A DNA stretch of 64,000 bases. Source: Mobula hypostoma. Taxonomy: Eukaryota. Positions 1 to 64,000 of the stretch are shown piece by piece. Below the pieces are notes generated by a model. It had not been told where the DNA came from. It made no database searches and saw nothing but the letters and a program-made list of their open reading frames with translations. The translations under genes were made by a program, and so were the position numbers. Within the stretch, counting starts at the first letter, position 1. Each line of letters starts with the position of its first letter. The stretch spans positions 35,280,001 through 35,344,000 of the forward strand of contig NC_086097.1 in assembly GCF_963921235.1 (NCBI RefSeq), written 5' to 3'.

Positions 1-190
1 GCAAATGTCTCTGTGCTGCTTCAATCTCCCTCCCCTGGTTCTTCCCTTTTCCAACCATGATTCCCCTCTCCCTGCCCCCTTCCCACTCTCAGTTCACAAT
101 AGAGACCCACATCAAAATCAAGTTTATCATCATTCACATGTCACAATTTTTTTTGGCAACAGCATTAAAGTTCAGTATATAAGATTACTA

Positions 191-264
191 CAGTACAGTG
201 CAAAAGTCTTAGACACCCTTGTTATATACCTTTGTTATGTGCCTAAGACTTTTGCATAGTTTTG
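191..264. mobile_element. Miniature Tc1/mariner-type hairpin (TIR-only MITE)
   Basis: TA then cagtacagtgcaaaagtcttagacac ... gtgcctaagacttttgca, an inverted pair around a short AT-rich spacer; related hairpins at 5865-5951 and 6361-6431. Confidence 0.65.
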
Positions 265-476
265 AATGAACTGTGACAATACATTCACGTAAGTAGATGA
301 AGACTGTAGGATACAGAATTCATCATGTGTGGGTCTCACCATAGTGTGGTGTTATTGTAGATAGGCTTCCTTAGTTCTAGATACATCCTCCTGCAATAAA
401 AATAATTTTGGGAAGTGAAGCTAGAGCAAGAGCACGATAGCTGCAAATGTAACGTGCAAAACTATTAATTTAATCT

Positions 477-2819
477 TTGGCTTGTTTGGGAGAGTGAGGA
501 GCTGATGGACAGGAGCTACAGGCAGGTAGTCATCCTGGGGCCACAGGAGACGGATAAGCAGGTGACCGTCAGGAGGGTGTCAGTTAGTGGAGAGCACTCC
601 TGTGGCTGTCCCCCTTAACGAAAATTACTCCATTTTGATTGCTACTGGGGGGGACGACCTACCTGTGGAAGCAACAGTGGCTGTGCCTCTGACACTGAGT
701 CTGGCCCTGTGGCTCAGAAGGGTAGGGAACGGAAGAGGCGGGCAGCAGTAATAAGGGACTCTATAGTTAGGGGACAGATAAGCGATTCTGTGGCTGCAAA
801 AAAGAAACACGGATGGTAATTTGCCTCCCAGGTGCCAGGGTTTGTGATGCTTCTGAGTGCGGCCACAATATCCTGAAATTGGAGGGTGAGCAGCCAGGGG
901 TCGTGGAACATATTGGTACCAATGACATGGGTAGAGGTCCTGAATGCAGAATACAGTGAGTTAAGAAGGAAGCTGAGAAGCAAGACCTCAAAGGTAGTAA
1001 TCTCGGGATTGCTGCTTGTGCCACGCGACAGAGTGTATAGGAATAGAATGAGGTGGAGGATAAATGCGTGGCTGAAGGAATGGAGCAGGGAGCAGGGATT
1101 CAGATTTTTGGATCATTGGGACCTCTTCTGGGGCAGGTGTAACCTGTACAAAAGGACGGGTTGCACTTGAATCCGAGGGCGGCCAGTATCCTGGCAGGGA
1201 GGTTTGCTAATGGTATTGGGGAGGGTTTAAACTAGATTTGCAGGGGGGTGGGAAGTGAAGTGAAGAGGCAGAGGATAGGGAGGCTGGAGAACAAGTAGAA
1301 ACAGCTTGTAGGAAGTTTGTGAGGAAGGATAGGCAGCTGTTAGAGCAAAGATGCACTCAGCCTGATGGTTTGAGATGTGTCTATTTTAATGCAAGGCGTA
1401 TCATAAACAAGGCAGATGAACTTAGAGCGTGGATCAATACATGGAACTGTGATGTTGTGGCCATTACAGAGACTTGGATGTCTCAAGAGCAGGAATGACT
1501 GCTGAGTGTGTCGGGCTTTAGCTGTTTCAAAAAGAACAGAGAGGGAGGCAAAAGAGATGGGGGAGTGATATTACCAATCAGGGATAGAATCACGGCTGCA
1601 GAAGAGGAGGAAGTCATGGACGGATGGTCTACTGAGTCAGTGTGGGTGGAAGTCAGAAACAGGAAAGGGGCAATAACTCTACTAGATGTTTTTTATAGAC
1701 CTCCCCCCAACAGTAGTAACAGGGATATCAAGCAGCAGATAGGGAGGCAGATTCTGGAATGGTGCAATAATAATAGGGCTGTTATGATAGGAGATTTTAA
1801 CTTTCCTAATATTGATTGGCATCTCCTTAGCACAAGGGGTTTAGATGGGGTGGAGGTTTGTTAGGTGTGTTCAGGGAGGTTTTCTGACACAATATATATA
1901 AGCCAACTAGAGTAGAGGCTGTACTTGATCTGGTATTGGGAAATGAACCTGGTCAGGTGTCAGATCTCTCAGTGGGAGAGCATTTTGGAGGTAGTGACCT
2001 CAACTCTATCTCCTTCACCATAGCGCTGGAGCAGACAATTTGGGAAAACATTTAATTGGGGTAGGGGGAAATATGATGCTATTAGGCAAGAACTTGGGAG
2101 CAGACCTTCACAGGGAAATGCACAGCAGAAATATGGCAAATGTTCAGGGAGTGCTGCATAGGTATGTTCCATTGAGGCAGAGAAAGGATGGTAGAGTTAA
2201 AGAACCATGGTGTACAAAGTATGTATGTAGAAAATCTAGTTAAGAAGAAAAGAAATCTTACGAAAGGTTCAAGAAACTAGATACTGTGAGAGGTCTAGCA
2301 AATTACAAGGTTGCTAAGAAGGAGCTTAAAAATGGAATTAGGAGAGCCAGAAGGGGCCATGAGAAGGCCTTGCTGAGCAGGATTAAGAAAAGCCCCAAGG
2401 CATTCTACAAGTATGTGAAGAGCAAGAGGACAAGCCATGTGAGAACAGGACCAATCAGGTGAGATAGCGGAAACGTGTGCACGGAACCGGAGGAGGTAGC
2501 AGAGGTACTTAATGAATACTTTACTTCAGTATTCACAAGGGGACATAGTTTTAAAGTGCTGGGAAATAGGAACTGAGGGGATGTCAGGGGTTTGTTTTTC
2601 ACACAGAGAGTGGTGGGTGCATGGAATGCACTTCCAGTGGTGATGATGGAAACGGATACAATTGGGTCTTTTAAAAGCCTCTTAGATAGGTACATGGAGC
2701 TTAGAAAAACAGAGAGCTATGCGCTAGGGAAATTCTAGGCAGTCTCTAGAGTAGGTTACTTGGTTGGCACAATATTGTGGGCCAAAGACCCTGTAATGTC
2801 CTATAAATTTCTGTGTTCC
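477..2819 (+). mobile_element. CR1-clade LINE, 5'-truncated in ORF1 and lacking the RT domain through an internal deletion
   Basis: ORF1 SGNH-esterase remnant (FRFLDHWDLFWGR, 886-1170); APE endonuclease remnant (VFYRPP...IGDFNFPNIDW, 1508-1864); jump to the CR1 3' end near 2537; aatct duplicated at 472-476 and 2820-2824. Confidence 0.9.
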
Positions 2820-2849
2820 AATCTCTTCACTGCACAAAACAGGAAAGCA

Positions 2850-3605
2850 GAGAGTTTGTTACGTGATGAAAGACGACAGATGTTCAAAAGGAAGGGGTGT
2901 GCTTGTACACAGCCAACTTAAATTATAAGAGGCCTTGATGAGGCTGCACCTGGAGTATTGTGCACAATGTTTGTGTCCTTCCCAAAAAAAAGGATCTAAT
3001 TGCCTCAGCGGGAGTGAAGATTCACTAGTCTCGTTCCAGGGACGAGGATTGCCTAAGGTTAATTTGCAGGTTCATTTGGTGGTAGTAAGGAAGGCAAATG
3101 CAATGTTAGCATTCATTTCGAGAGGACTAGAATATAAAAGCAAAGATGTAATGCCGAGGTTTCAGAAGGCATTGGTCAGATCACATTTAGAGTATTGTGA
3201 GCAGCTTTGGGACCTTCTACTCACTACAGTTCAGAAAAATGGGGGGACGGGGTAGAATCTCACTGAAACCTATCATATATTGAAAGGCTTAGATAGAGTG
3301 GGTGTGGAGAGGATGTTTCTTGGAGTGGGGATTTCTAGGACTAGAGGGCACGTCCTGGGAGTAGAAGGATGTTCTCTAGAACAGAGACGAAGAGGAATTC
3401 CTTTACCAGAGGGTCGTGAAGCTGCGAAATTCATTACTATAGAAGGCTGTGGAGGCCAAGCCATTGGATATACTTGAAACTGTGGTTGACAGATTCTTGA
3501 TTAGTAAGAGGTTTGAGAGGAGTAATAAGTCAACCATGATCGAATGGCAAAGCAGACTCGATGGGCTGAATGGTTTATTTCCATCCCTATGTCTCATGGT
3601 TTTAT
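2850..3605 (+). mobile_element. Degraded CR1 ORF2 C-terminal/3' fragments within duplication copy A
   Basis: KANAMLAFISRGLEYKSKDV...HLEYCEQ and KGLDRVGVERMF motifs; CR1-type 3' UTR. Confidence 0.85.
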
Positions 3606-3989
3606 GATGAGGAGACTGGACATGCATTCTTTTGAATTCAAAAAATAAGTTTTCTTTTGAAACTTAAAGAATTCTTCCTGGGCTTGACAATCTGTGGACA
3701 TAGCTAATTATGTCTGATAATGACAATTCTGACAGGGATAGTGAGTTTAGATTTTGATGAGAGCCTCAATCAATTAGAATACTCTCTCAGAATGACAAGT
3801 GACTGAAAAGGGTTTCGTTTCAAATTTGCATTCTGAAATGCCCATTATTTGTAATGCCAGCTGTCCATATACGGTGATAGAGAGGTTTCACACCCACAGA
3901 ATATGTGATTCAAAGTTTTTTGAGCAGTATTGACAAGCTAATTACTCAGTTTAATCCTCTATTTAGGATTTTGGTACATTCATTGCATC

Positions 3990-4365
3990 ATAGAATCATA
4001 GACATTTAAAATACTGAAAGAGGCCATTTGGCTGATTGTGACCTTACTGGCCAAAAGCAGGCCTTGGGTTAATTCCACTGCAGGGTGCAGAGCTGTGCTG
4101 GTAACAGGCCTTGAAGTGTTTGACCAGGCGACAGTTTCTGCCTCCATCCTCCTATTTGGCAGTAAGTTCCACACATCCATCACTTGTTGAGTGAAATAAG
4201 TTTTTTTTTCAACCCTCCAGCTTAAATCCACACCCCTTACTTGCTGTGCTTACTAATTAGCAAAGTAGGCCCTTATTGTTCACCTTGTCCAGGCTTTTTA
4301 TAGACCTCAATCAAATCTCCTCTCACAGTCAATATTTCCAAGGGAAACAGCCCCAGCCCTTGTAG
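3990..4365 (-). mobile_element. Degraded CR1 3' fragment
   Basis: Tail catagaatcatag on plus; minus ORF with YFTQQVMDVWNLLP (CR1 C-terminal FTQRVVxxWNxLP). Confidence 0.7.
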
Positions 4366-4444
4366 TGTTGGCAAATATCCTCTTTTGTACCATATTTATG
4401 ATATCATTTCCTTCCTGCATTTTGGTGAGCAAAGCGGTACACAA

Positions 4445-5317
4445 TTCAGATTTATTTATTTATCACATGTACATCTATACATACTCAGCAGTAGAATGCG
4501 TTCTTTGTGTTAATAAGCAACACAACCTAAGGATGTGCCAACAAGTGTCACTACACGTTACGGTGCCAACATAGTATACCCACCATGTTTGCAGAACACA
4601 CAACCAACAACAGAATAACAGAAAGAAACAACAGCAAAGCAAGCCCCTTACCTCCCTCCCCGCATCCCCCACCCATACACACAGATGACCGTCCTTTAAC
4701 CCCAGTTAGGCCGTCTCTGGGCTTCCAGCCTCCAGTGGACTTGGACTTTTGAACATTAGGCCTTCGATTTCCCCAGTGGACTCAGAGATTCACTGGCCAT
4801 CGGGTCTCAATATCTGGACTTCAGATCTACCTGCAGGCTGCTGTCTTTGGCATCAACCCCAGGACTCACCTACGATGATGGAGGAGGATCCTGGATGAGG
4901 ATCCTGAACTAGACTCGCCAATGACAGGACCCCAAACACAAGGCTTTGAAAATGTTTACTTAGGGGCTCAATGGACCTCGTGCCTCCTGCATGCACTAAG
5001 CTCCAATCCTGGAATCCGTTGTTGTCTTGCTGACATGGTGGTAGTGGGGGGAGGGGGCAGCTGTTGTCTTTGTTGGTCCACTGACCCGACACCCAAACTT
5101 AGATGTCCTTCATCACATGTCATGGGCCTTCGAATGTGGAGCACAAATTAGTGGCCTAGACTCTGGTTTAAACCCTAATTGCCCTGTTACTAAACCCCAA
5201 GCTGACCTCTAAACTCCCCCCTCTGTCCCCAAGACTATTTTTACAAGCCTAAAGAACAACTATGTCTGAGCCATGCCCTCGATGGAGACAGCAACTCTGC
5301 GCCATCTTGACTGGAAG
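4445..5317 (-). mobile_element. Non-coding, non-autonomous retroelement-like repeat (unclassified)
   Basis: Minus strand starts cttccagtcAAGATGGCG and ends gatgtacatgtgataaataaataaatctgaa, resembling the Rex1-type tails elsewhere in the window; no recognisable ORF. Confidence 0.5.
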
Positions 5318-5864
5318 GTGGGAATATGTGTTCTATCGGTTCCATCATTAATATTTCATCACCAATGTTCCATCCATGGCCTAACTAATATTTTATGTGG
5401 TGGTTGGATACTATATGGTGCTTGGATGAGAACACATCAAAAGAGAGCATCAATATCATGGCTAATATTCTACCTCTGCACCATTTTCCTGTACTATTCT
5501 CATATCCTTGATCACCTTAACATCTAGAAGTCTATTGATCTTGTTTTTGAATGAAGTCATTGATTGATTTATTCTGCAGTGGCAGAGTATTCCAAAGGTT
5601 CGGTATCTTCTGATTGAAGAAATTACTCCTCATTTCAGTCCCAGAGAAGTACCCCTTATTCAGAGACTATGTCTCCTTGTTTTACACTCCTTACGCATGG
5701 CGGTTTTGGTTTGTTGAGCTCTCTGGGTGTATTGTACATTTCAATGGAACCTCCTTTCATTTTTCTACCCTCCAGAAGCTGCACATTAAATCTTTCAGTA
5801 CAGCAAACTTGCCGTCCTTGCAACCAATTTCATGGATCTTCAATCCACCCCATCTATGACAAAT

Positions 5865-6431
5865 ACAACACTGTGCAAATATATATAGCAACCTATATAT
5901 AATATATATATATAGCTAGCTAGGTTGCCTAAGACTTTTGCATAGCACTGTGTTTGTCAATGTGGAGCGGAGAATGAGTTTATAAATCTGACGGGAACAA
6001 AGGATGTTGGGAATAGCGAGGGTGGAATCCTGCGGAAGGAGCGTGGGAAAGGAGGCAAAGAAGGAGAGCCAGAGATGGGGGTGGCGTGAGTGCAGACACC
6101 TCCAGCCCTAAGACACCAGGCGAAGCCATTTCATTCCAAACAATTGATTTATTAATCATTACAGAATGTTTCTCAGGTGCTTCATACTCCCTCTGCACTT
6201 CCTTCACCTTTTCCCAACCATGATTCCCCTCCTTTGCCCCCCTTCCCACTCTCAGTCCACAGTAGAGACCCATATCTGAATCAGGTTTATCATCACTCAC
6301 ATATGTCATGAAATTTGTTTTTCTCTGGCAGCAGCAGTGCAATGCAATACATGCAATTAGTACAGTACTGTGCACAAGTCTTAAGGTTCACAGCTATATA
6401 TATGTGCCTAATACTTATACGTGGTACTGTA
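5865..6431. mobile_element. Composite non-autonomous element bounded by two Tc1-type mini-hairpins
   Basis: Hairpin ending gcctaagacttttgcatagcactg at 5865-5951 and tacagtactgtgcacaagtctt...gtactgta at 6361-6431; interior includes a minus-strand LINE tail (gaatcaggtttatcatcac). Confidence 0.5.
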
Positions 6432-7653
6432 CTGTCTTGTATGAGCTGTCTGTGACAAATACATTCACGTCGGAAGTCCAAAACTGCAGGACACAGAATT
6501 CACTGGGTGAGGTCTCTTCATAGCCCTGTTAACTGTAGATAGACCTCCTTACTCCTGGAAATACTGTACATACTCCTGTAATAAAAAGATTTTAGGAAGC
6601 TAAGTTAGAGCAAGAAGAAGATTGCTTCAAATGGAAAACTATTAATTTAATCTCTTCATTGCACAAAACAGAAAAACAGAGAGTTTGTTACGTGATGAAA
6701 GACGACAGATGTTCAAAGGGAAGGGGTGTGCTTGTGCACAGCCAATTACAATTATAAGAGGCCTTGATGAGGCTGCACCTGGAGTGTTGTGCACAATGTT
6801 TGTGTCCTTCCCAAAGAAAGGATCTAATTGCCTCAGCGGGAGTGAAGATTCACTAGTCTCGTTCCAGGGACAAGGATTGGCTAAGGTTAACTTGCAGGTT
6901 GAGTTGGTGGTAAAGAAGGCAACTGCAATGTTAGCATTCATTTTGAGAGGACCAGAATATAAAAGCAAAGATGTAATGCTGAGGCTTTATAAGACATTAG
7001 TCAGACAGCACTTGGAATATTGTGAGCAGTTTGGGGCCCCATATCTATGAAAGACTGTGCTGGCATTGGAGAGGGTCCAGAGGAGCCTCATGAGCATGAT
7101 TTTGGGAATGAAAAGGTTAGCATATGAGGTGCATTTAATAGCCCTGGGCCTGTGCTCACTGCAGTTCAGAAGAATGAAGGAGGATCTCATTGAAACCTAT
7201 GAAATATTCAAAGACCTAGATAAGGTGGACAGTTGGGAAATCTAGGACTAGACGTTTAGCACAGCCTGAGATTAGAAGGGTGTCCCCTTAAAACAGAGAT
7301 GGAGAAGGATTCCTTTACCAGAAGGTGCTGGTAATCTGTGGAATTCATTGCTACAGAAGGCTGTGGAGGCCAAGCCATTTGATATATCTAAAACTGTGGG
7401 TGATAGATTCTTTATTAGTAAGGGCATCAAGGGTTACTGTGAAAAGGCACGAGAATGGGGTTGAAAGGGATAATAAATCAGCCTTGATCGAATGGTGAAG
7501 CATACTCGATGGGCCAAGTGGCCTAATTGAGTTCCTACACCTTATGCTCTTACGAGGAGGATAAGGTGACAGGACCTGCGCTCTTGGGAATTAAAAAAAA
7601 ACAAATAAAGAAGATCTCTTTGAAACTTACAGAACTCTTCCTGGGCTTGCCAA
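6170..7653. repeat. Copy B of the tandem duplication, with the empty CR1 site at 6649-6653 and CR1 3' fragments at about 6680-7550
   Basis: Continuous attaatttaatctcttcattgcacaaaac where copy A is split by the 477-2819 insertion. Confidence 0.88.
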
Positions 7654-9112
7654 GCAGAGGCACAAGGAATAGTTCCCCTGTCTGAGGAATCTACAACCCA
7701 GCGATGTATCTCAGAAGAAGAAGAAGAGTTAGCTACTGAAGAGAGTTGAGGAGAAACTTCTTCACTTATAAGGTGACCTCTCTTCAGAATTCTCTAAGCA
7801 GGGAGGCTGTGGAGGCTCAGTGATTGAGTTTATTCAACACCAAAATTGATTTACTTGTGATATCTCAAAGGGATCACGAGGTTTGGTCTTAATGTAGGAA
7901 ATTGGATTGTGTTAGCAGATCAGTTGTATACTAATGTTCCTATTTATGGTTTCTGCTTTTATTTCCTTTTCATTTACATTTCTAAATTTCCTCTGCGATC
8001 CCATGAATAGCATTAGTGACTATGCAGAGTGAGAGAAACAACATGATGCACCATCAATACCTCCAAAAGACTGGAAGTAGAGTAAATACTGAAAGGCTTT
8101 TATTAGCAGTGAAATGTGACCTCCACCATGCTGAGTACCTGCCCTGGACTGAGAGGAGGAGCAATGGCGCAATCGCCTTTATTCAGGGGTCTGTGGGAGG
8201 AGCCACAGGAGCAGTCAGCAGAGGAGCGTGTCCAGATGGGTAACCCAGTTACAACGTATATATATGGTTTACCACACAACACTTTATTTATCTTAAAGCA
8301 ACCTTTTGCCAAAGGCAGAGTTGTCCAGCCACTGTGGCTAACACAGCAATCTTTCAACATTACCCCAGCTTCTTCCTGCATCACCACAGTTTCTGCACTT
8401 GAGGGACACTTAAGTAGTTGTTGAGTGCGATGTGGAAGATGCTGTATTTGTCCTCCTTAAGTCAAGTGCTTCTTTCCCAGATGCTACCAGGGGAGGATGA
8501 AAAAAAATAAAGGGAATGATCCCTCTCATAATGAGCAATAGGAAACTGTCAGGTCTTTTGCTGGAATTTTGTATCTGTCTGTACAGCATGTTGTGGTAGA
8601 ATGTCTTCATTCTGGGAAGATAGTGGAAGAAGATCAGCTGCAGAATAGATGGTATCACAGGAGTGGCTGACTTGGCTGGAAGGGCCAGAGCTGGAAGCTG
8701 AAAAGGTGGGTGTACACTGTCTTAAAAGCCAACTAGAAACCTCACTGGTGAAAATCGGAAGCTGATAAAGATGGCAGAGGTTCAAAGTTCATTTATTATC
8801 AAAGGATGTGTAAATTATACAACCTTGAGATGTGTTTGCTTATAGGCAGTCACGAAGCAAGAACCCCAAAATAACCCAATTCTCCCCTATTTCTTAGAAA
8901 TAGCGGGGATTTATATGTTCAAAGCCAATGAGAGACTCAAAGAAAATATATAATTGGACAGAAAGATGTTAAACCTGCAGGAATTGATGACCTATATCAT
9001 AGGGTCTCACAAATGGTGTCTGGAGAGTTGGTGGATGCGCTGGTTGTCATTTTCCAAAATTCTGTGGATACTGGAACAGTTACTACGGACTGGAAAGGAG
9101 TAAATTTAAGCC

Positions 9113-12100
9113 ACTGTGCTAGAAATAGGATGCTCTGGAGGATGAACAAGTGGCTGCGGAACTGGTGTAGGGAGCAGGGTTTCAGATTTCAGGATAATTG
9201 GGACCTCTTCTGGGGCAGGTGGGACCTGTCCAAGAGAGACGAGTCACACTTGAACTCCAAGGAGCCCAACATCCTTTCAGGGAGGTTTGTTAGTGCTATT
9301 GGGGAGGCTTTAAACTAGATTTGCAGGGGGATGGGAACCAGAGTGCCAGAGCTGACAGTGTGGCTGGGGTGAAAATAAATGATGTTAAAAGTTCAAGCAA
9401 ATCCACTAATAGAAAGGTTGTGAGTGGTGGTAAAATTCTTCTGAGGTGTATATATTTCAATGCTAGGAGTATTGTGGGGAAGGCGGACTAGTTGAGGGCG
9501 TGGATTGGCACGTGGAATTATGACGTTATAGCAATTAGTGAAACTTAGCTACAGGAGGGGCAGGACTGGCAGCTTAGTATTCCAGGGTTCAGATGTTTCA
9601 GATGTGATCGAGGCAGAGGAATGAAAGGTGGGGGTGTAGCATTGCTTGTTAGGGAAAATGTTACAGCAGTACTCAGGCCGGACAGATGAGAGGGCTTGTC
9701 TACTGAGTCCTTATGGGTGGAGCTGAGAAACAGGAAAGGTATGCCCACATTAGTGGGGTTGTATTATAGACCACCCAATAGTCAGCGAGAATTGGAGGAG
9801 CAAATCTGTAGAGAGAAAGCAGGCAACTGCAGGAAACATAAAGTTGTGGTGGTAGGGGATTTTAATTTTCCACATATTGATTGGGACTCCCATACTGTTA
9901 GGGGTCCAGATGGGTTAGAGTTTGTAAGATGTGTTCAGGAAAGTTTTCTAAATCAATATATAGAGGTACCAACTAGAGGGGATGCGATATTAGATCTCCT
10001 ATTAGGAAACGAGTTAGGACAAGTGACGGAAGTGTGTGTAGGGGAGCACTTTGGTTCCAGTGATCATAACACCATTAGTTTCAACTTGATCATGGATAAA
10101 GATAGATCTGGTCCTAGGGTTGAGGTTCTAAACTGGAAGAAGGCCAAATTTGAAGAAATGAGAAAGGATCTAAAAAGCGTGGATTGGGACAGGTTGTTCT
10201 CTGGCAAGGATGTGATCGGTAAGTGGGAAGCCTTCAAAGGAGAAATTTTGAGAGTGCAGAGCTTGTATGTTCCTGTCAGGATTAAAGGCAAAGTGAATAG
10301 GAATAAGGAACCTTGGTTCTCAAGGGATATTGCAACTCTGATAATGAAGAAGAGAGTTTTATGACATGTAAAGGAAACAGAGAGTAAATAACATGCTTGA
10401 GGAGTATAAAAAGTGCAAGAAAATACTTAAGAAGGAAATTAGGAGGGCTATAAGAAGACACGAGGTTGCCTTGGCAGTCAAAGTGAAGGATAATCCAAAG
10501 AGTTTTTACAGGTATATTAAGAGTAAAAAGATTGTAAGGGATAAAATTGGTCCTCTTGAAGAGTGGTCCCCAACCACCAGGCTGCAAAGCATTTGCTACC
10601 GGGCCATGAGGAAACAATATGATTTGGTGATATGAGTCAGATGCACCTTTCCTCATTCCCTGTCACGTGCACTGTTGAGCTTGAACACACGCGAGGTCAT
10701 GATCCGCGCATCATCCCTGTCAGCGCGGGAAGGAGATCAACTCCTCGAGCTTGCAAATGACGGTGGGCTGAAAAGTATGTTTGACATAACATCTCTGCCG
10801 GCATTCTGGATCAAAGTCAAGGCTGAATATCCTGAGATAGCCACGAAAGCACTGAAAACGTTGCTTCCATTTCCAACACATCTCTGCAATGAATGCAACG
10901 AAAACTAAATTGCGGAATAGACTGGACATAAGGAACCCCCTTCGAGTATCGCTGTCTCCCATCAACCCTCGATGGGACAGTCTTGTTGCAGGAAAACAAG
11001 CCCAGGGCTCCTGCTGATTCAGCGATATTGGTTTGTTGCAATGATCTTATATGTTCATATGGGGAAAATATGTGCTGTGTGTTTAATATCCAAACGTTAC
11101 TTAAAATGTTATGATGCTATTGACTTACTTATATAACCATATAACAATTACAGCACGGAAACAGGCCATCTCTGCCCTTCTAGTCCGTGCCAAACTCTTA
11201 CTCTCACCTAGTCCCACTGACCTGCACTCAGCACATAACCCTTCATTCCTTTCCTGTCCATCTATCTATCCAATTTTACTTTAAATGATAATATCGAACC
11301 TGCTTCTGCCACTTCTACTGGAAGTTCGTTCAACACTTACTTCAAGCTCCCCTGATAATTAACTTATCACTATATTCATGTGAGGAAAATATGCGCTGTG
11401 TTTAATATTAAATTCATTAGATAAACCCTTTTAGAAATGAAATTGAGTGTATTCGCGGCTTATCACCTATATTCCGTTTGTGATTAACACACCCCCCCCG
11501 TACAGAATCGCCAAAAAGGATTTGCAGGAAAAAAATCGGCAGGTCACGACGCGCATGCGTACTTGTGCCCGTGCAAGACTTCATGGTCATTGTAGTCTTT
11601 TTTTTGGGTAAACTGACTGCCAGTCCGCAAGAATACTGTCAATATTAAACTGGTCTGCAGTGCAAAACAGGTTGGGGACCCCTGCTCTTGAAGATCAGAG
11701 TGGTTGACTATGTGCAGAACCAAAAGAAATGGGGGAGATCTTAAATGGTTTTTTTGCATCTGTATTTACTAAGGAAACTGACATGCAGTCTATCGAATTA
11801 AGGGAAACAAGTAGTGAGATCATGGAAACTGTACAAATTGAAAAGGAGAAGGTGCTTGCAATCTTGAGGCAAATTAAAGTGGATAAATCCCCAGGACCTG
11901 ACAGGGTATTCCCTCGGACCTTGAAGGAGACTAGTGTTGAAATTGCAGGGGCCCTGGCAGATATATTTAAAATGTCGATGTCTACGGGTGAGGTGCCGGA
12001 GGATTGGAGAATGGCTCATGTTGTTCCGTTGTTTAAAAAAGGATTGAAAAGTAATCCGGGAAATTATAGGCCAGTAAGTTTGACGTCAGTAGTGGATAAG

Positions 12101-13451
12101 TTATTGGAGGGAGTACTAAGAGACAGAATCTACAAGCATTTGGATAGACAGGGACTTATTAGGGAAAGTCAACATGGCTTTGTGCGTGGTAGGTCATGTT
12201 TGACCAATCTATTGGAGTTTTTCGAGGACGTTACCAGGAAAGTGGATGAAGGGAAGGCAGTGGTTGTTGTCTACATGAACTTCAGTAAGGCCTTTGACAA
12301 GGTCCCGCATGGGAGGTTAGTTAGGAAAATTCAGTCGCTAGGTATACATGGAGAGGTGGTAAATTGGATTAGACATTGGCTCAATGGAAGAAGCCAAAGA
12401 GTGGTAGTAGAGGATTGCTTCTCAGAGTGGAGGCCTGTGACTAGTGGTGTGCCACAGGGATCAGTGCTGGGTCCATTGTTATTTGTCATCTGTATCAATG
12501 ATCTGGATAAATTGGATCAGCAAATTTGCTGATAATACAAAGATTGGAGGTGGTGTGGACAGTGAGGAAGGCTTTCAAAGCTTGCAGAGGGATTTGGACC
12601 CAGCTGGAAAAATGGGCTGAAAAATGGCAGATGGAGTTTAATGCAGACAAGTGTGAGGTATTGCACTTTGGAAGGACAAACCAACGTAGAACATACAGGG
12701 TAAATGGTAAGGCACTGAGGAGTGCAGTAGAACAGAGGGATCTGGGAATACAGATACAAAATTCCCTAAAAGTGGCGTCACAGGTAGATAGGGTCGTAAA
12801 GAGAGCTTTTGGTACATTGGCCTTTATTAATCAAAGTATTGAATATAAGAGCTGGAATGTTATGATGAGGTTGTATAAGTAATTGGTGAGGCCGAATCTG
12901 GAGTCTTGTGTTCAGTTTTGGTCACCAAATTACAGGAAGGATATTAATAACGTTGAAAGAGTGCAGAGAAGGTTTACAAGGATGTTGCCGGGACCTGAAA
13001 AACTCAGTTACAGAGAAAGGTTGAATAGGTTAGGACTTTATTCCCTGGAGCGTAGAAGAATGAGGGGAGATTTGATAGAAGTATATAGAATTATGATGGG
13101 TATAGATAGAGTGAATGCAAGCAGGCTTTTTCCACTGAGGCAAGGGGAGAAAAAAAACCAGAGGACATGGGTTAAGGGTGATGGGGGAAAGTTTAAAGGG
13201 AACATTAATGGGGGCTTCTTCACACAGAGAGTGGTGGGAGTGTGGAATGAGCTGTCAGACGAGGTGGTAAATGCAGGTTCTTTTTTAACATTTAAGAATA
13301 AATTGGACAGATACATGGATGGGAGGTGTATGGAGGGATATGGTCCGTGTGCAGGTCAGTGGGACTAGGCAGAAAATGGTTCGACACAGCCAAGAAGGGC
13401 AAAAAGGCCTGTTTCTGTGCTGTAGTTTTTCTATGGTTTCTATGGTTTCTA
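9113..13451 (+). mobile_element. CR1-clade LINE (end of ORF1 plus complete but disrupted ORF2 APE-RT), interrupted by a hAT element
   Basis: APE (YYRPP, GDFNFP, SDH), RT ([31 protein letters not shown]), C-terminal FFTQRVVGVWNEL, tail (ttctatgg)n at 13429-13451; several stops and frameshifts. Confidence 0.95.
10561..11684 (+). mobile_element. Non-autonomous hAT (Charlie/Buster-like) DNA transposon
   Basis: TIRs gagtggtccccaacc / ggttggggacccctg; perfect 8-bp TSD ctcttgaa (10553-10560, 11685-11692); hAT dimerisation-domain remnant FWIKVKAEYPEIATKALKTLLPFPT (10675-10908). Confidence 0.93.
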
Positions 13452-14007
13452 AAAAAGAAGGACCAATAGAATAGTTTGCCTCAAAGTAGTAGAGGAAATT
13501 CTGGATTCTGTTATTAAGAATGCAGTAAAGAGTGCACTTGATAGGTTAGGGTGGGTTTATGGAGAGGAAAGCATGTTTGATAAGTAACTTAGAGGTTTAG
13601 GTAACAAATAGCAAAACTGGCAATGGTGAACCAATTGACCTGCTGTAATTGGACACTTAAACAAATTTTGAAATGATGACCACACAAGATTGAGGCTGAA
13701 TGCATTAGGAATTAGTTTATTGTTCGTTAACAGAAGAAAAACTGAGAGTTGCAATCCTTAGAATATTTTCAAGTTGAGAGCCTATAGCTTTGGACTTCTT
13801 CAAGGATTGGTGCAGAGGTACCAGCTATTCAGATATGACATTGATAGTTTACTCACCTGGGCTGTCTAAGACCAAGGTCATCGTCTCAACATAAGGGGTA
13901 CAGAAGTGAGAAAAAATTTCTTCACACCAAAGGGAGGTGAATCTTTGGAACTCAATGCCTAAGTGGACCGTGGAGGACCAGTTGCTGAATATATTAAACT
14001 ATTTAAA

Positions 14008-14310
14008 GCAGCATGGTGTTGTATCTCGTAGGGCCACTGTCTCACAGATTCAGCCCTGATTTTAAGTGCTGTCTGAGTGGGTTTTGTATGTTCTCCCTGT
14101 GACTACTTGGCTTTTTCTAAATACACTGGTTCTCTCCCACACCTCAGAGATATGGTTTTAATTGACCCATGTAACTTTCACCCACTTTGAGTCTGAGGGA
14201 GTCGAGAATGTGGGGAGAAATTAAAATGGATTAATGATGACTTAGTATAATATTGGCGGTCAGTGAGGATTTGATGGGCTTAACAACCTGTATCCCCATG
14301 ACTCTATAAT
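14008..14310 (+). mobile_element. Degraded V-SINE (HE1-like)
   Basis: V-domain-like gtgggttttgtatgttctccctgtgac...ttctctcccacac followed by a CR1-like tail. Confidence 0.65.
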
Positions 14311-14704
14311 ATTTGATAGATTTTTAGAAATTAAGGGAATCAATAGACGTGGACGATAATGGTCTTCCCTGCCGTGACATCAAGAAAACGTAAGAATACA
14401 ATAATTGGTCATTGAGAAACTGAAGACTATTCACTGTGTACAATCGAAGAATGATTAGAGGGGAGAAGGAATGCCTCCAGTAAAACTGGCAGCCAGGCAC
14501 ATCCACTGGTAATCCAGAGAGTTCAAGTTCGAAGAGCTAAAAGCAAATGCTTTGTAATAGTGAATATTAGATTATTGTAAAAATGTAATTTGCTTTAAGG
14601 TAGTAAATTCGTCATCCTTTCCTGTTCTAACCTATCAATGTGGTTGAAGGTTGAGAATCTTCAGGAACTGTTAAGATGAGCATTAAATACTGATATTAAT
14701 TCTC

Positions 14705-15012
14705 TGGGCCTTCCACTGGTAGGTGAGACTAGAACTAGGGGACATGGCCTCAAGATTTGAGTGAACATATTTAGGATGAAGATGAGGAGAAACTGCTTTT
14801 CTTAGAGAATTCTCTGCCCAGGTAAGCAGTAGACACTACATCATTAGATTTATTTAAGACATAGATAGATTTTTGGATGGCAGGGGAAATAAAGTTTATG
14901 GGGAAAAAGCGGGTAGGTGGAGCTGAGTATGCAGACAGACCAGCCATAATCTTATTGAATGACAGAGCAGGCTCGATGGGCCAAATGGTTTACTCCTGCT
15001 CCAAGTCCTTAT
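14705..15012 (+). mobile_element. CR1 3' fragment
   Basis: agaactaggggacatggcctcaag...gctcgatgggccaaatggtttactcctgctcc matches the 3' ends of other CR1 copies in the window. Confidence 0.7.
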
Positions 15013-15119
15013 GCATACAATCAGAATCAAGTTTCATATCACTGGCATATGACATGAAATCTGTTGAGTAATTTATTATGTAAGGGCATTGTCTCTCATC
15101 CCACCGCGTTTATACCAAG

Positions 15120-15156
15120 GTATAATTGGGCTGGAAAAGGAGTGAGAAGAACAGGA
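15120..15156 (+). other. Possible 37-nt coding micro-exon of an unidentified host gene
   Basis: Pyrimidine-rich tract and AG (15118-15119), perfect GTAAGT donor (15157-15162); only one frame is open (YNWAGKGVRRTG); lies in non-repeat sequence. Peptide not recognised. Confidence 0.25.
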
Positions 15157-15639
15157 GTAAGTATATGGCACTTGATAGCACTATCACCAACACCTTCTGA
15201 TGGTTTGACTGTAGACAGACAGTGCAGTAATTATCTAGATTGGATTTATTCAGCTTATCGTGAAGCCAACATTTATACTGGAATATATTATCTATATACT
15301 TGCTGTAATTCAGTATGACAGTTGACTTCCATATTTTGCAGTTGGAAATGGTGAAAAAATTTGATTTATTTTCCAGCTGTAAATATTAGCATTTTGAATA
15401 TTTTTATATGAATTTTAAAAAAGCATAAGCACTGGGGTTTATAAAATAGGTGCCAAGACTTCCACTGATAAAAATGGCTGGAGCAGACACTTATAGTGAA
15501 GAAGAATGTTTTATTTTGTTTTGTCAAGCTCCCTTCTGGAAGCAAATTGATTTAATCATTTCCTCAAACAAACATGGGTAATTATAATCTAGCCCTTTTT
15601 GCTTTCTAATATGCATTCTGAAACTTAAAATGTTTTTAA

Positions 15640-16010
15640 AAGAGATTATATTTGCTATAGAGGGAGTAAAGCAAAGATTTGGCAGACTGGTCAGTGAGAG
15701 TTTTTTTTTAAATGAAGAGAGACTGAGAAGGATAGCCCTCTATTCCCTTGAGTTTAGTGTATTACGAGGAGATCTCATTGAAATTCTTAGAGACCTTGAC
15801 AACGCAGATCAAGAGAATATGTTTTGGCTTTATAACTTAGATGCCACAATCTCGAAATACAGGTATGTCAATTGGGGATGGAGTTGAGGTGAATCTTTAG
15901 AAATATCCATTTTGCATAGCAATGGAAGATCAGTCATTTACTGCGATTAAAACAGCGATCATTATATTTCTTGAAATTAAAGGTAACAAGGAATATAGGT
16001 TAGGAACAGA
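15640..16010 (+). mobile_element. Highly degraded CR1 3' fragment
   Basis: IFAIEGVKQRF...LYSLEFSVLRGDLIE (ORF 15630-15887). Confidence 0.7.
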
Positions 16011-16068
16011 GGATATAGATTAGGAGCATAAAACAATCAAGGCATATAAAGATTCAAAGAAAATTTTT

Positions 16069-16545
16069 TATCAAAGTACATATATGTCACCATATACAAC
16101 CCCAAGATTCACTGTTTTATGGGTGTACTCAATAAATCCATAGAATAATAACCATAACACAAACAATGAAAGACTGCACCATCTTAGGCATTCAACCACT
16201 GTGCAAAAGAAAACAGTGTGCAAATACAAAAAAAAAGAAATAATAATAATAAATGAATAAGCATTAAATATTGAGGACATGAGATGAAGGGTTCTTGAGA
16301 GTGGACCTATAGGTTGAGGTAACAGTTCAGTGATGGAGCGAGTGAATTTATCCCCTCTGCTTCAATAGCCTGATGTTTGAGGGGTAATAACTGTTCCTGA
16401 ACTCGGTGGTATGAGTTCTGAGGCTCCTGTACCACCTTCCTGATGGTGGCAGTGAGAAGAGAGCATATCATTTGTGGTGGGAATCCCTGATGATGGATGC
16501 TGCTTTCCTGCAACACTGGTTTGTGTAAATGTGCTCAACTGTTGT
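16069..16545 (-). mobile_element. Rex1/Babar LINE 3' fragment
   Basis: Minus strand encodes ALFSLPPSGRWYRSLRTHTTEFRNSYYP (Rex1 C-terminal LPSGRRYR...NSFFP motif), followed by a tail ending tactttgataaaaaat. Confidence 0.8.
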
Positions 16546-17421
16546 CAAAGTCAAAGTGACTCATTCCTTTTTCTTATATTTTTGCATTCTTATGAGTAAC
16601 AGAATTGATTCATAATAAACACCAAGTTGTTGTCCATGTGTAGACTTCTGGTTCTTCTATTATTTTTGGGCATCCAAAATACTAAACATTCTCACAATGA
16701 CTCTGCAGTTTATTTACAAAGTTTTAACCACGTTACCCAATATCCCTCAAGGTTTATATATCGAAACAGTTCTATTTTACTTTAGAAGTGCGAGAGTTGT
16801 GAAGTTGGGAAGTACTTGTGCATGAGTGTTGGGGTAAGTCTCCTGTTGCACTCTTGCCTCTGAGATACTTGTCTCTCAGACTGGAGTAGGTAGCCTGCAC
16901 TGAAGAAGTGCTTCCTTTACATGGAGTCGCAAGCCAAAGCCATGGCTAAGTTGCTTCTGTGTGTGAAATATCAATGTGATTAAGCCATTTGCTCACTTTG
17001 ATAAATTTACTACTATTTTTTGCTACTTAGCAACAATGGCAACTATTTCATGGGACGTGTGATGCTATTTTCTGGTAGTTAACAACGAAATAAAACAGAC
17101 TGTAAATCCATCAGTCTCTGTTCCTTAAAGCTAGACAACAATGACCACTCTACGTTCAGGTGGAGCTCAGGCTCAAAATGTCTATAAAACTTTTCCTATT
17201 GCTTTACTTCCTACCCTAGTAATTCGAGAAGGAGTTTTTCAAAGCCATTCGGGAATGGAAAGAACTGCTGGCTATGTTATTGAAACCCCCATCTTTAATC
17301 ATTAGATCAAGGCATATACTGTACATTCAGAATTTCTATTTTCTTCCCTGTGTGCCAGAGAGAGTTAGACTGAATGAAGAGTTAAATATTTTGTTTCTAA
17401 ATTTCTAATGTACAGCGGATA

Positions 17422-18025
17422 CAATTAATGGCCACTTTATTAGGCACAGGAGAGGAACCCAGTGTGCTTTTCTGCTGCTGCAGCCCAACCACTTTAAGGT
17501 TCAATGCATCGTATGTTCAGAGATGCTCTTCTGCATACCACTGTTGTAATGTGTAATTATTTGATGTATGTCACATTCCTGTCAGTTTTAATCAGTCTGT
17601 CCATTCTTCTCTGAGTATCATTAACAAGACATTTTTGCCACTCACTGAATTTGTTTTTGTTTCTTGTATCATTCTATACAACCTCTAGAGCAGGGGTTCC
17701 CAACCTTCTCTATGGCATGGACCCCTACCATTAACTGAGGGGTCTGTGGACCCCAAGTTGGGAACCCTTGCTGTAGAGACTGTGGTGAGGTAAAATCCCA
17801 GGAGATCAGCAGTTTTGCAGATACTCAAACCACCCTATCTGGCATGAACAATCATACCATGCTCAAAGTCACTTTATTCCCCATCCTGATGTTTGACTTG
17901 AACAACAACTGAACTCTTAAGCATACCTGCACGCTTTTATGCATTGGACTTGCTGCCATATGATTGGCTGATGAGATATTTACATTAACGGGCAATGGTA
18001 TTCCTAACAAAGTGGCAACTGAGTG
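17422..18025. mobile_element. Non-autonomous Tc1-type DNA transposon (MITE)
   Basis: TIRs caattaatggccactttattagg / cctaacaaagtggcaactgagtg, flanked by TA on the left and CA (decayed TA) on the right. Confidence 0.8.
17691..17770. mobile_element. 80-bp hAT (Charlie-type) MITE nested in the Tc1 MITE
   Basis: TIRs caggggttcccaac / gttgggaacccttg; 8-bp TSD ctctagag / ctgtagag, matching the NTCTAGAN hAT-Charlie target preference. Confidence 0.88.
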
Positions 18026-19262
18026 CATATTCTGAACTGTCAGTTCATGTCTACCCTGGTGTTTACTCTTTCTGCACTCAACCAGATCTCATTCCCCACT
18101 AGGACTAAAACTGCAAAAGTACAGCTCCTCCATAGAATAATTTTATTTGGAAGATAAATCATGTGGCAGAGTACCTGGAATATAATTTGAAGTAGTACTG
18201 ACTGGATTGAAGAGATCCAATAAACAAACAGTGATTAGATTGTTCAAACAAAATAATCTAATCGGCGTTGAACAGATGGTGCTAGATTAGAGATCCTGGT
18301 ATAGTTGTTTGTTGTAAAGGTGTTCTCTTTTCCAGTACAGTTGGAACATTAATCTTGATGCCAACAACATCTGCTGTTTGCACATTTAAGTAAGTTCAAT
18401 TCATATACAAGATTCTATATCCTGCCAAACCACAAAGGGTTGGATTGTGCTGTCTCAGTTCCCTCGGCTCCGAATTACTGTCTCTGCATTTGTGTGGACA
18501 TGATATAGAGAATCTTTCCTAGTGGGCCAAACAGTCAAGAGCTCAACAATGTGGTCTAGATGGTGACAGGATGATAGGTGACGGATTGATGTGTACCTAC
18601 CTGTCAAATGCCCCTGAAGCCTTGGACTACTGTTAAAGCTTGTGGTGAGGCTTTGCAGGCTGCAAGAAATGATAACAATTTTCTTCCTTTCTTTTCCAAT
18701 ATTTTTATTAATTTACATATAAGAATGTAGAGTACAGGAAAAAATATATATCTACATTATACTAAATTGTATATAAAGACTCCTTACCCTATATTCATAC
18801 AGATTAATTAATTTGTAACATTGAAATATAGTAATTTTATTATATTAAAAAAACCTAACCCACTACCAAGACCGAAGCTGATTAGTAAAGAAAAAAAGGA
18901 AAAAAAAATTGTCATCATCTGTGCTTTAACAACAAATCAAAGGTTTTGAAAATAATTCAGAAAAGGTCCCCACAATGTTTGAAAGTCTTGAGTAGATTCA
19001 GAGATTGAGCATCGAATCTTCTTTAAATTTAAACATGACATGACATCAGGTAACCATTGAGTGTGAATAGGAGGGGCTGCATCTTTCCATTTAAGCAAGA
19101 GCGTCCTTCTGGCCATAAGAGACATAAAAGCCAAAATGTGCAAGTCAGGTGGCTCCAAAAAAAATCCTTTCCTCCAACAATACCAAATAAAGCGGTCAAA
19201 GGATTAGACTTAAAGTTTACTTTAAAAAGTACCAAGAGAGTTTGAAATACTTCTTTCCAATA

Positions 19263-20870
19263 CAGGTGTCCCCCGCTTTTCGAACGTTAGCTTTATGAAA
19301 CCTCACTGTTACGAAAGACCTACATTAGTTCCCTGTTTTCGCTAACAGAAGGTGTTTTCACTGTTACGAAAAAAGGCAGCTCACGGAAAAAGCTGCACGC
19401 GATAAAAGGCAGCGCAAAAAAAAAATCAGCCCGCATGCCCCGAGCAGCCGCTCCTCCCCTGGATTCAGAATGGCATTCAAGCCGGCATTGCTTAAACACA
19501 TACCTGTGAGCAGCCGTTAGCAAGATGAGTTCTAAGGTATCGGAAAAGCCTAAAAGAGCTCGTAAGGATGTTACACTTAGCGTAAAACCAGACATAATTA
19601 AGCATTTTGATTGTGGTGAACGAAGTAAGGACAAAGTGAGTTTGGCCTGTGGAAGTTGATGAAGATGATGTTGGAGAGGTTTTGGCATCCCATGACCAAG
19701 AACTGATAGATGAAGAGCTGATGCAATTGGAAGAGGAAAGGATAACAATCAAAACCGAATGAGTAATGATAAAGTACGGCTTTAATTTTGAAAGGGTACT
19801 TCGGTTTAGGGCATATTTGCAAGATGGTTTGAGTCCTTACAAAGAACTGTATGATAGAAAAATGTGCGAGGCTCAGCAGTGAAGCATACTGTACTGTCGT
19901 TTTTCAAGCCTTCCACAGCAGACGATGAACCTCGACCTTCGACATTGAGGCAGGCAGAGATAGGAGAAGATGAGCTGCCTGCCCTAATGGAAACAGACAA
20001 TGATGAGATGACACCCCAATGTCCCACCACCCCAACCCCCAGGCCGCAGACAGATACCGATTCGCGGAGAATGCAGCGGTACAGCGGTAGCCAGGAGGCA
20101 CACAGCACATCTTTAAGAAAAGAGCCAAAACAAACATGCTAATTAATTAGGTGCCACCAGGCACTTAATTGTCGGCCTAGATCAGAGGCGATTGCCGATT
20201 GCATCGCCTCTGATCTGGGCCAACAATTGTGTGCCGGGTGGCACCTAATTAATCAGCATGTTTGTTTCGGCTTTTTTCTTAAAGATGTGCTGTGTGCCTC
20301 CTGGCTACCGCTGTACCGCTGCACGCTTCGCAGATCGGGATTGGTCAGCGGCCTGGAGGGTGGGGGCCATTGCACCACCCAAACTCCGACAACTCAGCCT
20401 AACACACCACTATCAGTGTGCTCGGCGCTGTCCCGATTCCGGTAAGTGATACTACACTGTACACACATTATTTCTACTTTATATCGGCTGTGTATTTTTA
20501 TGTGTTATTTGGTATGATTTGTCAGCTTCATAGCTTAAAGGTTACTGGAGAGCGCTTGCGCCGTGTTTTTGCCGACGGCGCTTGCGTGAGATTTTCACTA
20601 CAGAGAACAGTTCAGGCAATGATTGTGGAAAAGTATTTCTAATTTATATAGGCTGTGTATTTATCATATCATTCCTGCTTTTACTATAGGTTACTGTTAT
20701 TTTAGGTTCTATATGTTATTTGGCATGATTTGGTAGGTTATTTTTGGGTCTGTGAAGGCTCACAAAATTTTCCCATATAAATTAATGGTAATTGCTTCTT
20801 CACTTTATGACATTCCGGCTTACAAACCATTTCATAGGAATGCTCTACCTTCGGATGGTGGGGGAACCTA
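19263..20870 (+). mobile_element. Internally deleted Tigger/pogo-like DNA transposon
   Basis: TA TSD (19261-19262, 20871-20872); termini caggtgtcccccgc / ggtgggggaaccta; CENP-B-type N-terminal remnant MSSKVSEKPKRARKDVTLSVKPDIIKHFDCGER from 19525 and acidic VDEDDVGEVLASHDQELIDEELMQLEEE; excision restores L1 FWTCPSLVKYWKEVF. Confidence 0.88.
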
Positions 20871-21378
20871 TATTTTACAAGACTTGGACATGTCCAAAAC
20901 ATATGAATAAGTGAAGTTTCTCCATTATTACATTTATCACAATACGGAGATATATCTAAATAAAAACGAGACAACTTATCCTTGGTCATATGGGCCCTAT
21001 GGACCACTTTAAATTGTAGGAGAGAGTGGCGGACACATAACGATGAAGTGTTAACCAATTTAAAAATTTGATTACAAGTTTCCTCAGAAAATGAAGTCTG
21101 TAAGTCTTGTTCCCAAAGATTTTTAATTTTATCTAAAGGAACACTTCTCATTCCCAGAGCATATTATAAATATTAAATATAGATCAATTATAAAATGGGT
21201 TAAAATTAAAAATTACATCTAGTAGATTCTTATCAGGACTTTTAGGAAATGTACCTATTTGAGACCGTAAAAAATCTCTTATTTGTAGGTATCAAAAAAA
21301 ATGAGTTTTGGATAAACTATATTTAGTTGACAGTTGTTGAAACAAAAAGAGACTTTCCTCTACCAACAAGCCAAAGTA

Positions 21379-22059
21379 TTTTTTTTCAGATTATGAGAAC
21401 ACTCAGTCCTCTTTTATTGTCATTTAGAAATGCATACATGCATTAAGAAATGATACAGTGTTTCTCCGGAGTGATATCACAGAAAACAGGACAAACCAAA
21501 GACTAAAACTGACAGAACCACATAATTATAACATATAGTTACAGCAGTGCAAAGCAATACCATAATTTGATGAAGAACAAACTATGGGCACGGTAAATAA
21601 AGTCTCAAAAGTCCCTGAGTCGATTGACTCCCGAGTCCCTGATAGCAGGTGGCAAAAGGGAGAAACCCTGCCATAAACCTTCAGGCACCGTCAAATGGCC
21701 GATGCCTTAGAAGCAGCCAACACTGAGTCCATCTGTCCGAAAACTTCGAGCTTCCGACCAGCCTCTCCGATACAGCCTCCCGAGCGCCATCCTCTGCCGA
21801 GCGCCTTCGACCTCGTCCCGGCCACTGAAACACGCGAAGCCGAGGATTTCGGGGCCTTCACACCGGAGATTCCGGTTACCACACAGTAGCAGCGGCAGCG
21901 AAGCGGGCATTTCAGAAGTTTTCCAGATGTTCCTCCGTGCTCTCACGTCCGTCTCCATCAAATCAGAATTGTGCACGGTCCTCTACTTGACAGATCACAG
22001 ATATCATTCACTGGAGAGTCCGTGCGCACCGCCGTTGCGCCGCAATCTTCTCCTCCTCC
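21379..22059 (-). mobile_element. GC-rich non-coding SINE-like / non-autonomous retroelement inserted in L1 ORF2
   Basis: Minus strand starts ggaggaggagaagattgcggcg and ends gacaataaaagaggactgagtgttctcataatctgaaaaaaaa; CpG-rich against the AT-rich L1 host; no TSD seen. Confidence 0.65.
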
Positions 22060-23749
22060 GAACTGCAACTTTCGGAATTGTATCCAAATTCTCATAGTGT
22101 GTTTAACTACCAGATTATCAATTAATTTACTCAGAGACAAAGGGAATGAGGATCCAAGAAGAGAAATAATAGAAAATTTATTAACAGAGTTAGCTTCTAA
22201 AGAAACCCACATCCGGCAATCCTCAGGATTTATGTAATATAACCAGAATGTAAGATTTCTTATATTAGTTGCCCAATAATAAAATCTAAAGTTTAGTAGG
22301 GCTAATTCTCCATTCTTTTTGTCTTTCTGAAGATGAATTTTATTTAATCTAGAACGCTTATTCTTCTATATATAAGAAGATATAATAGAGTCAAGAGAAT
22401 CAAAAAAAATTTAGGAATGAAAACAGGCAATGCCTGAAAAAGATATATAAATTTAGGTAATATATTCAATTTGATAGAGTTAATTCAACCAATCAGCAAT
22501 AACGAAGGTGGCAACCAATTTAATAGTATCCCTTTTACGTGATTCAATAGGGTAAGAAAATTTTCTTTAAATAGACACTTATAGTTTTTAGTGATTGTTA
22601 CACCTAAGTAGGTAAGTTGGTTTCTTACAATTTTGAAAGGAAGGTTAGAATTTGCTGGTATCAAATTGTTCAAAGGGAAAAGTTCACTTTTATGTAGGTT
22701 TAATTTATAACCTGAGAACTGACTAAAACAGGAGAGTAAAGAAAGCACATGGGGTAATGCAGTCTCAACATTAGAAATAAATAGCAGCAGATTATCAGCG
22801 TATAGCGAGACTTTGTGAATAGTGTCTCTCCTTAAAATACCGGTGATATCATTAGATTCTCGAAAGGCAATGGCTAAGGGTTCTAAGGCCAGATCAAAAA
22901 GCAAAGGGCTCAACGGACAGCCTTGTTTAGTGCCATGTTGAAGCTTAAATGGCTTAGAATTATGAGAATTAGTGATAACCCTAACGGAAGGAGCTAACTA
23001 AAGTAATTTAATCCATTGAATGAAAACGGGTCCAAAATTGAATTTTTCTAAAGTCTTAAATAAATAATTCCATTCAACTCTGTCAAAAGCTTTCTTAGCA
23101 TCCAGGGATACCACACATTCCGATATCATGCTTGAAGGAGAATAAATAGCATTTAATAACTGATGAATATTAAAGTGAGAATATCGATTTTCGATAAATC
23201 CAGTTTGGTTATCAGAAATGACAGATGGTAAAATATTTTCAATTCTATGGGCCAAAACTTTAGATAGGATCTTATATCAACATTAAGTAAAGAAATTGGT
23301 CTATAAGAAGAGCATTCAGTTGGATCCTTATTCCTTTTAAGAATAAGTGAAATAGAAACCTCATAAAAAGATTGAGGGAGTTTGCCTGACTTAAATGAAT
23401 CTGAAAAACTGAACATAAATGAGGTATAAGCAGTGAGGAAAAGGTCTTGTAAAATTCTCCAGAAAATCCATCTGGACCCAGAGCTTTCCTCAAACGTAAT
23501 GAGCGCACAACCTCAGCAATTTCCTCAAGAGAAATAGGTTGTTCCAACAACTTTCTGTTGTTGGCAGAAATTGTAGGAATGTTTAGTTGATCTAAAATAT
23601 TGTTCATTACAATATTATCCTTAGAAGATTCAAAACTATAGAGTTTAGAGTAAACAACAGGAATTCTGTAGATGCTGGAAATTCAAGCAACACACATAAA
23701 AGTTGCTGGTGAACGCAGCAGGCCAGGCAGCAACTGTAGGAAGAGGTGC

Positions 23750-23785
23750 AGTCGACGTTTCAGGCCGAGACCCTTCATCAGGACT
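23750..23785 (-). ncRNA. Minimal type I hammerhead ribozyme (PLE-associated)
   Basis: Minus strand AGUC-CUGAUGA-AGG(gucucgg)CCU-GAAA-C-GUC-GACU: intact core, stem I AGUC/GACU, stem II AGG/CCU, palindromic ACGU in place of stem III. Confidence 0.85.
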
Positions 23786-24357
23786 AACTGAAGGAAGAGT
23801 GAGTAAGGGATTTGAAAATTGGAGGGGGAGGGGGAGATCCAAAATGATAGGAGAAGACAGGAGGGGGAGGGATAGAGCCGCGAGCTGGACAGGTGATAGG
23901 CAAAAGGGGATACGAGAGGATCATGGGACAGGAGGTCCGGGAAGAAAGAGAAGGAGGAGGGGGGAGACCCAGAGGATGGGCAAGAGGTATATTCAGAGGG
24001 ACAGAGGGAGAAAAAGGAGAGTGAGAGAAAGAATATGTGCATAAAAATAAGTAACAGATGGGGTACGAGGGGGAGGTGGGGCCTTAGCGGAAGTTAGAGA
24101 AGTCGATGTTCATGCCATCAGGTTGGAGGCTACCCAGACGGAATATAAGGTGTTGTTCCTCCAACCTGAGTGTGGCTTCATCTTTACAGTAGAGGAGGCC
24201 GTGGATAGACATGTCAGAATGGGAATGGGATGTGGAATTAAAATGTGTGGCCACTGGGAGATCCTGCTTTCTCTGGCAGACAGAGCGTAGATGTTCAGCA
24301 AAGCGGTCTCCCAGTCTGCGTCGGGTCTCGCCAATATATAAAAGGCCACATCGGGAG

Positions 24358-24697
24358 AAAGTCCTTCCAGGTGAGGCAACACTTCACCTGTGAGTCGACT
24401 GGGGTGATATACTGCGTCCGGTGCTCCCGATGTGGCCTTTTATATATTGGCAAGACCCAACGCAGACTGGGAGACCGCTTTGCTGAACATCTACGGTCTG
24501 TCCGCCAGAGAAAGCAGGATCTCCCAGTGGCCACACATTTTAATTCCACATCCCATTCCCATTCTGACATGTCTATCCACGGCCTCCTCTACTGTAAAGA
24601 TGAAGCCACACTCAGGTTGGAGGAACAACACCTTATATTCCGTCTGGGTAGCCTCCAACCTGATGGCATGAACATCGATTTCTCTAAATTCCGCTAA
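24358..24697 (+). pseudogene. GIY-YIG endonuclease domain of the PLE ORF (5'-truncated, frame open)
   Basis: FTCESTGVIYCVRCSRCGLLYIGKTQRRLGDRFAEH...LEEQHLIFRLGSLQPDGMN: VIY/YIG, CxxC, conserved R, E and N. Confidence 0.92.
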
Positions 24698-24999
24698 GGC
24701 CCCACCTCCCCCTCGTACCCCATCTGTTACTTATTTTTATGCACACATTCTTTCTCTCACTCTCCTTTTTCTCCCTCTGTCCCTCTGAATATACCTCTTG
24801 CCCATCCTCTGGGTCCCCCCCCCCACCCCCCCCCGTCTTTCTTCCCGGACCTCCTGTCCCATGATCCTCTCGTATCCCCTTTTGCCTATCACCTGTCCAG
24901 CTCTTGGCACTATCCCTCCCCCTCCTGTCTTCTCCTATCATTTTGGATCTCCCTCTCCCCCTCTAACTTTCAAATCCCTTACTCACTCTTCCTTCAGTT

Positions 25000-25035
25000 A
25001 GTCCTGACGAAGGGTCTCGGCCTGAAACGTCGACT
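25000..25035 (+). ncRNA. Minimal type I hammerhead ribozyme (PLE-associated)
   Basis: agtc-ctgacga-agg(gtctcgg)cct-gaaa-c-gtc-gact; predicted cleavage after GUC at 25031. Confidence 0.85.
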
Positions 25036-26603
25036 GCAGCTCTTCCTACAGAGTTTAGAGTAAAATGCGCTGAAATGATAATTTATTTCTAAATAATCAG
25101 TTGTCTTATCACCATTAGCTTTGCACATTTCTTTAATCTGCTGTTTATCTATAAAGGTTTTAATCTGATCAGCCAATAATTTACCTGTTTTGAATATAAA
25201 ATTGTCTTTTTATCTTTTAGGAGTTGGGTTTCAATTGGATAAGTTAAAAGGAGATCATATTTCATTTTAGTTTCAACACGTCTTTTATATAAGGCAGGTT
25301 CTGGCGCCAAGGCATACTCTTGGTCTAACTGTTTCAGCCGATTAGCTAAATCACTTCTCTCTTTATTAGCTTTTTTCTTAATACTTGCAGTATAAGAAAT
25401 AATTTGTCCTCTAATATATGCCTTAAAGGCATCCCACCTGATAAGACTAGAAATCTCCTCTAATGTATTAACTTTAAAAAAAAAGTAATTTGACTCTCCA
25501 TAAACTTTAAAAAATCTTTATCAGATAACAAAGTTAGATTAAATCACCAAAATCTATTTGTTTGAAGAAGACCAGGGAGACTTAAAGATAGAAACACAGG
25601 AGCATGATCTGAAACAGCAATCTCTTTATATTCACAGGATCGAACTGATGAAATCATTTAGCTATCAATAAAAAAAATCAATCCTTGAATGTGTATGATG
25701 GACATGAGAGAAAAATGAATATTCCTTGTCTACTGAATGAAAAAAAACACCAAGCATCAACAATACCACATTTCATTAAAAAAGATTAATAAACACAGCT
25801 GATTTATTTGGTATCATTGGTTTAGAAGATGAACGATCTAAAACTGGATCTAAGCAACAATTAAAGTCTCCACCCATCACCAATGAGTACAGACTTAGAT
25901 CTGGCAAAAATGAAAAAAAAACAATCAAAGAAACCTGGGTCATCTATATTTGGAGCATACGCATTGGCAAATATCATTAATTTGTTGTTTAGTTTCCCTG
26001 ATGCTATAACAAAACTCCCATTAGTATCAGAAATTACTTTATGTCGAACAAAGGGAACTTTATTATCTTTAAGGATCGAAACTCCTCTAGCTTTGGCTTG
26101 AAATGAGGAATGGAAATCAGATTTTCTCCATCGATTGAAAAGGCATGAATTGTCACACTTACGTACATGGGTTTCTTGAAGAAAAACAATTGGTACCTTA
26201 AGTTTTTTAATATAGGCAAAAATCATATCTCTTTTCACAGGGTGATTTAGCCCTTTCCAGTGCGTGAGTGGGCCAGTGAAGGAGTGAAGCTTTGAGGCTT
26301 TGAGTCGAGAGATTCTGGCAGTTTTGGCAGTTGGTCTGTGCAATCAAGTCAATCAAGATTTGAATAGATCAGCAGAAAGCCGTTGATTAGACAATCAAGA
26401 TTTGAATAGCTCAGACTCAGCAGAAAGCAGCTGATTGGGCAGTCGAGGTCAGGTGACCAAACATTTTGAAAAGCTCAAACAGATAAATAGAGGGATAGCT
26501 CAAGCGAAGCGGCCAGTGCGTAAGTGGGATAGTGAAGGAGTGGAGCTTTGAGGCTTTGACGAGAAGAGGTGGAGGACAAGCTAGCTCGCAGTTAGTTTTT
26601 ACA

Positions 26604-27531
26604 ATGTCTCCTGAGACGGTGATGTGCCTCTCATGTGAGATGTGGCAGTCTTGGGGGAATGCCCCTCTCCCGCAGAGTCACATCTGCCAGAAGTGCATAC
26701 AGCTGGGCGATCTGAAAGACGTGTAAGGAATCTGGAGCAGCAACTGGATGACCTTCGACTCATAAGGGAGAATGAGGCAGTCATAGATGAGAGCTACAGG
26801 GAGGTAGTCACACCTAGGCTGTCGGAAGCAGGTCGTTGGGTAACAGTCAGAGGGGGGAAAGCGAAGGTGAGCAGACAGGTAGTGCAGAGCACCCCTGTAG
26901 CCATTCCCCTGAATAATCCTGGATACTGTTGGCAGGGATGACTGACCAGGTGTGAGCCACGGTGGCAGGGCCTCCGGCACTGAGTCTGACCCGGTGGTGC
27001 AGAAGGGTGGGACGGAGAAGAGGAGAGCTGTCGTCATTGGAGACTATAGTCAGGGGAGCAGACAGGAGATTTTGTGGACGTGAGAAGGACACCCGCATGG
27101 TTTGTTGCCTCCCGGGTGCTAGGGTCCGGGATGTCTCTGACTGGGTGCATGACATCCTGGAACGAGAGGGAAAGCAACCAGAAGTCGTGATACATGTTGG
27201 GACCAATGACATAAGCAGGAAGAGGGATGAGGTCCTGAAGTGTGAGTTTCGGGAACTAGGCAGAAGGCTGAAGAACAGGACCTCAAGGGTGGCGTTCTCA
27301 GGATTGCTGCCAGTGCTACGTGACAGAGATGGTAAGAATTGGAGGAGATGGCAGTTGAATGCGTGGCTGAGGAGTTGGTGCAGGGAGCAGGGTTTTAGAT
27401 TTTTAGATCATTGGGATCTCTTCTGGGGAAGGTGGGACCTGTACAGATTGGATGGGTTGCACCTGAACTCAAGGGGGAGCAATGTCCTTGCAGGTAGGTT
27501 TGCTAGCATGGTTCGGGAGAGTTTAAACTAG
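26604..27531 (+). pseudogene. CR1 ORF1 (Cys motif, coiled coil, SGNH esterase-like domain), frameshifted
   Basis: CLSCEMW...HICQKC; LEQQLDDLRLIRE; VIHVGTND...DGLHLN; split over three ORFs. Confidence 0.9.
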
Positions 27532-29957
27532 TTTGTGAGGGGGATGGGACCCAGAGCGATAGAGCAGTGAAAGAAGTGCATGGAGTAAAGCCAGATCTAA
27601 CATACAGAGAGGCTTTGAGGAAAGAGAAGCAGAATAAACGGTGTAAAGACAGTAAGGTAGAAGGGCTGAAATGTGTGTACCTCAATGCAAGAAGCATCAG
27701 GAACAAGGGTGATGAACTGACAGCTTGGATACATACATGGAATTATGATGTAGTGGCCATTACAGAGACTTGGCTGGCACCAGGGCAGGAATGGATTCTT
27801 AATATTCCTGGATTTCAGTGCTTTAAAAGGGATAAAGAGGGCGGAAAAAGGGGAGGAGGGGTGGCATTACTGGTCAGGGATACTATTACAGCTACAGAAA
27901 GGGTGGGTAATGTAGCAGGATCCCCTTTTGAGTCAATATGGGTGGAAGTCAGGAATAGGAAGGGAGCAGTTACTCTACTAGGGGTATTTTATAGGCCCCC
28001 TGGTAGCAGCAGAGATACAGAGGAGCAGATTGGAAGGTAGATTTTGGAAAGGTGCAAAGATAACAGGGTTGTTATCATGGGTGACTTTAACTTCCCTAAT
28101 ATTGATTGGCACCTGATTAGTTCCAAGGGTTTAGATGGGGCAGAATTTGTTAAGTGTGTCCAGGATGGATTCCTGTCACAGTATGTGGACAGGCCGACCA
28201 GGGGGAATGCCATACTAGATCTAGTACTCGGTAATGAACCGGGTCAGGTCACATATCTCTCAGTGGGTGAGCATCTGGGGGACAGTGACCACCGCTCCCC
28301 GTCCTTTATAATTATCATGGAAAAGGATAGAATTAAAGAGGACAAGAAAATTTTTAATTGGGGAAAGGCAAATTATGAGGCTATAAGGCTAGAACTTGCG
28401 GGTGTGAATTGAGATGATGTTTTTTGCAGGGAAATGTACTGTGGACATGTGGTTGATGTTTAGAGATCTCTTGCGGGATATGAGGGATAAATTTGTCCCG
28501 GTGAGGAAGATAAAGAATGGTAGGGTGAAGGAACCATGGGTGACAAGTGAGGTGGAAAATCTAGTCAGGTGGAAGAAGGCAGCATACATGAGGTTTAGGA
28601 AGCAAGGATCAGATGGGTCTATTGGGGAATATAAGGAAGCAAGAAAGGAGCTTAAGAAGGGGCTGAGAAGAGCAAGAAGGGGGCATGAGAAGGCCTTGGC
28701 GAGTAGGGTAAAGGAAAACCCCAAGGCATTCTTCAATTATGTGAAGAAAAAAAGGATGACAGGAGTGAAGGTAGGACCGATTAGAGATAAAGGTGGGAAG
28801 ATGTGCCTGGAGGCTGTGGAAGTGAACGAGGTCCTCAATGAATACTTCTCTTCGGTATTCACCAATGAGAGGGAACTTGATGATGGTGAGGACAATATGA
28901 GTGAGGTTGATGTAATGGAGCATGTTGATATTAAGGGAGAGGAGGTGTTGGAGTTGTTAAAATACATTAGGACAGATAAGTCCCCGGGGCCTGATGGAAT
29001 ATTCCCCAGGCTGCTCCACAAGGCGAGAGAAGAGATTGCTGAGCCTCTGGCTAGGATCTTTATGTCCTCGTTGTCCACGGGAATGGTACCAGAGGATTGG
29101 AGGGAGGTGAATGTTTTTCCCTTGTTCAAAAAAGGTAGTAGGGATAGTCCGGGTAATTATAGACCAGTGAGCCTTACATCTGTGGTGGGAAAGCTGTTGG
29201 AAAAGATTCTTAGAGATAGGATCTATAGGCATTTAGAGAATCATGGTCTGATCAGGGACAGTCAGCATGGCTTTGTGAAGGGCAGATCGTGTCTAACAAG
29301 CCTGATAGAGTTCTTTGAGGAGGTGACCAGGCATATAGATGAGGGTAGTGCAGTGGATGTGATCTATATGGATTTTAGTAAGGCATTTGACAAGGTTCCA
29401 CACAGTAGGCTTATTCAGAAAGTTAGAAGGCATGGGATCCAGGGAAGTTTGGCCAGGTGGATTCAGAATTGGCTTGCCTGCAGAAGGCAGAGGGTGGTGG
29501 TGGAGGGAGTACATTCAGATTGGAGGATTGTGACTAGTGGTGTCCCACAAGGATCTGTTCTGGGACCTCTACTTTTCGTGATTTTTATTAACGACCTGGA
29601 TGTAGGGTAGAAGGGTGGGTTGGCAAGTTTGCAGACGACACAAAGGTTGGTGGTATTGTAGATAGTGTAGAGGATTGTCAAAGATTGCAGAGACATTGAT
29701 AGGATGCAGAAGTGGGCTGAGAAGTGGCAGATGGAGTTCAACCCGGAGAAGTGTGAAGCGGTACACTTTGGAAGGACAAACTCCAAGGCAGAGTACAAAG
29801 TAAATGGCAGGATACTTGGTAGTGTGGAGGAGCAGAGGGATCTCGGGGTACATGTCCTCAGATCCCTGAAAGTTGCCTCACAGGTGGATAGGGTAGTTAA
29901 GAAAGCTTATGGGGTGTTAGCTTTCATAAGTCGAGGGATCGAGATTAAGAGTTGCGA

Positions 29958-32711
29958 TTCAATATTCAGGAGGGATAGACATGAAAGAAAAGGAGGTGGG
30001 GTGGCTTTGCTGGTTAAAGATGAGATTAACGCAATAGAAAGGAAGGACATAAGCCGGGAGGATGTGGAATCAACATGGGTAGAGCTGCGTAACACTAAGG
30101 GGCAGAAGACGCTGGTGGGAGTTGTGTACAGGCCACCTAACAGTAGTAGTGAGGTCGGAGATGGTATTAAACAGGAAATTAGAAATGTGTGCAATAAAGG
30201 AACAGCAGTTATAATAGGTGACTTCAATCTACATGTAGATTGGGTGAACCAAATTGGTAAAGGTGCTGAGGAAGAGGATTTCTTGGAATGTATGCGGGAT
30301 GGTTTTTTGAACCAACATGTTGAGGAACCAACTAGAGAGCAGGCTATTCTAGACAGGGTATTGAGCAATGAGGAAGGGTTAATTAGCAATCTTGTCATGA
30401 GAGGCCCCTTGGGTAAGAGTGACCATAATATGTTGGAATTCTTCATTAAGATGGAGAGTGACATAATTAATTCAGAAACAAAGGTTCTGAACTTAAAGAG
30501 GGGTAACTTTGAAGGTATGAGACGTGAATTAGCTAAGATAGACTGGCAAATGACACTTAAAGGGTTGACGGTGGATATGCAATGGCAAGCATTTAAAGAT
30601 CGCATGGATGAACTACAACAATTGTTCATCCCAGTTTGGCAAAAGAATAAATCGAGGAAGGTAGTGCACCCGTGGCTGACAAGGGAAATTAGGGATAGTA
30701 TCAATTCCAAAGAAGAAGCATACAAATTAGCCAGAAAAAGTGGCTCACCTGAGGACTGGGAGAAATTCAGAGTTCAGCCGAGGAGGACAAAGGGCTTAAT
30801 TAGGAAGGGGAAAAAAGATTGAGAGAAAACTGGCAGGGAACATAAAAACTGACTGTAAAAGCTTTTATAGATATGTAAAAAGTAAAAGACTGGTAAAGAT
30901 AAATGTAGGTCACCTACAGACAGAAACAGGTGAATTGATTATGGGGAGCAAGGACATGGCAGACCAATTGAATAATTACTTTGGTTCTGTCTTCACTAAG
31001 GAGGACATAAATAATCTTCCAGAAATAGTAAGGGACAGAGGGTCCAGTGAGATGGAGGAACTGAGCGAAATACATGTTAGTAGGGAAGTGGTGTTAGGTA
31101 AATTGAAGGGATTAAAGGCAGATAAATCCCCAGGGCCAGATGGTCTGCATCCCAGAGTGCTTAAGGAAGTAGCCCAAGAAATAGTGGATGCATTAGTGAT
31201 AATTTTTCAAAACTCGTAAGATTCTGGACTAGTTCCTGAGGATTGGAGGGTGGCTAATGTAACCCCACTTTTTAAAAAAGGAGGGAGAGAGAAACCTGGG
31301 AATTATAGAGCGGTTAGCCTAACATCAGTAGTGGGGAAACTGCTGGAGTCAGTTATCAAAGATGTGATAACAGCACATTTGGAAAGCGGTGAAATCATCG
31401 GACAAAGTCATCATGGATTTGTGAAAGGAAAATCATGTCTGACGAATCTCATAGAATTTTTTGAGGATGTAACTAGTAGAGTGGATAGGGGAGAACCAGT
31501 GGATGTGGTATATTTGGATTTTCAAAAGGCTTTTGACAAGGGCCTACACAGGAGATTAGCGTGCAAACTTAAAGCACACGGTATTGGGGGTAAGGTATTG
31601 ATGTGGATAGAGAATTGGTTAGCAGACAGGAAGCAAAGAGTGGGAATAAACAGGACCTTTTCAGAATGGCAGGCAGTGACTAGTGGGGTACCGCAAGGCT
31701 CAGTGCTGGGATCCCAGTTGTTTACAATATATATTAATGACTTGGATGAGGGAATTAAATGCAGCATCTCCAAGTTTGTGGATGACACGAAGCTGGGTGG
31801 CAGTGTTAGCTGTGAGGAGGATGCTAAGAGGATGCAGGGTGACTTGGATAGGTTGGGTGAGTGGGCAAATTCATGGCAGATGCAATTTAATGTGGATAAA
31901 TGTGAAGTTATCCACTTTGGTGGCAAAAATAGGAAAACAGATTATTATCTGAATGGTGGCCGATTAGGGAAAGGGGAGGTGCAACGAGACCTGGGTGTCA
32001 TTATACACCAGTCATTGAAAGTGGGCATGCAGGTACAGCAGGCGGTGAAAAAGGCGAATGGTATGCTGGCATTTATAGCGAGAGGATTCGAGTACAGGAG
32101 CAGGGAGGTACTACTGCAGTTGTACAAGGCCTTGGTGAGACCACACCTGGAGTATTGTGTGCAGTTTTGGTCCCCTAATCTGAGGAAAGACATACTTGCC
32201 ATAGAGGGAGTACAAAGAAGGTTCACCAGATTGATTCCTGAGATGGCAGGACTTTCATATGAAGAAAGACTGGATGAACTGGGCTTGTACTCGTTGGAAT
32301 TTAGAAGATTGAGGGGGGATCTGATTGAAACGTATAAAATCCTAAAGGGATTGGACAGGCTAGATGCAGGAAGATTGTTCCCAATGTTGGGGAAGTCCAG
32401 AACAAGGGGTCACAGTTTGAGGATAAGGGGGAAGCCTTTTAGGACTGAGATTAGGAAAAACTTCTTCACACAGAGAATGGTGAATCTGTGGAATTCTCTG
32501 CCACAGGAAACAGTTGAGGCCAGTTCATTGGCTATATTTAAGAGGGAGTTAGATATGGCCCTTGTGGCTACGGGGATCAGGGGGTATGGAGGGAAGGCTG
32601 GTGCAGGGTTCTGAGTTGGATGATCAGCCGTGATCATAATAAATGTCGGTGCAGGCTGGAAGGGCCGAATGGCCTACTCGTGCACCTATTTTCTGTTTCT
32701 ATGTTTCTATG
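29958..32711 (+). mobile_element. 5'-truncated CR1 LINE nested in the 26257-33269 CR1
   Basis: APE to RT to C-terminus (ORFs up to 30822, 30935-31219, 31250-32614); tail (tttctatg)n; the host peptide IEIKSCD/VMMQL rejoins on removal. Confidence 0.95.
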
Positions 32712-33736
32712 TAATGATGCAGCTCTGTAAAACTCTGGTTAGGCCACACTTGGAGTACTGTGTCCAGTTCTGGTCACCTCACTATAGGAAGGATGTGGAA
32801 GCATTGGAAAGGGTACAGAAGAGATTTAGCAGGATGCTGCCTGGTTTAGAAAGTATGCATTATGATCAGAGTTTAAAGGAGCTCGGGCTTTACTCTTTGG
32901 AGAGAAGGAGGATGAGAGAAGATATGATAGAGGTGTACAAGATAATAAGAGGAATAGATAGAGTGGATAGCCAGCGCCTCTTCCCCAGGGCACCACTGCT
33001 CAAAACAAGAGGACATGGCTTTAAGGTAAGGGGTGGGAAGTTCAAGGGGGTTATTAGACAAAGGTTTTTCACTCAGAGAGTGGTTGGTGCGTGGAATGCA
33101 CTGCCTGAGTCAGTGGTGGAGGCAGATACACTGGTGAAGTTTAAGAGACTACTAGACAGGTATATGGAGGAATCTAAGGTGGGGGCTTATATGGGAGGCA
33201 GGGTTTGAGGGTCGGCACAATATTGTGGGCCGAAGGGCCTGTACTGTGCTGTACTATTCTATGTTCTATAAAACTAAGTAAATTAATACTTTGATCCATT
33301 TTAAAACTATTTATAAGAAAGGTTAAAGTAGCAATCAGAAAAATGTATATTAAACCCAAATAATAAACCTTGAGATATATTAGCTTATCAACAGAATTGA
33401 CTAGATTCCCAAATCAGCTTCAAGAAAAAAGAGCTCCCCCATCCCCCTCCCTCCTCCCAAAGAGAGAAACTCGGTCAAAGAACAACCGCTATCTACCTCC
33501 CCTAAACATCCTCCCTTAGAAAGCCTGTTGGAACTGCTCCAACGAATTCAAGGTTATTTACTGATCCAACCAAGACTAAATAATATACAGTGAAAAATAA
33601 GCTTAGACAGGTTTATCAAACAGAAATAGCAATTATTTATACTGAAAAATATTAAACAGTAATTTTTAAAAAATATGTAGTATTTCTGTTTTTGCAAGAT
33701 TTCTAATCAATTCAGTATATGTATACAGTCATTTTC

Positions 33737-34483
33737 TCAGTCTAAAAATTCTTGTGCCTGCTCCTTCGTATAAAACCATTTAAATGATCCATCTTCCATT
33801 GTAATTCTCAGTCGAGCCGGAGAACGAAGAGAGAGTTTAAAATTTTGACTGTATAGCTCCGCCATAACATTCTTAAACTTAACACGTTCTGCCATAACTT
33901 CTGATGAAAAATATTTAACAATACGAATCTTTTGATCTTGGTAGTCAATCATACCTTTTCGACGGGCAGCACGAATCAGATGATCCTTTATTTGAAATTC
34001 ATGGAAACATGTAATGACTGATCTTGGTTTTGATTTTGAAGTCGATCCGCAGATAGGTGACCTGTGGGCACGATCAATCAAAGGCAGAGACTTTATAATA
34101 TCAGGGAATAATTCCATCAAAAGGTCTGCAAAGACTTCTTTAGGATTATCTCCTTCCGTTTGTTCTTTAAGTCCCAAGATTCGTAAGTTGTTCCTCCTAC
34201 TTCTGTTTTCCAAATCAATAATCTTCTGTCTCATTATTTTGTAGGACTTGGATTGTTCTTCATACAGTTTTAGCAAATCATCCATTCTCTCGTCCAGTAA
34301 AATAATAACATCTTCCTGTTCCTTCATCTTCTTATCATGTTCAGTTAGAATTGCTTGAATATCTTCTAGTTTCGTACCTATTTCTTTAATTTCGGTGCTG
34401 ATTTCTTTTCTGAACTGTTGAAACTCCTCAGTAAGCTTTTGAATTGAGCCTGTAATAGCTTCCAAAGCTGCTTTGGTAGTCAT
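33737..34483 (-). CDS. L1 ORF1p (coiled coil, RRM, CTD; Transposase_22-like), uninterrupted 248 aa
   Basis: Heptad-rich N-terminus, DLENRSRRNNLRILGL, IDRAHR, PRSVI, PARLRIT motifs; upstream of ORF2 within the TSD-bounded L1. Confidence 0.9.
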   Translation of the reverse strand: MTTKAALEAITGSIQKLTEEFQQFRKEISTEIKEIGTKLEDIQAILTEHDKKMKEQEDVIILLDERMDDLLKLYEEQSKSYKIMRQKIIDLENRSRRNNLRILGLKEQTEGDNPKEVFADLLMELFPDIIKSLPLIDRAHRSPICGSTSKSKPRSVITCFHEFQIKDHLIRAARRKGMIDYQDQKIRIVKYFSSEVMAERVKFKNVMAELYSQNFKLSLRSPARLRITMEDGSFKWFYTKEQAQEFLD

Positions 34484-35991
34484 AGTAATATAATAACCCG
34501 TCTAACAGTAGTATTTCAAAAGGTTGTAGAGAAAAGTAAGTAAATTAGGAGCACCAGCAAAGAGCTGTTACTCCGTCAGTGACCAGCAGGCAAATCCAAC
34601 AATTTTCATTGTTTTTACATCTCATAACCCTCAGCGACTTCTACAAAAAACATTAATATTGAAGTAAATTCGTGTTTATGTGTTGGATTTGGGGGTTGCT
34701 GTGCCTGTTCTGTTTTTGTTTGTATTTTTTTCAGGGAATTGGGATGGGCGGTGGGGGTTGATGATAGTGCTGCCTTTCTTTTCTTTCTTGGTTTTATGGC
34801 TACCCGGAGAACTGAAGAATTTCAGGGTTGTATACTTTGATAATAGATAAACCTTTAAACCTTTGAATACTTAAACATTTATTTAAAAAAAACTAAAATA
34901 CTTAAATACATAATGAAAAATATAAAACTAATGCAAAGCAGGAAAAAACAGAAGCTATCTTCCCCATTGCTGTACAAACACCTTGAAATCAATGATGTCT
35001 TTGATCCTGACCAGGTAGAGGTTGCAAGAAATAATTTTCCCAAGCTTCGCTGAGAAAACTGAGAAAGACTTGATTCTGCCACTGGGCATGAACTGATAGG
35101 AATGGGCTCTAAAAATTGCCTACAAAGGTCTGCACTGTTAGGCCCTGTGTGGTCCTTAAGTCTATTACAGGTCACCTCTTACTTCAGTGTATATCGCTGT
35201 TCCCCATTTTCAGCAAATTTTGAAAATATCCCCCGTGCATCCAGTTCACTGCTGGTACCAGTCTGGATAAATCGAAGAGTTTTGTTTGATATCAGAAGCT
35301 TATGGTTGTTTAGTACTTGGTAGGGAACTTATTCAGGAATACCAGGTGCAGTGGGATTTACCTGGAGAAGGTTTGGATACCACCAGTTATTCTACCCAAG
35401 GTTCACCTTTGCCGCATCAAAGGTGTCCCAATGAAAGACCAACTTTAAAAGATATTCAGTTCTAGTTCACTAATGTACATCTAAAAGAGTAATAGACTCA
35501 TAACACACGCTTGGTAATGTTACCTAAATGCTTCTGTTTCACTGTGTTTTGGATAAGCAGCCGTTCACTACAATTCTTAAAGTTTTCTACCTCTTAGTTA
35601 ATATTTTATTTATATTCCCATGCGATTTTATTTTTTTTAACAAGAACGTCATTTAGTATTTTTTTCAAATACCTGTTGAAGGTTGATTTGTACAGTGGGA
35701 AATGTCCTCGCTAATCCTCTCCATTGTTTTCTCAGTTTAAACATTTAAAACTATATGTAACAGATATCTATATTGTATAATTAATTACTGTCTATTCTTT
35801 TTAATAAGTATGTTGAGTTTAAAATGATAAATGACTATATATTGAACTAAAAGGATTTAATGAAGTATTGACTGATAATTGATTGTTACATTTGTTTTTA
35901 ACTTTTATAAATACAAAATGTCTTCAATTTTCTTATTTTAAAAGAGATCTAGAAGTCTTGATAAATTGCTGCAGAAACTAAATGGGCTTTC

Positions 35992-38900
35992 TGCACAGCA
36001 GCGTAATGATTAGTATAATGCTTTATAGTATCAGTGACCCAGGCTTAATTCCTGCAGCTGTCTATGAGGGAAGACACTCAGGATCGGATGGATGGCAAAA
36101 GAGCAAAGATAACATGCTGTCAGACTGTCAAGAAGGGCAGGCAGATGATAGGACAAAATTGACGCTAGCAAGGAGAGTATCAGTGCATTCAGGATGTAGA
36201 AACAAAACGGTAGCAAAATACAGTGCTCAAAGTGTTATGGCCCAATGCACAGAATATAAGAAATAAGGTGGATGATCTTACACTTTTACAGACCGTCGGG
36301 GATGATGTTGTGGCCATCACTGATTCATGACAGAAGGATCATTGTAGTTGGGAGGTCCACGTCCAAGGTTACACATTCTATCGGAGGGATAGGAAGGCAG
36401 GCAGAGGGATCTGCTAGTAAAGAATGGCACCACATCAGTAGAAAAATGTTACATAGGATTGGTAGATGTTGAATCCTTATGGGTTGAGATAAGAAACTGC
36501 CAGGGTAAAAGGACGCTGATGGCAATTATATAGAGGCTCCCATTAGTGGCTGGGATGTGGACCACAGATTACAGCTGAAAAAAGAAAAGTTTTGCTAAAA
36601 GGGCAATATTATGATAGTCATGGAAGATTTTAACATGCAGAGAGATTGGGAAAATTGGGTTGGTAATGCATCTCAAGAGAGTGAATTTGATGAATGCCTA
36701 TGAGATGGCTTTTTAGGGGAATTTGTCATTGAGCCTACTAAGGGATCAGTTATACTGGATTGAGTGTTATGTAATGAATTGGAGGTGATTAAGGAGTTAA
36801 AGGAACCCTTAGGGAGGCAGTGATCACAATATGATTGAGTTCAACTTGAAATTTGATAGGGAGGAAGTAAAGTCTGATGTAGCAATATTTCAGTAGAGTA
36901 AGGGAAATTACAATGTTATGATAGAGGAGTTGGCCAAAGTAAATTGGAAGGAGCTGCTGGCAGCAATTACAGTAGAGCAGCAATGGCGTGAGTTTCTGGG
37001 AAAAATGGTGGAGGACGGATGTATTCCAAAAACAAAGAAATACTCAAATGGCAAAATAGTGCAACCATGGCTGTGAAGAGAAGTCAAAGCTAATGTAAAA
37101 GCAAAAGAGAGGGCATACAACAAAGCAAAAATTAGCAGGAAGGCAAAAGTATGGGAAGCTTTTAAAACCTACAGAAAGCAACTAAAAGAATCATTAGGAA
37201 GGCAAAGATGAAATATGAAAGCAAGCTGGCAAATGCTATCAAGGTGGATAGAAAAAACTTTCTCAGGTATGTAAAATATAAAAAAAGAGATGAGAGTGGA
37301 TATAGCACCACTATAAAATGAGGCTGGAGAAATAATAACGGGGGACGAGGAGATGTCAGATGAACTAAATGAGTATTTTGCATCAGTCTTCACTGTGGAA
37401 GACACTAGCAGTGTGCCAGGTGTTGAATGGTGTGAGGGAAAATAGGTGAGTGCAGTTACTATTACAAGGGAGAAGGTGTTCAAAAAGCTGAAAGACTTAA
37501 AGGTACATAAGTCACCCAGACCAGATGAACTGCACTCTAGAGTTCTGAAAGAGCTAGTGGCTGAGATTGTGAAGGCATTAGGAAAGATGTTTCAAGAGTC
37601 ATTGAACTCTGCCATGGTTCCAGAGGACTGGAAAATTGCAAATGTCACTCCACTCTTTAAGAAAGGAGGGAGGAAGCGGAAAGGAAATGATAGACCAGTT
37701 AGCCTGACCTCCGGTGTTGGGAAAATGTTGCAGTCAATTAATAAGGATGAGGTTATGGAATAGTTGGTGACACAGGACAAGATAGGACAATGCAGCATGG
37801 TTTCCTTAAGGGAAAATCTTGCCTGATGAACCTGTTGGAATTCTTTTAGGAGATTACAAGTAAGATAGATAAAGGGGATGCAGTGGATGTTGTATATTTG
37901 GACTTTCAGAAGGCCTTTGACAAGGTGCTACACATGAGGCTGCTTACAAAGTTAAGAGCCCATGGTATTATAGGAAAGTTACTGGCATGGTTAGAGGACT
38001 GTCTGATTGGTAGGAGGCAGTGAGTGGGAATGAAAGGATCCTATTCTGATTGGCTGCAAGTGACTATTGTTGTTCTGGAGGAGTCAGTGCTGGGACCACT
38101 TCTTTTCATGCTGAATATCAATGATTTAGATGGTGGAATAGATGGCTTTGTTGCCAAGATTGCAGATGATATGAAGGTTGGTAGAGTGGCATGTAGCATT
38201 GAGGAAAACAGGAAAGGATTTAGATAGATTAGGAGAATACAAGGAGCTGACAAATGAAATACAATGTCATGCACTTTGGTAACAGAAATAAATGTGCAGA
38301 CTATTTTCTAAATGGGGAGAAAAAAAAATCTGAGATGTAAAGGGATTTGGGAATCCTTGTGTAGAACACCCTAAATGTTAAATTGCAGGTAGAGCTGGTG
38401 GTGAGGAAGGTAAATACAATGTTAGCATTCATTTCAAGAAGTCCAGAATACAAGAGCAGGGATGTGATGCTGAGGCTTTCTAAGGCACTGATGAAGCTTC
38501 ACCTTGAGCATTGTGAACAGTTTTGGGATCCTGTTCTGAGAAAAGATGGGCTGGCATTGGAAAAGGTTCAGAGGAGGTTCACAAGGATAATTCCAGGAAT
38601 GAAAGTGTTATTATACAAGGAACGTTTGATGGCTCTGGGTCTGTAGTCGCTGGAACTTAGAAGGATGGGGCATCTCATTGAAACCATTCAAATGCTGAAA
38701 GGCCGAGACAGAGTAGATATGGAAAGGATGTTTCCCATGGTGGCGGAGTCTAGGACAAGAGGGCACAGCCTCAGGCTCCAGTTAAAAGAGAAGTGCGGAG
38801 AAATTTCATTTGTCGGAGGGTGGTGAATTTGTGGAATTTGTTACCACAGGCAGCTGTGGAGGCCATGTCGTTGGTTGTATTTAAGCTGGAGATTGATAGG

Positions 38901-39264
38901 TTGTTGCTTGGCCTCAGCATCAAAGGTTATGGGGAGAAGGCTGGGAAGTGGGGCTGAGGAGGGAAAAAAATGATCAGCCATGATTGAATGGCAGAACAGA
39001 CTCAATGGGCCAAATGGCCTAACTCTGCTCCTATTCCTTATGGTCTTATGGAGCTTGTATGTTCTCCCTGTGACTGTGTGTGTTTCCTCCGGTTGTTCCA
39101 GCCCACCCACAGTCCAAAGATGTACCGATTGGTAGGTTAATTGGTCATTGTAAATTGTCCTCTGATTAGGTTAGGGTTAAATCTAAGGAAAACTAGGCAG
39201 TGTGTTTTGAATGGTCTGATTGGACTACTCCACGCTGTATCTCAATAAGTAAGTAAATAAATAA
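35992..39264 (+). mobile_element. tRNA-headed V-SINE split by a CR1 (head 35992-36069, body 39050-39264)
   Basis: Decayed A/B-box-like head (agcgtaatgattag...ggcttaattcc...gctgtctatgagg) continues as gagcttgtatgttctccctgtgac...cagtccaaagatgtac with a taaa tail. Confidence 0.75.
36070..39049 (+). mobile_element. Degraded CR1 LINE (APE-RT-3' end)
   Basis: VPEDWKIANVTPLFKKG, IADDMKVG, HLEHCEQFW motifs with many stops; tail ttatggtcttatg. Confidence 0.9.
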
Positions 39265-39284
39265 ATTCTGACATGGAAGATGTA

Positions 39285-39660
39285 AAGAAAATGTGCTGGA
39301 AATGCTTAGCAGTACAGGCAGCATATGAGGAAAGAGAAATTAAATGAAAATTTTAGATCAGTGACCTTACACTTGCTCTTCACAAAAGCTGCCTGACCTA
39401 TTGAGCATCTGCAGAATTCTGTTTTTACTTCAGATTTCCAGCATCCACAATTTTTGCTTTTGTTATTTCTTTTATAATGCAGAATGTCGTAGGGGATATG
39501 GTGAAAAGAATTCTAGTTACTCTGACCATAAAATCACAAGGCAATGCCAACATTGGAAGTCTGAAATAAAACAGAGAATGCTGGTCTGTGGTGAGAGAAA
39601 CGGGTGTAGTATTTTACTTTGATATTCTGATGAAAGTCATTACCTTTCATTCTGTCTCCA
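39285..39660. repeat. Short degraded PLE pseudo-LTR-end relics (39285-39450 palindromic; 39550-39660)
   Basis: gctggaaatgcttagcagtacaggcagc inverted against gctgcctgacctattgagcatctgcag; cagatttccagcatc terminus as in the PLE at 23655-23700. Confidence 0.6.
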
Positions 39661-40372
39661 AGAGAAAAAAATTAAACTCATTTTTCTAATTAAATTTTTT
39701 CTGCATGATTGTTCCAAAAGGTAATGTAAAATAGTTGAATTTTGTAGTGAGAGATACCTGCCCAAGAGAATTAAATTGTATCCACTTTTTTTCAGCATAA
39801 TGTTGGGTAAAGAGTTCTCACCTCCAAACTGATAAACTCTTTTAAGCTACAATATATTACTGGTAACATTTACAACCAACTGTATAATTTATTTGATGTA
39901 TTAAAGGCTAATATAAATCTTAGCACAATGCAAATGAGTGCACTAAGTAAAATGGTTTACAATTTGTCAAAGCAAAACAGGTTAGTACCTCCATAATATG
40001 ACCATTAGGCAAATTGAACTAGACAAGAGGAGCACATGGATTTTGAGTGAGAGGCTGTTTCAGATAATTAACAAGCGCCATTGGGGCAGGATAGCTTGTG
40101 ACTTAATTAAACAAAGTAACATTTAGTATGTGTGAATTCTGATGAAGTGTGAACTGATCATTTATTCAGGTCAGTTAAGTAGTTTTGAGGAAGTTGACAA
40201 GATATCTTGCATGGAAATAATGAACTTGATCCAAAAAAAAAAGCAGCTCTAAAAATCATTTATGGTTTCCAAGGTAACATTGGCTTTAAATTATAATGGT
40301 TATCTCCATATTAAGATAGAACTGTTTTTAATGTTACTTTATACTTCATGTTTTAGATTAATGAACCTGTCA

Positions 40373-40860
40373 CAACACATTGAGCACATCTACAAGGTGT
40401 GTTGCCACAAGAAAGCAGCCTTCACCATTGAGAACCCCACCATCCAGTCCATACTCTCTTCTTACTGCTACCTTTGGGCAAGAGGTAGAGGAGCCTCAGG
40501 TCCCATACCACCAGGTTCAGGAACGGCTGTTACCTTTCAACCAGTGTGGATAGCTTCACTCATTTTAACACTAAACTGATCACTGAACACAACCTATGGA
40601 CTCACTTTCAAGGCCTCTACAAATCATGTTCTCAGTATTATTTATTTACTTTATTATTATTATTATTATTATTACTTGTTTTTTGTATTTGGGCTGTTTG
40701 TCTTCTTTTGCACTTTAGTTGTTTATCAGACTTTGTAGTAGTTATTCATTGATTCTGTTATATTTCCTTGTTCTACCGTGAATGTTCGAAAAAAGTAAAT
40801 CTCAGGGTAGTATATGATGACATATACATACTTTGATATTAAATTCATTTTAAACTTTGA
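40373..40860 (+). mobile_element. Rex1/Babar LINE 3' fragment
   Basis: KKAAFTI...HPVHTLFLLLPLGKR*RSLRSHTTRFRN; tail tactttgatattaaattcattttaaactttga; same family as 16069-16545. Confidence 0.8.
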
Positions 40861-41461
40861 ATGCCTGTAAGAAACAACCTGTTTATGATTATAAGAATGC
40901 ATGTTAGATCCAGGCTGATTGGTTAAAAAAATAGAAAAGTACTTTGCTATTATTTAGAGACTTTTTCTTGGAGATGGCCTGCTTTCTGCTGAGATAGAAA
41001 CTGATCCTTTGTTAGGGAAGGGTTTGTTACTAGGTCCTGGATAAAAAATGGGTGCAGGTTGATGGAAGCAGGCAGTTTAAATGGTTTGGCGGAGATTAGA
41101 TGGGCCAAAGGGCCTGTTTCCGTGCTGTACTTTCTTATGACTATGGTTTATGGTTAATTAGTTAAGGGGTAGGGACAGTTTATGACTTACATTCTGCCAT
41201 CCCCTCTCTCCTTGGTCTCCTTGTGAAAGGTAATTCTTAAGAGAATGCAAGGGGATTCTTGTTGCTGAGAGACATTGTTCTGAAATTAATCGATTGCTGA
41301 ATTTTAAAATTCTGGAAGTACGTAAAAGATCAGATGTAAATAGTGCAGAAAAATAATGTTTCATTAGAGCTCATCAGCTCTGTTACAAACTGGAATGGGT
41401 GGTTATCTCAAGTCGCTGAATTCACTTGTAAGGGTGGTAACGTGCCAAGTTGGAGGATGAG

Positions 41462-42033
41462 CAATGTTCCCTCTAAGGTGTGCATGTGTACTCACTCACA
41501 CATCTTTTGCTACTAGCGCACAAAGGAATTTAAACTGCACACAAAAGGTTGTCACCCTCTACCTCGTTGGCATATTAAGTATATTTCACAATTGTACACA
41601 ATCATATTTCCTTTTCCATTTTCTGGGGCGGACAGTGTTGACAACATGGATTTTGCTTTGATTTGTCTGCAGATTTTGGAACTGGCTTATTTATGCTGTT
41701 CTTAATTGAAGAAATTATTGATTTACTATGTCAAACTCAAAAGAAGCAAAAAGGCGCAAAAGAACTGCTAGTTTATTTAAAGTGGAATGGCTTAATGACC
41801 AGTTCAAACAATTTTATAACATGTGAGAAGATTGATATTATTACATGCTGTTGTATAGAAAATGAGGAATAAGACTCATTGGTGTGTATTATTATATTTC
41901 TTTTAAACAATGAACAACAAACTGGATTTGGTAGTTTATTATCCTTAGAATAGCTTCAGGTTTACTTCCACAAAAAATTGCACAGCTCAAGATTTTTGCA
42001 CACACCTGTCATTACAAATTAGAGGGAGCATTG
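41462..42033. mobile_element. Non-autonomous hAT MITE
   Basis: TIRs caatgttccctctaa / ttagagggagcattg; perfect 8-bp TSD aggatgag (41454-41461, 42034-42041). Confidence 0.92.
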
Positions 42034-42194
42034 AGGATGAGGTATTGCTGTTCATATTTGCATTGTGCTTTGTTGGAATACCATAAGACATTCTCTCCAC
42101 AGATGCTGCCAGTCTTTGTCTCACTGTGTACATAAGTGTATACTGATGAATTGAAACTTGTTACATACACCTGTTAGGGTGCATTCTCTGGATA

Positions 42195-42532
42195 CCTTAT
42201 AAGGTAACCGTAACTTTCAGCCAGGAGCAGTTGTCATCAGGTGGTTCCCAACCTTCACAGAGTGTTTCAACCCCTAATCATGACACTCTCCAGTTGGTGG
42301 GCCGGCAGCGGTGGCCAAATCACTGCCCATCTGCTCCTGGCTTCTAGCTTCCCTCCTCTGGCTTATTCCAAATGCAACAAGAGGCTCGTTCTGCCTCTTT
42401 CCCCATCCTACCAGCTGCTGTTTTTTGCTCCTTTCAGTCAGGCCCAGATCTAACAACAACCGCCATGCTGATTTGGCTGGGAAACCTCTGTAGCCGATCT
42501 CCACAGGGAACAACCATGCCTGCCACCCCTTG
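42195..42532 (-). mobile_element. 3' fragment of a HERO-clade (R2-group, restriction-like endonuclease) non-LTR retrotransposon
   Basis: Minus strand GWQAWLFPVEIGYRGFPAKSAWRLLLDLGL then, after a frameshift, AAGRMGKEAERASCCIWNKPEE; fits the HERO C-terminal GWxxxxxPVEVGCRGF...AERASxWLW pattern. Confidence 0.78.
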
Positions 42533-45500
42533 AGGTGTCTGAAATATCTTGAACTTTCTAAGACATAAAACAGGCAGTGTATCACAAATTGGCTTTTGCA
42601 CTATGTTATCCATCTGTGATACCACCTCAGTTTTCCTCTCTCCAGTAACACACCCCTGACCTGCTGCACATGACCTACAATTCCATTCCATACTTTTCAC
42701 TTTTTATTGGCACGGCCCGTAATGAATCAACAAACGCACTTTTTATTGATATTTATTTATATTCTCATTCTTTTCCTTCCTTCATCTTATAGCTTTTGTT
42801 GAATTTCTTTCTAAGAGCTTACATTAACATGACCTGCACAATGTACTCTTTGGCAACACCTTAGCCTTGTGTTTTGCTTGTCTTCGCCGTCCTTCTCCAA
42901 CCTTCAGACGACTTTTTTCTCTCTTCCCCAATTCTGACCGGGAATGTGAACTGATTCTCTATCCACAGGTACTGCCGGATCTGCTGAGTGTCTGCAGCAT
43001 TTCAACTTTTATTTCAGGTATCCAGCTTCTACAGTTTTATAATTTTCATTTATCACTCACCGTATCTTGCTCTGCATTTTAAGTGTTCTGTATTTGGATA
43101 AAGTCCTCAGTTGCAGTGAGGCTTGAGGCTGGTGTGAGTATCCATTCTTCATTACAGCCAGCAGAAGTTTAAAATCTGATTATTTTATGTAAATATTCAC
43201 ATTTTCTGCTGAGAATAATCTTTTGCTGCTTTGAGAATATTACTTCCATAAATCTAGCCATTACCCACTCCTAAAATTGTGGATTTCACACTTCTGAAGT
43301 GACTAAGAAGCTCTTAAGCTGTATGCTTGATGTTAATCTGTCAATAACGAGCACAATTATAGGGCTACCAAATCTCAGCCACAAATAAGATTTATCTTTT
43401 GCCTAAGGTTATGGTATTGCCCAAACGTATTGAGAAAGTCACAGGGTAGACTGAGCCTCTTTACAGAGTTGCTGAAATTAACAATAGTAAGTCAAGGCAT
43501 TACAAAAGCAAATGTAATTTTGTAGGCAAGTCAAATTCTATGCCAGTTGCCCTTGAAGTGCAAGTGAAGTTAGAGGATGATCAGTACATTGTAGAAAGGT
43601 ACAGGAAGTCACAATGCTGTTCTGTAAACAGAGAATTTCAGTTCAGAGTTTTATTTCAATTGCGAAGATTTATGAGGAAGAAACTGGAGTCAAGGGCCGG
43701 AGTTATTTTATATCTGATGGTTGTGAGATAAATGTTTGCCATCTCAACCCAATTGTTGACTGGCATAAATGTGTGATGTAATACTAGTTCTGTTATAATG
43801 CTCTTTATGTCAGGGAAACCAGCCCCAGGATGCCCTATAAAAGACTTGACTCAGTAATCCAATTGGGATGCAATAATAATTACAAAACTATTGACAGCAC
43901 CAAGGTTGGTACTAACCAGCCTATCCTCTGGGCAACAGAGCAACATGGATTAACTTGTTCATAAATCAGTCTGTGCCCTTAACTGTGTACTTTTCCTTAT
44001 TGCTCAGTGGTACGTGATTGTCTAGATCATTAAAGCTCATAGAGCCTATTGCCTGTCTTCAAGCAGTCCCTGCTGTTTCAGAAGTGGGCAAAAGTCAGGG
44101 ATTTAAAGCAATTGGTAGAAGGACTTGAGAGGAGATGAAGAAAATCTTTTCATCTGGAAAGTGTTATGTGTCAGGAATGCTCTATAGTATAGTAGTGGCG
44201 GGAACCCTTATCACATTAAAACAGTGCTCAGATCTGTACTGGAAGAACCATACGACCTCAATGGTTCCTCTCTGTCTAGCTTCATTCACCTAATGGTTAT
44301 CTAACAGCACTTTTAAGTAGTTGCACTCCAGTAAAGTACGTAATGGCTTGTGTGTGAAATGGAAAAGATGTGCTCTTAAGACAGAAGCAAGCTGTTGGGT
44401 AAGAGCAAGGGTAGGATCAAACTGGATTTCCCCTTGCTTCTCTTTAATCAAGTAACCTACAGACTGACCTGCTATTCAATAAAGAGTTGCCATTTGATAG
44501 AGCTACCTTGGGATATCTCCTGGTGTGTTCATCCTTTCAAAGGAAATCGGCATGCAGCTACCTGCTAACAGGTTTAAAAGCCTTTCAGTGCATTTGTAGG
44601 TTATTACTTCTAGTTACTTTGTGCAAATGACAGTTATTATATTGTCACATTAATTCAGTTACTAATGTATATCTGACTATAATTAGCTTCAGAAATGTAT
44701 GTGGTTTGTAAGCAGAAAGAATATAATGCCACTCATAAAGGAACAAGTATGTAAAATGGCCCAGTGTCTGGAAGAAGTTCATAATACTGACTGGAGAATT
44801 CTTGATTTTGCCTATTGTCTGATAAATGAGACAATACAGAAACTAATAAAAGCTTCAGTTGTATTTCAATATTTTTGGGACATAAAAACCTATAACTAGA
44901 GCATTTGGGTACTTGAATTGCATTAGCATTATACGTAATAGTGTTGATTGTAAAAGGTTAATATTCGCTTTAAGGCTGCTGCCTCTTTGAATTCAGTAAC
45001 AGGTGGTTGACTGCTGTCTGTGTCACATGCAATGTTTGTCGAAGCTTATGAGGTCAGTACTGTGGAGCCTTTTAATAAAAGCAATCATTTTTATTGGAGC
45101 TCTTGAAAACTGATGAGTTCCACTCTTTGCACTGTAGACGCACATAGAACCCAGATACTACATTTATGAGAGGGTGAATGCGGAACTGTTGTAATTTATG
45201 TTAAATGAGTTAATGTCGGGTGAAATAGCAAAGGAAGGAATTTCAGATGAATGGATGTCCTGCGGTGTAACTTCAGGGCCTAGCTAATTCAACTTATATT
45301 TTCTGCTTGCCTTCCCTGATTTTCTTTTGAATGAATTCAGGTTGACAGGTGGAAAATTGCTTAAGGATGTGCTCGGCCTAAATTTTTCTGGTGGGTTTCC
45401 ATAAGAAGCTGGAGAGACCACAATAAGTAATTTCCATGGTCAAGATTCACAACAAATGCTGTCTACACCACTACTTGCCAACTCCCCTATTGAGAAATCA

Positions 45501-45630
45501 AGAAAAAAAAGGTCAAGCTCTTGCCATTTAAAAGCACCTTAACTTCTTAGATAGATAGTGGAGCCGGACTTTTCAAACTCTACAAAACACAGTTGCAGTC
45601 AGAATGTTTTGTCGCTGTTGTATGTGATTT

Positions 45631-46740
45631 AGCAGAGAATGATGGAAACTTTCATCAGGCAGGGAATATCTGTGGGGAGAGATACAGAGTTAATGTTTTG
45701 GTGAATCACCTTTCATCAGAATTGGAAAAGGTTTGATAGGGAATAAGTTTTGAAAAGATAACTTTATTGACTCGCAATTAGCTCTGTTTCTCTCTCTACC
45801 CATGTTTCCTGACCTGATCCATATTTTCTGTATTTTCTGCTTTTATTTCAGATTTCCAGTATCCTTAAGAAACAACTCTTAAGATGTTGAGAATGGGGTG
45901 GATAGTGAGGGAGAGATCAAAATGAAAGGTCTGCAATAGGTAAAGGCTGAGAAGGTTAAATGAGAAAGAAATGGTGTTTCAAGAAAAATATAAAAGATAA
46001 GTCAAGACATATTGTAAGTAAGGATAGCAGATTTCTATCTGAAATTGTTGATCTCAATCTAAAGTCCTGAAGGCTCTAAAGTTCTGGTTAAAGCTGAAAA
46101 TTAGAAAAAAAAATCATCTTCTGGGAGTTTTGTATTTTGACAAGCAGCATGATTGACCATGTGAATACAAGCACATTTAGCCCCAGGACATGGCACCAGT
46201 ATTAGAAAGGATTATACACAAGAATATCTGCAGATGCTGGAAATCCAGAGTAACACACACAAAATGCTAGAGGAACTCAGCAGGTCAAGCAGTATCTATG
46301 GAGAGCAATAAAAAAATCGATATTTCAGACAAGATCCTCCATCAGGACTGGAATGGAAAGGGGAAGAAGCTAAGGGCTTAGAAAGGATTAAATTACTTCA
46401 CTAGTCAAGAAAAAGTTCTCTTACCATACTTTCCTGAACTGCCCTATTATCGCCATTTTTTGTTTCCTCTTCACGTACGTCTCCACCATTAACAACAGGA
46501 CACTTCATTGGGACCAATTCTACTTTAATTTCCACAGTCAACATCTGCTCCTGCTCTCATATTCTTGCCCACACGGATATTTTGTTCTTCTCAAATTGGT
46601 CTTAATGCTAAAGTGTCTTGAACATCTTCAGAACATTTCTTCAGAGTCTATGCCAACCCATTCTTCTGCAGAGCAAGCAAGCACATGAAGGAAAATTTCA
46701 ACATCTGGAGGAGAATAGACATCACCGTATGCAAATTTCA
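45631..46740. repeat. Cluster of degraded PLE relics (45631-45864 palindromic; 46217-46370 minus pLTR end with decayed hammerhead at 46316-46349; possible GIY-YIG relic 46480-46740)
   Basis: ctgcagatgctggaaatccagagtaacacacacaaaatgctagaggaactcagcagg parallels 23660-23725; minus strand agtc-ctgatgg-aggatcttgtct-gaaa-tatc. Confidence 0.65.
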
Positions 46741-46759
46741 ATATATGCAGGTGGGCTGA

Positions 46760-47755
46760 GGGGATTTACCAGGATGCTGCCTGGATTACAGAAATTATCT
46801 TTAATAAGGAAAGTTTATGAGAGCTCGGGCTTTTCTTCTTGGAACGAAGGAGGATGAGAGGCAACTTGATTGAGGAGCATATGAGAAGATGTCTGAGGAA
46901 GGTGTTTTACACAGAGAGTGTAAAATGCCTGAATACACTGCTGGGGTGGTGGTTAAGCTTATACATTAGGGACATAAGATGAACGAGAAATGGAGAGTTA
47001 TGGGCTGTGTAGGAGGGGAGGATTAGATTGGTTGTGGAGTAGGTTTAAAGTCGGCAAAACATCTCCTAGAACAGAACACAGAGCAGTGCAGCACAGTATG
47101 GCTAAAGAGACCATGCGTGCTGTACTGTTCTGTGTCCTAATGTCAGCGCCCATGCATGCTGTACTGTTCTGTGTCTTAATTTCAGGGACAAAAGGAGAAA
47201 TGTAAATGTAATTTATAGGACACTGCAGGAATATCCTTAGGGGATTTCTTGAGGCATCCCTTGCAACATGTCAAAATTTGAGAAGAGGATTGGGAATGTT
47301 TTCTGTGACTGTTCTTGTAGTGCTTGATGCAGGTTATACAGTATCTTTGTTTACCATTGACCATTTAGAGATTTCTTCATGGTGAGCCATGAATATTCCA
47401 GTTCAGTTTGGTCAGACAAAAAACTCCTCAACAATTTATCAGAGAAGAAATGTGGTCCTGGAAATGTTTAGGATGTTTGGATTTCCCTGCTTCCACATAC
47501 TCTCACTATCATAGAAACATAGAAAACTTACAGCACAATACAGGCCCTTTGGCCCACAAAGCTGTACCGAACATGTCCTTACCTGAGAACTACCTAGGCT
47601 TGCACATAGCCCTCTATTTTTCTAAGCTTCATGTATCCATCCAGGAGTCTCTTAAAAGACCCTATTAATTCCGTCTCCACCACCACCAGCAGCCCATTCC
47701 ACGCACTCACCACTCTCTGTGTAAAATAACTTACCCCTGACATCTCCTCTGTACT
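46760..47755. mobile_element. Two CR1 3' fragments (about 46760-47180 plus; 47510-47755 minus)
   Basis: FTRMLPGL motif on plus; catagaaacatagaaaac tail of a minus copy matching the one at 58839. Confidence 0.75.
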
Positions 47756-47894
47756 ATCATCAAGATCAATCTGTTTCTTCCTTTGGTAGCTTTAAGTGAT
47801 GTTCACGTTGCAGCTTGAAGCTAACAAATATGCGGTATTGTACAGAACAATCTTTCGTAGGGCATCAGAGTTCTCAGCATTAGAGAATCTTGCT

Positions 47895-49968
47895 AAGGTT
47901 TATTATTGTCACACCTATGGAGGTACAGCGAAAAGCTTTCTTCTATGTGCCGTCCCTACAGATTATTGCATTACAGCTGTGCATTGAGGTAGAAAAAGGG
48001 AAACAATAGGCAATCGTAGCATAAAGTGCTACAGATACAGAGATGGTGCAGTAGTCAATAAAGTGCAAGGCCAGATGAGGTATAGTGCCTGTAAAAAGTA
48101 TTCACATCCCTTGGAAATTTTCATGTTTTATTGTTTTACAACTTAAAAACTTTTATTGTTTATTATTGATCACTAAAACTTTTATTGTTTTACTAGTGAT
48201 CTAAATTAATTACATTTATAAAGCACAAAATAATTGTTTGCATAAAGTCTTCAAGTCAGTATTTAATAGATGCACCTTTGGCAGCAATTACGGCCTTGAG
48301 TCTGTGTGGCTAGGTTTCTATCAGCTTTGCACATCTATACACTACAACTTTTCTCCATTCCTCTTTACAAATCTGCTCAAGCTCTGTCAGATTGCATGAG
48401 GAACGTGAGTGAATAACCCTTTTCAAGTCCAGCCACAAATTCTCAGTTGGATTGAGGTCTCCAGGACATTAACTTTGTTGTTTTTAAGCCATTCCTGTGT
48501 AGCTTTAGCTTTATGTTTGGGGTCATTGTCTTGCTGGAAAACAAATTTTCTCCCAGGTCATAGTACTCTTGCAGACTGCATCAGGTTTTCCTCCAGGACT
48601 TCCTTGTATTTTGCTGCATTAATTTTCCCTCTACCTTCACAAGCCTTCCAGGGCCTGCTGCAGTGAAACATCCCCCCAGCATGATGCAACCACCATCATG
48701 CTTCGTGGTAGGGATTGTGTTTTTTTCAGCTGATGTGTGGTGTTTGCTTTATGCCAAACGTAACATTTAGTCTGATGGCCAAAAAGCTCAATTTTGGTTT
48801 CATCAGACCAGAACCACCTTCTAGCTGACTTCAGAGTCTCCCACATGCATTCTGGCAAATGCTCGTTGAGATTTCATGTGAGTTTTTTTCCAACAGTGGC
48901 TTTCTCTTTGCCACTCTCCCATAAAGCTGTGACTGGTGAAGCACCCAGGTAACAGTTGTTGTATGCACAGTCTCTCCCATCACAGCCACTGAAGCTTGTA
49001 ATTACTCCAGGGTTGCCATGGGTTTCTTAGTGGTATCCCTCACTAATCCCTTTCTTGCATGGTCACTCAATTTTATAGGACAGCCTGCTCTAGGCAGATT
49101 TACAACTGTGCTATGTTCTTTCCATGTCTTGGTGATTGAGTTAACTGTACATGGAGGGATATTCAGTGACTTGAAGATTTTCGTGTATCCATCTGCTGAC
49201 GTGCTTTTCAGCAACTTTTTCACAGAGTTGCTTGGAGTGTTCTTTTGCCTTTGTGGTGTGATTTTTGACAGGGTACTGACTCACCAACAGTTGGATCTTC
49301 CAGATACATGTGTAATTTTACTACAATCGATTGAAACACCTCAACTGCACACGGTGATCTCCATTTAACTAATTATGTGATTTCTCCAAAACCAATTGGC
49401 TTCACCAGTGATAATTTGGTGTGTCATACTAAAAGGGGTGAATACTTAGCAATCAATTATTTTGTGTTTTATATTTGTAGTTAATCTAGATCACTTTATA
49501 GAGATCTGTTTTCACGTTGACACTTGAGTATTTTTCTGTTGATCAGTGTCAAAAACAGCCAAATTAAATCCACTGTGATTCAATGTTGGAAAACAATAAA
49601 AAATGAAAACTTCCAAGGGGGTGGGGGGGTGAATATTTTTTATGGACTCTGTTGATTGTGAAGTCGAGTCTATCTTATTGTACTAGGGAACCGTTCAATC
49701 ACCTTATAACAGTGGGACAGAAGCTGAGCTTGAGTCTGGAGATGTGTGCCTTCAGGCTTTAGTATTTCCTACCTATTGGGAGGAGGGAGAAGAATGAAGT
49801 CTGTGGTGGGTGGATCCATTGATTATGTTGGTTGCTTTACTGAAGCAGTGAGAAATGTAGATTGGGTCCATGGAGGGGAGACTTCTTTTCATGATGTGCG
49901 GAGCTTTGTCCACAACTCCTGGCAGTTTCTTGTGGTCTTGGGCAAGCAGTTGCTCTACCAAGCCATGG
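47895..49968 (-). mobile_element. Rex1/Babar 3' fragment split by the Tc1 (parts 47895-48082 and 49652-49968)
   Basis: Plus-strand tttattattgtcaca tail; flanks join as gaggta/gattgtgaagtc; minus strand gives a KATNII...LPIGGNTKA..HI variant of the Rex1 C-terminus. Confidence 0.6.
48083..49651 (-). mobile_element. Tc1-like DNA transposon with long IR/DR-type TIRs and decayed transposase
   Basis: TIRs tagtgcctgtaaaaagtattcac...ttggaaattttcatgttttattgtttt / aaaacaataaaaaatgaaaacttccaa...gtgaatattttttat; inner repeat ggggtgaatactt near 49435; paired-like HTH (KIFKSLNIP...NLPRAGCP), WSDETKIELFG and further DDE remnants. Confidence 0.92.
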
Positions 49969-52054
49969 CAGTCTCAAGAATATTAATGGGATGTTGTAGT
50001 GCTAAATGGTTGGAAGTGGAAGAATTTGACAAGTGTGTCCAGGAAAACTTTCTGAAACAATGCTTAAGTAGTCTATTGAGGCAGGAGACCACTTGTGATG
50101 CCAGTCAGAGTATACAAAGGAACAGGTGTTTAGTTGCATTGAGATCAAAGAGTCAAATGGAGGTTGCTTTGACAAAAGGTGTGCGACAGAAATGAGTGAA
50201 ATTGGAAAGCTGAGGAAGCAATGTGGGATTGGGATGGTGAAGAGACCAGCCTGTTGCAATGGTTGTGCAGTCTGATTGCACCATGAGATGTAATGTGGAC
50301 ACCGATGTATGTATTTTGGAACTATTTTGAGAACTCTTGCTTGATTCTTGTGAAATATGTTTTTCCTGGTCCTTTCCCATCTGATTATCAGACTTTAATA
50401 TTCTTATTAGCATTGTAGATTTGGCAGAGCTCAAACAGCATCAGTTTTTCCATTTTTGCACAATATATCCCTTTGTGTTTCATTCAGCAACTCAATCTCC
50501 CAGTATGTAATTGATGGGTAACAGAATGACCCAAGAGCCTTTAATACTGTCCAAGAGAGATACAGTATATTGTCCTAGACATTGGAGCAGATTTTTCTAC
50601 TGTAACTTCTTATCCAGTTAGGGCTTTGAAAAGTAAAACACTACCTCTACAGCTGTGTTATCCACAGCTCTTACAGTTTTTTCTTGTCGTGCTGCCAAAT
50701 AAATTAAGTTATAATGCAAGTGATTTTTATTAGTCCATTTCTACCGTCCCCATGCTGTGTGACACTTAAGGCACTAATGAGAAGGCTTGCATGAATCAGT
50801 TAATGATGACATAAATTGAGGTTTGTTCACCTTCAAGAACTTAATCATCCTTCTCATATTTGGTTTTAATTATATTATTAAAAGATTGTGTATTTTAAGA
50901 AGTGAGAAAGAACAATCTTAATTAATTAAACTAATTTAGCCCCTCATGAAAAAAGCCTATTTTAAGCAAACCCTCCACAGGCTTGACATTCAAGTGCGAA
51001 AGGCCAAAAATTTCTGGTGTTAGTTACAGAACTAAGGTGCTTTTGTTTCATGAGGACAACATCAGTGAGATTACCTCCTCTTGAGGTTATAACTGCAATC
51101 TTAGGTCGGGTCAAGGGTGGGCATTGCCAGTAGTTTATTTTCCCATGCTTGGGATGAAGCTAATTGTAATGTCTCACCATTCACCCAGTGTCTGGTAAGG
51201 GATGTGACACTTGTGTGTTTGGTACGGTATTGCTGTGTTCATCCAGAATGGCAATGGAAGGCTGCTAACTTTAAGTGGATCTTCAGAAGTGTAGAAGGAC
51301 TTGGAAAACAATCCGAGGCAGCATTGGAACATTAAGTTGTGGCTGTAGACTATGCTGGCTGGCTGACAGGAAAGGAGGATACAGTTAACTGCAACGCTGG
51401 GATGATACCAAATTCATGCTCTGTAGAGATATTTCCTTTCTCCTTGGCAACTCTTGGATAAATTGATAGACTGTAGTGAGCCGCTTTGTATACTGTAATC
51501 CACAGCTATAGTTGTGCAGCTCATGTGTACATGATTTCAAGATAATTTTGCCCAAATACAATCTAAGCTTGCAACAAAGTATCCTGACGTTAGGTGATTT
51601 CCACTTGTATTTTACTGGAAGGTGAGATGTTTTCCATTAGATGCTGCAACACATCATTAGGCTCACAAATGTGTGCATGGAGTCAATTAGGTCCTTCACA
51701 TATAATAGGAATGACCTCAATGTCAGACTGAAACTCTGTGCCAAGTTGGTGTGCATGGTTCTCCATGCTCCTTGACATTAAAAGTAAACTTCTCAATGAT
51801 CAATTTTTTATGCATACCAATAGGTTTGTCTATCACTTGTTGCAGCAACAGTTGTGTCCCCTGTGACTCTTTGCCCTGGACGTGTGTAGACTTATACACT
51901 TTTCTCCAGCCCTGTTTGAAGATCACTGAGGTCAGTGTGCAGAATCCTGCCTCTGAGCTGTTAGTGCCTCACCTACTGGCTGCAAAGATGAATTTGATAG
52001 ATATCTCTGTGTTGTCTCCTTGCTGTTCCCTCCACTGGCTTTTAAGCTTGTAGG

Positions 52055-52419
52055 TCTTAGAAGCTGAATTATGGTTCTACAGGAGAATGTTAAAAATATC
52101 ATGGACCACACACACACATCAAATGAAGAAGTTCTCAGAAGAGCCCAAGCAGTTCGATCACTCATACCAACAATGAGAAAGACAACTCAGATTCCTAGGA
52201 CACATCATGTGGAAAGACAAACTAGAAAAACTCATACTCTCTGGAAAGATTGAGGGGAGCAAACCTAGAGGAAGACCTCGGCTTATGTACATCAAAAGCA
52301 TAGCCAGGTGGCTGCACATCAAGGAAATGGAAGTCATCCAAAAAATGAAGGATAGATCTATATGGAAAACCATGGTCACCAAAGTCCGCATTGGATATGG
52401 TACCCAGACAGACAGACAG
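52055..52419 (+). mobile_element. RTE-clade LINE 3' fragment
   Basis: WFYRRMLKISWT...FLGHIMWKDKLEKLILSGKIEGSKPRGRPR; (caga)n tail. Confidence 0.85.
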
Positions 52420-52987
52420 GTCTTAGAAACTGAAAGTATAAATGGTACTAAGTATAAAGTTAGTAGTGAAAGTATAATGGTTGTGGTGCTAAGTAAGAGG
52501 AGCAAGTTTATATCATGCTTGAATGGTAAAGTCAAGACTGTGATGGTTGAAATGCATGTGGGCTTCAAGAACTATTAGAAGTAAGGATGCCATCATCCCT
52601 AATGGCTTCAGGTCCACTTTTATCTACTTACCAACAGTAGTTGTCCTAAGAGTGACTAAAGCTGTCCCCTTCACGGGAAGTTACCACATACACATGGCTC
52701 GGGCTTCATCTGGTTTGGTCCGCCCTCAGAGACCTTGTGCCAACTCCAGATACACAGTGAGAGAGGAGAGCTGTGGATGTCAATGTCGAGAGTGAAAACT
52801 TACAATGTGGACCAAGTTCCTCACTGAGTGAGCAAGGTCAGTGGATGAATCTTCCGAGGCCATCTTTGACCAGCTCTACCATCAGCCTCAACCATGCTCA
52901 ATTCATCCCACCAGTCCTTTCCCTGTGCATCACCTATTTTTCTGGACAAGAGAGGAATGTGCCCCTTTGACTGCTGTGTGGTATCCT

Positions 52988-55517
52988 TAGTGATGTTGGG
53001 GATGGCATTAAACAGGAAATTAGAAATGTGTGCAATAAAGGAACAGCAGTTATAATGGGTGACTTCAATCTACATATAGATTGGGTGACCAAATTGGTAA
53101 GGGTGCTGAGGAAGAGGATTTCTTGGAATGTATGCTGGACAGTTTTCTGAACCAACATGTCGAGGAACCAACTAGGGAGCAGGCCATTCTGGACTGGGTT
53201 TTGAGCAACGAGGAAGGGTTAATTAGCGATCTTGTCGTGCGAGGCCCCTTGGGTAAGAGTGACCATAATACGGTGGAATTCTTCATTAAGATGGAGAGTG
53301 ATATAGTTAATTCAGAAACAAAGTTTCTGAACTGAAAGAAGGGTAACTTTGAAGGTATGAGACGTGAATTAGCTAAGATAGACTGGAAAATGATACTTAA
53401 AGGGTTGACGGTGGATATGCAATGGCACGCATTTAAAGATCGTATGGATGAAGTACAACAATTGTTCATCCCAGTTTGGCAAAAGAATAAACCAGGGAAG
53501 GTAGTGCACCCGTGGCTGACGAGGGAAATTAGGGATAGTATCAATTCCAAAGAAGAAACATACAAATTAGCCAGAAAAAGTGGCACACCTGAGGACTGGG
53601 AGAAATTCAGAGTCCAGCAGAGGAGGACAAAGGGCTTAATTAGGAGAGGGAAAAAAGATTATGAGAGAAAGCTAGCAGGGAACAAAAAAACTGACTGTAA
53701 AAGCTCTTATAGATATGTGAAAAGAAAAAGATTGGTTGAGACAAATGTAGGTCCCTTACAGTCAGAAACAGGTGAATTGATCATGGGGAACAAAGACATG
53801 GCAGACCAATTGAATAACTACTTGGTTCTGTCTTCACTGAGGAGGACATAAATAATCTTCCGGAAATAGTAGGGGACCGAGGGTCTAGTGAGATGGAGGA
53901 ACTGAGGGAAATACATGTCAGTAGGGAAGTGGTGTTAGGTAAATTGAAGGGATTAAAGGCAGATAAATCTCCAGGGCTAGATGGTCTGCATCCCAGAGTG
54001 CTTAAGGAAGTAGCCCAAGAAATAGTGGATGCATTAGTGATAATTTTTCAAAACTCTTTAGATTCTGGATTAGTTCCTGAGGGTTGGAGGGTGGCTAATG
54101 TAACCCCACTTTTTAAAAAAGGAGGGAGAGAGAAACTGGGGAATTATAGACCGGTAAGCCTGACATCGGTGGTGGGGAAAATGCTAGAGTCAGTTATCAA
54201 AGATGTGATAACAGCACATTTGGAAAGCAGTGAAATCATCGGACAAAGTCAGCATGGATTTGTGAAAGGAAAATCATGTCTGACGAATCTCATAGAATTT
54301 TTTGAGGATGTAACTAGTAGCGTGGATAGGGGAGAACCAATGGATGTGGTATATTTGGATTTTCAAAAGGCTTTTGACAAGATCCCACACAGGAGATTAG
54401 TGTGCAAACTTAAAGCACATGGTATTGGGGGTATGGTATTGATGTGGATAGAGAATTGGTAGGCAGACAGGAAGCAAAGAGTGGGAATAAATGGGACCTT
54501 TTCAGAATGGCAGGCAGTGACTAGTGGGGTACTGCAAGGCTCAGTGCTGGGACCCCAGTTGCTTACGATATATATTAATAACTTAGATGAGGGAATTAAA
54601 TGCAGCATCTCCAAGTGTGCGGATGACACGAAGCTGGGTGTCAGTGTTAGCTGTGAGGAGGATGCTAAGAGGATGCAGGGTGACTTGCATAGGTTAGGTA
54701 AGTGGGCAAATTCATGGCAGATGCAATTTAATGTGGATAAATGTGAGGTTATCCACTTTAGTGGCAAGAACAGGGAAACAGATTATTATCTGAATGGTGG
54801 CCGATTAGGAAAAGGGGAGATGCAACGAGACCTGGGTGTCATTGTACACCAGTCATTGAAAGTGGGCATGCAGGTACAGCAGGCGGTGAAAAAGGCGAAT
54901 GGTATGCTGGCATTCATCGCAAGAGGATTCGAGTACTGGTGAGACCACACCTGGAGTATTGTGTGCAGTTTTGGTCCCCTAATCTGAGGAAAGACATTCT
55001 TGCCGTGGAGGGGTTACAAAGAAGATTCACCAGATTGATTCCTGGGATGGCAGGACTTTCATATGATGAAAGACTGCATCGTCTAGGCTTATACTGTCTG
55101 GAATTTAGAAGATTGAGAGGGGATCTGATTGAAACGTATAAAATTCTAAAGGGATTGGACAGGCTAGATGCAGGAAGATTGTCCTCGATGTTGGGGAAGT
55201 CCAGAACGAGGGGTCACAGTTTAAGGATAAAGGGGAAGCCTTTTAGGACCGAGATTAGGAAAAACTTCTTCACACAGAGAGTGGTGAATCTGTGGAATTC
55301 TCTGCCACAGGAAACAGTTGAGGCCAGTTCATTGGCTATATTTAAGAGGGAGTTAGATTTGGCCCTTATGGCTAAAGGGATCAGGGGGTATGGAGAGAAG
55401 GCAGGTACAGGGTTCTGAGTTGGATGATCAGCCATGATCATACTGAATGGTGGTGCAGGCTCGAAGGGCCGAATGGGCTATTCCTGCACCTATTTTCTAT
55501 GTTTCTATGTTTCTATG
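52988..55517 (+). mobile_element. 5'-truncated CR1 LINE, same subfamily as 29958-32711
   Basis: Near-identical APE-RT peptides (QIGKGAEEEDFLECM, QEIVDALVIIFQNS); small deletion near 54937; (tttctatg)n tail. Confidence 0.95.
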
Positions 55518-55548
55518 TGGCTGGCTATGTGTACCTAGTTTGAGATGG

Positions 55549-55808
55549 GAGCAGCTTCATTCCAACTTTGATAAGACTGCTGAACGGATCCTTACCTGGA
55601 TCTGGGCCGTACCCTCCAAATATCTGGACCTGCCTCTCAGTTTTTTTGCACTACTTTACTTTCTATTTTCTATTTAAGATTTATAATTTAAATTTTTAAT
55701 ATTTCCTATCGACTTGTACTCCAGGGAGCGGGAAGCACAGAATCAAATATCGCTGTGGTGATTGTATGTTCTGGTATCAATTGTTTGGCGACAATAAAGT
55801 ATAAAGTA
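55549..55808 (+). mobile_element. Rex1/Babar-like extreme 3' end
   Basis: agcttcattccaactttgataagactgctgaac (SFIPTLIRLLN), tail gacaataaagtataaagta. Confidence 0.65.
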
Positions 55809-56287
55809 TGCATCTGTGGTGAGGGTACAAGTGTGGAGTTAAGGTAGATAAAAAGAGATTAAGTGTCAAACTGAGGAAGAGTGTTGGGGTGGGATGAATT
55901 GAGCTTGGTTAAGGCAAGTGTGCATCTGGTCACAAATCAAACGTGGCCTTTGAGGATCCATTCATTGACTTTACTCACTCATGTCAAGCTACTGAACTTG
56001 CGACACCTGTCTCTAGGCATTGACAAATACAAGTACAGTATCTCTTCCCATTGCTTTCTGTCAGGACTGCCTGCTGCAGGTATGAAGCCACCTCACCTCC
56101 TTTCCTCCTGCTCCATAAGACCCCAAAGCTTGGTCACCTTGCTTCTGTGCCATCCTTCATTGTTTCCCAGGTGAGATCATTTTGTTCAGTAGCTGCCAAC
56201 AGCCACTGTACACGTTTCCTTTAACAGATTCATGGTCACTTTGGGTAGTGCAAATTAGTTTTAATAGTTAAGAACTATGCATGATCT

Positions 56288-56752
56288 CAGGATTGAATGG
56301 CTTATCATATGAAGAGCATTTCATGGCTCTGGGCATGTATTCACTGGAATTCAGAAGAATGAGGGGTGACCTAATTGAAACCTATTGAATGGTGAAAGGC
56401 CTTGATAGAGTGGGTGTGGAGAGGATGTTTCCTATGGTGGGAGAGTCTAAGACCAGAGGACACAGCCTCAGAATAGAAGGGTGTTCTTTTAGAATGGAGA
56501 TGAGGAGGAATTTCTTTAACCAGAGAGTGGTGAATCTGTGGAATTCATTGCCACAGGCAGCTGCAGGGGCCAAGTTTTTTTAATGTAATTTAAGGCAAAG
56601 GTTGATAGATTCTTGATTGGGCAGGGCACGAAGGGATACGGGGAGAAGGCAGGAGCTTGGGGCTGAAAGGGAAAATGGATCAGCCATGATGAGATGGCGG
56701 AGCAGACTCAATGGGCCAAATGGCCTAATTCTGCTCCTTTATCTTATGGCTT
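56288..56752 (+). mobile_element. CR1 3' fragment
   Basis: KGLDRVGVERMFP...FFNQRVVNLWNSLP. Confidence 0.88.
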
Positions 56753-58838
56753 TATAAAGTGTCCATTCAATGAGCAGTGTGAACTGCACATTGAAATCGT
56801 TAAAACAAGCAGACAGAAGGAAACTAGTGAATGGCGTGCATTGCAAAGAACGGACATGATCTAATCTCACGTCACAATTTTGTCTCCAAATTTTAGGTTA
56901 GCAATCTTATTCCCTGTTTAGCTTCTCAACTTGCTTAATAGTGCTGTCTTACATCCCTATTGTTGTAAACCACTTTTATACATAAGTTATTGAAGTAATG
57001 ATGCATAAGTGTATACAATTTCATCCCATGTGATTTTAGTGTCATACTTTTACTGCATGAAAATTCGAACATTATCTCGTCTTAAAATTCATTCCTTGCC
57101 TCCCTGTTGCTTTGCTACCGAATGTACACTGTCATGGTTAACAGTTTTTCCTCGAGGCATGTAGTAATGGTCTATCATTGTTGATAAATCTGTCTGTTTA
57201 CTGTGAGAGTCACAATTGGTGGCGCCCACCAGATGAGAATAATCCAGTGATTGCCTGATAGTATCTGGCTGGTGCTTGAGGGCAAGGATATAACCCTTGT
57301 CACTGGGAAAGCCTGGGAAGCTGTTGTGGTGAGATGGGGACAAAAAGGCACTGAGCAAATTGAATTTTTTTTTGCCTTTTTCCTCCCAAACCCTTCAATC
57401 ACAGTGGTATTGATCTACTTAAGAACAGTATGACTGAAAGTTAAAAGCTTATGTCAAAAAGCCAAAGAAGAATGGTTAAACCAGGGACGTGAACAACCAG
57501 AAAGAAACCCTATTATTGATCCAAAAAGGGTACATCAACAAATCAAGAATATCACTGGTAAAAAGCTCCTCTGTTCTTCAGGTGGATGTTTGAAAGCAAA
57601 GGACGGTACCATTATCATGGAAAAAGATGAGATTATGAACAGATGGACTGAGTATATTCAGGATTTGTTTGAAGATGATCAAGGCGAAAAACCAGAAATT
57701 AAGAAAAACATCGAAGGTCCAAGTATTTTAAAATCTGAAGTTCGTAATGCAATAAATAAGATGAAGAAAGGAAAAGCAGCAGGTCCTGATGAATTAGTAA
57801 TAGAACAAATTATCGTCCTTGAAGATTATGGAATTGAAAAACTTACTGATTTAATCAATGACATTTATGAGACTGGAATAATACCAGAATAGATGAAAAA
57901 ATCAGTATTTATCACTCTTCCTAAGAAACCTGGAGCAATAGAATGTGAATTACATAGGACCATAAGTTTAGTGAGTCATATCACCAAGATACTTCTAAGA
58001 ATTTTGATGACAAGAGCTAAAAGTAAGATACAAGCTGAAATAGGTAAAGAACAATGTGGTTTTGTGAAAGACAAAGGTACAAGAAATGCGATATTGATGT
58101 AAAGGGTAGTATCAGAATGAGCTATTCATGTGCAAAAAGATTTGCTTGTTTGTTTAATTGACTACACAAAAGCATTTGATAAAGTGAAACACAATAAGTT
58201 ATTTGAAATATTACAGGAAACTCTAGATCTAGATTCGAAAGACCTCCGTCTAATCAGGAATCTGTACTGGGAACAAACTGCCGCTGTAAGAATAGATGGA
58301 GAAGTGAGTCAGTTTACGAAAATCAAGAGAGGCGTTAGACAAGGGTGAGTTTTCTCCCCTGATTTATTTAATGTGTACAGTGAAACAATATTACAAAAAA
58401 CAGGAGACATTTTGGGAATCAAAGTTGGCGGTGAAAACATCAATAATTTCAGATGTGCAGATGACATTGTGTTAATTGCAAGTACGGAGGAAGAACTACA
58501 AAACTTAATTGATATAGTTGTTGAAGAAAGTGCAAAAATGGGTCTATCTATCAATCGCAAAAAGACAGAATGTATGGTGATATCCAAAAAGAAGGTGAAT
58601 CCTATCTGCAGGCTGAGAATAAATGGGGAAGACATAAAACAAGTACAGAACTTTTGCTACTTAGGAAGCTGGGTGACATCAGATGGCAGGTACGACATGG
58701 ATATCAAAAGAAGAATAGGGATGGCAAAAGAATAAAGAGTATACTGACCAATACTAAACTAGGCATGACAACCCGCCTCAGAGTACTGAAATGTTACGTT
58801 TATCCAGCTATGTTATATGGCTCAGAATGTTGGATAAT

Positions 58839-59548
58839 ATAGAAACATAGAAAACCTACAGCACAATACAGGCCCTTTGACCCACAAAGCTATGCAAAAC
58901 ATGTCCCTACCTTAGAGCTACCTAGGCTTTACCCATAGCCCTCTATTTTTCTAAGATCCATGCAGCCATCCTGGAGCCATTTCTAAAAAGACCCTATCAT
59001 TTCCACCTCCACCACCGCCGTTGGCAGACCATTCCACGCACACCACTCTGCGTTTAAAAAATATACCCCTGACATCTCCTCTGTACCTACTTCCAAGCAG
59101 CCTAAAACCATGCCCTCCCATACCAACCATTTCAGCCCTGGGGAAAAGCCTCTGACCATCCACGTGATCAATGCCTCTCATCATCTTGTAACCCCCTATC
59201 AGATCACCTCTCATCCTCGGTCGCTCCAAGGAGAAAAGGCTGAGTTCACTCAACCAATTCTCATAAGGCATGCTCTCTGATCCAGGCAACATCCTTGTAA
59301 ATCTCCTCTGCACCCTTTCTATGATTTCCACATCCTTCCTTCCTATAGTGACGCAACCAAAATTCAAAACTGTACTCCTGGTGTCTGACCAGGGTCCTAT
59401 ATAGCTGCAACATTACCTCTCGGCTCTTAAATTCAATCCCATGATTGATGAAGGCCAATGCACCGTATGCCTTCTTAACCACAGAGTCAACCTGCATAGC
59501 AGCTTTGAGTGTCCTATGGACTTGGACCCCAAGAACCCTCTGATCCTC
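58839..59548 (-). mobile_element. CR1 3' fragment inserted in the RTE
   Basis: VKKAYGALAFINHGIEFKSREVMLQLY and ERVQRRFTRMLPG on minus; atagaaacatagaaaac tail on plus. Confidence 0.92.
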
Positions 59549-60204
59549 ATATAGAAAGACCATTACCGAGGATCTGGAACCTACAAAGATCCTAGTTACA
59601 AACGCCACTTGGCATTTAAATATTGTTAATGTATGTTCTGTACGGGATGAGGTGGAGAGCGCGGGGTGTGACGGGAGGGAGGGAAAGAGAGGTGGGGGAG
59701 GGGAGATTTGTTGGTGGATTTGTTCGGAGAGGATTATGGTTCCACGCCGGGAGTTTTACTGCGTATGGTTCTGGTCTCCATATCCGACAGCGGGGAGTTT
59801 TACCGCATACAGAGACCTACTGCAAATCGCAGTACGATGTCAACCCCAGCTGATGCTGGTGTTTCTCCTGTTCAGGTGGCGGTGAGGAAGGGATTGATCT
59901 CGAGTTTGTGTAAATCGAGGGCCGGTCGCAGTGGGAAAGGGCCGGGACCGAGCTGGACAGCTGGAGGCTCCGGGCTCTCCAGTCATGCATCCAATGGTTT
60001 TAGTTTTGCGCCTGAGTCAGGATTGCGGGATCAGTTTGTTGTGGTTCCCCAAGCTGGGAGGGTGGATGTGGGTGTTGGGAACCTGTCTATGTGTCGGTGT
60101 GAGGTGAATGGTAAGAAGGGTGTGGGGCCATTGGTGGGATGGGGTACTGTGGGTTATCGGACACAACATGACCTGGGTGGATGGGCATGGGATAAATTAA
60201 GTTG
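59549..60204. other. Orphan GC/CpG-rich segment fused to the 5' end of the CR1 fragment
   Basis: Lies between the CR1 truncation point and the resumption of the RTE (tctagtaac); not similar to any other repeat in the window. Confidence 0.7.
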
Positions 60205-61029
60205 TCTAGTAACGTGAGGAAATGAATTGAAGCAGCAGAGATGTGGTTTTTGAGGAGGATGCAAAGAATATCATGGACAAAACAAATATCTAATGAGGAT
60301 GTCATGAACAGAGCAAACACAAAAAGAGAAATAATGTATGAGATCATGAAAAGGCAACGTAACTTCATTGGACATGTGATTAGGAAAGAGGAGTTAGAAT
60401 GCACAGTAATTATGGGAAAGATTGAAGGGAAGAAAGCAAAAGGAATGCAAAGGCAAATGATGATGGAGACAGCAGCCAGAGAACTGGAAATGAATACCAA
60501 TGAATTGATCCACTTGAGCCGAAACAGGAGTGTGTGGGCCATGGCAGTCAAAGCCCAAACTGGGCACGGCACCTGATGATGATGATAATGATGATGACTG
60601 AACATTTGATGGACTTGTCTTGTTATCGCTGTGGCTCCATTAATGAGTGACATTGATAATAATTGATTAATTCTGACTCCAGCTATATTCCCAATTAGGT
60701 CAAGGAAACAGGTGTGAAGGGGATAGGAATTAAAATTGAAATAAAATTATGTAAGCGATATAGCCCTATATAATGCAACAAACCAAACACATTAGCAAAT
60801 TAGAGATTATGTTTTAAATCAAGAGTAATAAATTGCATTCATAAGATGCCCATGAGGGATTAGAAATGGCCTCATATGCTTCATTGGAGTGACAGCAAGC
60901 AAAATATTGATGCAAATTCATATAAGCAATAAAGAGGTATGTGAATAAAGTTTCAGTTCATGAGCTGGACTTCGGGAGGAAAGGGAGGTAGATAAAGAAA
61001 GAAGTTAAAGGATGGGACTCCATGCCTTA

Positions 61030-61174
61030 TATGGAGGGAAATAGTCGATGTTTTGTGTCCAGGCCCTTCGTATGGATCTGAAACGTCAACTGTGCATTTC
61101 CCTCCACTGATGTAGCCTGACCCATTGTCTTCCCCCAACAGTTTTCTTTTGTTCTAGATTCTAGCATCTGCAGC
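61030..61174. repeat. Miniature palindromic PLE-end relic fused at the hammerhead region
   Basis: ggagggaaatagtcgatgtttt inverted against gaaacgtcaactgtgcatttccctcc; ends agattctagcatctgcag. Confidence 0.6.
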
Positions 61175-61215
61175 TTGTGTCTCGGAACTTAAATCTTTGA
61201 CAGCTACGGGATGTT

Positions 61216-63960
61216 AGAGTCATAGAAAAGTACAGCACAGAAACAAGTTCTTTGGCCCATCTGGTCCATGCCAAACCATTTAAACTGCCTACTGGCCTCA
61301 GTCTGCACTGGCACCATTTCCCTACCATCCACATACCTATCCAAACTTCTCTTCAGCGTTGAAATTGAGCTCACATACACCACTTGCACTGGCAGCTCTT
61401 TCCACACTCTCATGACCCTTTGAGTGAAAAGTTTCCTCTTATGTTCCCCTTAAACCTTTCACCTTTCACCAATAACCTATGACCTCCAGTTGTAGAACCC
61501 CCCGTCAACCTTAGCGGAAAAAGCCTGTTTGCATTTACCCTATCTATACCCCTCATTTTGTATACATCCGTTTTCACTCAATCTTCTGTGTTCCAAGGAA
61601 TAGTCCTAACCTGTTCAATCTTTCCTTATAACTCAGGTCCTCCAGTCCTGGCAATATCCTTGTAAATTTTCTCTGTATTCTTTCAACCTTATTTACATGT
61701 TTACAGGCGGCCTGTAAGCAGACAAATCACAAGGTTGTATAATTTATACTTACATTGATCATAAGTGTACTTTGAACTTTGAACTTTCCTGTAGGTAGGT
61801 GACCAAAACTGCACACAATGCTCCAAATTAGCCCTCACCAATATCTTATACAATTTCAGCATAACATCTCATCTCCTGTACTCAATGCATCGATCTATGA
61901 AGGCCAATGTGCCAAAAGCTTCCTTTACAATCCTATCTACCTGTGGTGCCACTTTCAATGAAGAATTGACTTGCATTCCCAGATTACTTTGTTCTACCAC
62001 ACTGCTCAGTGTCGTACTGTTCACTGTGTAAGACCTACTCTGGTTGGCCCCACTGAAGTGCAAAACCTTGCACTTTTCTGCATTAAGTTCCATATGCTAT
62101 TTTTCAGCCCATTTTCCCAGCTGGTCCAGATCCAACTGCAAACTCTGATAGTCTTTCTCATTATCTACCACACCCCAATCTTGGTGTCATCTGTAAAGTT
62201 ACTGATCCAGTTAACCACATTATCATCCTGATCATAGATTTAGAAGACAAACAACAATGGACACAGCGCCCATCCCTGTAGCATTCCACTACTCACAGAC
62301 CTCCAGTCAGAGAGGCAACCATCTACTACCACTCTCTGGCTGCTCCCACAAAGTCAATGTCTAATCCAATTTGCTACCTCATCTTGAATGCCAAGTGACT
62401 GAACCTTCTTGACAAGCCTCCCATGTGGGACCTTGCCTAATGCCTTGCTAAAATTCATGTAGACAACATCCATTGCCTTGTATTCATCAACTTTCCTGGT
62501 AACTTCCTCGAAAAGGTTTATGAGGTTGGGTAGATGTGTCCTGCCATGCACGAAGCCGTGCTGACTATCTCTTATCAGTCTATGTCCATCCATATACTCA
62601 TGTATCCAGTCCCTCAGTATGTGTTCCAATAACTTTTCCACCTCTGATGCCAGGCTCACCGGCCTATAACTTCCTGGTTTCTTTCAGAGCCTTTCTTAAA
62701 CAGCGGAACTACATTAGCTATCCACCAGTCCTCAGCTGTCACTAAGGATAATTTAAATATCTCTGCTAGGGCCCCTGCAATTTCTGCAATTGCCTCCCAC
62801 AGAGTACAAGGGAACACCTTGTCAGGCCCTGGGGATTTATCCACCCTAACATGCTTCAAAACAGCAAACACCTTCTCCTCTGAAATCTGTAGAGGGTCCG
62901 TAAAGTTGGTGCCACTTTGGGTCACTTTTATAGACTGTGTCCATTTCCTGAGTAAATACGGATTTCAGGTTTCCTCCATCTCTTTTGACTCCACTGATGG
63001 ATCACCATTCTGATCTTCCAGAGGACCAGTTTTGCTCCTTGCAATCCTTTTGCTCTTAACACATCTGTAGAATCCCTGAGGATTCTCCCTCAACTTGTCT
63101 GCTAGGGCAACCTTGTGCCTTTTTTTTTTGTGTTATCTTGCATTTCTTATACTCCAGAAGCATCTCATTTGTTCCTATCTGCATGCACCTCCTTTTTTTT
63201 CCTTAACCAGGCCCTCAATATCTTTTGAAAACCAAGGTTCCCTCCACCTGTTAATTTACCTTTTATTCTGATGGGCACATAGAAGCTTTGTTCTCTCAAA
63301 ATTTCACTTTTGAAGGCCTCCCACTTACCAAGTACACCTTGCCAAAAACCAGTCGGGCCCATTCTACACTTGCCAGATCATTTCTGATACCATCAAAATT
63401 GGCCTTTCCCAATTTCGAATCTCAACTTGCGGATCTGACCTATCCTTCTTCCATATTTAATTTGAAACTAATGGCATTATGATCACTAGATGCAAAATGT
63501 TCCCCTACACAAACCTCTGTCACCTGCCCTGTCTCATTCCCTAATAGCAGATCAAGCGTCGTACACTCTCTCTGAGGGACTTCTATGTGCTGAGTCAGAA
63601 AACTTTCCTGAACATATTTGACAAATTCTTTCCCATCCAGTCCTTTTACAGTATGGGATTCCCAATCAATATGTGGAAGGTTAAAGTCACCTGCTATAAC
63701 AATCTTATGTTTCTTGCAGCAGAATGCAATCTCTCAACAAACTTGCTCCTATAAATCCTGCAGACTGTTGGGTGTTTGTAATATTGTCCTGTTAATGTTG
63801 TCTTAACTTTCTTATTCCTCATAATACTTCACTAGACGAGTTCTTCAGTCTGTCCTGACTGAGCACTGCCATGACATTTTCTCTGAGTAGTAACGCTACT
63901 CTGTCACTTCTAAAACAATGGAATGCCAGAATATTGAGCTCTCAGTACTGCCCTTCTGCA
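61216..63960 (-). mobile_element. Degraded CR1 LINE (APE-RT-3' end) with a short plus-strand Rex1-type tail inserted at about 61700-61785
   Basis: DKSPGPDKVFP, DSQHGFVHGR, NFSKALGKVPH, NAEKCKVLHF on minus; tail agagtcatagaaaagtacagc on plus. Confidence 0.92.
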
Positions 63961-64000
63961 ATATTGTCAAGAGTAGAATACGTTTAGGAAAACCAAAGAT

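Follow-up and report, generated by a model that had tools for sequence, protein, structure and literature searches.

Non-circularly permuted hammerhead ribozymes were described by Eckert et al. in 2023, and their type-SGC representatives (HRIMA-1) self-cleave in vitro (PMC10085705). In the accessible sections of that paper, the blocks that make up the ribozyme are assumed to be uninterruptible, six block-order types are given, and retrotransposons are named only in the reference list. On the side of the mobile elements, the available part of the relevant source describes HERO as having a single ORF, in which a reverse transcriptase (RT) is followed by a Cys-His motif and a restriction-like endonuclease, with no Cys-His motif before the RT (PMC2790886).

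The locus described here touches on both subjects. The window (the whole 64,000-nt stretch of Mobula hypostoma DNA that was analysed) holds, on the minus strand from 42342 to 42219, one decayed copy of an RNA domain of roughly 125 nt. The motif is real and not a product of chance. From comparison of sequences, we regard it as probable that this HERO-like domain is a rewired hammerhead ribozyme module, present clade-wide at the ORF end and in the 3' UTR, which would fold, cut and trim the transcripts of its element. The original prediction, made from the letters of the window, had placed a permuted hammerhead-like RNA at 42229..42289. Its core blocks do lie inside those limits, but the 5' strand of stem II, helix b, the hairpin P0 and the closing helix e were missed, so that the domain proves to be considerably longer.

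The host element and its copy in the window

The repeat that carries the motif belongs to an abundant LINE family with a reverse transcriptase, a CCHC finger and a restriction-like endonuclease. A first look at the window's genome (3.48 Gb) gave 1440 candidates, of which 40 were scored and 39 are other copies at 91-93% identity. All 39 match from query base 169/170 on, with most extending further upstream, so the copy in the window, which lies on the minus strand, is 5'-truncated at 42532; its 3' end, at about 42157/42156, was set from 30 genomic copies. In longer copies, one ORF encodes the RT, then a C-X2-C-X7-H-X4-C finger, and then a C-terminus of the PD...E restriction-like endonuclease type. 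The family's true stop codon is the UGA at 42322-42320 on the minus strand. An apparent ORF in the window that reaches 42274 was rejected as a frameshift artefact of this copy. The motif starts 30 nt 3' of the family stop, which agrees with the earlier statement that it lies just past the ORF end of a HERO-type element.

Relatives of the C-terminal 260 residues were found in teleosts, amphioxus and bivalves, and Pfam gave RVT_1 and zf-RVT, with nothing N-terminal, in all four full-length relatives searched. The HERO domain layout is matched both by copies of the window's family and by the full-length relatives. We refer to the element as a HERO-like LINE; this name is provisional and set by domain layout, and no source calls these proteins HERO.

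The elements can stand head to tail. Of the 36 metagenome loci whose flank extends for 700 nt or more, 11 (listed in Table 1) show the next ORF starting on the same strand, 116-693 nt past the motif, and in the window's genome a precise junction with the family's 5' end is seen for 4 of 44 copies (L005, L007, L112 and L126). Template jumping by reverse transcriptases is part of the general background here. We also see a second 3' module a few bases before the element end (window 42165-42181, minus strand), consisting of a hairpin GCAGN...NCUGU and then AU. A hairpin followed by GUAU is present in 36 of 59 related loci, and in L035-L092 it lies 15-100 nt past the motif; this terminal hairpin likely serves the RT for priming or recognition. 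In place of poly(A), the copies end in short, variable repeats of the AACAAG/ACAAGT type (3' ends of L002-L030 and L112-L140). At the other end of the element, the 5' UTR consists of short hairpins in an array; their loops are of the GGAAAGAC type, and UGAC comes after each hairpin. The array is conserved across families, being detected by a crude pattern in 12 of 54 loci.

Table 1 Features of the HERO-like copy and its RNA domain (window coordinates unless loci are named)
Feature	Position	Strand	Remarks
Decayed 3' end of ORF (restriction-like endonuclease region)	42343..42532	-	Frameshift and in-frame stops in window copy
e, closing helix, 5' strand	42328..42342	-	Last ORF codons; pairs with e'; 15/15 pairs change on both sides
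P0, hairpin between e and a	42304..42327	-	Contains family stop UGA; covariation
a, stem II 5' strand (10.x)	42299..42303	-	First base is the G10.1 equivalent; pairs with 42273-42269
b, fourth helix, 5' strand	42293..42297	-	Pairs with 42252-42248; U42292-G42253 adds a sixth, wobble pair
c, stem III strand 16.x	42283..42289	-	Ends in U16.1; 7 bp in window
H17 (C)	42282	-	Core-rule position; predicted cut 42282/42281
d, stem I strand 1.x	42276..42281	-	4/6 pairs in window, 6/6 in family majority
a', stem II 3' strand (11.x)	42269..42273	-	Last base is the C11.1 position (U in window)
GAAA	42265..42268	-	G12 A13 A14 A15.1
c', stem III strand 15.x	42259..42265	-	
j2, bulged strand (GUGAA) of III/b internal loop	42254..42258	-	Columns U 43, G 56, A 56 of 68
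b', fourth helix, 3' strand	42248..42253	-	In linker from stem III to stem I
d', stem I strand 2.x	42241..42246	-	
CUGAUGA	42234..42240	-	C3 U4 G5 A6 N7 G8 A9
e', closing helix, 3' strand	42219..42233	-	Begins immediately after A9
Rest of 3' UTR	42156..42218	-	Terminal hairpin 42181-42178/42171-42168, UAU, short AACAAG-like tail
Metagenome loci in tandem	L034, L035, L036, L038, L039, L056, L060, L068, L069, L081, L090		
5' UTR hairpin array	L005:1879-1990 and similar; downstream flanks of L034-L039, L068, L069, L081, L090, L104		

Core and helices of the domain across families

The letters given in the original prediction for the minus strand of 42289..42229 are exact and include all hammerhead core parts, with a GUC at 42284-42282 ahead of the GAAA and CUGAUGA strings. 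Stem III is the perfect 7-bp helix that had been drawn, and stem I pairs at four of six positions with two A-C mismatches. These had been interpreted as decayed G-C pairs, and G is indeed the base in 28/30 and 27/30 aligned genomic copies. The family majority of the 30 copies has a perfect 6-bp stem I and differs from the window copy at five places inside the motif; two of these differences mend stem I, one gives C before GAA, and one abolishes the stem II originally proposed. The base preceding GAA is C in 24/30 copies, restoring C11.1, and U in the window copy. Helix e has all of its 15 bp intact in the family majority and one mismatch in the window copy (T>A at 42232).

Metagenome contigs were scanned with an alignment of the C-terminal domain, which matched 599 stretches, 390 of them encoding a relative; the best 80 of the 390, at 35-80% protein identity, form the survey set. 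In most loci, CUGANGA (N being any base) is found some 80-200 nt past the ORF match, and the stems preceding it vary in sequence between loci yet stay complementary. A strict string parser could read only 51/80 loci, because single mismatches and short flanks broke the matching, and was later replaced by a covariance model search. As circularity was a concern, the model encodes helices b and III only, leaving out stems I and II. It places the motif after the ORF, on the correct strand and in the correct place, in 73 of the best 80 loci, with 63 full-length matches and 10 clipped by a contig end. With filters off, no motif was found in L077, L095, L096, L106 or L107, that is, in 5 of the 78 loci having downstream sequence, L059 and L067 being the two that have none. 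In the window, only 42220-42312 matches the model. The string GAAAC followed after 20-35 bases by CTGANGA occurs four times in the window against 0.68 expected; the other three occurrences, on the plus strand at 25611-25651, 39597-39633 and 53555-53595, are probably chance, since none fits the covariance model. Rfam 15 gave no hammerhead or other fitting family for window 40000-48000 at E up to 10, or for 20 loci at E up to 1. An isrG match in L068 was discarded as spurious, as it sits on a tandem repeat.

The resulting alignment holds 68 sequences in 46 groups at 80% identity, 17 of which were unused in model building and show the same core pattern. Hammerhead numbering and the core rules are applied here as generally understood. 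We see near-complete retention of the first core string (C3 64/68, U4 66/68, G5 67/68, A6 67/68, G8 66/68 and A9 66/68), whereas N7 is free (U 41, A 13, C 12, G 1). The second string is equally constant (G12 65/68, A13 68/68, A14 68/68, A15.1 67/68), as is U16.1 (67/68), and the A15.1-U16.1 pair is kept as U-A in 64 of 66 distinct rows. The H17 column, with C 20, U 26, A 21 and G 1, follows the rule of any base but G. The G10.1 equivalent is G in 62/68 sequences, position 11.1 is C in 56/68 and U in 8/68, and among 64 cells their pair is GC in 49 and GU in 8. CUGANGA stands directly 3' of the stem I 3' strand with no spacer, GAA stands between the stem II 3' strand and stem III, as the hammerhead requires, and all three stems abut the core strings without spacer. 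Two related copies (L056, motif 2160-2251, and L060, 2210-2301) have U for C at position 3, giving UUGAAGA, and in L041 and L098 A replaces G12; these copies could be family-level variants or could reflect shared decay.

Over all helices, 89.3% of cells in the 68-sequence alignment are paired, versus 62.8% in shuffles and 36-45% in slid controls, and 382 cells carry double changes versus 98. These are counts per sequence and not per evolutionary event; the cells are not independent, since the alignment includes many dead copies and some closely related groups. A plain MAFFT alignment of 51 loci and two copies from the window's genome gave a similar picture, with 88.5% paired versus 62.6% in shuffles and 37-46% in slid controls. 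Stem I is 92.0% paired across families and covaries in 6/6 pairs, and stem II (a:a') is 90.8% paired over the 68 sequences with compensatory changes in 4/5 pairs, although both are absent from the model. Stem III is 83.4% paired, with 6/7 pairs covarying. Compensatory changes are thus found in 16/18 pairs of stems I-III, and in 10/11 when stems I and II are taken alone. Helix b is 95.6% paired, or 91.5% on the plain MAFFT alignment. The linker from stem I to stem II (d to a') is short, at 2-8 nt.

Helix e has a mean contiguous length of 9.3 bp over 49 loci, versus 5.7 in shuffles; in 32/62 loci the exact zero-linker register gives 6 bp or more, and in these loci every other register gives a shorter helix. 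P0 has at least 5 bp and adjoins strand a in 52/62 loci, with no spacer to either e or a, and its outer five pairs are 85.4% paired and covarying. Together, helix e and P0 are 70.5% paired, versus 52.6%, the slid controls giving 33-47%. The stop codon falls within P0 in 21/65 loci and, counted from the locus table, within the e/P0 zone in 43/65. Overall, the evidence shows that both the hammerhead core and five helices of this RNA are under selection. The original prediction had called for a check of covariation across families, and the core and stems I and III are indeed conserved and covarying.

Its version of stem II fared differently. That helix, AACU/GGUU with one extra base after CUGAUGA, can be written on the window copy, yet it is lost in the family majority, and across the 68 sequences it is 51.8% paired, versus 31-51% in slid controls. 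An in-register variant of the same helix was likewise rejected on the 68 sequences. Depending on the register, pairing of the post-A9 strand with 11.x is 46.5-51.8%, which is no better than slid controls. A9 is not directly joined to the 5' strand of stem II; the post-A9 strand pairs with the ORF end instead.

An internal loop separates stem III from helix b (42254-42259 and 42289-42291, minus strand; alignment columns 28-30 and 65-71), with a three-base bulge and then G-A opposite G-A. GA stands opposite GA in 36/67 sequences and the bulged strand reads N-N-U-G-A in most, with another loop in some families. A K-turn joins two helices by a bulge of three bases and then tandem G-A/A-G. The loop in our domain, where G42290 and A42289 face j2, may be K-turn-like, and with a kink of this sort helix b could be bent back in the direction of stems I and II.

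Predicted self-cleavage and competing explanations

In the wiring that emerges, the parts follow each other from 5' to 3' as e, P0, a, b, c, H17, d, a short linker, a', GAA, c', the bulged loop, b', d', CUGANGA and e'. Stems I, II and III meet the invariant core in canonical register. Cross-connections run between their distal ends (I to II, II to III, and III to I), and the two long crossing strands pair as helix b. Because e' starts immediately after A9, and P0 sits without spacer between e and a, it is at the A9/G10.1 bond that the chain passes into and out of the core, by way of a perfect four-way junction. This wiring supports the original claim that the strand order lies outside hammerhead types I, II and III.

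The domain most likely adopts the hammerhead active site and would cut after C42282, an expectation that follows from its agreement with the core rules and, as far as the available text goes, from the activity of type-SGC (PMC10085705). The cut is probably reversible, since after cutting the halves would stay joined by e, a, b and III (~30 bp), so that a resealable nick seems likelier than release of a fragment. Its likeliest use would be in cutting read-through or head-to-tail tandem transcripts into defined element RNAs; we favour this use because head-to-tail arrays are common, and a similar role has been proposed for other retroelement ribozymes. As helix e uses the last codons of the ORF, a terminating ribosome must unwind it, and this may couple folding to translation.

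All genomic copies run unbroken across the predicted cut site. None of 29 further copies starts at the first base past the cut; two copies begin 6-7 nt upstream of it, both on one contig and about 40 kb apart. This argues that the RT template is uncut or resealed RNA, and rarely or never cut RNA; if the domain cuts, the RNAs that serve as template would need to have escaped cutting or been rejoined. Logan contigs (assembled public runs) cross the cut site in three of four runs examined. In run X4, one high-depth Logan contig begins at the first base past the cut (L004:1753-1872), although contig ends are no evidence in this respect.

Two structural points bear on the proposal. No hammerhead described so far is known to have its backbone broken between A9 and G10.1, which counts against it, as do the silence of the Rfam hammerhead models and the five loci in which no motif was found, and there is a geometric doubt as to whether helix b can span the distance between the stem III end and those of stems I and II. 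A doubt about the reach of the fourth helix is also raised for type-SGC in the text available to us, and the K-turn-like loop may offer an answer to this geometric puzzle (PMC10085705).

The continuity of genomic copies can also be understood if the hammerhead fold serves as a rigid pseudoknotted platform, bound near the stop codon by the newly made protein for cis preference or template choice, with cutting suppressed or undone by ligation. According to the part of the source available, a related R2 protein is said to bind pseudoknotted RNA (PMC12222951). We nevertheless find this account unlikely: copies that all span the cut, with 0/29 starting there, a domain overlapping the last codons and stop in 43/65 loci, where the nascent protein would meet it, and a cage-like wiring that would keep products together are all in its favour, but binding needs neither the exact catalytic bases nor the exclusion of G17 (1/68). 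An active fold with a 2'-OH at H17 would moreover be expected to cut. The type-SGC relatives do so, by the account in the accessible text (PMC10085705).

It is very improbable that the domain is a conserved, structured 3' UTR element lacking a hammerhead core, with its likeness to GAA and CUGANGA a coincidence. Around 13 core positions follow the hammerhead rule one for one, N7 is free, H17 is not G, the A15.1-U16.1 and G10.1-C11.1 pairs are kept, and three helices abut the core strings with no spacer. Against this, a coincidence could appeal to the silence of the Rfam hammerhead models, to the A9/G10.1 link being broken by a junction, and to a stem II that is not in the type-SGC position. A chance look-alike in a single window, for which one might cite how common the core strings alone are there, is refuted by the single fit to the model in the window and by 73/80 loci with covariation, and its probability is close to nil.

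A bolder version of the ribozyme proposal, which we think quite improbable, is that an autonomous LINE clade spanning molluscs to vertebrates carries a working hammerhead with a seventh wiring, in which block C is split. With a closing helix built from the last codons and the stop-codon hairpin, it would be switched by the terminating ribosome. By cutting and rejoining reversibly, the element would obtain unit-length, perhaps circular RNA from tandem or read-through transcripts, in a retrozyme-like cycle of an element with an RT of its own. If true, such a cycle would also explain the frequent head-to-tail arrays.

If the domain is a rewired ribozyme, it would extend the natural hammerhead wirings beyond the six block orders thought possible, and would show that the core tolerates a helical junction in place of the A9-G10.1 link. 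Within the literature searched, it would also be the first hammerhead associated with an autonomous LINE that has a restriction-like endonuclease. Descriptors that keep block C whole, as well as the Rfam models, miss the domain in ribozyme searches. Host transcripts that include one of the thousands of copies present in large animal genomes could be cut as well. There is also a puzzle, in that the cut would detach the ORF from the 3' end, where reverse transcription is primed: why would an element cut its own template? The position of the domain suggests ideas on template choice, tandem-array processing and coupling to translation termination.

Comparison with known ribozymes and structured RNAs

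The mammalian Clec2 3' UTR contains a discontinuous hammerhead, which is an ordinary type III ribozyme with a very long insertion. It shares with our domain a location in a 3' UTR and an unusual spacing of parts, but it is not rewired.

Other self-cleaving or structured RNAs of retroelements are nearer in context, and the statements that follow reflect the accessible portions of the sources. The hammerheads of Penelope-like elements (PLEs) and animal retrozymes likewise place the core in a retroelement, often in tandem, where cutting would yield unit RNAs (PMC4209133, PMC7229834). They are of type I/III, with unpermuted three-way junctions, in PLEs or non-autonomous repeats, whereas the HERO-like domain is pseudoknotted and lies at the stop codon of an autonomous, endonuclease-bearing LINE. 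R2 and other LINEs carry HDV-like ribozymes at their 5' ends, which are likewise self-cleaving RNAs built into a LINE of the R2 group and trim co-transcripts (PMC3774820). However, they belong to another class and act at the 5' junction, where the cut frees the element; a cut in the HERO-like domain would instead separate the ORF from the 3' end. The protein-bound pseudoknotted RNA of the R2 3' UTR is similarly a structured pseudoknot in a related LINE, but no hammerhead core is mentioned in the portion available, and protein binding is reported for R2 while it is hypothetical for the HERO-like domain (PMC12222951).

The closest match is type-SGC, again taken from the accessible text and the supplement alignment on which our mapping was checked (PMC10085705). 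Both RNAs have the conserved core in the order cleavage site, GAAA, CUGAnGA, and both have a short linker from stem I to stem II. Both also have a fourth helix, formed by the strand before the stem I 3' strand together with the one following the stem II 5' strand, to which stem III is linked at its distal end. They differ in where the stem II 5' strand and the strand of the fourth helix lie: past CUGAnGA in type-SGC, but upstream of the cleavage-site block in the HERO-like domain, where CUGANGA is followed by the closing helix to the ORF end, with a hairpin between. Type-SGC RNAs come from metatranscriptomes, near hairpin ribozymes, and their cleavage has been demonstrated, whereas the HERO-like domain belongs to a LINE and its cleavage is predicted from sequence.

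The relationship can be stated simply. Judged by its sequence, the HERO-like domain is type-SGC closed at the CUGAnGA end, circularly permuted, and opened between A9 and G10.1, that is, inside block C. The integrity of that block in type-SGC, with the stem II 5' strand after CUGAnGA, is not kept here; the wiring falls outside the six types of the 2023 paper because it is opened inside a block that the available text assumes to be uninterruptible (PMC10085705). In full-text searches covering few of the subscription journals, no paper turned up that connects a hammerhead with HERO or with other restriction-like-endonuclease LINEs. The original prediction had likewise known of no description for HERO, and both the wiring and the host element do appear to be new; the idea of a permuted topology is not, since the S-G-C block order had already been published in 2023 (PMC10085705).
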